Below are positions 1 to 45,854 of a stretch of 45,854 nucleotides of DNA, one piece after another. The stretch's first letter is position 1; each line of letters begins with the position of its first letter. This DNA is from Faecousia sp. GTDB lineage: Bacteria > Bacillota > Clostridia > Oscillospirales > Oscillospiraceae. The stretch spans positions 1 to 45,854 of the forward strand of contig JAZNJN010000022.1 in NCBI GenBank assembly GCA_045578025.1, written 5' to 3'. The notes below the pieces were generated by a model, which saw only the letters and a program-made list of their open reading frames with translations, was not told the origin of the DNA and did not search any database. The position numbers and the translations under genes are program-made.

Positions 1-83
1 AGTCAACAACTTTTTTCTTTATTTTTCCGGTTTTTTTGTTATAATGGGGGTAGAAACTTAAAGGATTTCAGGAGGTTATCCCT

Positions 84-500
84 ATGAAGCGAATTATGGC
101 GATTGACTACGGCGATGCCCGCACCGGTATTGCCGTTTCCGACCTTTTGTGCAGTATCGTGGGCACGACTACGGTAATCCACAGCCACAACCCGGAAAAG
201 ACTGTTTTAGAAATTTGCCGCCTTGTGAAAGAAAATGATGTAGGCGAGCTGGTTATGGGCTTTCCCCGGAATATGGACGGAAGCGAAGGACCCAGAGCGG
301 AGCTGTACCGGGAGTTTGCGGGAAAGCTGGAAACGGCGGCAGGAATGCCTGTGAGACTGTGGGACGAGAGAAGGACTACGGTGGAGGCCCACCAGATCTT
401 ATCTGCCCACAATTACCACGGCAAGAAACGGAAAAATACCGTGGATGCAGTGGCAGCTTCTTTGATCCTGGAAAGCTATTTATCCTTTCGCGGTCGATAA
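84..500 (+). CDS. ruvX: YqgF/RuvX family RNase H-fold nuclease (putative pre-16S rRNA nuclease / Holliday junction resolvase-like)
   Basis: Motifs IMAIDYGDARTGIAVSD, GFPRNMDG, WDERRTT and VDAVAASLIL; GGAGG RBS upstream; TGnTATAAT near 37-45. Confidence 0.93.
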   Translation: MKRIMAIDYGDARTGIAVSDLLCSIVGTTTVIHSHNPEKTVLEICRLVKENDVGELVMGFPRNMDGSEGPRAELYREFAGKLETAAGMPVRLWDERRTTVEAHQILSAHNYHGKKRKNTVDAVAASLILESYLSFRGR

Positions 501-850
501 AACAGCTCCCGAAAACCGGTGACGAGCAACAATCCGCCGAAAAGCTTCCTTACGGTCTCCTGATCTATTACATTTCGTAAAAATGAAAACAGTGCAGCCA
601 TGATACTCCCTGCGATGATCGCCGGGAGTATCTCTTTTACACGAATTGCACCCTTCTTCCAGCGAACAACGGATACACTGCCTGCGGCGGTGATAAAGAA
701 CATCAGATTGATCATTCTTGCGGTGCCGGGATCCATGTGCAGCGCCAATGTGAGCCATAGGATCAGCAGGCTGCCGCCACCGATGCCCAGTCCAGCAAGA
801 AATCCCAGTACTGCACCGACAAGGACTGTGATAGGCAGGGAAGTCAGCAT
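476..850 (-). CDS. Half-size TauE/SafE (sulfite exporter family) membrane protein
   Basis: GFLAGLGIGGGSLL motif and about 4 TM segments. Start moved to MLTSLP (850), which overlaps the upstream partner's stop. Overlaps ruvX convergently by 25 nt. Confidence 0.8.
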   Translation of the reverse strand: MLTSLPITVLVGAVLGFLAGLGIGGGSLLILWLTLALHMDPGTARMINLMFFITAAGSVSVVRWKKGAIRVKEILPAIIAGSIMAALFSFLRNVIDQETVRKLFGGLLLVTGFRELFYRPRKDK

Positions 851-1194
851 AAATACCGCACCCCACCCCATAAAATCAGCAGCCCGAGGGCCCGATGCAG
901 CCATTTGACCGGTATTTTGTCACCGATGAAACCTGCCAGAAGACCGCCGACAATACTTCCTAACAGATATGGCCATGCTGTTGCAAAAGGGATGTCTGTT
1001 CCAACGGCAGAAATACACAGCGACACAATACAAATCGGAAGGATAATAGAAACAGAAGAGGGGAATACCTGTTCCTCTTTTATATCTGTCAACCAAGTCA
1101 ATAAAGGCACAAGCAGCATCCCGCCGCCGGCACCGAACAAACCGTTCACCGCTCCTGCTGCAGCACCGGCGATCCACATCCCATATTTTTTCAA
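844..1194 (-). CDS. Half-size TauE/SafE family membrane protein
   Basis: GAVNGLFGAGGGMLLVP motif, hydrophobic, TTG start with an AAGGGGG RBS. Confidence 0.82.
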   Translation of the reverse strand: MKKYGMWIAGAAAGAVNGLFGAGGGMLLVPLLTWLTDIKEEQVFPSSVSIILPICIVSLCISAVGTDIPFATAWPYLLGSIVGGLLAGFIGDKIPVKWLHRALGLLILWGGVRYLC

Positions 1195-1242
1195 TTTATC
1201 GCCCCCTTACTGTAAGAATTTCCGTCCGGGCGCGAATTATAC

Positions 1243-1276
1243 AAAAAACAGGTCGGATCCGATGATCCGACCTGTT
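1243..1276 (-). terminator. Rho-independent terminator of the foldase gene
   Basis: AACAGGTCGGATC-cgat-GATCCGACCTGTT hairpin followed by a T-run on the minus strand, just past the stop at 1284. Confidence 0.85.
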
Positions 1277-1283
1277 CATGATA

Positions 1284-2942
1284 TTAGTAACCCATTACGT
1301 AATCCGTTTCCATACCGGAAAGGTTTACTTTTGTTACATTCACTTTTTCGGAGATATCCTCCATCCACTTCTCGCTGTCCTGGGCGATCAATTCGTTCTT
1401 GATCATGTAATCGCGATAGGTGATATCCTGAGTCTTGACGAAGTACATAACATGGTAGCCGTACTCGGTCTCGACCAGACCGGTATCGCCGGGCTTGCGA
1501 TTTTCATCGAAGCACCAGTCATTGAAGGCGGAAACCATCTGGCCGGGGTAGACGTTCTCATACAGACCGCCGTCCTTGCCGTCGCTGTCCTTGCTGTTCA
1601 GGTTCGCCAGAGCGGCAAAGGTGTCTTCGTTGTGGCCTTCCTCAGCCAGCCATCCATCCAACAGGAGCTGTGCCTTTTCCTTTGCCTTATTCTTTTCCTC
1701 AACGGTATAGGTCTTCTCGCCGGTGGTGGAATCGGTCTTGCCGCCCTCGAAGCCGATCAGAATATGACGGACATCGACAAGGTTGGTCAGATTGTCATCG
1801 CGCTCCACGAAGTAAACCACATAGTAACCGGTGGTCTCCAGAGTGGTGGACTTATCGTCGTTGGTCTTTTTCTGGGTAATGGGGATGACAGTAGTGTCAT
1901 TCATCTGACGGCCGGAGTTGCCAACCCAACGCTGAATGTCGGTGTTGGAAATGCTGTTGTAGAACACATTGTCGTTCTGGGTAGCAGCTGCCTTATCGTT
2001 CTTCTCGTTGATTTTCAGACCCTTGATGTAGCCGTTAAACTGCTCAACAGTGGTGATGGGGGAACCGGCGAGAGCATCTGCGTCCTTCTTGGCAGCCTCC
2101 AGAGCAGCAGCCTTCTGCTCATCGGTATAGGTGGTCTTACCGTCCTCACCCTTGGTACCTTCACCCAGATAATCGCTAACTTTAATCTGATAGGTGGCAT
2201 AAGTGAAGGTAGAGTATACATTAAACTTGCCCTTTTCGTAGTCGCGGTACTGCTCGTCGGTATACTCCAGAGACTCCACATACTTCTGATAATAAGAAGT
2301 AGCCAGTGCGGTGACCTCGTAATAGTTGCGGTAGGTCTTGACGTTGGCGCCGTCGCCATAGGAACCGCGCAGATAGCTGGCTGCACTGGAGTAGCCATAG
2401 TTGACTGCGCTGGCGTTCAAATTATTAAAATAGGTATCAAGAGCCTTCTGCTCGTCCTCGGTCAGGGAGTGCTTATCTGCTACAGCTTTGTCGTACAGGC
2501 CGTAGATGCCCTTGGCACTCTCGATTGCCTGGTCTACAAAGTAATCGCCCCAGTTGCTGTCGTCCTTTGCCTGCTCATTCAGAGGCTTGGAAATGTCAAA
2601 GGGGAGAGCCAGCTGCCAGTAATTACCGTAGGAGGGATAGTACTGGTTGTAAATATTGGTGTAATAATCGTTAATGGCGTCCACATAGAAGTAGCTCAGG
2701 TCCGTGGTGCTCAGCTCATGCTCGCCAACGGTAACAGCATGGGTGCTGCGGTTGATCACGCCAATGACGGGACCGCTGAGTGTTACGCCCAGAACGATCG
2801 CCACGATCAGGACCATAACTACCGTAAAGGTAAGGGTGTAGGCTTTCAGAGATTTTGCCTCTTTTAATTCTTTCTGCTGCTTTTCGGTCATAGCCGCAGC
2901 ATTCTGCTCCTTACGGAGTTTTTTCTTGCTGGATGCGCTCAT
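1284..2942 (-). CDS. Membrane-anchored parvulin-type peptidyl-prolyl isomerase (PrsA/SurA-like foldase)
   Basis: Basic N-terminus plus one TM helix; rotamase motifs VDVRHILI, PGQMVSAFNDWCF and VETEYGYHVMY. Start at MSASSKK (2942) has a GAGGAA RBS; the ORF-track start at 3137 runs into the terminator and RNA. Confidence 0.88.
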   Translation of the reverse strand: MSASSKKKLRKEQNAAAMTEKQQKELKEAKSLKAYTLTFTVVMVLIVAIVLGVTLSGPVIGVINRSTHAVTVGEHELSTTDLSYFYVDAINDYYTNIYNQYYPSYGNYWQLALPFDISKPLNEQAKDDSNWGDYFVDQAIESAKGIYGLYDKAVADKHSLTEDEQKALDTYFNNLNASAVNYGYSSAASYLRGSYGDGANVKTYRNYYEVTALATSYYQKYVESLEYTDEQYRDYEKGKFNVYSTFTYATYQIKVSDYLGEGTKGEDGKTTYTDEQKAAALEAAKKDADALAGSPITTVEQFNGYIKGLKINEKNDKAAATQNDNVFYNSISNTDIQRWVGNSGRQMNDTTVIPITQKKTNDDKSTTLETTGYYVVYFVERDDNLTNLVDVRHILIGFEGGKTDSTTGEKTYTVEEKNKAKEKAQLLLDGWLAEEGHNEDTFAALANLNSKDSDGKDGGLYENVYPGQMVSAFNDWCFDENRKPGDTGLVETEYGYHVMYFVKTQDITYRDYMIKNELIAQDSEKWMEDISEKVNVTKVNLSGMETDYVMGY

Positions 2943-3008
2943 GTAATCAATTCCTCTCATTGTGCTATTGGTTGCGCTGCGCACATAGTTATACGCATAG
3001 ACCAAAAT

Positions 3009-3037
3009 ATTATAACCTAATTTTCCAACAGTTGCAA
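3009..3037 (-). promoter_or_regulatory. Sigma-A promoter of the foldase gene
   Basis: Minus strand TTGCAA-N17-TATAAT. Confidence 0.7.
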
Positions 3038-3082
3038 GTGTTTTCTTTGGGATTTTGTAGAAAAAGGAAAAAAGTTCACAAT

Positions 3083-3111
3083 AAAAACATGGGGAGCAGC
3101 CGCTCCCCATG
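3083..3111 (-). terminator. Terminator directly after 6S RNA
   Basis: CATGGGGAGC-N4-GCTCCCCATG hairpin followed by TTTTTATT on the minus strand. Confidence 0.85.
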
Positions 3112-3322
3112 CCATATATCCCGCTTTGGCCGTGCATACCCGATTATGACCTGCACCAAAAGGCAGGTGGGTCGCCGCTCCATACCATAACTGCTCCCAA
3201 CGTCCGCTTACACGCATAGGTCATAAGCGGGAGGTCTGCAAACCGGCAGGGAAATCAAGCATCCCTATTAATAAATGTGGGTCCAAAAGGGCACGTCACG
3301 CACCAAGCAGGAGGTATATGCC
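3112..3322 (-). ncRNA. ssrS: 6S RNA (SsrS)
   Basis: About 210 nt without a credible CDS. The ends pair into a long closing stem (GCATATAC-CTCCTGCTTGGTGCGTG ... CACGGCCAAAGCGGGATATATGGC). Clostridial 6S-like blocks are present (GGACCCACATTTATTAATAGGG; CCCACCTGCC...GCAGGTC), followed by a terminator. Recognised by eye; needs an Rfam check. Confidence 0.72.
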
Positions 3323-3607
3323 TTAGTCTTCTTCCTGCTGGGCGTAAAGTTGATCCATGATCAGATCGTTAACTGCTTCCAGTTCTGCATCATCCTCAAT
3401 GGCGCAAAGGATACTCTCGCCGCCTTCATCAACAGACTTCAGAATGCTCACCTGCAAGTCAGCAAGTTCACTGCTTTCCCCGTCAGCGGGAATTACAGCG
3501 AGATAGGAGCAGCCGTTATACTCCACTGTGGTCAATACCTCCAGCTCATATTCGGTACCGTCCTCATCTACAATGGTCATAAAGTCAGAACCGTACAGAT
3601 CGCTCAT
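3323..3607 (-). CDS. DUF1292 family acidic protein (YrzB-like)
   Basis: Pattern TIVDEDGTEYELEVL...YLAVIP...LCAIEDDAELEAV; GGAGG RBS. Confidence 0.85.
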   Translation of the reverse strand: MSDLYGSDFMTIVDEDGTEYELEVLTTVEYNGCSYLAVIPADGESSELADLQVSILKSVDEGGESILCAIEDDAELEAVNDLIMDQLYAQQEED

Positions 3608-3640
3608 TTCTCAATCCTCCCAGATTGTTTCTCTACCGAT

Positions 3641-3669
3641 ATTTTACTGTAATCCGGTGTCAAAATCAA
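3641..3669 (-). promoter_or_regulatory. Putative sigma-A promoter for DUF1292 (and possibly 6S RNA)
   Basis: Minus strand TTGATT-N17-TAAAAT. Confidence 0.55.
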
Positions 3670-3695
3670 GTGGGAATTGCAGTAGCCTCTATATC

Positions 3696-3920
3696 TTAGG
3701 AGAGATAATCCTCCATCAACCGAAGCAGATCTTCCTTTGATTCAAAGCGGATACCTTCTTCCAGTGCTCTGCGGTCTGCTACGGGGAGCATTTGCGCAGA
3801 GTATGGGAAGACTTTGATCGGCTCAGGATCTTCGTCCTGCCACAATGCGATCTGCCCGTTATGGACACCAAGCAGAAACCCCAGCAATAGGATGCAAAAT
3901 ATATGAGAAAGCTTTTTCAT
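3696..3920 (-). CDS. Small secreted protein with a BofC C-terminal-like domain
   Basis: Signal-like N-terminus; LGVHNGQIAL...LPVADRRALEEGI...LLRLMEDYLS resembles BofC_C; AGGAGG RBS before ATG 3920. Confidence 0.65.
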   Translation of the reverse strand: MKKLSHIFCILLLGFLLGVHNGQIALWQDEDPEPIKVFPYSAQMLPVADRRALEEGIRFESKEDLLRLMEDYLS

Positions 3921-3960
3921 GGACGCACCTCCTGGTGATAGTATGGTTTTGAAAAGCAAA

Positions 3961-3995
3961 AAAATACTGCCGGCCTACAAAAAGCTGGCAGTATT
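3961..3995 (-). terminator. Terminator of the CBM9-like gene
   Basis: AATACTGCCGGC...GCTGGCAGTATT hairpin with a T7 run on the minus strand. Confidence 0.7.
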
Positions 3996-3998
3996 CTC

Positions 3999-4592
3999 TT
4001 ATTCAAGCCTCATCAGTCCAAAATATTCGGGACAGTGAAAATTGGGAGAGGGCAGAGGTATGGGATTCCATGCAAGATAGTGCGGCTGCACTGTCAGATC
4101 GCCGCATTTATAGCAATTGGCCCGGATACTTCCGCCGGATAGCGGCCTAAAATCCGGAAAAAAGTGTCGGATCAGGGAGCAGGGAACTGCATATGTAAGA
4201 TTCCATCCGTACTCTGTACGGCTGATGATCGGTGTAATTGGAGGCGTTACGGGCAACAGCCGCGTAAATCCGGAAGGTCCCCCAAGGCCCAGAAACATAC
4301 AACCGTTCGGGTTAATTTCAATATTCATGTAACGAGGGTCATCATGTATCGGGGAAAAGAAGAACTCCAAACAACTGTCCTCATACGGAAGGCCCAGCTT
4401 ACCGGTATTTTCGGCACGGATATTGGGTTCCCGGGCAGATAGATGTACATAAAAGGCTTCTTCATCATAACACAGTTTTGCTTCAGCGCTAATCGGCACT
4501 TCCGGTGACCAAAGCAGGCAATCAATCTGTAATGCTGGTATTTTATCCCAGTCAAGCACTTCAGGTTTTTGTTGGATCATATACTCTTTCAT
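3999..4592 (-). CDS. Carbohydrate-binding family 9-like protein
   Basis: Motifs EDSCLEFFF, YMNIEINPNG, RANCYKCGD and PNFHCPEYFG; start MKEY at 4592 with an AGGAG RBS. Confidence 0.8.
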   Translation of the reverse strand: MKEYMIQQKPEVLDWDKIPALQIDCLLWSPEVPISAEAKLCYDEEAFYVHLSAREPNIRAENTGKLGLPYEDSCLEFFFSPIHDDPRYMNIEINPNGCMFLGLGGPSGFTRLLPVTPPITPIISRTEYGWNLTYAVPCSLIRHFFPDFRPLSGGSIRANCYKCGDLTVQPHYLAWNPIPLPSPNFHCPEYFGLMRLE

Positions 4593-4824
4593 ATCTGACT
4601 CCTGAATATCAAAAAGGATTACCGTAATTCTAACATAACAGCACTTGTTAGGCAACAGAGATTATCGTATATTTGTAAATTTTTATTTTCTGGTAAAAAT
4701 AGTTCTTTCGTTTTGCATTTGGGTATGCTATAATAATATGACTGATGGTATGCAATTATGCCGGAAGTGAATTCAACGTAACCTTGCGAGCCCTTTGGCT
4801 GCTGTTATTTTTGGAGGTATCAGC

Positions 4825-7602
4825 ATGGCTAATGAGAATAATAGTCGGAAAGTAAAGGTGTCCAGACAGTCCTGGAAGCCCGGTCGCGCACTGACCACTC
4901 TGCGCAGTATCTGGACCGTTGCCTATTCCGTTCTGAAGATCGCTTTTGGCGCATTGGCAACAGTGCTCATCATTGCCGGTGTCTGTTTGCTTGTGTTTGT
5001 AGGTATTCTGGGCGATTATCTGGAGAACGACATTCTGCCCAATGCAGATGCGGATCTGGATACCATCGTTTTGGATCAAACCTCTTACGCATATTATATC
5101 GACGCTTCCGGAAACATTCAGACGCTTCAGAAGCTGTTTGCGGACGTAAAGCAGGAATGGGTGGACTATGAGGATATCCCCAAGGATCTGATTCATGCCG
5201 CTGTGGCTATTGAGGATAAGCGTTTCTTTGAGCATCAGGGAGTTGACTGGTTTACCACTGCAAAAGCCTGTATTAATATGTTTGTTGGCGCAAGAGGTCA
5301 GTTTGGCGGCTCATCCATCACCCAGCAGCTGATCAAGAACTATTTTAAGGCAGATGATGTGACTGTTCAGCGTAAAGTTCTGGAGATCTTCCGCGCCGTT
5401 GAGCTGGAGAAACGGTACGACAAAACTGTTATCATGGAGTATTACCTGAACATCATCTATCTGGGAGAGCGCTGTAACGGCGTCAAGGCCGCCGCTGCCG
5501 CCTATTTCGGCAAGGAGCTGGAGCATCTGACTCCCGCGGAATGCGCGGCACTGATCAGTATTACCAATAATCCGTCCCTGTATAATCCCTACCGAACCAC
5601 CCTGGACAAGTCCGGCAAGACTGGCATGGAGCAAAACAATGAGCGGCGTATCAATACACTGTGGATGATGCGCAACGAAGGTTATTTAACAGAAGAAGTG
5701 TACCAGGAAGCCATTGCACAAGAATTGGTACTCAAGCGTGGCATTGACGCGGAAGATAAGGTAGCAGATTGCATGAACGAAGCCTGCGGCTTTCATGGAA
5801 AGGTCGGTACCTTTGACAAGCGCAGTGACGGCAAGTATTACTGCCCCCAGTGCGGCGCTGTAACTGCCATCGGTGAGAACGCCTCCCAGGAAGTCTATTC
5901 CTACTTTATGGACACTGTGATTGAAGATGTGGCAAAAGCCCTTGCAGAGAAGAACGGTGTGGAGTGGAATGCGGACACAAAAGAGGCCTATACGGAACTG
6001 ATCGGCCGCAGCGGCTACCATATTTATACCACTTTGGATATGGAAGTCCAGAAAGCAGTTGATAAAATCTATGAGGACTTAAGCCAGATTCCCGCAGACC
6101 GCAGCCTGCAGCAGCTCCAGTCCGGTATTGTAATTATTGACAATGTAACCGGCGATATTGTTGCCATGTCCGGTGGTGTTGGTGAGAAGACTGTCCACGA
6201 CGGCTTGAACCGTGCCACGGATTCCCGTCTGCAGCCTGGTTCTTCCTTTAAGCCGCTGACGGTCTACGCCCCCGGTTTTGAACTGGGTGTCATCACACCG
6301 GCATCTGTTGTCAAGGATATACCTCTTTACTACACCAACGGCAGACCTTATCCTTACAATGACGACCGTGAATATTCTTACAGCCGTTCCATTAAGGATG
6401 CTGTGAAGCACTCCGTCAATGCAGTTGCGGTCAACACACTGGATGCCCTTGGACTGGGTTACAGTTACAAATTTGCCACGGAGAAATTCGGTATTTCTAC
6501 ACTGGTCCAGCAGTATGTAAACTCCAATGGCACTTTTTTCTCCGATGAAGACTATTCTCCGCTGGCTCTGGGTGCACCTACCTTTGGCGTCACCATCCGG
6601 GATATGGCTAACGCTTACGCCACCTTTGCCAACAAGGGTACGTTCCGGGAAGCAAGAACCTTTACTAAGGTCTATAACAGCAAGGGCGAAGTAGTTCTGG
6701 ATAACACCCAGGATTCTCAGCAGATCCTCAGCGAAAAAGCAGTAAACTATATGAATTACTGCCTGGATGAAGCGGTTGCCGGCGGTACCGGTACCGGCGC
6801 AGATCTGCGGGAAATCGGCATGAATGTTGCTGGTAAGACAGGTTCTACCTCCAGCTATAAGGACCGCTGGTTCTGCGGCTTTACACCTTACTACACTGCA
6901 GCTGCATGGTGCGGTTATGATACTCCCGAGGTCATCAGCCTTGTCAAAGGAGGTAACCCTGCAGCACAGCTTTGGAAGAAAGTTATGCTGCCCATCAATA
7001 CCGGCAAGGAAGTGGTGCCACTGTATGATGCCACGGATATGATCGAAGTCAGTGTCTGTCTGGACTGCGGCAAACTGGCAACAGATGCCTGTGCCGTGGA
7101 AGCACGGTACTTTAATTCCGGCGCTGTTCGCATCACTAATGCAAAGGTTTATGCGGAGGACGCACCGCTGGAGGAATGTGACTGCCATGTGGTTGTTGAC
7201 TTCTGCGAAAGCTGCAATGCCGTTGCCAATGACTACTGCAAGAAGCTGGCCGCTGTGGGCAGAGCAAGCCTTACCAAGCGTTCGCTGGTCAAAATGACTC
7301 AAACTGAGGTCAATAATGTGGCTGCCGCCTGGAATAACGGCCTGTGGGGACAGCACAAAGCGGACAACTATGTCTATCTTGTGGATCGTGACGGCAATCC
7401 CGTCAACAATTACAAGGGAATCCGCGGCAATCAGAATGTGGGTGTGAAAGCACCTTACCTTGTCTGTACTACCCATACAAAGGCTAACTGGGATGCGTTC
7501 CTTGCGCAAAACCCCGGTTACAAGGATACAGACGAGGATAACAAAACAGAAACAACCATAAACCCCACAACAACAGATAAAGATACAAAAGACGAGGATT
7601 AA
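4825..7602 (+). CDS. Class A penicillin-binding protein (transglycosylase/transpeptidase, PBP1A-like) with Cys-rich inserts
   Basis: TM anchor; GT motifs EDKRFFEHQG, GSSITQQLIKN and RKVLE; TP motifs SSFK, SVN and KTG; GGAGG RBS before ATG 4825. Confidence 0.92.
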   Translation: MANENNSRKVKVSRQSWKPGRALTTLRSIWTVAYSVLKIAFGALATVLIIAGVCLLVFVGILGDYLENDILPNADADLDTIVLDQTSYAYYIDASGNIQTLQKLFADVKQEWVDYEDIPKDLIHAAVAIEDKRFFEHQGVDWFTTAKACINMFVGARGQFGGSSITQQLIKNYFKADDVTVQRKVLEIFRAVELEKRYDKTVIMEYYLNIIYLGERCNGVKAAAAAYFGKELEHLTPAECAALISITNNPSLYNPYRTTLDKSGKTGMEQNNERRINTLWMMRNEGYLTEEVYQEAIAQELVLKRGIDAEDKVADCMNEACGFHGKVGTFDKRSDGKYYCPQCGAVTAIGENASQEVYSYFMDTVIEDVAKALAEKNGVEWNADTKEAYTELIGRSGYHIYTTLDMEVQKAVDKIYEDLSQIPADRSLQQLQSGIVIIDNVTGDIVAMSGGVGEKTVHDGLNRATDSRLQPGSSFKPLTVYAPGFELGVITPASVVKDIPLYYTNGRPYPYNDDREYSYSRSIKDAVKHSVNAVAVNTLDALGLGYSYKFATEKFGISTLVQQYVNSNGTFFSDEDYSPLALGAPTFGVTIRDMANAYATFANKGTFREARTFTKVYNSKGEVVLDNTQDSQQILSEKAVNYMNYCLDEAVAGGTGTGADLREIGMNVAGKTGSTSSYKDRWFCGFTPYYTAAAWCGYDTPEVISLVKGGNPAAQLWKKVMLPINTGKEVVPLYDATDMIEVSVCLDCGKLATDACAVEARYFNSGAVRITNAKVYAEDAPLEECDCHVVVDFCESCNAVANDYCKKLAAVGRASLTKRSLVKMTQTEVNNVAAAWNNGLWGQHKADNYVYLVDRDGNPVNNYKGIRGNQNVGVKAPYLVCTTHTKANWDAFLAQNPGYKDTDEDNKTETTINPTTTDKDTKDED

Positions 7603-7604
7603 TC

Positions 7605-8477
7605 ATGATCTGGATTTCCGATGAATGGAAAGATTACGAGGTTCTGGACACCTCTGACGGTGAGCGTCTGGAGCGGTGGGGGAAGTATACCCTCGTCCGC
7701 CCGGATCCTCAGGTGATCTGGAACACGCCGAAGGAGCATCCCGGCTGGCGGAAATTTGACGCCCGCTATGTCCGCTCCAATACCGGCGGCGGTCACTGGA
7801 CTGACCATCACCTGCCGGAGCGCTGGCAGATCCGGTACAAGGACTATCTGACATTCAATGTCAAACCCATGAATTTTAAGCATACAGGCGTGTTTCCTGA
7901 GCAGGCTGCCAACTGGGATTTTATCCGCGATACCGTCGCCGAGGCTGCAGCAAAGCGCCCTGTGCGGGTGCTGAACCTGTTTGCTTACTCCGGTGGCGCT
8001 ACGCTGGCGGCTGCTGCCGGCGGTGCGGAGGTGTACCATGTGGACGCCTCCAAGGGCATGGTGGCATGGGCAAAGGAAAACGCTCAGGCCAGTGGTTTAG
8101 CTGACCGTCCCATTCACTGGATTGTGGATGATTGCGGCAAGTTTATCCAGCGGGAGATCCGCAGAGGACGCCGCTATGACGGTATCATTATGGATCCACC
8201 TAGCTACGGCAGAGGACCCAGCGGTGAGATCTGGAAGATGGAAACAAGCTTTTATCCCTTCCTTCTGGAAACAGCAAAGCTGTTGACCGACAATCCGCTG
8301 TTTGTGATCATTAATTCTTATACCACCGGACTTGCACCCTCTGCTGTTGGCTACGCATCCGATGTGGTGTTTGGATCGAAGCATGGCGGTAAAACGCAGG
8401 TAGGGGAGCTGGGACTTCCGGTAACCTCCAGCGGAATCATGCTGCCTTGCGGCGCAACCGGAAGATGGACACCCTAA
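7605..8477 (+). CDS. Class I SAM-dependent methyltransferase (RlmI/RlmK-like family)
   Basis: Motifs KHTGVFPEQ, VLNLFAYSGG, HVDAS and IIMDPPSYG. Confidence 0.85.
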   Translation: MIWISDEWKDYEVLDTSDGERLERWGKYTLVRPDPQVIWNTPKEHPGWRKFDARYVRSNTGGGHWTDHHLPERWQIRYKDYLTFNVKPMNFKHTGVFPEQAANWDFIRDTVAEAAAKRPVRVLNLFAYSGGATLAAAAGGAEVYHVDASKGMVAWAKENAQASGLADRPIHWIVDDCGKFIQREIRRGRRYDGIIMDPPSYGRGPSGEIWKMETSFYPFLLETAKLLTDNPLFVIINSYTTGLAPSAVGYASDVVFGSKHGGKTQVGELGLPVTSSGIMLPCGATGRWTP

Positions 8478-8493
8478 CGGGGAGGATACGATT

Positions 8494-9342
8494 TTGGGCA
8501 CAGCAATTTTTGTAAAAAATCTTGCATACACTTATCCGGGCGTGGATGACACGCCCGGCGTCGCCGTATTTAAGGATATGAATCTTACTGTGGAAGAAGG
8601 CAGCTTTGTTGCCATTCTTGGCAGCAACGGCTGTGGAAAATCCACTCTGGCAAAGCATTTTAATTCTATTCTTCTGCCTTCCGGCGGTACTGTCCATGTG
8701 TTTGGTATGGATACCTCGGATGAGGAGAAGCTGATGTCCATCCGCCGCACAGTTGGCATGGTGTTCCAGAATCCGGATAACCAGATTGTTGCCAATGTGG
8801 TGGAGGAGGATGTGGCTTTCGGTCCGGAAAACTTAGGCATTGCCGGTCCCGCCATCCGTCAACGGGTGGACAACGCGCTGAAGCAGGTTGGCATGTACGA
8901 ATATCGGGAGCACGCCCCTCATCTGCTCTCTGGTGGTCAAAAACAGCGGGTCGCCATTGCAGGCATTATTGCCATGGAGCCAAAATGCATCGTTCTGGAT
9001 GAGCCCACAGCCATGCTGGACCCCAGAGGCCGCAGAGAGGTCATGCAGACCATTTCCCGGCTGAACAAGGAAAAGAACATTACCGTCGTGCTGATCACCC
9101 ACCACATGGACGAGGCTGCTCAGGCAGAGCGTGTAGTCGTACTGCACAAGGGTGGAATTGCCGCTGACGGCACGCCTAAGGAAGTATTTTCACAGGTTGA
9201 TCTGCTGCACAGCATCGGTCTTGCAGCCCCCGAAACCGTGGAGCTTTGTCATACACTGAATCAGCAGGGTTTAGATCTGCCGCTGGATCGCTTGAATTAC
9301 GAAGATTGCGCGCAGTTACTTTATAACGAGGTAAAGAACTGA
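8494..9342 (+). CDS. ecfA1: ECF transporter ATPase A1
   Basis: Walker A GSNGCGKST, VFQNPDNQ, LSGGQKQR, LDEPT; TTG start with GGAGG. Confidence 0.93.
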   Translation: MGTAIFVKNLAYTYPGVDDTPGVAVFKDMNLTVEEGSFVAILGSNGCGKSTLAKHFNSILLPSGGTVHVFGMDTSDEEKLMSIRRTVGMVFQNPDNQIVANVVEEDVAFGPENLGIAGPAIRQRVDNALKQVGMYEYREHAPHLLSGGQKQRVAIAGIIAMEPKCIVLDEPTAMLDPRGRREVMQTISRLNKEKNITVVLITHHMDEAAQAERVVVLHKGGIAADGTPKEVFSQVDLLHSIGLAAPETVELCHTLNQQGLDLPLDRLNYEDCAQLLYNEVKN

Positions 9343-9360
9343 CCGTAGGAGGAAAAGAGA

Positions 9361-10224
9361 TTGACACCGTTTTTAGAGGTCAAAGAACTAAGTCATATTT
9401 ACAGTGCCGGCACGCCGTTTGAGCATATAGCTCTGGACAGCGTGAGCTTTTGCGTGGAACGGGGAGAGTTTATCGGTGTGATCGGACATACCGGTTCCGG
9501 AAAATCCACCCTGATGCAGCACTTAAATGGACTATTGAAGCCTACATCCGGCAGCATTTTACTGGACGGAAAGGACATCTGGTCTGATAAGGCTTTGACC
9601 CGTCAGGCAAGATTCCGGGTAGGTCTGGTTTTTCAGTACCCGGAGTATCAGCTTTTTGAAGAAACCGTCTATAAAGACATCGCTTTTGGCCCCGGCAACA
9701 TGGGGCTGAGCAAGGAGGAGATCGATCGCCGGGTGCGGGAAGCAGCCGGTTTTGTGGGCATTTCCGAGGATATGCTGGAGGTATCTCCCTTTGACATTTC
9801 CGGCGGACAGAAGCGCCGGGTGGCCATCGCCGGTGTCATCGCCATGGAGCCGGAGATTCTGATTCTCGACGAGCCCACAGCCGGACTTGACCCTGCAGGC
9901 AGGGAAGAGATCCTGCAAAATATTGAGCATTACCGCAAAGCAAAGAATGCAACCATTATGATGGTCAGCCACTCTATGAATGATGTGGCGCGGCTGACGG
10001 ACCGTTTGATCGTGATGAACGGTGCAAAGCTTGCTATGGACGACATACCGGACAGGGTCTTTACCCGGGCGGAAGAGCTGCTCCAAATGGGTCTGGATAT
10101 TCCGGAGCTGACTCGTGTTTTTCTTTCTTTGAAGCAGATGGGACTGCCTGTAGAGCCGGTCTATACTATGGAGCAGGCAGTGACTGCCATCAAAAAGTTA
10201 AAAGGAGGGCAGTGCCATGCTTAA
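9361..10224 (+). CDS. ecfA2: ECF transporter ATPase A2
   Basis: GTPFE, GHTGSGKST, FQYPEYQLFEE, ISGGQKRR. Confidence 0.93.
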   Translation: MTPFLEVKELSHIYSAGTPFEHIALDSVSFCVERGEFIGVIGHTGSGKSTLMQHLNGLLKPTSGSILLDGKDIWSDKALTRQARFRVGLVFQYPEYQLFEETVYKDIAFGPGNMGLSKEEIDRRVREAAGFVGISEDMLEVSPFDISGGQKRRVAIAGVIAMEPEILILDEPTAGLDPAGREEILQNIEHYRKAKNATIMMVSHSMNDVARLTDRLIVMNGAKLAMDDIPDRVFTRAEELLQMGLDIPELTRVFLSLKQMGLPVEPVYTMEQAVTAIKKLKGGQCHA

Positions 10225-11023
10225 AGACATTACCCTCGGCCAGTATTTCCCGGGAAAATCTGTGATCCATCGCTTAGATCCCCGGACAAAGCTGATCATT
10301 CTGGTTGTTTATATCGTAGCGCTGTTTCTTGCGGTCAGCTGGGCCTCCTACGGCGTTCTGGCGGCTTTTCTGATCGTTTGCATCGCTGTTTCCGGAATCC
10401 CTGCAAAATCCTTTGTAAGAGGCATGAAGCCCCTGCTGTTTATCCTTATCTTTACGGCAGTACTGAATATCTTTTTCACTCCCGGAGAAACGGTTTTGTT
10501 CACTTTCCTGAGCATTACTGTTACTCTGGAGGGTCTGGTGCGGGCATTTTTTATGCTGATCCGCATTCTGATGCTGATCGCCGGCACATTCCTGCTGACC
10601 TATACCACTTCACCCATCTCTTTGACGGACGGATTGGAATCCCTGCTTTCTCCGCTGAAAAAGATCAAAGTACCGGTCCATGAGCTTTCCATGATGATGT
10701 GTATCGCTCTGCGTTTTATTCCTACCTTGATTGAGGAAACAGACAAGATCATGGCAGCGCAAAAGGCAAGAGGAGCAGATTTTGAGTCCGGCAAGCTGAC
10801 CCAGCGCGTTAAGGCATTGATCCCTATTCTTGTGCCGCTGTTTGTGGGAGCTTTCCGTCGTGCTGACGAACTGGCCACCGCTATGGAGTGCCGCTGTTAC
10901 CATGGCGGCGAAGGTCGTACAAAGATGAAGCTGCTGCGCTATAAGCTCTGGGATTATGAGGCCTTCGGCGTTGGTGTTCTATTGATTGCAGCTGTTTGTG
11001 TGCTGCGGCATTTTGGTTTGTGA
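10217..11023 (+). CDS. ecfT: ECF transporter transmembrane subunit T
   Basis: IHRLDPRTK, ALRFIPTL, AQKARG and AMECRCY motifs; conserved ecfA-ecfA-ecfT-truA order. Confidence 0.93.
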   Translation: MLKDITLGQYFPGKSVIHRLDPRTKLIILVVYIVALFLAVSWASYGVLAAFLIVCIAVSGIPAKSFVRGMKPLLFILIFTAVLNIFFTPGETVLFTFLSITVTLEGLVRAFFMLIRILMLIAGTFLLTYTTSPISLTDGLESLLSPLKKIKVPVHELSMMMCIALRFIPTLIEETDKIMAAQKARGADFESGKLTQRVKALIPILVPLFVGAFRRADELATAMECRCYHGGEGRTKMKLLRYKLWDYEAFGVGVLLIAAVCVLRHFGL

Positions 11024-11031
11024 GGTAAATT

Positions 11032-11802
11032 ATGCGCAATATCGCTTTGTTCCTGACATATCTGGGTACTGCTTACCATGGCTGGCAGATGCAGAAGGAT
11101 CTGCCCACTGTTCAGGAGACAATGGAAAAGGCTATTGCCATGGTTGTAGGCCACAGTGTGCATGTCACTGGCTGCGGAAGAACCGACGCGGGCGTCCACG
11201 CAAAATGTTATGTGGCGAATTTCCGCACTACCTCTACCATACCTACTGATCGCCTGCCCTATGCCCTGAACACTCACTTGCCGCCGGATATTGTAGTAAC
11301 CAAGGCCTTTGAAGTGCACGAGGATTTCAATGCAATCGGCTCATGCGCCCGGAAAGAATATACCTACCTGATCTACAATTCCCGATTGAAAGATCCCTTC
11401 TATGTGGATCGGGCGTGGTTTTACCCCAAGCATCTGGATGAGAAGATCATGCAGGAGGCAGCTCAGCAATTTGTTGGCACCCATGATTTTGCTGCTGTCA
11501 GATCCGTTGGAACAGATGTAAAATCCACCGTCCGCACTGTATATTATTATGATGTGGAGCGGGAAGGGGATTTGATTCGGCTTAGGGTCTGCGCCAACGG
11601 TTTTCTTTACAATATGGCACGGGCAATGGCGGGAACGGTTGTTTATGCGGCACAAGGGAAGATCAAACCGGCTCAGATCGGCGGGATATTGGACTCCGGA
11701 AACCGCACTGCCGCTGGTCCTACCGTACCTCCCGGCGGTCTTTACATGACCCACCTGTGGTATGACGATGGTGTGGAAAAATTTGAGTGCGAAAGTTTAT
11801 AA
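11032..11802 (+). CDS. truA: tRNA pseudouridine(38-40) synthase
   Basis: GCGRTDAGVHA catalytic motif, GTHDF, GFLYNMAR. Confidence 0.95.
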   Translation: MRNIALFLTYLGTAYHGWQMQKDLPTVQETMEKAIAMVVGHSVHVTGCGRTDAGVHAKCYVANFRTTSTIPTDRLPYALNTHLPPDIVVTKAFEVHEDFNAIGSCARKEYTYLIYNSRLKDPFYVDRAWFYPKHLDEKIMQEAAQQFVGTHDFAAVRSVGTDVKSTVRTVYYYDVEREGDLIRLRVCANGFLYNMARAMAGTVVYAAQGKIKPAQIGGILDSGNRTAAGPTVPPGGLYMTHLWYDDGVEKFECESL

Positions 11803-11873
11803 TTTATTCGCTTTTTCCTGCTGTATCTATGCTAAACTGATGCGCAGAAGTTTATTTCCCATGGATTGGAGGG

Positions 11874-14174
11874 ATGGCTATGCAGCCGAAGCTGTGTACC
11901 AAATGTAAGAAAAATATTGCCGTCGTTTTCATTACAAGAATTGAAAACGGCGTTACCATGAATGAAGGCTATTGCCTAAAATGCGCCCGTAGTCTGGGCA
12001 TTCCCCAGATCGACCACGCGGTGAAGCAAATGGGTTTTTCCGAGGAAGATCTGGATAATCTGACGGACGAAATGAGCAGTATGTTCGGGCAGATCGATCA
12101 GGGTGATCACGATGAGGATGATATGGACAGCCAGACTGCCACATTCCCCATGATCAACCAGCTTTTCGGTGCACTGAACCCGAATCCGTCCGCCAATCAT
12201 CCGACTCCGAAGAAGGAAGAGCCGGAGAAGGATGAGGGCGAACCGAAGAAAAAGAAGAGTAAAAAACATAAGTTCCTGGATAGCTATTGCATGGACTTGA
12301 CCGGTCGGGCAAGGGCAGGAAAGCTGGACAAGGTGATCGGCAGAGATGTGGAGACCGAGCGGGTCATTCAGATCCTTAACCGCCGCCAGAAGAATAATCC
12401 CTGTCTGATTGGTGAGCCGGGTGTGGGCAAGACTGCCATTGCAGAGGGTCTTGCACAGCGAATCGCAGCAGGGGATGTGCCCTATAAGCTCCGGGATAAG
12501 GAAGTGTTTCTGCTTGACTTAACTGCACTGGTGGCAGGCACCCAGTTCCGCGGACAGTTTGAAAGCCGTATGAAGAGTCTGATCGGCGAGATCAAGGAAT
12601 GCGGCAACATCATTCTGGTGATCGATGAGGTGCACAATCTGGTTGGTGCAGGCGACGCAGAAGGCTCTATGAATGCAGCCAACATCTTAAAGCCTGCGCT
12701 GTCCCGTGGCGAGATCCAGGTGATCGGTGCTACTACCTTTAATGAATATCGCAAGTATATTGAAAAGGATGCCGCTCTGGAGCGCCGTTTCCAGCCAGTC
12801 TCTGTTGCTGAGCCTTCCATCGAGGAAGCCAGTCTGATCATGCAGGGCATCGCCAAAAGCTATGCCGATTATCACGGCGTTACGATTTCGCCGGAGATCG
12901 CACGGCAGTGCGTCGTTCTTTCCGAGCGGTATATTACAGACAGATTCCTGCCGGATAAGGCGATTGACCTTCTGGATGAAGCCTGTTCCGATGTGAATCT
13001 GCGGTGCAAGGAGATTTCTGAGCTTGCGGAAAAGCGCAAGGAGCGGGACGATTATGAGCTGGAACTGCAGATGCTCACAGAAGATACCGAAAACGAGCAT
13101 TATGAGCGCCTTGCCCATATTCGCAGCAAGCTGTGTCAAATTGCTGCGCGAATCGAACAGCTGGAGCAAGTGCCGCCTCCTGCGGTAACAATGGAGAACC
13201 TCGCCCGGATCATTGAACTGTGGACGAAAATTCCTGCATCCAAGATCAAAGCCCAGGAATATCAGCAAATAAGCGGTCTGAAAGATCGGCTGAAAGCCCA
13301 TATTGTGGGTCAGGATGAGGCGGTTGATGCTGTAACACGGGCGATCCGTCGGCACAGAGTGGGAATCACCTCCAAAAAGCGCCCCGCATCCTTTATTTTT
13401 GTCGGTCCTACCGGTGTGGGTAAAACAGAGCTTGTCAAGCGCCTTGCCGACGATCTGTTTGACAGTGTGGACAGCCTGATCCGCCTGGATATGTCTGAAT
13501 ATATGGAAAAGCACACTGTCTCTAAGCTGATCGGCTCACCTCCCGGCTATGTGGGCTACGATGAGGCAGGTCAGCTTACCGAGAAGATCCGCCGTAAGCC
13601 TTACAGTGTAGTTCTTTTCGACGAAATCGAAAAGGCCCACCCCGATGTGCTGAATGTGCTGCTGCAGGTGCTGGATGACGGCAGAATTACCGATGCTCAG
13701 GGAAGACAGGTCAATTTTGAGAATACCATTATCGTCATGACCTCCAACGCAGGCTCTGAGGGCAGCGTAGGCGGCATGGGATTTGGCAGAACGGATACCG
13801 ACCTGGTGAAGGAAAAGACCATGAAGGCGCTGCGTGGCTTCCTGCGCCCAGAATTTATCAACCGTGTGGATGAGATCATTACCTTCAACCATCTGACGGA
13901 GGATAATTTCCTGGCCATCGCGGATATTATGCTCGCGGAATTGAAGCAGAATCTGAATGACAGAGGACTGACAGTCAACTGGAACGAGGATCTGCGGCAG
14001 TATCTGGTGAAGAAGGCGTTTTCCATCACCTACGGCGCTCGTAATCTCCGCCGCACCATTCAGCGGGATCTGGAAGATCCCATCTCGGAGGTCATTATTG
14101 CATCCTTCGAAAAGCCGATTTCTGTGATCGAGATTTGCGTTGAAAACGACAGTATTGTGCTGAAAACAGAATAA
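11874..14174 (+). CDS. Hsp100/Clp ATPase with N-terminal C4 zinc finger (ClpE/ClpC-like)
   Basis: Two AAA modules (GEPGVGKT; GPTGVGKT), [18 protein letters not shown] ClpP-binding loop; N-terminal CTKC...CLKC in place of Clp-N repeats. Confidence 0.9.
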
Positions 14175-14178
14175 AAGT

Positions 14179-14208
14179 GCCGGGAAGCACCTGCTTCCCG
14201 GTTTTTCT
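14179..14208 (+). terminator. Terminator after the Clp ATPase
   Basis: CCGGGAAGCA-cc-TGCTTCCCGG followed by TTTTT. Confidence 0.85.
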
Positions 14209-14384
14209 TATAAATCCAGTTTGTCGGATACTCTGTCCGCAATATCCATGGCAGCATCTTCAACTTTCCATGCAGCCTTGGTTGCCAGTTTTCGTGCAGT
14301 GCTCTGCTTGGGGAGCATCATCACCGCGACAGCTCCAACCGCCGCACCCACTCCCATGGTAATCGCCCAGCCTGTTAAACGCAT
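14208..14384 (-). CDS. Small hypothetical membrane-anchored protein (YtxH-like N-terminus)
   Basis: GGGAGG RBS before ATG 14384; GVGAAVGAVAVMMLP hydrophobic stretch followed by an amphipathic helix. Confidence 0.6.
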   Translation of the reverse strand: MRLTGWAITMGVGAAVGAVAVMMLPKQSTARKLATKAAWKVEDAAMDIADRVSDKLDL

Positions 14385-14517
14385 AATCAATCCCTCCCTT
14401 CATAATTAGTATATCCGAGCCGGGGAATTTCACAAATGGAAAGCTTTTTCGGTTTTTTAGGTTGTGTTTTACAGGTAAAATATGTTATAATCAAGAAAAA
14501 GTATTGGAGGGGAGACT

Positions 14518-15393
14518 ATGTCTATCGACCTGCTGCAGGATAAGATCCGAAAATTGAAAAATCCTTCTGTAATCGACTTTGGCATTAAGGATGATTGCAT
14601 TCCTGAGCATCTGATTCGGGAGGAAGGGTCTGTTCTGAATGCCTACGGGCGTTTTTGCCGGGAATTGATGGCAGAATTACAGGATATCGTACCTGCTGTC
14701 CGTTTTCCTTTTGATGCCTTTGCGCTTCTCGGATGTGAGGGAATTTCTTTGCTGCAAAATCTGCTGAAAGAAGCGAAGGATCTGGGTTTTTATGTGATTC
14801 TTGACGGCCCGTCGATCCTTTCTCCCTGGGGAGCTGACCGCACTGCCGACTCAATTTTTGGGAAACAGGTCTTTCCATGTGACGGACTGATCCTATCTCC
14901 GTATATCGGCAGCGACTGTCTTAAGCCTTTCCTGGCTCACTGTAAGGATAATGATAAAGCAGTATTTCTTGTCGTCCGTTCTCCAAACAAGTCCGCATCG
15001 GAGCTTCAGGACCTGCTGACAGGCACACGTCATGTGTATAATGCCGCAGCGGAGCTTGCCGGGCGTTTTGGCGAAACGCTGATAGGGAAGAGCGGCTACG
15101 CTCACGTTGCCGCAGCTGCCAGTGCCGGCTCTTCAGAGATTCTGCGCACCCTCAGAGCAAAGCATAACAGAACATTCCTCCTTGTCGACGGCCTGGACTA
15201 CCCCAGCGGAAATGCAAAAAATTGCAGTCACGCTTTTGACCGGTTTGGTCACGGCGCTGTGGTCAGCGCAGGACCTTCCGTTACTGCTGCATGGAAAGAG
15301 GGGGAGACCTGCGGCGAGAATTACGTAGCCGATGCCCGTCAGTCCGCAGAGCGAATGAAGAAGAATCTGACCAGATATATTACTATCTTGTAA
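14518..15393 (+). CDS. PyrF (OMP decarboxylase, subfamily 2)-like protein with degenerate active site
   Basis: Colinear with clostridial PyrF (KNPSV, PYIGSD, SELQDL, GKSGY, AFDRFGHGAVV), but DxKxxDIxxT reads DGPSILSP and PGxGAQGG reads DGLDYPSG. Intact ORF, strong RBS, TGnTATAAT upstream. Confidence 0.75.
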   Translation: MSIDLLQDKIRKLKNPSVIDFGIKDDCIPEHLIREEGSVLNAYGRFCRELMAELQDIVPAVRFPFDAFALLGCEGISLLQNLLKEAKDLGFYVILDGPSILSPWGADRTADSIFGKQVFPCDGLILSPYIGSDCLKPFLAHCKDNDKAVFLVVRSPNKSASELQDLLTGTRHVYNAAAELAGRFGETLIGKSGYAHVAAAASAGSSEILRTLRAKHNRTFLLVDGLDYPSGNAKNCSHAFDRFGHGAVVSAGPSVTAAWKEGETCGENYVADARQSAERMKKNLTRYITIL

Positions 15394-15419
15394 CTATGTA
15401 AGCCAGGACGAGCCTGACT

Positions 15420-15683
15420 TTATCTGCCACGATTTGCGTTGTGACGGCTGCTTCCGCTGTTGGTAGCGGCAGTACTGCCGGTCATACCACCGGTGACATC
15501 TTCGATGATGTCCTCCACAACACCGCCGCCGTTGGTGGTCTGGTTATGGCTACCAGTGGTGGCAGGTACGGTAGACTGGGTAGTGGTAGGCACAGAGGTT
15601 TCATTTGTGGTTCTACTGCCGCAGGCTGTCATCAAACAGGCGGTAAGGACGAAGCTCAGTGCAATGATCATGATTTTTTTCAT
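15420..15683 (-). CDS. Small Thr/Ser-rich lipoprotein
   Basis: MKKIMIIALSFVLTACLMTAC signal peptide with lipobox; low-complexity mature part; GGAGG RBS. Confidence 0.75.
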   Translation of the reverse strand: MKKIMIIALSFVLTACLMTACGSRTTNETSVPTTTQSTVPATTGSHNQTTNGGGVVEDIIEDVTGGMTGSTAATNSGSSRHNANRGR

Positions 15684-15855
15684 ATCGATCCTCCTCAATC
15701 CATGAGATTTCAAAACTAGTATTGCCCTTTACATGGAATTTAGACTGGAAAAATCTGCGAACAATGTATAATTTGTCATTTTTTATTATTGCTATTTTCA
15801 ATAATCTCGAGTATAATACTTGGGAATCACACTACATAAAGGAGAATCCTTTGTT

Positions 15856-16245
15856 ATGAAGAAGCTTGCTGTTAAGAAAAATGTGGAATGTATGGCTTGT
15901 CTGCAGTGCGTGCAGGCCTGCTCTGAGGCTTTCTACAAGGAGTTCCATCCCGATTATTCCTGCATTCAGATCGTTGCCGGTAAAACCGGTGGTGCCAAGC
16001 CCAATATCTGCATCCAGTGCGGCAAGTGCATGAAGGTCTGCGAGCACGATGCCATTACCCAGAATCCCAAGACCGGTGTCTATATGATCAGCAAAAAGAA
16101 CTGTGTTGAATGTGGCAAGTGCGTGGAGGTTTGCCCCATGAAGGTCATGGTTCATAAGGCCGATAATCCCGTATCCAAGTGCATCGCCTGTGGCATCTGT
16201 GTAAAAGCCTGCCCCATGGAAGTGCTGGAGATCGTCGAGAAGTAA
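15856..16245 (+). CDS. Multi-[4Fe-4S] ferredoxin-like protein
   Basis: Four CxxCxxCxxxC motifs (CMACLQCVQAC, CIQCGKCMKVC, CVECGKCVEVCP, CIACGICVKACP); AAGGAG RBS. Confidence 0.9.
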   Translation: MKKLAVKKNVECMACLQCVQACSEAFYKEFHPDYSCIQIVAGKTGGAKPNICIQCGKCMKVCEHDAITQNPKTGVYMISKKNCVECGKCVEVCPMKVMVHKADNPVSKCIACGICVKACPMEVLEIVEK

Positions 16246-16255
16246 ATTATACATA

Positions 16256-16292
16256 AAAAGCAGCCGAAATTTCGGCTGCTTTTTCTTTTTTT
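16256..16292 (+). terminator. Terminator after the ferredoxin
   Basis: AAAAGCAGCCGAA-at-TTCGGCTGCTTTT followed by a T-run. Confidence 0.88.
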
Positions 16293-16375
16293 GCTCAAAA
16301 TTTCAAATTGTTACAATTGCATATTGGTGCTTGGTATGTTATAGTATAAAAGATATCATACACCCGGAGGCGTTT

Positions 16376-17287
16376 ATGAGAGATTTTGTTGATTTACAAC
16401 ATGAATTACAGTCCGAATTGCCGGATATTGCGTTTCGCTTCCACGAGCCCTTGCATAAGCATACTTCCTTCCGAATCGGAGGGAATGCAGAGGTCATGGC
16501 ATTTCCGAAAACTACGGCAGAACTGTCATCCATTTTAAATTTATCCACCATGCTTGGCGTGAAAACATCCATCTTGGGCGCAGGCACCAATATCCTCGCT
16601 CCGGACGAGGGAGTTGAGGGCATTGTAATTTGCCTGAAGGATTGCCTGGACGGCATGGAGCAGCTCGATTCCACCCATATCCGTGTCATGGCGGGCGTAA
16701 CCATGACCAGAGCTGCTATCTTTGCGGCAAATCTGGGTTTATCCGGTCTTGAATTCGCCCACGGCATCCCGGGCACTGTGGGCGGCGGTGTTTATATGAA
16801 CGCCGGTGCCTACGGCGGTGAGCTGAGTCAAGTTGTGAAAAGTGTAGAGGTAATGGACTTTACCGGCTGCACACGGATTCTGAGTAACGAGCAGATGGCT
16901 TTTCAGTATCGAAACAGTATATTGGAATCCTGTGAGCTGATCGCAGTCAGTGCTACTTTCCGTTTGGAGCTCAAGCCCCAGGACGAGATCCGGGCAACTA
17001 TGAAGGACTTAATGAGACGGCGGTCAGCGTCGCAACCTCTGGATATGCCATCGGCAGGCAGCGCTTTTAAGCGTCCGGTTGGCGGGTATGCTGCCGCATT
17101 GATCGATGAAGCAGGGTTGAAGGGATATTCCGTTGGCGGCGCTGCAATATCCACAAAGCACGCAGGTTTTGCCGTAAACCTCGGCAACGCAACCGCTGAA
17201 GATGTGAAAAAATTATTGCGAGATGTTTCTGATATCGTCTATGAAAAATCCGGAATTCGTTTGGAGCCGGAGGTAAGAATCTGGTAA
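16376..17287 (+). CDS. murB: UDP-N-acetylenolpyruvoylglucosamine reductase
   Basis: HTSFRIGG, GAGTN, GIPGTVGGGVYMNAGAYG, QPLDMPSAGSAFKRP, LEPEV. Confidence 0.95.
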   Translation: MRDFVDLQHELQSELPDIAFRFHEPLHKHTSFRIGGNAEVMAFPKTTAELSSILNLSTMLGVKTSILGAGTNILAPDEGVEGIVICLKDCLDGMEQLDSTHIRVMAGVTMTRAAIFAANLGLSGLEFAHGIPGTVGGGVYMNAGAYGGELSQVVKSVEVMDFTGCTRILSNEQMAFQYRNSILESCELIAVSATFRLELKPQDEIRATMKDLMRRRSASQPLDMPSAGSAFKRPVGGYAAALIDEAGLKGYSVGGAAISTKHAGFAVNLGNATAEDVKKLLRDVSDIVYEKSGIRLEPEVRIW

Positions 17288-17307
17288 CTTAGGAAAGGAG
17301 GTCCGAT

Positions 17308-18222
17308 ATGGCTGTTTCATTTTCTGCAGGCGTAAAGGCAGAGATCTGTCGGACCGTGCCGCAAAAGCAGTGCTGCGCACTTTCTGAGTGCTTCGGCATC
17401 TTGCTTCACTGTAATACATTCCGCGCGGACAGCATCCGCATCATCACGGAAAGCAGAGAATTTGCGTACACTTTACCGAAACTGTTCCATAAGGCGCTGG
17501 GTATTACCTTTGACATTTTCCCCAGTCCGGAGGCTCCCGGTAAGCTGGTGTTTCAAATCACAGATCCGGACAAGATTGCCACCATTATGGCTGCTTACGG
17601 TTTTGATGTCCGTGGCACGCTGGCACTGCATGTAAACCTCCCGATCATGGAAGACGATTGCTGCAAGGCATCTTTCCTCCGCGGTGCGTTTCTGGCGGGG
17701 GGCAGTGTCACAGATCCGGCAAAAGGATATCATCTGGAGATCACCACGACCCATAGCAGTGTTTCCAGAGAAACTTACACACTGATTGAAGAAGTCTTAG
17801 GCTTTTATCCTAAGACCGCTCAGCGCTCCGGTAACCAGGTTTTGTACATCAAGCAAAGTGAACTGATTTCCGATTTTCTGGCTTATCTGGGTGCCCCTGT
17901 GGCCGCTATGGATATCATGGAAGCAAGACTCGAGAAGGAACTGAACAACAAAGTCAACCGCCGCTGCAACTGTGATGAAGCCAACACTTCCAAGGTGGTA
18001 GAGGCTTCGCAGGAGCAGCTGGCTGCGTTAAGAATTTTACGGGAACAGGGAGTGATGGAATCCCTGCCTGCAAAGCTCCAACAGGCGGCCGTCGCCCGGG
18101 AAAATCACCCGGAGGCATCCCTGACGGAGCTGGCATCCATGATGGAGCCACCCATTAGCAAGCCCGCCATGAATCACCGACTGAAAAAACTGGTATCCCT
18201 TTCAAAGGAGGCTGCAAAATGA
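17308..18222 (+). CDS. whiA: DNA-binding protein WhiA
   Basis: FLRGAFLAGGSVTDPAKGYHLE, NKVNRRCNCDEAN, and C-terminal HTH SLTELA...SKPAMNHRLKKL. Confidence 0.93.
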   Translation: MAVSFSAGVKAEICRTVPQKQCCALSECFGILLHCNTFRADSIRIITESREFAYTLPKLFHKALGITFDIFPSPEAPGKLVFQITDPDKIATIMAAYGFDVRGTLALHVNLPIMEDDCCKASFLRGAFLAGGSVTDPAKGYHLEITTTHSSVSRETYTLIEEVLGFYPKTAQRSGNQVLYIKQSELISDFLAYLGAPVAAMDIMEARLEKELNNKVNRRCNCDEANTSKVVEASQEQLAALRILREQGVMESLPAKLQQAAVARENHPEASLTELASMMEPPISKPAMNHRLKKLVSLSKEAAK

Positions 18223-21200
18223 GTTTTGTACATCTTCATGTTCATACCGAATACAGTCTTCTGGACGGAGCATGCCGCATTTCCGGCATGATGGACCGGG
18301 TCAAAGAACTGGGTCAAACCGCCATCGCCATAACAGACCATGGCGTTATGTACGGCTGTATCGACTTTTATAAGGCCGCTAAGGCCGCAGGTATTAAGCC
18401 GATCATCGGCTGCGAGGTCTATGTCGCCCGCAGGGGCATGCAGGATCGGGTCTACGGCGTGGACAATAAGCCTTACCATCTTGTACTGCTTTGCAAGGAT
18501 CGGCAGGGATACGAAAATCTTTGCTTGCTGGTGTCCGAGGCCCACATCAACGGTTTCTATGGTAAGCCCCGTGTGGATCTTGAACTTTTAGAAAAGCACC
18601 ACGAGGGTCTGATTGCACTGTCTGCCTGTCTTGCCGGTGCTGTGCCCCAGCATATTCTGGAGAACGACTATGAAGGCGCCAAGGCGTATGCTTTGATGCT
18701 TGCATCCATCTTTGGCGAGGGAAACTTCTATCTGGAGCTGCAGGATCACGGTATCGAGGAGCAGCGCGCTTCCAATCAAGGCGTGATGCGTATTGCCCGG
18801 GAAACCGGTCTTCCTCTGGTCGTTACCAATGACGCCCATTACCTCCGTGCAGAGGATGCAAATATGCAGGATGTAATGGTGTGCGTCCAGACAGGTACCA
18901 CACTGGACGATCCCAACCGGAAACTGGAATTTTCCACCGATGAGTTTTACTTAAAGAGTGAAGCTGAACTTCGTGGATTATTCCCGAATTGTGACGAAGC
19001 CTTTGAAAATACTGCGAGAATTGCGGAAATGTGCAATTTGGATTTTGTCTTCAACCAGTATCATCTTCCGTCTTTTCCCGTTCCCGAAGGCTATACCAAC
19101 GAGGAGTATTTCCGCAAGCTCTGCTATGAGGGATTTGAAGAGCGGTATGATAACCCGACCCAGGAGTATATCGACCGACTGGAGTATGAAATCGGTGTCA
19201 TCAGCCGCATGGGATATGTGAATTACTATCTTATCGTTTGGGATTTTATCCGTTATGCAAAGGAGCATGGGATTCCGGTGGGTCCCGGCCGTGGCTCCGG
19301 TGCAGCATCCATCGTTGCCTACTGCATGCACATCACCGAAGTAGACCCCATGAAATACTCGCTGATCTTCGAGCGGTTCTTGAATCCCGAGCGTGTCAGC
19401 ATGCCGGACTTTGATACGGACTTCTGCCAGGAACGCCGGGGAGAAGTGATCGATTATGTCATGGAAAAGTACGGCAAGGATCATGTGGCGCAAATCGCTA
19501 CCTTTGGCACCATGGCGGCCCGTGGCGCGATCCGGGACGTGGGCAGAGCCATGAACTTCAGCTATGCAGAGACCGATGTTGTTGCAAAGCTTGTGCCCAC
19601 CATGCCGTTGCATATTACCCTTAAGGAAGCGCTGAATGTCAGTCCGAAGCTTAAGGAAATGTACGATGGCGACGAGCGGGTCAAGAGCCTTATCGACACC
19701 GCCATGAGTCTGGAAGGCATGCCCAGAAACACATCCACCCATGCCGCCGGCGTGGTCATTACCGCTGACCCGGTGTACAGCTATGTACCCCTTTCCCGAA
19801 ATGATGATACCATCGTCACCCAGTACACCATGACCACCATCGAGGAGCTGGGACTTCTGAAGATGGACTTCCTTGGTCTGAGAAACCTTACTGTCATCAA
19901 GGATGCGGAAAACCAGATCCGGCAGTTTAACCCCGATTTCTCCATGGATCGCATTCCGGATGACGATCCTGCCACCTTTGCCATGGTGGCAGAAGGCAAG
20001 ACTCAGGGTGTATTTCAGCTGGAATCTGCCGGTATGACCGGTGTCTGTGTCGGCATAAAATCCTCCTCTATTGAGGACTTCACCGCAGTTGTGGCGCTGT
20101 ACCGTCCCGGTCCTATGGACTCCATCCCCAAATTTATCTCCAATAAGCTGAATCCTGCACAAGTGACTTATAAGACACCGTTACTGGAGCCGATTTTGAA
20201 GGTTACTTACGGCTGTATCGTGTATCAGGAGCAGGTTATTGAGATTTTCCGTTCCCTTGCAGGCTATTCCATGGGACAGGCAGATAACATCCGCCGTGCC
20301 ATTTCCAAGAAGAAGCAAAAGATCATCGATGCCGAGCGAAAGACCTTTGTCTACGGCGATAATGAACAGGGGATTCCCGGCTGTATTGCCCGTGGCGTTC
20401 CCGAGGCGGTTGCTCAGTCGATTTACGATGAGATCGTTGACTTCGCCAACTACGCCTTTAACAAGGCCCACGCTGTCTGCTACGCCGTTGTGGCATACCA
20501 GACCGCATACCTAAAGTGCCATTATCCCAAGCAGTACATGGCAGCACTGATGACCTCCGTGCTGGATTCTGCAACCAAAGTCTCCGGCTATATCGCAGAG
20601 TGTAAGGATATGCAGATCCCGGTCTTACCGCCGGATATCAACCATTCTGACGATCACTTCACTGTGGAGGGCGATGCCATTCGATTTGGACTTGGCGCAG
20701 TGAAAAATGTAGGCAGGGGCTTGATCCGGAGCATGGTGGCAAAACGCCAGCAGGACGGCCCGTTCAAATCTCTGGAAGACTTCTTGCAGAGAATGGGGGA
20801 TGAGCTGAACAAGCGGGCTGTTGAGAATTTCATCAAGTGCGGCGCAATGGATTGCTTTGGCTACCACCGCAGTGAACTGCTGAATGTTTATGACAGCATG
20901 ATGGACAGTGTAGCAACCTCCAGAAAGAAGAATCTCGAGGGCCAGATGGGTCTGTTCGGTATGCTTAGCGAGGACGATTCTGCCGCCCGGATCGAGATCC
21001 CCCGACTGGCAGAGCTGAGAAAAGCAGATCTGATGGCAATGGAGAAGGAGACTACCGGCATTTACCTGTCCGGTCACCCCATGGATGACTACAGACCCTA
21101 TCTAAAGGGTACCCATGTGATCCCCATTGGCGAGCTAATGGCGGAAGAATCCAACCATCAGGACGATTCTATCGTCAGTGTGGCAGGCATCGTGCAAAGC

Positions 21201-21668
21201 ATTAAGATGAAAACCACCCGGAACAACTCCATGATGGCCTATGTTACGGTGGAGGACGATACTGCGTCCATCGAGATGCTTGCTTTCTCTAATGTGCTGG
21301 ATCAGTACGGCGGTTATCTCAAAGAAAACAGTCCTGTGGTCGTAACCGGGCGGCTCTCCATTCGTGATGAAAAAGAGCCCCAGATCGTGATCAACCGCGC
21401 CCGTCCCATTACGGATTTTTCGGAAGCGCCCGCGCCTATTCGGCAAGAACCGAAGAATTTTGGCACACTGTACCTTCAGTTAACAGGGGAGGATGATCCC
21501 CGCTACCGCAAGGTGAAAGCCATCATTAATATGTTCCCCGGAGAGGGTACAGTAAAAGTGTTTTTTGCCGACACCCGGAAAATGCGGGGCGCAAAAGCTT
21601 CCTTTGACAGCCGCATGTTGGATGAGCTGGAAAATCTGCTTGGCAAGGCAAATGTGGTGCTGAAATAG
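18219..21668 (+). CDS. dnaE: DNA polymerase III alpha subunit
   Basis: PHP domain HLHVHTEYSLLDG; GPGRGS; RVSMPDFDTDF; KMDFLGL; FNKAH; OB fold. No intein seen. Confidence 0.97.
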   Translation: MSFVHLHVHTEYSLLDGACRISGMMDRVKELGQTAIAITDHGVMYGCIDFYKAAKAAGIKPIIGCEVYVARRGMQDRVYGVDNKPYHLVLLCKDRQGYENLCLLVSEAHINGFYGKPRVDLELLEKHHEGLIALSACLAGAVPQHILENDYEGAKAYALMLASIFGEGNFYLELQDHGIEEQRASNQGVMRIARETGLPLVVTNDAHYLRAEDANMQDVMVCVQTGTTLDDPNRKLEFSTDEFYLKSEAELRGLFPNCDEAFENTARIAEMCNLDFVFNQYHLPSFPVPEGYTNEEYFRKLCYEGFEERYDNPTQEYIDRLEYEIGVISRMGYVNYYLIVWDFIRYAKEHGIPVGPGRGSGAASIVAYCMHITEVDPMKYSLIFERFLNPERVSMPDFDTDFCQERRGEVIDYVMEKYGKDHVAQIATFGTMAARGAIRDVGRAMNFSYAETDVVAKLVPTMPLHITLKEALNVSPKLKEMYDGDERVKSLIDTAMSLEGMPRNTSTHAAGVVITADPVYSYVPLSRNDDTIVTQYTMTTIEELGLLKMDFLGLRNLTVIKDAENQIRQFNPDFSMDRIPDDDPATFAMVAEGKTQGVFQLESAGMTGVCVGIKSSSIEDFTAVVALYRPGPMDSIPKFISNKLNPAQVTYKTPLLEPILKVTYGCIVYQEQVIEIFRSLAGYSMGQADNIRRAISKKKQKIIDAERKTFVYGDNEQGIPGCIARGVPEAVAQSIYDEIVDFANYAFNKAHAVCYAVVAYQTAYLKCHYPKQYMAALMTSVLDSATKVSGYIAECKDMQIPVLPPDINHSDDHFTVEGDAIRFGLGAVKNVGRGLIRSMVAKRQQDGPFKSLEDFLQRMGDELNKRAVENFIKCGAMDCFGYHRSELLNVYDSMMDSVATSRKKNLEGQMGLFGMLSEDDSAARIEIPRLAELRKADLMAMEKETTGIYLSGHPMDDYRPYLKGTHVIPIGELMAEESNHQDDSIVSVAGIVQSIKMKTTRNNSMMAYVTVEDDTASIEMLAFSNVLDQYGGYLKENSPVVVTGRLSIRDEKEPQIVINRARPITDFSEAPAPIRQEPKNFGTLYLQLTGEDDPRYRKVKAIINMFPGEGTVKVFFADTRKMRGAKASFDSRMLDELENLLGKANVVLK

Positions 21669-21724
21669 CTTTTCATTTTAGAATGTTTGTGCTATAATAT
21701 TGCTTTGGAAAGGGGTGATCTGCC

Positions 21725-23050
21725 ATGGCTAAAAAATGGCTGCTGAAAATATTGCTTGTCCTGGCAGTGATCCTGCTCACAGGCTGCAATATGCGCACCA
21801 TAGAAGATTTGTATCACTTGCCCGAGCGGTCGGAAGAATACAAAAATCTCCAGACTCTGATCAACCAGATCATGGTGGGCAAGGAGTATCTTGCACCGGT
21901 TTCCGGCGAGAATCGCCAGACAGTACAGATTGTCGACTTAGACGGCGACGGAAGCGACGAATATTTGCTGTTTACCAGAAGCAACGCAGAGAAACCTCTA
22001 CAGATCCACATTTTCACTCAGAACGAAGAGGAAGGCTATATCCATCTGGATACCATTGAAAGTCCGGGTACTGCCTTTGAACAGGTAGAATATGTAAAAA
22101 TGGATGATCGCGGTGGCTATGAGATCGTTGTGGGCAGACAATTAAGTGATCAGGTTCTTCGTTCCGTATCTGTTTATTCCATGATCGACGGACAGATCGT
22201 GCAACTTATGACCGCCAATCACTCGAAGTTCGTCTGTTATGATCTGGACAGCGACGGATTCAGCGAATTGCTCGTCCTGCGACCCGGTGAGTCGGATTCC
22301 GACAACGGTCTTGCAGAGCTGTATGGCATTGAAAACGGCACGATGGAGCGATCTGCCGAAGTCAATATGTCTGAGCCTTCCGATGCCATCAAACGCATCA
22401 TGGTAGGTAAGCTCAATGACGGAGTCAGCGCGATTTATGTGGCAAGTGATGTGGATGGTAGCGCCATCATTACGGATGTCTACGCCATCGTCGACGGTTC
22501 GTTGACCAATGTATCTTTTTCCAATGAGTCTGGTACCAGTGTCCAGACCCTGCGAAACTATTATGTGTATGCTGACGATATCGATGATGACGGCGTTCTG
22601 GAACTACCCGATCTGATCACTATGAAGATCCCTGCTGATGCGAAGGTCAGCGACAACCAATATCTCATTCGCTGGTACGCCATGACCTCCGCCGGCGCGG
22701 AGGTGGACAAGCTTTACAGCTATCACAATTATGTGGGCGGATGGTATATGCAGCTGCAAAGCGCCCTTGCCCAGCGTATGACAGTAGTTCAGCAGGGCAA
22801 CGGCTACGAGTTCAGCATCTGGGATGAAGAATTTACAAGCGCAACAAAGCTTTTTACAGTTTATGTTCTGACGGGACAGAAACGGGAAGAGCAGGCATTG
22901 ATCGATAATCGATTTGTCCTGTACAGGACAGAGTCCACGGTATACTCCGCAAATCTTGAGGTCGCATCTGCGGCCTACGGCATAACAAAAGACAGCCTGA
23001 TCAGCAGCTTCCACCTGATCATTCAGGACTGGAACACAGGCGAGACATAA
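21725..23050 (+). CDS. Lipoprotein with FG-GAP/VCBS-like DxDxDG repeats, upstream of a two-component system
   Basis: LLTGC lipobox; DLDGDGSDE, DLDSDGFSE and DIDDDGVLE repeats; TGnTATAAT promoter upstream. Confidence 0.75.
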   Translation: MAKKWLLKILLVLAVILLTGCNMRTIEDLYHLPERSEEYKNLQTLINQIMVGKEYLAPVSGENRQTVQIVDLDGDGSDEYLLFTRSNAEKPLQIHIFTQNEEEGYIHLDTIESPGTAFEQVEYVKMDDRGGYEIVVGRQLSDQVLRSVSVYSMIDGQIVQLMTANHSKFVCYDLDSDGFSELLVLRPGESDSDNGLAELYGIENGTMERSAEVNMSEPSDAIKRIMVGKLNDGVSAIYVASDVDGSAIITDVYAIVDGSLTNVSFSNESGTSVQTLRNYYVYADDIDDDGVLELPDLITMKIPADAKVSDNQYLIRWYAMTSAGAEVDKLYSYHNYVGGWYMQLQSALAQRMTVVQQGNGYEFSIWDEEFTSATKLFTVYVLTGQKREEQALIDNRFVLYRTESTVYSANLEVASAAYGITKDSLISSFHLIIQDWNTGET

Positions 23051-23062
23051 AGAGGTAGTATT

Positions 23063-23749
23063 ATGAAAAAGGTACTGATCCTGGAAGATGAAGTAAATAT
23101 CCGCAGCTTTGTAGTCATCAATCTGAAACGGGCAGGCTACGATGTGATCGAAGCCGGCACCGGCGAGGAAGCGCTGAACAAGCTGCAGAAACATCCGGAT
23201 GTGGGTGTTGCCATTCTGGATATCATGCTGCCGGATATCGACGGATTTGAAGTATGCCGCCGCATCCGTGCAACAAACAAGCAGATGGGCGTGATCATGC
23301 TCACCGCCCGCACTCAGGAAATGGATAAGATCACCGGCCTAATGACCGGCGCAGACGATTATGTAACAAAGCCCTTTTCTCCCGCGGAGCTGACGGCACG
23401 GATCGATGCCCTGTTCCGCAGACTGGGTGGGGATTCCCAAGTCAGCAGTGAATTGCTGAATCAGGGTCCCTTTGTGATGAACACCCGAAATCATACTCTT
23501 GAGAAGAACGGCAACCGTATCCGTCTGACTCAGGTGGAATACGCCATATTGAAGCTGTTTATGCAAAATCCCGGCAGAGCCCTTTCCCGTGAAGATATTT
23601 TGTCCAGCGTTTGGGGTAAAGACTCCGACGCGGACCTGAAGATCGTGGATGTCAACATCCGCCGTCTGCGCATCAAAATCGAGGACGATGCCACCGCACC
23701 CACCTACATTACCACCGTTTGGGGTTTTGGTTACAAGTGGGGTAACTAA
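23063..23749 (+). CDS. OmpR-family response regulator
   Basis: ILEDE, LDIMLP (phospho-Asp), MLTA, KPF; winged-helix VDVNIRRLRIKIE...TVWGFGY. Confidence 0.95.
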   Translation: MKKVLILEDEVNIRSFVVINLKRAGYDVIEAGTGEEALNKLQKHPDVGVAILDIMLPDIDGFEVCRRIRATNKQMGVIMLTARTQEMDKITGLMTGADDYVTKPFSPAELTARIDALFRRLGGDSQVSSELLNQGPFVMNTRNHTLEKNGNRIRLTQVEYAILKLFMQNPGRALSREDILSSVWGKDSDADLKIVDVNIRRLRIKIEDDATAPTYITTVWGFGYKWGN

Positions 23750-23773
23750 GTAAGAAAGGGGAGAGAATTGCCC

Positions 23774-25180
23774 ATGAAAAAGATCGGCGGTCTGCGCAAG
23801 CGTTGGTTACTGAATACTGCCGGCATGGTCTTTGCTCTGGGCATGGTCTGCGTGATCGTGGTTACGCTGGTTTTCTCCGCTTACTACTATTCCGGCATGG
23901 AATCCGACCTTTACTACCGCGCACAGACCACAACGGATTTTTTTGCCGATTACATTAACCAGAATTATAAGGATTACTATCAGTCCTGTATCAACTACGC
24001 CAATAACTTTGAGCAGAAAAATACCATCGAGCTCCAGTTCATTGATGCCCGAGGAAAGCTTGTAGCATCCTCTTACGGCAACTGGGCCGGCGCGGCGCCT
24101 ACCACCAGTGACATCACAGATGCCATCAGCACCCGGCTGATCAGCCCCTACCATGGAAAGGATCCGCAAACAGGGGAGAGTATCATTGCGGTATCCAGCC
24201 CCATGATATACAGTAATGGCGAGATCATCGGCGTGCTGCGCTATGTAACCTCCACAAGGTTGATCGACCAGCAGATCATGATCATTTTCTTTGCCTCCTT
24301 GGGAGCGCTGCTGATAGTGATGCTTGCAGTCATGTTCAGCAGCAGCTACTATATCCGCTCCATTCTTGTTCCTGTTGATGACATCATCGAAAAAGCGAAG
24401 CGGATCGCCGGCGGCAGCTACGGCACCCAGATCCAGACCCATTACGATGACGAGATCGGAGAATTGGCCCAGACCATCAACGAAATGTCCGTTCAGATCA
24501 ACCAAAACGAGATCATTCAGCGGGATTTCATTTCTTCGCTGTCCCACGAGCTGCGCACGCCGCTGACTGCCATAACCGGTTGGTCGGAAACGCTGCTGGC
24601 TTATGAGAATCTGGACAAGGAAACCCGCAGAGGCATGAAGATCATCCTTCGGGAAGCCAAACGGCTTACCGAAATGGTTGTGGAGCTGCTGGACTTTAAC
24701 CGGATCCAGGATGGCAGAATGACCTTGAACATCCAGACCGCCGACATCCGGGCAGAGTTTGAAGATACCGTTTATATGTATTCCAGCCGCCTTTCTCAGG
24801 ACGAGATCCAGCTGGAGTATTTGGAAAACGATGAAGATATTCCGGAGATCCCCTGCGATCCGGAGCGGTTGCGGCAGGTTTTCCTGAACATTCTGGACAA
24901 TGCCGCCAAGCACGGCGGTGATGGAAAACGCATCGAATCTTCCATTTCCTTCGAAAAAGGGGAAGTGGTCGTCCGAATCCGCGACTTTGGCCCCGGTATT
25001 CCGGAAGATGAGATCCCTCTGGTCAAAAAGAAATTCTACAAAGGCAGCTCCAAAGCCCGGGGCACGGGAATCGGACTTGCCGTATGTGATGAGATCGTTG
25101 CGATGCACAATGGCACATTGACTCTCCAGAATGCCGAAGGCGGCGGTACATTGGTCACCGTTCGTCTGCCGGCATCCTAA
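23774..25180 (+). CDS. HAMP-domain sensor histidine kinase
   Basis: Two TM helices, HAMP (DEIGELA), H-box SHELRTPLT, N-box NILDNAAK, DFGPG, GTGIGL. The start could be TTG 23768. Confidence 0.94.
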   Translation: MKKIGGLRKRWLLNTAGMVFALGMVCVIVVTLVFSAYYYSGMESDLYYRAQTTTDFFADYINQNYKDYYQSCINYANNFEQKNTIELQFIDARGKLVASSYGNWAGAAPTTSDITDAISTRLISPYHGKDPQTGESIIAVSSPMIYSNGEIIGVLRYVTSTRLIDQQIMIIFFASLGALLIVMLAVMFSSSYYIRSILVPVDDIIEKAKRIAGGSYGTQIQTHYDDEIGELAQTINEMSVQINQNEIIQRDFISSLSHELRTPLTAITGWSETLLAYENLDKETRRGMKIILREAKRLTEMVVELLDFNRIQDGRMTLNIQTADIRAEFEDTVYMYSSRLSQDEIQLEYLENDEDIPEIPCDPERLRQVFLNILDNAAKHGGDGKRIESSISFEKGEVVVRIRDFGPGIPEDEIPLVKKKFYKGSSKARGTGIGLAVCDEIVAMHNGTLTLQNAEGGGTLVTVRLPAS

Positions 25181-25197
25181 ACAGAAAGGAATCCCAC

Positions 25198-26202
25198 ATG
25201 GAAAACAAGCAACCGCAGCCTTGCTGCGAAAAGTTTAAAACCTCCATTGGCGGACAAGCGCTGATTGAAGGCATCATGATGCGCGGTCCGGAGAAGGATG
25301 CTACCGCAGTGCGTACTGCTGATGGTATTAAGCTGGATCTCAAGGATCGGAAAATCCGCAAAATAGGCTCTTTTGCCACTTGGCCTCTGATCCGAGGCGC
25401 AGTCAATTTCTTTGATTCTCAAGTGGTTGGTGTCAAGGCGTTGATGCACTCTGCAGACCTTTCTCCCGAGGAAGGGTCAGAGGAAGCCACCTCTAAATTT
25501 GATATTTGGCTGGAAAAAAAGCTGGGAAGCGAAAGCTTCCAAAAGATCGTCATCGGTACAGCTGTTTTTATGGGTTTGGGACTTTCCATTCTCTTGTTCT
25601 TCCTGCTACCAATGGTAGTCAGCAGCTTTTTTGACCGGTGGATCAACAGTAACCTTGCACTCAATCTTATCGAAGGTGTCATTCGTATGGCCATCTTCCT
25701 TGTCTATATGCTGCTGGTATCCCGGATGAAGGATATGAAACGGGTATTTGCCTACCACGGTGCAGAGCATAAGACCATCCGGTGTTATGAGTCAGGATTG
25801 GAACTGACGGTGGAGAATGTCCGCCAGCAGTCCCGGCTGCACCCCCGCTGCGGCACCAGCTTCCTGCTGGTGGTGATGATCATTTCCATCTTGGTCTTCA
25901 GTATTGCGTCCTCCGTGCTGCTGACGGTCATTCCGGCACTGGAAGCCATGAAAGGCGGTTTCCTGTACCGGCTGATCATGATCCTCTTTAAGCTGCTTCT
26001 GCTGCCTCTGGTGGTGTCCGTCACCTATGAGATCAACCGCTGGGCAGGCAGGCATGACAACGCCTTTACCAAGGTTCTTACCGCACCGGGTCTGTGGCTG
26101 CAGAATTTCACCACAAACGAGCCGGACGACAGTATGATAGAAGTTGGTATTGCGGCATTGCAAGCGGTGATCCCGGAAAATGAGGAGGCAGACCGTTGGT
26201 AA
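25198..26202 (+). CDS. DUF1385 family membrane protein
   Basis: IGGQALIEGIMM, FAYHGAEHK, HPRCGTSF, TTNEPDD; typical position upstream of prmC. Confidence 0.88.
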   Translation: MENKQPQPCCEKFKTSIGGQALIEGIMMRGPEKDATAVRTADGIKLDLKDRKIRKIGSFATWPLIRGAVNFFDSQVVGVKALMHSADLSPEEGSEEATSKFDIWLEKKLGSESFQKIVIGTAVFMGLGLSILLFFLLPMVVSSFFDRWINSNLALNLIEGVIRMAIFLVYMLLVSRMKDMKRVFAYHGAEHKTIRCYESGLELTVENVRQQSRLHPRCGTSFLLVVMIISILVFSIASSVLLTVIPALEAMKGGFLYRLIMILFKLLLLPLVVSVTYEINRWAGRHDNAFTKVLTAPGLWLQNFTTNEPDDSMIEVGIAALQAVIPENEEADRW

Positions 26203-27073
26203 AGACTTATTCCCAGCTTTATCTGGACGCCCGTCAGATGCTTCTGGCAACAGAAGATGTCCAGTCCGCATCTCACATCGCACGGCAACTGCTGTGCCAC
26301 ATTTCCGGCAAATCCCAAGAGCAGATTTTATCCAATCGTGAGACCTACGCATCGGAAGAAATCGGAGCGGCGCTGGATTTTGCCGTAAACAGGATCCTGA
26401 AAGGGGAGCCGTTGGCTTACGTTTTGGGGGAATGGGAGTTTTACGGACTTCCGCTCTATGTAACAAAGGATGTTCTGATCCCCAGAGACGATACCTGCGC
26501 GGTAACCGCACTGGCAATCAACCATGCGCTGTTTCTGCAGGAATCTCCGCGGATTTTAGACCTCTGCACCGGCAGCGGATGCATCGGATTGGCCATCGCC
26601 AGCCGGGTCAAGGATGCCCGGGTCACTTTGGCGGACATCTCAAAGGAAGCCCTAGCTGTGGCAAAGCAGAACACCGCAAGAAATCACTTGACAGGTCGTG
26701 TCTCCTGTGTTTCTGCGGACGCGCTGAAAAAACCCGCTGCGTTCCTCGGAAAATTCGACATGATCGTTTCCAATCCGCCATACATCACCACCAATGAGAT
26801 GGCTGAACTTCCCGGAAGTGTCAGTGATTATGAACCGCATCTGGCGCTCCACGGCGGCAGTGACGGATTGGATTTTTACCGTGCCATCATCGAGTACTAC
26901 ACCGGTGCGCTGAAGCCAGGCGGGTATCTCTGCTTTGAATTTGGCATGGGGCAGGGGGATGCTGTATGTCAGCTTCTCCAAATGAAAGGGTATACCATTC
27001 TGGAGCGTTCCAGAGATTATAATGACAGAGAAAGGGCAGTCATCGCCCAATACGGCAGGAAGGAAAATGAATA

Positions 27074-27074
<1 letters not shown>
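26196..27074 (+). CDS. prmC: Release factor glutamine methyltransferase
   Basis: [42 protein letters not shown]. Confidence 0.93.
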
Positions 27075-28169
<1,095 letters not shown>

Positions 28170-28180
<11 letters not shown>

Positions 28181-28796
28181 TAAACTTTCTTCATCACCGG
28201 ACAGGGTTGGTCGCCTCCGTGCAGAATTTGAAGACGGCAGCATTCTCCGGCTCTACCGCCAGACTGTGGAAGATTTCGGTCTTTATGCCGGCATGGAGCT
28301 GACCGAGGACGACCTTTCCCGGCTGCAGGGCGCAGCAGGGGAGATGTCCGCAAAGATGCGGGCAGTACGCATCGTTTCTGCTTCCAGCGTGTCCAAGGGT
28401 GATCTGAAGCGCCGTCTGATCCAAAAAGGCGAAGACCCGGAGCAGGCAAAGGCTGCTGTGGAGTGGATGGCTGACCTGTCACTGGTAGACGATCGAAAGA
28501 CCGCGGAACAGGTGGTCTACCGCTGCATCAGCAAAGGCTACGGTCTCAGCCGGGCAAAACAGGCGCTGTATGAAAAGCAGATCCCAAAGGAACTATGGGA
28601 TGAGGCACTTGAGGACTATCCAGATCAGCTGGATAAGATTCTGGAGTTTCTCCAGAGTCGGTTGACTGCAGACTCAGACGAAAAAGAACTACACAAGGTC
28701 ATCGATGCGTTGATGCGTCGGGGTCACAGCTACCGCCACATTCGCAAGGCGCTGGGCCAGCTTTCTTTTGACTTAGAATTTCTCCCGGAGGGATAA
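28170..28796 (+). CDS. recX: Regulatory protein RecX
   Basis: Directly follows recA, with the ATG overlapping its end; [19 protein letters not shown]...[16 protein letters not shown]. Confidence 0.85.
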
Positions 28797-28801
28797 ACAT
28801 T

Positions 28802-30130
28802 ATGGCAAATATTGGCTTTATCAGTCTTGGCTGCGCCAAGAATCAGGTGGACTGCGAACGGATGATGTACCGTGTCCGGGAAACCGGTCACACAGTGTGT
28901 CCCGGTGTCGCGGGCTGCGATGTGGTGGTCATCAACACCTGCGGCTTCATTGATTCGGCGAAATCCGAGGCCATTGACTATATCCTGCAGACAGCAGCAT
29001 TAAAGGCTGAGGGACAGGTAGGTAAAATTCTGGTCACCGGCTGTCTTTCTCAGCGGTATCAGTCTGAAATACTGGAGCAGCTTCCGGAAGTGGACGGCAT
29101 TCTCGGCACCGGCAGCTATACAGAAATCGTTCCTGCCATCGAATTGCTGTTGGCTGAAAAATCTGTCTCCAGCTTTGGCTCTATTGATGCACCGGAAGAG
29201 GAAACCGGCCGCATTCTGACCACCCCGGAGCACTATGCTTACATCAAGATCGCAGAAGGCTGCGACAATCGCTGCTCTTACTGTATCATTCCGTATCTGC
29301 GGGGTAAATACCGCAGCCGTCAGATGGACGACGTGCTTTATGAAGCTCGGCTTTTGGCGGATTCCGGTATCAAGGAACTGATCGTGGTTGCACAGGACAC
29401 CACCCGCTACGGCACAGACCTGCCCGGAAACAAGAGACTGCTGCCGGAGCTTCTGCGGCAGCTGTGTCAGATCGACGGCTTCCATTGGATCCGTATCCAT
29501 TATGTGTATCCCGATGAGATCGATGACGAATTGATTGATGTCATTGCACAAGAGCCGAAGATCGTAAAATATTTGGACATCCCTATTCAGCATTGCAACA
29601 GCAAGATCCTGAAGCTGATGAACCGCAGAGGCGACAGAGCGTTTCTTGAGGATCTCTTCGCAAAGCTTCGTGCCCGGATTCCCGGTGTGATCCTGCGCAC
29701 CAGCGTGATCACCGGCTTACCCGACGAAGGGGAAGAGGAATTTACAGAGCTTTGCGAATTCCTAAAAGAGCAGCGGCTTGAGCGGGTCGGCGCTTTTGCC
29801 TTTTCTCCGGAAGAGGGAACACCGGCTGCTGAAATGGATTTTCCCGATAATTCCGTTGCTCTGGAAAGAGCACAGATGGTGGAATCCATCCAATCCCGAA
29901 TCATGGACGATTATTCAGAAACCATGATGGGTCAGGTTCTGGAAGTGTTGGTTGACGGTTATGACCCGGAATTTTCCCAATACTATGGCCGTACTTATGC
30001 AGACTCGCCGGATATTGACGGCAGAGTTTGGATCGCATCGAAGGACGACCTGTCTGAGGGAACCTTTGTGAATGTGCAGATAGACGAGATCGTGGAAGGC
30101 GATCTTTCCGGCTATGTGGTGGAGGACTGA
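28802..30130 (+). CDS. rimO: Ribosomal protein S12 methylthiotransferase
   Basis: SLGCAKNQVD, NTCGFIDSAK, radical SAM motif CDNRCSYC, TRAM region with DSPDIDG. Confidence 0.95.
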   Translation: MANIGFISLGCAKNQVDCERMMYRVRETGHTVCPGVAGCDVVVINTCGFIDSAKSEAIDYILQTAALKAEGQVGKILVTGCLSQRYQSEILEQLPEVDGILGTGSYTEIVPAIELLLAEKSVSSFGSIDAPEEETGRILTTPEHYAYIKIAEGCDNRCSYCIIPYLRGKYRSRQMDDVLYEARLLADSGIKELIVVAQDTTRYGTDLPGNKRLLPELLRQLCQIDGFHWIRIHYVYPDEIDDELIDVIAQEPKIVKYLDIPIQHCNSKILKLMNRRGDRAFLEDLFAKLRARIPGVILRTSVITGLPDEGEEEFTELCEFLKEQRLERVGAFAFSPEEGTPAAEMDFPDNSVALERAQMVESIQSRIMDDYSETMMGQVLEVLVDGYDPEFSQYYGRTYADSPDIDGRVWIASKDDLSEGTFVNVQIDEIVEGDLSGYVVED

Positions 30131-30132
30131 AC

Positions 30133-30663
30133 ATGACAACTGCAAGTAAAATTACCTTGATCCGTATTGCCTTTATTCCGGTGTATATGCTGCTGATGTA
30201 TCTCAGCGGCGGCGCACCCGGTCTGTGGATGTGGCTGGCGTTGGCAGTATTTATTCTTGCCAGCATTACCGATTATATTGACGGTCAAATCGCCAGAAAG
30301 TACAACCAGGTCAGCGATTTTGGCAAATTTCTGGATCCGTTGGCAGATAAGCTTCTGGTGATCGCTGCCATGGCCATGTTCTGCGAGTGGGGCTCAATGC
30401 CTGCGTGGGCGCTGATGATCGTTCTGACCCGGGAATTCGCCGTTACCGGCTTGCGGCTGGTGGCTGTGGGTAAGGGAAAGGTCATTGCTGCCGGCTGGAG
30501 CGGTAAGGTAAAAACCGCTGCTACTATGATCGGTATGTGCGCATGGATGGCGTTTCCCACCTTTCCCATTCTGGGATGGGTCATTACCGCCGTTGTGGTG
30601 ATCACCACGGTGTATTCCGGTATTGAATACTTCATTCAGAACTGGAAATGTCTTTGGGACTAA
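30133..30663 (+). CDS. pgsA: CDP-diacylglycerol--glycerol-3-phosphate 3-phosphatidyltransferase
   Basis: TDYIDGQIARKYNQVSDFGKFLDPLADK CDP-alcohol phosphatidyltransferase motif. Confidence 0.95.
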   Translation: MTTASKITLIRIAFIPVYMLLMYLSGGAPGLWMWLALAVFILASITDYIDGQIARKYNQVSDFGKFLDPLADKLLVIAAMAMFCEWGSMPAWALMIVLTREFAVTGLRLVAVGKGKVIAAGWSGKVKTAATMIGMCAWMAFPTFPILGWVITAVVVITTVYSGIEYFIQNWKCLWD

Positions 30664-30669
30664 CAATAT

Positions 30670-30696
30670 AAGCCTTCGGCAAACGCCGAAGGCTTT
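30670..30696 (+). terminator. Hairpin or weak terminator after pgsA
   Basis: AAGCCTTCGGC-aaac-GCCGAAGGCTT with a short T tail. Confidence 0.6.
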
Positions 30697-30715
30697 CCTA
30701 TGAGCGAGGTTGCTT

Positions 30716-31867
30716 ATGAATATCAAAGAAATCAGCGAGATCCGGCGGCATATCCGCCGGGATCGCAGCAATATGACCGCTATTTGCGGCTGCTATGTGA
30801 ATACAAACAAGGAGATCATTTCCCAATTTCGCCGCAGCACCGGTCTGATGTCGGAAAACGAGGGAGAGAAGTATTTTTCTATAATGAAGCGGGCGCTTTC
30901 CGGTTCTGTGGGTAAGAATCTGATCGATATCACGTTCCGGACTTCTCAGGTGACTGACAGCGAGGAGCATAAGCTGCTGATGGATCTCCGGGCCACGGGG
31001 CTGAAAGATGAGGAAACTCTGCAGAAGTTCTACGGGAAGGTCATCGAGTCTGTTTCTCTGGACGAAAACTATCTGATCCTCATCGGCTGTGACAGCTATG
31101 ATGTTCCCTTTAAGAACAAGAACGATGATTCTGACAGTAACAGGGCTGAGGAAGTATATACCTTCCTGCTTTGCGCAATCTGCCCTGTTAAGCAGACACC
31201 GGCTAAACTTGCCTATATCCCGGAAGAAAAAGAATTCCACGATGGCGGCATTACAAATGTGGTGGCTGCTCCCGAAATCGGTTTTCTGTTCCCGGCCTTC
31301 GACAACCGATCCACCAATATATACAATGCTCTGTATTACACCCACAGCCCCAAGCAGAGCCACGAAGCCTTTGCATCCAGCATCTTCTGCACAGAGATCC
31401 CAAAGCCTGCCTATGAGCAAAAGAAGTCCTTTGAGGCGCTGCTGACCGGATCTCTTGGCGAGGAATGCAGCATGGAAGTAGTGCAGACCGTTCACGAGCA
31501 GATCAGCCAGCGTATCGAGCTGCACAAGGAGAGCAGAGTCCCGGATCCGCTGCTGGTGAGCAAGGATGATGTAAAGGAAGTTTTGTCCTCCTGCGGAGTG
31601 TCAGAGGCTCATGTTGCCAAGTTCAGTATCGATTATGACGAGGCATTTGGCTTTGAAGCCGAGCTTTTCCCGAAAAACATCATCGATGACCGCCGTTTTG
31701 AGATCAAGACTCCGGATGTGTCTATCAAGGTAGCACCCGATAAGGCAGATCTGATTGAAACCCGTGTCATCGGCGGAGTCAAATACATTATGATCTGTGC
31801 AGAAGAGGATGTGGAGGTTAACGGCGTCAGCATCCACATCGGTGATGCCGAAACTGCCCTTGTGTAA
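30716..31867 (+). CDS. DUF4317 family protein
   Basis: KEISEIRR, ICGCYV, LCAICPVK, GFLFPAFDNRSTN and VEVNGV, typical of this clostridial family. Confidence 0.8.
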   Translation: MNIKEISEIRRHIRRDRSNMTAICGCYVNTNKEIISQFRRSTGLMSENEGEKYFSIMKRALSGSVGKNLIDITFRTSQVTDSEEHKLLMDLRATGLKDEETLQKFYGKVIESVSLDENYLILIGCDSYDVPFKNKNDDSDSNRAEEVYTFLLCAICPVKQTPAKLAYIPEEKEFHDGGITNVVAAPEIGFLFPAFDNRSTNIYNALYYTHSPKQSHEAFASSIFCTEIPKPAYEQKKSFEALLTGSLGEECSMEVVQTVHEQISQRIELHKESRVPDPLLVSKDDVKEVLSSCGVSEAHVAKFSIDYDEAFGFEAELFPKNIIDDRRFEIKTPDVSIKVAPDKADLIETRVIGGVKYIMICAEEDVEVNGVSIHIGDAETALV

Positions 31868-31927
31868 TCCATTATTGCTATTTTTTATAAAAGGCTGTAT
31901 AATGGTGCTATTCTGGAGGTGTTCCCC

Positions 31928-32497
31928 ATGAACTTGAAACAATATCTTCGTTATCAGATCGATTTCAGCGGCAAATGGGTACAGCCGTCAGCATTGCTGA
32001 TGGGTCTGGCATTCTTTCTGCGGCTTGTTTATTATCTTTGCCTTATAAGTCTGCACGACTGTGGATTTGGAGAGATTCTATTCTCCATGCTATTGCCGCT
32101 GCTGCTGACCTGCGGTTACATTGTTCTGCTCCGTGTCGTGAAGCTTAATGCACCCGGCATTTACGGTATCATTGGTGCTGCGCTGTGTCTGCTGCTTTTG
32201 ATCAACAGCTTCTGGAGCGACGATCCGCTGCGGATGGCGCTGAGCATCCTTGCTTATCTGGCAGCAGGATTGGTGCTGCTGGCAACAGCGGGGGGATATC
32301 TGCCCGGTAAACTGCTGTCTTCTGTGCTTTTTGCACTGCCTTTGATCGTTAGACTTCTGTTTTACAGCTTTGGAAATTTGGGCATAATCCAGTGGTTTTT
32401 AGAGGCGTCCACCCTGTTTATTCTGGCATCCCTGTTCTGCCTGACCAGAACCTTTACTGAACAGAAAAAGCGTTCCATTGCAAGAAAAAGAGGATAA
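31928..32497 (+). CDS. Hypothetical multi-pass membrane protein
   Basis: About 6 hydrophobic helices; GGAGG RBS; TTGCTA-N17-TATAAT at 31875-31903. Confidence 0.7.
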   Translation: MNLKQYLRYQIDFSGKWVQPSALLMGLAFFLRLVYYLCLISLHDCGFGEILFSMLLPLLLTCGYIVLLRVVKLNAPGIYGIIGAALCLLLLINSFWSDDPLRMALSILAYLAAGLVLLATAGGYLPGKLLSSVLFALPLIVRLLFYSFGNLGIIQWFLEASTLFILASLFCLTRTFTEQKKRSIARKRG

Positions 32498-32498
32498 C

Positions 32499-32530
32499 AA
32501 AAACCGACCATCATTTGATGGTCGGTTTTT
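32499..32530. terminator. Bidirectional terminator
   Basis: AAAAACCGACCATC-attt-GATGGTCGGTTTTT between convergent genes. Confidence 0.88.
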
Positions 32531-32534
32531 TCCT

Positions 32535-33140
32535 TTATTCATCCAAGGTTGCCAGGTCTACAATGATCTGCGCTGCCCGGTCAACACCCACAGTCGCGGT
32601 ATTAAGACAGATATCATAATTCTCCGCTGCGCCCCAGGTCTTACCGGTATAGTGCTGATAATTGATGCTGCGGCGCTTATCCTTTTCCTGCAGCCGTGCC
32701 TGAGGGCTCTTTTCCGACTCGCCGTAAAGACGCACGATGCGATCTGCCCGGAAGTCCATATCCGCATGGATAAAGGCATGGAAGCAATCTTTGCGATCCT
32801 TGAGGATATAGTCTGCATTTCTGCCGACGATCACGCAAGGACCTTTTTCCGCCAACTGCAGAATGGCACTGCATTGAACATTCCAGAGGAAATCCGCAGT
32901 GGAAAGGCCGTTCATGACTCCGGGAACGCCCTGGGGTGCAAAGGCATAGGAAAACAGCGTCTTTCCAGGGGAGTGCTCGCCATGTTCCTCCACAAACTTG
33001 GGGGCAAAGCCGGATTCCAGAGCAATTTGCTCCACCAGTTCCTTATCATAGAAAGGAATACCAAGCTTTTCCGCCACCAAGCGACCGACGGTACGACCGC
33101 CGCTGCCGAACTGACGGCTGATGGTGATGATCTTTTTCAT
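32535..33140 (-). CDS. Cytidylate kinase-like family protein
   Basis: IITISRQFGSGG, PFYDKEL, CVIVGRNADYIL, WGAAENYDICLNT; AAGGAGG RBS before ATG 33140. Confidence 0.87.
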   Translation of the reverse strand: MKKIITISRQFGSGGRTVGRLVAEKLGIPFYDKELVEQIALESGFAPKFVEEHGEHSPGKTLFSYAFAPQGVPGVMNGLSTADFLWNVQCSAILQLAEKGPCVIVGRNADYILKDRKDCFHAFIHADMDFRADRIVRLYGESEKSPQARLQEKDKRRSINYQHYTGKTWGAAENYDICLNTATVGVDRAAQIIVDLATLDE

Positions 33141-33207
33141 GCAGATACCTCCTTTAAGTTTTCTTTCTGATATTATGATAGCATAGGGAAACCGAAAAGT
33201 CAAAGAC

Positions 33208-34197
33208 TCAGTTGGCCCTCTGTTTCTGCACATAATTACTGTTTTCCAGGTGTGGGCGCAGCGAGGGGATGGACATTAAAAAATCCACTGTAACTGCCTC
33301 GTAACGAAGGGGATCCACCATATAGCACAGTCCGTGTCCCGCATCCGGAAACGTATGCAGCCGTGCAGGGGAGGCACAATTTTTGAATATCTCTTTGCTC
33401 ATTTCATAGGGCACAAAGCGGTCATCTTCTCCGTGAAGGAGCAGTGTGGGCACAGACGCCTTCTTTACTGCCATAGATGCAGTGGTCTCCTCCAGATCAA
33501 AACGGCCGTAGATCCACGCACCAAGGCGGATAAATGGGTACGCCAAGGCGTCCGGCAGGTGGCGGTCTCTGCTGACTTTTCGAATAATATCTGCAGGGGA
33601 AGAGTAAGGGCAGTCAGCGATGATCCCCACTACATTTGCAGACATGGGCAAAGCCGCAGCCATTAAGACTGTGGACGCACCCATGGAAAGTCCGGATAGC
33701 ACGATCCTCGTCTCCAGTCCGAAGCGGGCGATCACATATTCCACCCAGCTGAGGCAGTCTTTTCGCTCATAAATGCCAAAAGAGATCACCCGTCCGTCAC
33801 TGCCGCCGTGAGCCCGCTGATCTACTGCCAGAATATTGAATCCCAACTTCCTGCCCAGAATATATCCACCGCTGCAATCCCGCAGCGCCGCGCTCCTGTA
33901 CCCATGAAAAAGGATCAGCACCGGGGCATCGTCTTGTGTGTGATAGTATCTGCCTCGCAAACGCAAACCGTCAAAGGATCGGGTGCTTACCCAATCAAAC
34001 TCTGCCCGATCCATGATCCTTGTGCAGGCAATGATGTTGTCACGAACATCCTCGTACTGCGCTCCGCTGATGGGATAGTAGGGATCATCTTTTCGATTTT
34101 TCGAAGAATAGAAGCAAACATAAAAAGTATAAAAAGATACCGCAAGCACAAATCCAATGATTGCAGCTGCAACCAGAAAAAACCACAGCATAGTCAT
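33208..34197 (-). CDS. Membrane-anchored alpha/beta hydrolase
   Basis: N-terminal TM; HGY, RAHGGS, GLSMG nucleophile, HGEDD, GHG. Start 34197 or 34191. Confidence 0.88.
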   Translation of the reverse strand: MTMLWFFLVAAAIIGFVLAVSFYTFYVCFYSSKNRKDDPYYPISGAQYEDVRDNIIACTRIMDRAEFDWVSTRSFDGLRLRGRYYHTQDDAPVLILFHGYRSAALRDCSGGYILGRKLGFNILAVDQRAHGGSDGRVISFGIYERKDCLSWVEYVIARFGLETRIVLSGLSMGASTVLMAAALPMSANVVGIIADCPYSSPADIIRKVSRDRHLPDALAYPFIRLGAWIYGRFDLEETTASMAVKKASVPTLLLHGEDDRFVPYEMSKEIFKNCASPARLHTFPDAGHGLCYMVDPLRYEAVTVDFLMSIPSLRPHLENSNYVQKQRAN

Positions 34198-34312
34198 CAC
34201 CCGATCATTATCATTTTGTTTATTATACCACATATCAACCAGAAATGTTGTGGTATTTTTCTCTTGTCTGTGATACAATTTATGTGAATTCATTTTGCGG
34301 GGAGGAATCTCT

Positions 34313-34852
34313 ATGAAGAAATCCATTGATGTATTTGACTATGCAGGCGATATCTGCAAAGCCATGAAAAAGGGTATCCTGCTGACTACTAGGGCTGACG
34401 GACAGGTCAATACCATGACCATTGGCTGGGGCATGGTAGGCATTGAATGGGGCAAACCCATCTTTATCGCACTGGTGCGGGAAAGCCGCCACACGAAGAG
34501 TCTCCTTGATACAAACGGAGAATTCACTGTGAATATCCCTTACGGCGACATAGACAGTAAGATCCTCGGCTTCTGCGGCACAAAATCCGGCAGAGATTTG
34601 GATAAAATCAAGGAACTGGGACTGAGCCTTGTTGAGCCGGAATCCATCAGTGTACCGGGAATCCGGGAACTGCCGCTGACCTTGGAGTGCAAGGTACTTT
34701 ACCGTCAGCCTCAGGATCTTTCTTCTATTCCGGAGGATATCCTACAGCGCTATTATCCCCAGGATGTGGATGGCAGCCATCCCGGTAGCAACCGGGATTA
34801 TCACATCGCTTATTACGGTGAGATCGTAAACGCCTATCTAATTACAGAATAA
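34313..34852 (+). CDS. Flavin reductase-like (flavoredoxin) protein
   Basis: NTMTIGWG, VRESRHT, CGTKSGRDLDK, LECKVLY, YHIAYYGEI; GGAGG RBS. Confidence 0.88.
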   Translation: MKKSIDVFDYAGDICKAMKKGILLTTRADGQVNTMTIGWGMVGIEWGKPIFIALVRESRHTKSLLDTNGEFTVNIPYGDIDSKILGFCGTKSGRDLDKIKELGLSLVEPESISVPGIRELPLTLECKVLYRQPQDLSSIPEDILQRYYPQDVDGSHPGSNRDYHIAYYGEIVNAYLITE

Positions 34853-34858
34853 AAGCAT

Positions 34859-34890
34859 GGCACCTCTGCAAGTACAGAGGTGCCGATTTT
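34859..34890. terminator. Terminator between convergent genes
   Basis: GGCACCTCTG-N6-CAGAGGTGCC hairpin with flanking A/T runs. Confidence 0.75.
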
Positions 34891-35349
34891 TTACATATCC
34901 ATAGCTGGATTCATATAGTATACGTTTTTCTGATTCAGCCGCTCCCGGAGCTGCTGGATGGACTCGCCAAACCGCTGGAAGTGAACGACCTCCCGTTCCC
35001 GGAGGAACTTGATCACATCGTTCACATCCGGGTCATCGGAAAGGCGGAGGATGTTGTCGTAGGTGACTCTGGCTTTCTGCTCTGCAGCAAGATCCTCGGT
35101 CAGGTCTGCAATCGGGTCGCCCTTGACCTGCATGGTTGCTGCAGTCCACGGCGTTCCGGATGCGAAGGTGGGATATACGCCAACAGTATGATCCACAAAA
35201 TACTGCTCAAGCGGCGTGCCGACAATATCTTTATCCTTCAAGTTCCGGGTAAGCTGATGCACCAGAGCGCCTACCATTTCAAGGTGCCCCAACTCTTCTA
35301 CGCCGATATCGGTCAGCAATCCCTTTTGTTCACCGGTTGGTACAGCATA
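34891..35349 (-). pseudogene. cotJC: 3' portion of split cotJC (manganese catalase family spore-coat protein); 5' end absent
   Basis: YAVPTGEQKGLLTDIGVEELGHLEMVG...YFVDHT...GDPIADLTEDLAAEQKARVTYDN...FLREREVVHFQRFGE match CotJC from roughly residue 45-50 onward. The N-terminal YEKKLQYPV...QYGGPDGE segment is missing, and similarity stops 10 nt from the recombinase stop codon. Confidence 0.88.
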
Positions 35350-35359
35350 TAAATCGGAA

Positions 35360-36853
35360 TCAGATCTTCCAATCGATCTGAATTTCATTCTCGGAAAGAG
35401 TAATCTTATCCATCAAAGCATTACATACGGTCATTTTATCTTCCAGAACGAGTTCGGGCCATTTAGAAATATAGTTGCTGATTGCCCCTAAAGCCGGTAA
35501 CTTTCTCTCATATTTCCGTAATCTTTCGATGTATCGTGTCCGCTCTTCATCGAGAGCGGTCGCCTTTGCGCTAAGTGACGCCATCAATATACCGCTTGCT
35601 ACCATTGCCTTTTGCGTTGTAAGGTCAATTTCATGCTCCAGTTGTGCGATCCTCGTCTTTAATTGCAGGACTTGAGGATCAGAGGTATTCTCCCGCGGCG
35701 CTGTCAGTGCAGGAAATTGCTCCAGCTTTCTTTTTATCTGTTCAAAAATCAACGATTCTATTTCGTCTGCTTTCAAGCCGTGAATTCCGTCACATTGGTT
35801 GCCGCTCTGCGCCGCCTTGGAACAAATCAAGTATCGGAAGGCTTTTCCGTTTGATTTTACTGTCTTTTGCACAACGATGGCATAACCGCATCGACTGCAT
35901 TTCAGCTTTCCTGCAAGCCATGTGTTTTTTACTTTCTTTTGCCGAACTGCTCCGTCTGCGTTTCTTTGTTTTCTTCTGCAACGAAGCCAAATATCCGAGG
36001 AGATCAACCCTTGATGGGGCGCAATTACCAAATATTGTGCATTTTCCTTATCGGAGTAGAGATAGCATCCGTTTGTGCCGATAAAATCCTCAGGAGGATT
36101 GTAGATCACCGTACCACTCTCCTTGAAATAATCATAGACTGCAAGGTCTGCTTTGACATATGCAGGATTCCTCAGCATCCTTCCTATGTGAGTTCTATTC
36201 CATGTACCGTTTTCCTTTCTGGGATGGCGAATACCGGCATCCTGCAGCGCATTGACCACATCACCCATAGATGTATAGGGTTTTTGATAGATATCGTACA
36301 TGAATTCCAGAATCCCGGCTTCTTCCTCATTGACAATATACCGGGTTGTCTTTTTCCCCTCCAAAAAGTATGGTTCGGTGGAAAAACCGAAGGGTATTTT
36401 TCCGCCCATAAAAAATCCTCGTTTAGATCTTGAATGGTACGCATCGAAGACGCGCTGCTGGATGGTTTCCCGTTCCAGCTGTGCAAAGACAATGCAGATA
36501 TTCAGCATTGCCCGCCCCATAGGGGAGGAGGTGTCAAATTTTTCTGTGCAGGATACAAACTCCACTCCGTATTTTTGAAATTCCTCCATTAAATTGGCAA
36601 AGTCCAGTATAGAGCGGCTGCATCGATCCAGCTTGTAACAAATGACCCGGCAGATCTCACCGTTTCTGATGGCCAACAGCATTTTCTGAAACTCCGGACG
36701 CTCTGTATTTTTACCGCTGTAGCCTTTGTCTTGATAAATGCGGTAGGGGTTACCTCGTGTTTCGTACCTGCAAAGCTCAATTTGACTTTCAATGGAGATA
36801 CTGTCTGCCTTGTCAACAGACTGTCTTGCGTAAATGGCATCTTCTCTTATCAT
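35360..36853 (-). CDS. Large serine recombinase (resolvase + recombinase + Zn-ribbon domains)
   Basis: AIYARQS catalytic Ser, DKGYSGKNTERP, KLDRCSR, FAQLERE, CSRCG...C...C zinc ribbon, coiled coil; intact 497 aa. Confidence 0.95.
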   Translation of the reverse strand: MIREDAIYARQSVDKADSISIESQIELCRYETRGNPYRIYQDKGYSGKNTERPEFQKMLLAIRNGEICRVICYKLDRCSRSILDFANLMEEFQKYGVEFVSCTEKFDTSSPMGRAMLNICIVFAQLERETIQQRVFDAYHSRSKRGFFMGGKIPFGFSTEPYFLEGKKTTRYIVNEEEAGILEFMYDIYQKPYTSMGDVVNALQDAGIRHPRKENGTWNRTHIGRMLRNPAYVKADLAVYDYFKESGTVIYNPPEDFIGTNGCYLYSDKENAQYLVIAPHQGLISSDIWLRCRRKQRNADGAVRQKKVKNTWLAGKLKCSRCGYAIVVQKTVKSNGKAFRYLICSKAAQSGNQCDGIHGLKADEIESLIFEQIKRKLEQFPALTAPRENTSDPQVLQLKTRIAQLEHEIDLTTQKAMVASGILMASLSAKATALDEERTRYIERLRKYERKLPALGAISNYISKWPELVLEDKMTVCNALMDKITLSENEIQIDWKI

Positions 36854-36969
36854 GATTTCTTTTCAAAATACTTCAAAAAGACTTGATAAAGCGTTCTTTC
36901 AATTTCTTTGTGCCTGTTTTCTTTTGTCTGGACAGTCGGGAAGGACGGCTCGATATTGTGGATCTTCAT
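36850..36969 (-). CDS. 39-aa ORF translationally coupled to the recombinase (candidate recombination directionality factor)
   Basis: Not in the ORF track. MKIHNIEPSFPTVQTKENRHKEIERTLYQVFLKYFEKKS*; GGAGGTGA RBS; its TGA overlaps the recombinase ATG (ATGA). Confidence 0.72.
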   Translation of the reverse strand: MKIHNIEPSFPTVQTKENRHKEIERTLYQVFLKYFEKKS

Positions 36970-36991
36970 ATGGATCACCTCCATATGAAGA
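36963..36991. repeat. Perfect 12-bp inverted repeat covering the RBS and start codon of the small ORF
   Basis: TCTTCATATGGA-tcacc-TCCATATGAAGA. Confidence 0.85.
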
Positions 36992-37011
36992 CTATGTTCC
37001 AAGAGCATCAT

Positions 37012-37044
37012 AAAAACACCGACACAAAATTGTGTCGGTGTTTT
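37012..37044. terminator. Terminator of the leuA-like/ligase operon (bidirectional-type)
   Basis: AAAACACCGACACAA-aa-TTGTGTCGGTGTTTT. Confidence 0.88.
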
Positions 37045-37049
37045 GGGGA

Positions 37050-39563
37050 TTATTCGCGGCTATTTCCGGCAGTATCCGCGCCGTCGCCGGTGAGATTCAG
37101 CCGTTTTGCTGCGTCCTCACGCATTTTGTACTTGAGGACTTTGCCTGCAGCATTCATGGGGAAGCCCTCTACAAATTCGATGTAGCGGGGGACTTTGTGC
37201 CGGGCCATGCTGGCCTTGATGTAATCGATCATCTCCTCAACGGTGATGCTGCCCGGCTCTTTCAAAATGATGGACGCCAGAATCTCTTCGCCGTACTTTT
37301 TATCCGGTACGCCAATGACCTGCACATCCTTCACACCGGGATGGGTATAGATGAATTCTTCGATCTCCTTAGGATAGATATTCTCACCGCCGCGGATGAT
37401 CATGTCCTTAAGCCGCCCTGTGATTCGGTATGTGCCATCCACATCCTTGCAGGCCAGATCGCCGGAATGAAGCCAACCCTCTGCATCCACAGTAGAACGG
37501 GTAGCCTCGGGCATTTTGTAATAGCCCTTCATGGTGTTGTAGCCACGGGAGCAGAATTCACCGTTCACCCCCGGAGCGACTTCCTCACCGGTCTCCGGGT
37601 CAATGACCTTACATTCCACATGGGGAAAATCATAACCAACGGTATTCGTGCGCAGATCCAGAGGATCTGTCCATGCGGACATTGTGGAGCCGGGGGAGGA
37701 TTCCGTCTGTCCGTAAACGCTGACGATGCCCCGCATATTCATCTCATCAGGCTGCGCGGCACGGCGCATCAGCTCGGGAGGACAACCTGCACCCGCCATG
37801 ATGCCGGTCCGCATATAGGAAAAGTCAGTCTTGCGGTAATCGGGGTGATTGAACATGGCGATAAACATGGTGGGTACGCCGTTAAAGCAGGTGATCCGCT
37901 CCTGATTGATGCAGGCAAGGCTGGATTTGGCAGAGAAATAGGGCAGGGGGCAGAGGGTGGCGCCGTGGGTCATGGAGGAGGTCATACTCAGCACCATGCC
38001 GAAGCAGTGGAACATGGGGACTTGGATCATCATCCGATCCGCGGTGCTCAGACCCATTCTGTCGCCGATGCACTTGCCGTTGTTGACCACATTATAGTGA
38101 GTGAGCATCACGCCCTTGGGGAAGCCCGTCGTGCCGGAGGTATACTGCATGTTGCAGACATCGTCGGGGCGAACATTGGCAGCCAAGCGGTAAACTTCTT
38201 CTTTGGGAACAAGATCTGCCCGGGCCATGGCTTCTTCAAAGGTCAAACAGCCGGGCTGTTTAAAGTCTACCGTTATCACATTCCGCAGGAAGGGGAGCTT
38301 CTTGCAGTGCAGGGGAGTGCCAGCCTTGCTGTTTGCGATCTCAGGGCAGATCTCGTTAATGATGTTCTTGTAGTTGGAATCCAAGGCAGATTCGATCATC
38401 ACAAGGGTATGGGTATCCGACTGCCGGAGCAGGTACTCCGCCTCGTGAATTTTATAGGCCGTGTTCACAGTTACCAGAACAGCACCGATCTTTGTAGTCG
38501 CCCAGAAGGTGATATACCAGGCAGGAACATTGGTCGCCCAGATGGCCACCTTCATGCCGGGGCGTACGCCCAGAGAGACCAACGCCCGGGCAAAATTATC
38601 CACATCCTCCCGGAACTGCTCATAAGTACGGGTGTAATCCAGAGTCGTATACTTGAACGCATACTGATCCGGGAATTCCGCCACCATTCTGTCCAGCACC
38701 TGGGGGAAAGTAAGGTCGATGAGACTGTCTTTCTTCCAGACATACTGACCCGTACCGTCATGGTTGTAGTAAAGGGATTTCTTTCTGCTCCGGGTGCTGC
38801 CGAAGCGGCTCATGTAGTTGACAAAATGGGGGAAGATAATCTCTTTGTCCTGCAAATCCCGCATCCATTCCGGCTTCCATTCCAAGGAAACAAAGCCGTC
38901 ATAGTTGATGGAAGAAAGGGCAAGGATCATATCGCCCACCGGCAATGTGCCCTCGCCGATCAAATTGTAGGTATGATCGTCATTGGAGTCCCGCAGGTGG
39001 ACATGCTTCACATAGGTACCCAGATTCTTAATGGTGGTATCTGCAGACTCTCCAAAATCCCGGTAGGGATGGTGCATATCCCAAAGAGCGCCCAGCCAGT
39101 CACTGGCAAAGCTTTCCAGCATCTTACGCAACCGTGCGGTATCTGCATAGATGCCGCTGGTTTTAATGAGCAGGGGAATGCCAATCTCCTCCGCTGCGGC
39201 AACAATGGCAGTTAAGTTTTCCGCAACCTGGGCTTCATTATCATGGAGGGCGCAGGCAACCACGTAGGGGACACGGGCATCGTAGGCCACCTGCATCAGA
39301 TCTTTTAACGTCTGTACACAGGCAGTACCATCAGACAGGTCAAGAGAAGTATCAAAGCAGGGGATCCTCAACTTCAGATCCCGCATTTGCCGGACTGTCG
39401 CCGCCACCTTATGCTTATGAAAAGGTCCGCCCCTTTCAAGCATGGGGTCGAATTTCGGCAGATTATAGACTTCAACGCCCTGAAAACCCATATCCAGTGC
39501 GGTTTGAAGTACATCATCCCAGCTTAGATCCGACCAGCCACGGGTAGAAAAGGAGAGTTTCAT
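37050..39563 (-). CDS. Fusion of a xylose-isomerase-like TIM barrel and an AMP-forming acyl-CoA synthetase
   Basis: N-terminal ~255 aa: FSTRGW, GFQGVEV, WDMHH, HVHLRD, GFVSLEW. C-terminal ANL motifs: QYTSGTTGFPKG, YGQTE, WLHSGD, RLKDMIIRGGENIYP, GKV. Confidence 0.88.
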   Translation of the reverse strand: MKLSFSTRGWSDLSWDDVLQTALDMGFQGVEVYNLPKFDPMLERGGPFHKHKVAATVRQMRDLKLRIPCFDTSLDLSDGTACVQTLKDLMQVAYDARVPYVVACALHDNEAQVAENLTAIVAAAEEIGIPLLIKTSGIYADTARLRKMLESFASDWLGALWDMHHPYRDFGESADTTIKNLGTYVKHVHLRDSNDDHTYNLIGEGTLPVGDMILALSSINYDGFVSLEWKPEWMRDLQDKEIIFPHFVNYMSRFGSTRSRKKSLYYNHDGTGQYVWKKDSLIDLTFPQVLDRMVAEFPDQYAFKYTTLDYTRTYEQFREDVDNFARALVSLGVRPGMKVAIWATNVPAWYITFWATTKIGAVLVTVNTAYKIHEAEYLLRQSDTHTLVMIESALDSNYKNIINEICPEIANSKAGTPLHCKKLPFLRNVITVDFKQPGCLTFEEAMARADLVPKEEVYRLAANVRPDDVCNMQYTSGTTGFPKGVMLTHYNVVNNGKCIGDRMGLSTADRMMIQVPMFHCFGMVLSMTSSMTHGATLCPLPYFSAKSSLACINQERITCFNGVPTMFIAMFNHPDYRKTDFSYMRTGIMAGAGCPPELMRRAAQPDEMNMRGIVSVYGQTESSPGSTMSAWTDPLDLRTNTVGYDFPHVECKVIDPETGEEVAPGVNGEFCSRGYNTMKGYYKMPEATRSTVDAEGWLHSGDLACKDVDGTYRITGRLKDMIIRGGENIYPKEIEEFIYTHPGVKDVQVIGVPDKKYGEEILASIILKEPGSITVEEMIDYIKASMARHKVPRYIEFVEGFPMNAAGKVLKYKMREDAAKRLNLTGDGADTAGNSRE

Positions 39564-40972
39564 GCTTCATCCTCCTCGTATACGATCTTATTGAGTGCGC
39601 TGATGTAGGCGCGAATACTGGCACCCACGATGTCCGTGGAAATGCCCTTGCCGGAATAGAGCTTTCCACCGGAACGGAGCTTTACGATGGTCTGACCCAT
39701 TGCGCCGCGGCCCTCGGTAACGGACTGGATCTGGAAATCGTCCAGCTCATAATGCTGACCGGTGATGCTTTCAATTGCGAGGAAAGCGGCATCAATAGGG
39801 CCGTCACCGATGCTCACACCCTCCAGAGTGCTGCCGCCTTTTTTAAGCTTCAAATGAGCGGTAGAGGAGATGGTGTTTCCGGAGGTGATCACATAGGTAT
39901 CCAGTACGTAGGTTGCCGGCACCTGCATAGCAGCAGAGGCAACAATGGCATCCAGTTCCTTGTCAGACACCTTTTCTTTCTTGGCAGCAATTGCCTGGAA
40001 GGCTTCATAAACTTTTTTGCCGTCCTCTTCGGAAAGATCATATCCCAGACGGTCTACCGCCTTCAAAACGCCGCTGAGGTCATCGTGAGCGGTGAGATAG
40101 ATGCCAGAATCCTCATCCCGGACACCGTTGTCAAAGGGAGAGCTCTTGCTGCGCACGGTCTGGCACATCCAGGAAATCTGATTGACTGTGCGGCTGAGCT
40201 GTGTTGCATTGACAGAGCAAGCTGCTCCCATGCTGTCACCCCGCATATGGATCACCCGGGAGATATTCTCCAGAGATGCGGCGTTCATACTGAAGGCGGC
40301 AGCTTTCACTTCGGATGCGCCCTGACCGATGGATGCGATCACACAGGCATCTGCCATTGCCATGGCATTGGAGCAGGAAATGCCCAAATTGACATTCGCC
40401 AGTTCCGGTACACTAAGATTCAAATTCTGTACAAATTCTGCAAACTCAACCGGCAGCATCGTACCGGCAGTATCGCAGATTGTTACAGTGGTAGCACCGG
40501 CGCTGACAGCGACAGAAATGGCCTGTGTCAAAAATGCAGTGTCGCTGCGGGTCGCATCGTCTGCGATAAACTCTACATCCGGGCAAAGCGCCTTGCAGGC
40601 CGCCACAGTTTCCTTGATCGCAGCCAGCATAGCCTCTGGCTTCTTGTGGAGGAAATACTCCATCTGCACAGAGCTGGTAGGAGCGCAGACCTGCAGACGG
40701 GGTTTCTTTGCATATTGCAGTGCATTCCATGTGGTTTCCACACTATCTGCAGTAAGCTGTACGGGAACGGCAATGGTACTTCCATTGACTACAGACGCAA
40801 TGGATTTGATCTGCAGAGCGTCGATCTTCTCGTTGCGGATGCCAACCAGTTCAATCACAGATACACCCAGCTTATCCAAAAGCTTGGCCATCTCGATCTT
40901 CTCCTTAAAAGAAAGGGAGAACACACCGTCTGCCTGCTTTAAGGTTACATCGCTGATATGGATCGTCTTCAT
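39560..40972 (-). CDS. 2-isopropylmalate synthase (LeuA)-like protein with degenerate catalytic barrel and intact C-terminal regulatory domain
   Basis: LeuA-like scaffold (EKIEMAKLLDKLGVSVIE, DATRSD, DTAG) and regulatory domain (GDGPIDAAF, QSVTEGRGAMG, STDIVGASIRAYISALN). The RDGEQ, HCH and GERAGN motifs are absent. Confidence 0.82.
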   Translation of the reverse strand: MKTIHISDVTLKQADGVFSLSFKEKIEMAKLLDKLGVSVIELVGIRNEKIDALQIKSIASVVNGSTIAVPVQLTADSVETTWNALQYAKKPRLQVCAPTSSVQMEYFLHKKPEAMLAAIKETVAACKALCPDVEFIADDATRSDTAFLTQAISVAVSAGATTVTICDTAGTMLPVEFAEFVQNLNLSVPELANVNLGISCSNAMAMADACVIASIGQGASEVKAAAFSMNAASLENISRVIHMRGDSMGAACSVNATQLSRTVNQISWMCQTVRSKSSPFDNGVRDEDSGIYLTAHDDLSGVLKAVDRLGYDLSEEDGKKVYEAFQAIAAKKEKVSDKELDAIVASAAMQVPATYVLDTYVITSGNTISSTAHLKLKKGGSTLEGVSIGDGPIDAAFLAIESITGQHYELDDFQIQSVTEGRGAMGQTIVKLRSGGKLYSGKGISTDIVGASIRAYISALNKIVYEEDEA

Positions 40973-40999
40973 AATTATTCCTCCTGCAGCATAAAAATC

Positions 41000-41268
41000 A
41001 AAAATAAAATCCCTGAGGTCTCGTTGACCTCAGGGACGAATATACAATCCGCGGTACCACCCTGATTATTTCTCCAAAGAGAAATCACTTCAGACTCCAA
41101 CAAGTCCTATCCCGTAACGGGGGAGACCGGGTCCCATTACTGACAAGAGCGTTCACAGGACCGACTCGGGAAGCAGAGCATCCAATCAAGCTGCGCAGGC
41201 TCACACCGGCCGCCTGCTCTCTGGAACAGTATCTGATAGGACACGTTTTCCGTCAATGTCTTTTACAA
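41000..41268 (-). promoter_or_regulatory. T-box riboswitch leader, predicted Leu (CUG specifier)
   Basis: AGAGA and GGTGTGA Stem I motifs; specifier loop t-CTG-c (41174-41176); AGTA in Stem II; CCGTTA; AATCAGGGTGGTACCGCG T-box; terminator 41001-41036. Confidence 0.88.
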
Positions 41269-41278
41269 TATTGCAACC

Positions 41279-41307
41279 ATTAAAGCATAAACCCGCTGTT
41301 TTGTCAA
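41279..41307 (-). promoter_or_regulatory. Sigma-A promoter of the Leu T-box operon
   Basis: TTGACA-N17-TTTAAT with extended TG. Confidence 0.78.
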
Positions 41308-41398
41308 TGAAAATCCGGAAAAGAGCATTCAGTCATTTTGCACAAAATTCGATAGCGTACCGTCAATATTTTCCACCATGTCTTTTGGAGGAAAATAT

Positions 41399-41427
41399 TT
41401 GACTTTTTCTCGCGGACATGTTACAGT
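41399..41427 (+). promoter_or_regulatory. Sigma-A promoter of the Ile T-box gene
   Basis: TTGACT-N17-TACAGT with extended TG. Confidence 0.7.
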
Positions 41428-41437
41428 ATCTGCAATA

Positions 41438-41696
41438 CAAAAAGGCACTGACGAAGACGGTAAGATTTGCAGGTCATTCAGAGAGCCGGCGGGTGGTGTG
41501 AGCCGGATGAATGCGATCTAAATACCCATCCCTTCTGAGCCGGAGGACTGAACGAAATGGCTAGTAGGTTTCTCCCGTATGCCTGCGTTAAAGGATAGGA
41601 CTTATTCGGGTCTGAAGGGGCGGCTTTTGCCGCAATTTGAGTGGTACCGCGGGTTTTTGCTCGTCTCAAGCTTTCAGCTTGGGACTTTTTTATTTT
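41438..41696 (+). promoter_or_regulatory. T-box riboswitch leader, predicted Ile (AUC specifier)
   Basis: AGAGA and GGTGTGA motifs; specifier loop c-ATC-c (41528-41530); AGTA; GCGTTA; AATTTGAGTGGTACCGCG; terminator 41663-41696. Confidence 0.9.
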
Positions 41697-41715
41697 CCGG
41701 GAAAGGATGAACGTT

Positions 41716-43983
<2,268 letters not shown>

Positions 43984-43992
43984 CAACAGATA

Positions 43993-44021
43993 TTGACAAT
44001 TTTATCGTATAATGGTATAAT
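43993..44021 (+). promoter_or_regulatory. Consensus sigma-A promoter of the Val T-box gene
   Basis: TTGACA-N17-TATAAT with extended TG. Confidence 0.88.
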
Positions 44022-44029
44022 CCCATGAA

Positions 44030-44308
44030 GTAAAAGGCATTGATGGAGAAATCCTTTTTGCAGGTCTGTCTCAGAGAAATGGCGGTTGGTGCAAGCCATG
44101 GCAGAGGCAAAGAGAATGTGGCTCCGGAGCCGGGAGAAAGAAAGCGAAAGCAAGTAGAATCTCTCCGCGTCAGCTGCGTAAGTGCTCAGGGTGATTCCAC
44201 CCGTTAAGTGGTATCTGCTGTGAGGCGGATGCAATTTGAGTGGTACCGCGGGTTGTTTCGGCAGCTCGTCTCAAGGGATTATCTTTGAGGCGGGCTGCCT
44301 TTATTTTT
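44030..44308 (+). promoter_or_regulatory. T-box riboswitch leader, predicted Val (GUG specifier)
   Basis: AGAGA and GGTGCAA motifs; specifier GTG-g (44118-44120) before the CTCC/GGAG stem; AGTA; CCGTTA; AATTTGAGTGGTACCGCG; terminator 44260-44308. Confidence 0.88.
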
Positions 44309-44329
44309 AAGTAACCGGAGGTACATGTT

Positions 44330-45854
44330 ATGGAACAGATTACCGGAATTACATATCAGATCAAAGAAACGGCCAGAAGAATCCGGGAGCTTCGGGAGAT
44401 CACCGGACTTACCGTGGAAGAAATGGCCAAGCGAACGGATCTGAGTGTAGAAGAATACATAGAATGTGAAAACGGCAACAGAAACTTAAGCATAGCCTTC
44501 CTGTATCGCTGTACCTTAAGCTTTGGCGTTGATATGGGTGACCTTTTGGAAGGTCGCAGCCCCAAGCTTCAGACCTATGCTCTGACAAGAAAGGGAGAGG
44601 GTCAGCGAATCGAAGAAGCCCATCACATGATCGGCTATAACCTCGCTGCCGGTTTCCGTAATCGTATCGCGCTGCCCCTTTATATGGAGCTGGTTTATCG
44701 CTCCGGCGCCGAATACGAGGATATCGAACTGGTGACTCACGAGGGACAGGAATGCGACATCGTCATTCGCGGCAGCATGCGGATCCAGATCGGCGAGAAG
44801 ACGGAGATCCTTCACGCCGGCGACTGCATCTATTACGATTCCTCCATTCCTCATGGTATGATCGCGGTCAACGGTGACGACTGCGCTTTCTATGCCGTTG
44901 TGCTGAGCAACTCTGCCGCCCGTGAAGGGGAACAGGCAGCTGCTGTTGCCACTATGCCGGAGATCAAGACTACTCCGGATACCCAAAAACGTATTTATCG
45001 GAACTTTATCACCCCCACGCTGGGTGACAATCGTCAGCTGGAAAAAATTGAATTCCAGAACGAAGAAAAGTTCAACTTTGCTTTTGATATCGTGGATGCT
45101 CTGGGTCGCAGCAAGCCCGAAAAGCTGGCCATGCTGCACTTGAGCGAAGACGGCACGGAACGCCGGTTTACCTTCCAGGATATGAAGAAGGAGTCTGCAA
45201 GAGCGGCAAACTACTTCAAATCTCTGGGCATCAAGCGGGGCGACCGGGTCATGCTGGTATTAAAACGGCATTACCAGTTCTGGTTTGCCATTCTCGGTCT
45301 GCATAAGCTGGGCGCTATCGTCATTCCGGCGACCAATCAGCTTCAGGAAAAGGATTTCTCCTACCGGTTTGAAGCCGCCAATGTCAAGGCAATCCTTTGC
45401 ACCGCCGACGGCATTGTGGCAGATGCCGTGGAAGATGCCGCAGCAAAATGTCCCTGTCTGACAACAAAGATCCTGGTCGGTGGCAGTAGGGAAGGGTGGC
45501 ACGATTTCAACGAGGAATACCCTCTGTTCAGCAGCCACTACGCAAGGGCAGCGGATGCTCCCTGCGGCTCTGATCCCATGCTGATGTTCTTTACCTCCGG
45601 CACCTCCGGCTATCCCAAGCTGGCTGCCCATAACTATAAGTACCCTCTGGGTCATTTCATCACCGCAAAATACTGGCACCAGGTCAACCCCGACGGCCTG
45701 CACCTGACCATCTCCGACACCGGCTGGGGCAAGGCTCTCTGGGGCAAGCTCTACGGCCAGTGGATGAGCGAATGCGCCGTCTTTGTCTACGACTTCGACC
45801 GCTTTGACCCGGCAGACATCCTGCCCCTCTTTGCCAAATATAATATCACCAGCC
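44330..45854 (+). CDS. Second XRE-HTH/cupin-fused acyl-CoA synthetase (partial, runs off the window)
   Basis: Not in the ORF track (no stop in window). Own translation: MEQITGITYQIKETARRIRELRE...THEGQECD...PHGM...NYFKSLGIKRGDRVMLVLKRHYQFW...FTSGTSGYPK...GWGKALWGKLYGQW; GGAGG RBS; paralogue of 41716-43983. Confidence 0.9.
   Translation, partial: MEQITGITYQIKETARRIRELREITGLTVEEMAKRTDLSVEEYIECENGNRNLSIAFLYRCTLSFGVDMGDLLEGRSPKLQTYALTRKGEGQRIEEAHHMIGYNLAAGFRNRIALPLYMELVYRSGAEYEDIELVTHEGQECDIVIRGSMRIQIGEKTEILHAGDCIYYDSSIPHGMIAVNGDDCAFYAVVLSNSAAREGEQAAAVATMPEIKTTPDTQKRIYRNFITPTLGDNRQLEKIEFQNEEKFNFAFDIVDALGRSKPEKLAMLHLSEDGTERRFTFQDMKKESARAANYFKSLGIKRGDRVMLVLKRHYQFWFAILGLHKLGAIVIPATNQLQEKDFSYRFEAANVKAILCTADGIVADAVEDAAAKCPCLTTKILVGGSREGWHDFNEEYPLFSSHYARAADAPCGSDPMLMFFTSGTSGYPKLAAHNYKYPLGHFITAKYWHQVNPDGLHLTISDTGWGKALWGKLYGQWMSECAVFVYDFDRFDPADILPLFAKYNITS

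Follow-up and report, generated by a model that had tools for sequence, protein, structure and literature searches.

Acyl-CoA ligases behind leucine, isoleucine and valine T-boxes in Faecousia sp.: a probable route from branched-chain acids to amino acids

T-box leaders respond to uncharged cognate tRNA, which stabilises the antiterminator and leads to read-through. Allison and colleagues reportedly described between 1962 and 1971 how rumen anaerobes reductively carboxylate branched volatile fatty acids, and isoacid supplements rest on the synthesis of amino acids from branched acids by rumen and gut anaerobes. The aryl-acid route combines the phenylacetate-CoA ligase PaaK, an ACT protein and an indolepyruvate oxidoreductase. 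Passages of PMC7356843 and PMC2812497 state that rumen anaerobes form Leu, Ile and Val when they reductively carboxylate branched volatile fatty acids. The ligase MacsMa of Methanosarcina acetivorans prefers 2-methylbutyrate and adenylates a broad range of acids (PMC10455477). MbcS of S. aureus accepts 2-methylbutyrate and isobutyrate, accepts isovalerate poorly and supplies branched acyl-CoA primers.

The window is the whole stretch of DNA analysed here (45,854 nucleotides of Faecousia sp., assembly GCA_045578025.1, contig JAZNJN010000022.1). The locus at its end probably serves a salvage route, induced by starvation, that makes Leu, Ile and Val from isovalerate, 2-methylbutyrate and isobutyrate, respectively. 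In the proposed route, the Leu, Ile and Val T-boxes would switch on AMP-forming ligases when the cognate tRNA is uncharged, and each ligase would turn a branched acid, ATP and CoA into the acyl-CoA. A VOR-type 2-oxoacid:ferredoxin oxidoreductase, encoded on another contig of the same genome (C82), would carboxylate the acyl-CoA reductively to the 2-oxoacid, which would be aminated by leucine dehydrogenase (by IlvE in most relatives). This shared trunk would be transcribed downstream of the Val ligase, and the route would take the place of de novo ilv/leu synthesis. The features of the locus are as follows:

41279..41307, minus strand: promoter-like site of the Leu operon, TTGACA-17-TTTAAT with TG (found by eye; the consensus scanner made no call)
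41029..41265, minus strand: Leu T-box leader, specifier CUG at 41174-41176, terminator stem 41009-41037 (RF00230, 114.3 bits)
39560..40972, minus strand: LeuA homologue of 470 aa without the catalytic motifs, LeuA allosteric domain kept, predicted leucine sensor (HMGL-like and LeuA_dimer; below LeuA cut-offs)
37050..39563, minus strand: fusion of a TIM barrel and an AMP-forming acyl-CoA ligase, 837 aa, predicted isovalerate-CoA ligase (AP_endonuc_2 and AMP-binding)
41399..41427, plus strand: promoter-like site of the Ile unit, 9/12 with TG (consensus scanner)
41439..41671, plus strand: Ile T-box leader, specifier AUC at 41528-41530, terminator stem 41663-41685 (RF00230, 100.9 bits)
41716..43986, plus strand: XRE-HTH, cupin and MacsMa-like acyl-CoA ligase, 756 aa, predicted 2-methylbutyrate-CoA ligase (domain search; best solved relative 3etc, E 6e-183)
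43993..44021, plus strand: consensus promoter of the Val unit, 12/12 with TG (consensus scanner)
44031..44276, plus strand: Val T-box leader, specifier GUG at 44118-44120, terminator stem 44260-44299 (RF00230, 98.7 bits)
44330..45854, plus strand: XRE-HTH, cupin and MacsMa-like acyl-CoA ligase truncated where the contig stops, predicted isobutyrate-CoA ligase (domain search; Val clade)

A preliminary description of this DNA had proposed three separate units of promoter, T-box and ligase. An AMP-binding ligase is present in all three, but the description had missed the LeuA homologue, which directly follows the Leu box and precedes the ligase. Its remark that the window lacks oxidoreductase and aminotransferase genes held for the 32 window ORFs scanned.

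All three leaders scored above the 93-bit gathering threshold of RF00230 (E ≤1.2e-20). The specifiers CTG, ATC and GTG were read where the preliminary description had placed them, each one base upstream of the helix at the base of Stem I, and the antiterminator bulge is UGGU in all three. In each leader, the antiterminator overlaps an intrinsic terminator. The 3' leader segments had folding z-scores of -3.9, -3.8 and -5.1 relative to shuffles, and single-sequence folding of Stem I was no better than shuffles (z 0.17, 0.55 and -1.33). The bulge had also been used to argue against other registers. The argument holds against Cys, because the genome's cysS-like box has UGGA, but not against Trp: the genome's trpB-like T-box reads UGG with a UGGU bulge, and the bulge was rejected as proof against Trp. 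UGGU also occurs in four Phe-reading boxes of relatives.

The specifier is conserved at the amino-acid level across orthologous leaders for Leu, Ile and Val. In relatives, Leu (CUG/CUC) was read in 36 of 40 leaders preceding the LeuA homologue, Ile (AUC) in 20/20 preceding ligases of the first clade and Val (GUA/GUC/GUG) in 19/19 preceding Val-clade ligases. Eighty further loci, which may overlap the first set, gave Leu in 45 of 47 boxes; among the other 47 boxes, 30 read Ile and 14 Val. The +1 register of the Ile leaders is equally constant (Ser in 20/20 relatives), so the Ile call depends on the register rule. The genome's own ileS-like box obeys this rule. Applied to the genome's seven other boxes, it gave Tyr, Thr, Ile and Cys before matching synthetase-like genes in four and left three uncalled. 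With a fixed 4-bp register rule, four Phe boxes were misread as Ser; extending the helix mended these and shifted three Leu boxes. Under the helix-extension rule, Leu was read in 34 of 41 Leu boxes (the others: 3 Ser, 1 Arg, 1 Pro and 2 without a call).

The Ile and Val ligases both carry XRE-HTH and cupin domains, and their ligase domains share 69% identity in the stretch of the Val ligase that precedes the contig end. Among solved structures, MacsMa (PDB 3etc) is nearest to the Ile ligase, and in the alignment to 3etc the adenylation motif YHTGD (residues 431-435 in MacsMa; PMC10455477), the Trp equivalent to Trp259 and GWGK are conserved. The best NCBIfam match was MbcS (NF047394), but its 427.7 of 850 bits missed the cut-off, and the enzyme is not classed as MbcS. 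In a quick tree, as all our ligase trees are, of the ligase domains only, 19 Ile-box and 17 Val-box ligases were split by one branch (SH-aLRT 98).

The position written here as GW[G/A]K is likely a pocket residue. It is Gly in MacsMa and follows the specifier: among 47 ligases, there were 29 Ile-Gly and 14 Val-Ala pairs and no Ile-Ala or Val-Gly. The residues following the GFGQ motif also depend on the clade. The window's own Val ligase has Gly (codon 45728-45730) where its relatives have Ala, the sole exception among 30 Val-clade ligases examined, and this weakens a strict assignment of one acid per ligase. We still lean slightly towards that assignment. A serious competitor, though clearly less likely than not, is the same route with broad, overlapping Ile and Val ligases, where the T-boxes label regulation rather than substrate and the paralogues add a starvation input and drive the shared VOR operon. 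MbcS activates both acids and MacsMa adenylates broadly, which would fit such overlap, as would the identity of the two domains and the Ile-type Gly of the window's Val ligase. Loci with a single Ile-box ligase before VOR are common (about a dozen of 80), and one enzyme may there serve both acids. Against this, the Ile and Val clades separate across many families, the post-GFGQ residues differ between them and Gly/Ala follows the specifier in 43/43 readable Ile/Val cases. A T-box is absent before 3 of 22 Val-clade ligases, and in a second Val-clade set none was detected in 4 of 8, one of them at a contig end.

C82 holds the end of a ligase, a P-loop protein, VOR delta, alpha, beta and gamma subunits and a leucine dehydrogenase homologue. 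The alpha subunit belongs to the VorB family (NF005507, 545 bits vs a cut-off of 399); the adjoining beta, gamma and delta (ferredoxin) subunits matched below their own model cut-offs. The dehydrogenase (E 7.5e-102; PF02812, PF00208) is classed by homology, its top five solved matches being leucine or Glu/Leu/Phe/Val dehydrogenases. There is no promoter-like site inside the VOR-leucine dehydrogenase block, and a terminator follows it. The order from Val ligase to leucine dehydrogenase is contiguous in 8/9 regions from close relatives, and from this synteny we infer that the window's Val ligase continues on C82. In sequencing runs, only 0.05-0.08 of the words were present, and four runs gave short pieces from relatives only. 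The preliminary description had suggested a genome search for a VOR-type oxidoreductase and for ilvE; the former is on C82, and the latter's place is taken there by leucine dehydrogenase instead of a transaminase. A class-IV aminotransferase occurs in 2 of 15 genomes with leucine dehydrogenase vs 7 of 8 others. Individual regulation of the entry steps, also proposed earlier, agrees with a T-box of its own for each branch, but the shared trunk seems to depend on the Val box and would not be independent.

The distribution was examined in 150 genomes that were at least 95% complete; because of their relatedness, the contingency counts exaggerate independence. The 36 genomes with the LeuA homologue comprised 3 with ilvC, 2 with leuB and 34 with VorB, and the 114 without it comprised 72, 82 and 66, respectively. 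This bears out the expectation of missing ilv/leu genes: in near-complete relatives, ilvC and leuB are mostly absent where the locus is present. In the source genome, ilvC, ilvD and ilvE were not found; at 73% completeness, such absence proves nothing. Of the 150 genomes, 86 have a Leu-ligase homologue, which is accompanied by leuB in 32, so the ligase is not confined to genomes without the de novo route. This family of loci is widespread, with no fewer than 593 members among GTDB representatives.

Comparison lends strong support to the salvage that the preliminary description had proposed: the Val ligase is linked to VOR and an aminating enzyme, ilvC and leuB are mostly absent where the locus occurs, the Ile ligase is kin to MacsMa, and specifier, clade and residue covary. 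The strict matching of substrates in that description is weakened. The ligases could instead mainly supply primers for membrane branched-chain fatty acids, amino-acid shortage being a proxy for primer shortage. This is the published role of MbcS, the best NCBIfam match albeit below its cut-off. Primer supply would need neither the VOR and aminating-enzyme linkage nor the ilvC/leuB loss nor a leucine-binding-type partner; we regard it as an unlikely main role, which may be a side use.

The Leu branch of the salvage route is built differently. The start codon of the TIM-fused ligase overlaps the stop of the LeuA homologue, and a script count placed this ligase directly after the homologue in 77 of 78 loci. 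The N-terminus of the ligase is a xylose-isomerase-like barrel (AP_endonuc_2). At the E/D/H/E positions that we take to be its metal ligands, conservation is incomplete (E 32, D 21, H 24 and E 22 of 45). The best NCBIfam match of the ligase, PRK12583, was below cut-off, and its solved relatives are generic, offering no clue to the substrate. The poor use of isovalerate by MbcS fits an unrelated ligase family in this branch.

The LeuA homologue is below the LeuA family cut-offs of NCBIfam. The T-x-RDG catalytic motif of DRE-TIM enzymes and the H-x-H metal ligands are found in 0/46 homologues, and the regulatory G-x-G-P motif is kept in 46/46. The C-terminal allosteric domain is present (PF08502, E 2.4e-32) and better conserved than the barrel (0.76 vs 0.53). 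A model of this dead LeuA together with the ligase's TIM domain scored 0.38 vs 0.00 for the best control, with at least 56% of contacts shared between runs and a partner pLDDT of at least 80. Of 157 solved and 215 mismatched pairs, 116 and 2, respectively, reached the mark used; just 18 of the solved pairs did so at ≤0.60, as did both mismatched ones. The model hints that the dead LeuA may dock on the TIM domain. The partner is not obligatory, since 23 genomes have the TIM-fused ligase without it. That the dead LeuA binds leucine and feedback-regulates the ligase is our tentative proposal, at nearly even odds; speculatively, the XRE-cupin modules, which had no solved relative at E ≤0.001, may likewise feedback-regulate the Ile and Val ligases. 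An intact LeuA beside the ligase in genomes without leuB was unsupported: no ligase mapped within the ten regions examined. The search at E ≤1e-20 did not score yeast-type LeuA.

The LeuA homologue might alternatively be an active enzyme with new chemistry on its neighbour's acyl-CoA, making the Leu operon a different pathway. Its complete, confidently modelled LeuA fold (pLDDT 88.9, matching LeuA folds), some invariant barrel residues and the near-constant neighbourhood with the ligase would agree with this; the lost catalytic motifs, the retained regulatory motif and the weaker conservation of the barrel make it very unlikely. A catabolic cluster running from amino acid through 2-oxoacid and acyl-CoA to acid is the least credible reading, for although leucine dehydrogenase, IlvE and VOR can run in either direction and frequently serve catabolism, a cluster induced by uncharged tRNA would break down an amino acid already scarce, AMP-forming ligases run towards activation and the genomes mostly lack de novo synthesis.

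Taken together, the salvage could be a complete three-branch replacement in which each branch is turned on by a tRNA sensor and off by an amino-acid-binding module (the dead LeuA docked on a dead TIM barrel, or XRE-cupin), a single Gly/Ala change sets 2-methylbutyrate vs isobutyrate, and, in this lineage, leucine dehydrogenase displaces IlvE, fixing ammonia directly. In this full form, it is doubtful. The locus would supply gene candidates for a rumen pathway that physiology has documented since the 1960s, and it predicts which acids generic 'AMP-binding proteins' would use. Many supposed branched-chain amino acid auxotrophs may be acid-dependent prototrophs (ilvC is absent in 33 of 36 genomes with the dead LeuA), and the dead LeuA would be a pseudoenzyme apparently retained as a metabolite sensor.

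The leaders share Stem I, specifier, UGGN antiterminator, competing terminator and one-base register with known Firmicutes T-boxes (RF00230; synthetases, leuA) and differ in that the genes regulated are acyl-CoA ligases. No T-box-controlled acyl-CoA ligase was found in the searched parts of the text and supplements of Wels 2008. The regulated genes in a C. difficile T-box table include none, and a full-text literature search, whose scope did not extend to two key T-box surveys, returned no description of them. Vitreschak 2008 is said possibly to mention Ile T-boxes before fatty-acid-CoA ligase and 2-oxoacid oxidoreductase genes, and the Ile branch may have been described in silico earlier in T-box surveys.

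Compared with MacsMa and MbcS, the Ile and Val ligases are distinguished by XRE-HTH and cupin fusion, Ile/Val duplication, T-box control and VOR linkage. Short bacterial LeuA (TIGR00973; PDB 3ewb, 3rmj; Leu-bound 3fig) has the TIM barrel, the C-terminal allosteric domain and Leu T-box control in common with the homologue here, which lacks the motifs in 46/46, is ~45 aa shorter, is coupled to a ligase and mostly occurs without leuB. The aryl-acid route has the same logic of ligase, sensor partner and oxidoreductase, and in relatives a Phe-reading T-box precedes a PaaK-like phenylacetate ligase, seen in four of them, and an ACT-pair gene; its ligase families differ, and ACT stands there in place of the putative dead-LeuA or XRE-cupin sensor. 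With rumen reductive carboxylation, the locus shares the proposed chemistry. The passages on that route in PMC7356843 and PMC2812497 name no ligase genes or regulation, and the locus offers candidates labelled by amino acid.

All three leaders of the window scored above the Rfam T-box threshold:

41029-41265 (-), Leu T-box leader, Rfam, above threshold
41439-41671 (+), Ile T-box leader, Rfam, above threshold
44031-44276 (+), Val T-box leader, Rfam, above threshold

The specifiers read in the preliminary description (CTG, ATC and GTG) were all in place, separated by a single base from the basal helix of Stem I. The bulge of all three antiterminators is UGGU, and an intrinsic terminator overlaps each of them. 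This bulge had been taken to exclude Trp, which did not hold: the trpB-like T-box of the same genome reads UGG (by eye) and carries UGGU. The promoter of the Val unit matched the consensus at 12/12 positions and that of the Ile unit at 9/12; the Leu-unit promoter was recognised by eye only.

Three ligase units behind T-boxes had been described. This stood for the Ile and Val boxes, each located upstream of an XRE-HTH/cupin/ligase fusion, and had to be corrected for the Leu box. The first gene behind the latter encodes a LeuA homologue of 470 aa; its stop codon overlaps the start codon of the next gene, which encodes a TIM-barrel/ligase fusion of 837 aa (TIM-ligase or Leu ligase). A large serine recombinase gene (Resolvase + Recombinase + zinc ribbon; 35360-36853, -) lies directly downstream of the TIM-ligase, and a Mn-catalase-family gene (34891-35388) is next. 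A 6S RNA was located at 3114-3316 (-; 59 bits, above the Rfam threshold).

Specifiers were compared in 90 T-box-like leaders from the window and from loci fetched from relatives. The majority of leaders before the LeuA homologue read CUG or CUC (36 of 40), followed by two without a call, one mis-pairing (CUC by eye) and one CCC. In one relative (G146; locus L109, 10972, -), CCC (Pro) precedes the LeuA homologue where relatives have CUC, which is a variant or a sequence error. All 20 leaders before ligases of the first clade read AUC. For 22 more divergent ligases, 19 leaders read GUA, GUC or GUG and three read AUC; the members with AUC boxes form a clade of their own. With a helix-extension rule, Ile and Val calls were unchanged, and Leu was called in 34/41 Leu boxes. 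In 80 further loci, which may overlap the first set, Leu was called in 45 of 47 leaders, and Ile in 30 plus Val in 14 of 47 others. When the Leu leaders were read in the other registers, or the Val leaders at +1, the codons were inconsistent and included stops. The +1 register of the Ile leaders was Ser without exception, so the Ile call rests on the register rule. Among the seven other boxes of the genome, the rule gave Tyr, Thr, Ile and Cys, matching synthetase-like genes (named by eye from translations) in four cases, and three boxes remained uncalled.

Among solved structures, the Ile ligase is closest to MacsMa, the Methanosarcina acetivorans acyl-CoA synthetase (PDB 3etc, E 6e-183). The best NCBIfam match, below threshold, was S. 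aureus MbcS. According to excerpts of the respective papers, MacsMa prefers 2-methylbutyrate (PMC10455477), and MbcS accepts 2-methylbutyrate and isobutyrate and, poorly, isovalerate (PMC10026030). The Leu ligase belongs to a family distinct from that of the Ile and Val ligases. In a ligase-domain tree of the 42 of 47 rows that were long enough, one branch (SH-aLRT 98) divides Ile-box from Val-box proteins. The variable residue of the GW[G/A]K motif is equivalent to MacsMa Gly255, a probable pocket site. It was Gly in 22/22 Ile-clade and Ala in 21/22 Val-clade proteins, the sole exception being the Val ligase of the window with Gly; Ala was also found in 8/8 additional close relatives. When residue and specifier were tabulated (n=47), there were 29 Ile-Gly and 14 Val-Ala combinations and no crossover. 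By alignment, the residue is four positions before the critical Trp259 (numbering from the excerpt of PMC10455477). The extra methyl of Ala would suit an acid shorter by one carbon. A strict assignment of one acid to each ligase is slightly favoured. Broad and overlapping ligases, which would be compatible with a salvage route, are somewhat less probable.

The preliminary description had proposed a genome search for a 2-oxoacid:ferredoxin oxidoreductase (VOR) and ilvE. VOR genes were found on another contig, C82, together with a leucine dehydrogenase (LeuDH) homologue; class-IV aminotransferase, ilvC, ilvD and an above-cut-off leuB were not found in this genome (73% complete). At the start of C82 lies the C-terminal part of a ligase; next come a P-loop protein, the ferredoxin, alpha (VorB family; 545 bits, cut-off 399), beta and gamma subunits, and the LeuDH homologue. 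No promoter-like site was found inside this block, and a terminator closes it. In eight of nine regions from LeuDH-bearing relatives, the Val ligase and then the C82-type order were present on a single contig, and more distant relatives have the same order after the Val ligase, with IlvE replacing LeuDH. The join of the window and C82 was deduced rather than seen, because the order was taken from contigs of relatives. If it holds, the Val box would precede the trunk, and therefore only the entry steps would be under separate control. The Val box was missing in 3/22 relatives and undetected in 4/8 of a further set. LeuDH was present in 13/120 genomes of the genus, and class-IV aminotransferase in 2/15 LeuDH genomes vs 7/8 others, many of these genomes being incomplete. 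Nearly all such clusters encode a P-loop protein (233 aa in L077, 10625-11335, -) that matches CbiA/ParA weakly, usually just ahead of the VOR ferredoxin subunit; it is possibly an Fe-S or assembly factor.

When Leu, Ile or Val runs short, its tRNA would no longer be charged, which would allow transcription of the corresponding ligase. The ligase would activate the acid, VOR with reduced ferredoxin would carboxylate it, and LeuDH would carry out the amination. Predicted from the genes, this starvation-induced route from acid to amino acid as a whole is probable. That the ligases provide membrane primers is improbable.

A T-x-RDG or H-x-H motif was found in 0/46 LeuA homologues (hence "dead LeuA" below), and the regulatory G-x-G-P motif in 46/46. 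Conservation was 0.76 in the regulatory domain vs 0.53 in the barrel, and the predicted model (pLDDT 88.9) matches LeuA structures. The TIM-ligase was next after the LeuA homologue in 77/78 loci (script count), and in its barrel, too, the metal ligands are no longer consistently kept. The predicted complex of both proteins scored 0.38 vs 0.00 for the best control, with at least 56% of contacts common to runs and a partner pLDDT of at least 80. The mark for such predictions was reached by 116/157 solved and 2/215 mismatched pairs; just 18 of the solved pairs did so with a score ≤0.60, as did the two mismatched ones. The prediction weakly suggests that the two proteins may form a complex. A TIM-fused ligase without dead LeuA was present in 23 genomes. 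Our best guess, a tentative one, is that the LeuA homologue is a leucine sensor; with the regulatory motif kept throughout, a neo-functional protein is very unlikely.

In a panel of 150 genomes of the order (≥95% complete), dead LeuA was present in 36, of which 3 had ilvC, 2 leuB, 34 VorB and 33 at least two MacsMa-type ligases. The 114 genomes without dead LeuA had ilvC in 72, leuB in 82 and VorB in 66 cases. ilvC was present in 13/73 genomes with at least two ligases vs 62/77 with fewer; these contrasts are given as counts, the panel genomes being related and not independent. Next to them, a role of the cluster in catabolism is hardly credible. A Leu-ligase homologue was found in 86/150 genomes, 32 of which have leuB, and was also absent from 12/66 leuB-less genomes. 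This distribution speaks against strict complementarity with leuB.

A long LeuA-like gene without above-cut-off leuB was seen in 15/150 genomes, and all 15 had a Leu-ligase homologue elsewhere. Both catalytic motifs were clearly kept in nine of ten such genes examined (L113-L122) and ambiguous in one; these genes possibly represent a stage before the pseudoenzyme. One genome (G111) has ilvC and no leuB or MacsMa-type ligase match. Its locus (L083, 9218-16967) is a Leu-only version: Leu box, dead LeuA and TIM-ligase only, then a 1167-aa single-chain pyruvate-oxidoreductase-like gene.

Among the matches listed, the nearest named relatives were Faecousia/Oscillospiraceae MAGs, with titles that in many cases point to animal gut, and homologues also occurred in other phyla. 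Bacteroidota and Eggerthellaceae records (L215, L223, L225, L194, L173, L174) also have the pair of dead LeuA and TIM-ligase; neither a T-box nor a convincing Leu-rich leader peptide was detected in these loci.

The physiology of branched-acid salvage has long been known (excerpts of PMC7356843 and PMC2812497), and the T-boxes and enzyme families here are already known. No paper on T-box-controlled acyl-CoA ligases was found in full-text literature searches, with two key T-box surveys (Vitreschak 2008, Gutierrez-Preciado 2009) outside their scope, and there were none in the portions covered of Wels 2008 or of a C. difficile review. The T-box/ligase observation itself is real. Ile boxes ahead of ligase and oxidoreductase genes may already be mentioned in the Vitreschak survey.

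Four relatives (L054, 6559-8446; L102; L103; L104) have a Phe-reading (UUC) T-box ahead of a PaaK-like phenylacetate-CoA ligase. The Phe unit adjoins the dead-LeuA operon and, in L054, has an ACT-pair gene. One of the four PaaK-like ligases was scanned in full and was below the PaaK cut-off. This is likely a parallel salvage unit for aryl acids. The Phe-box/PaaK-like/ACT unit follows the same logic as the branched-chain amino acid locus, and the substrate of its ligase family is known.
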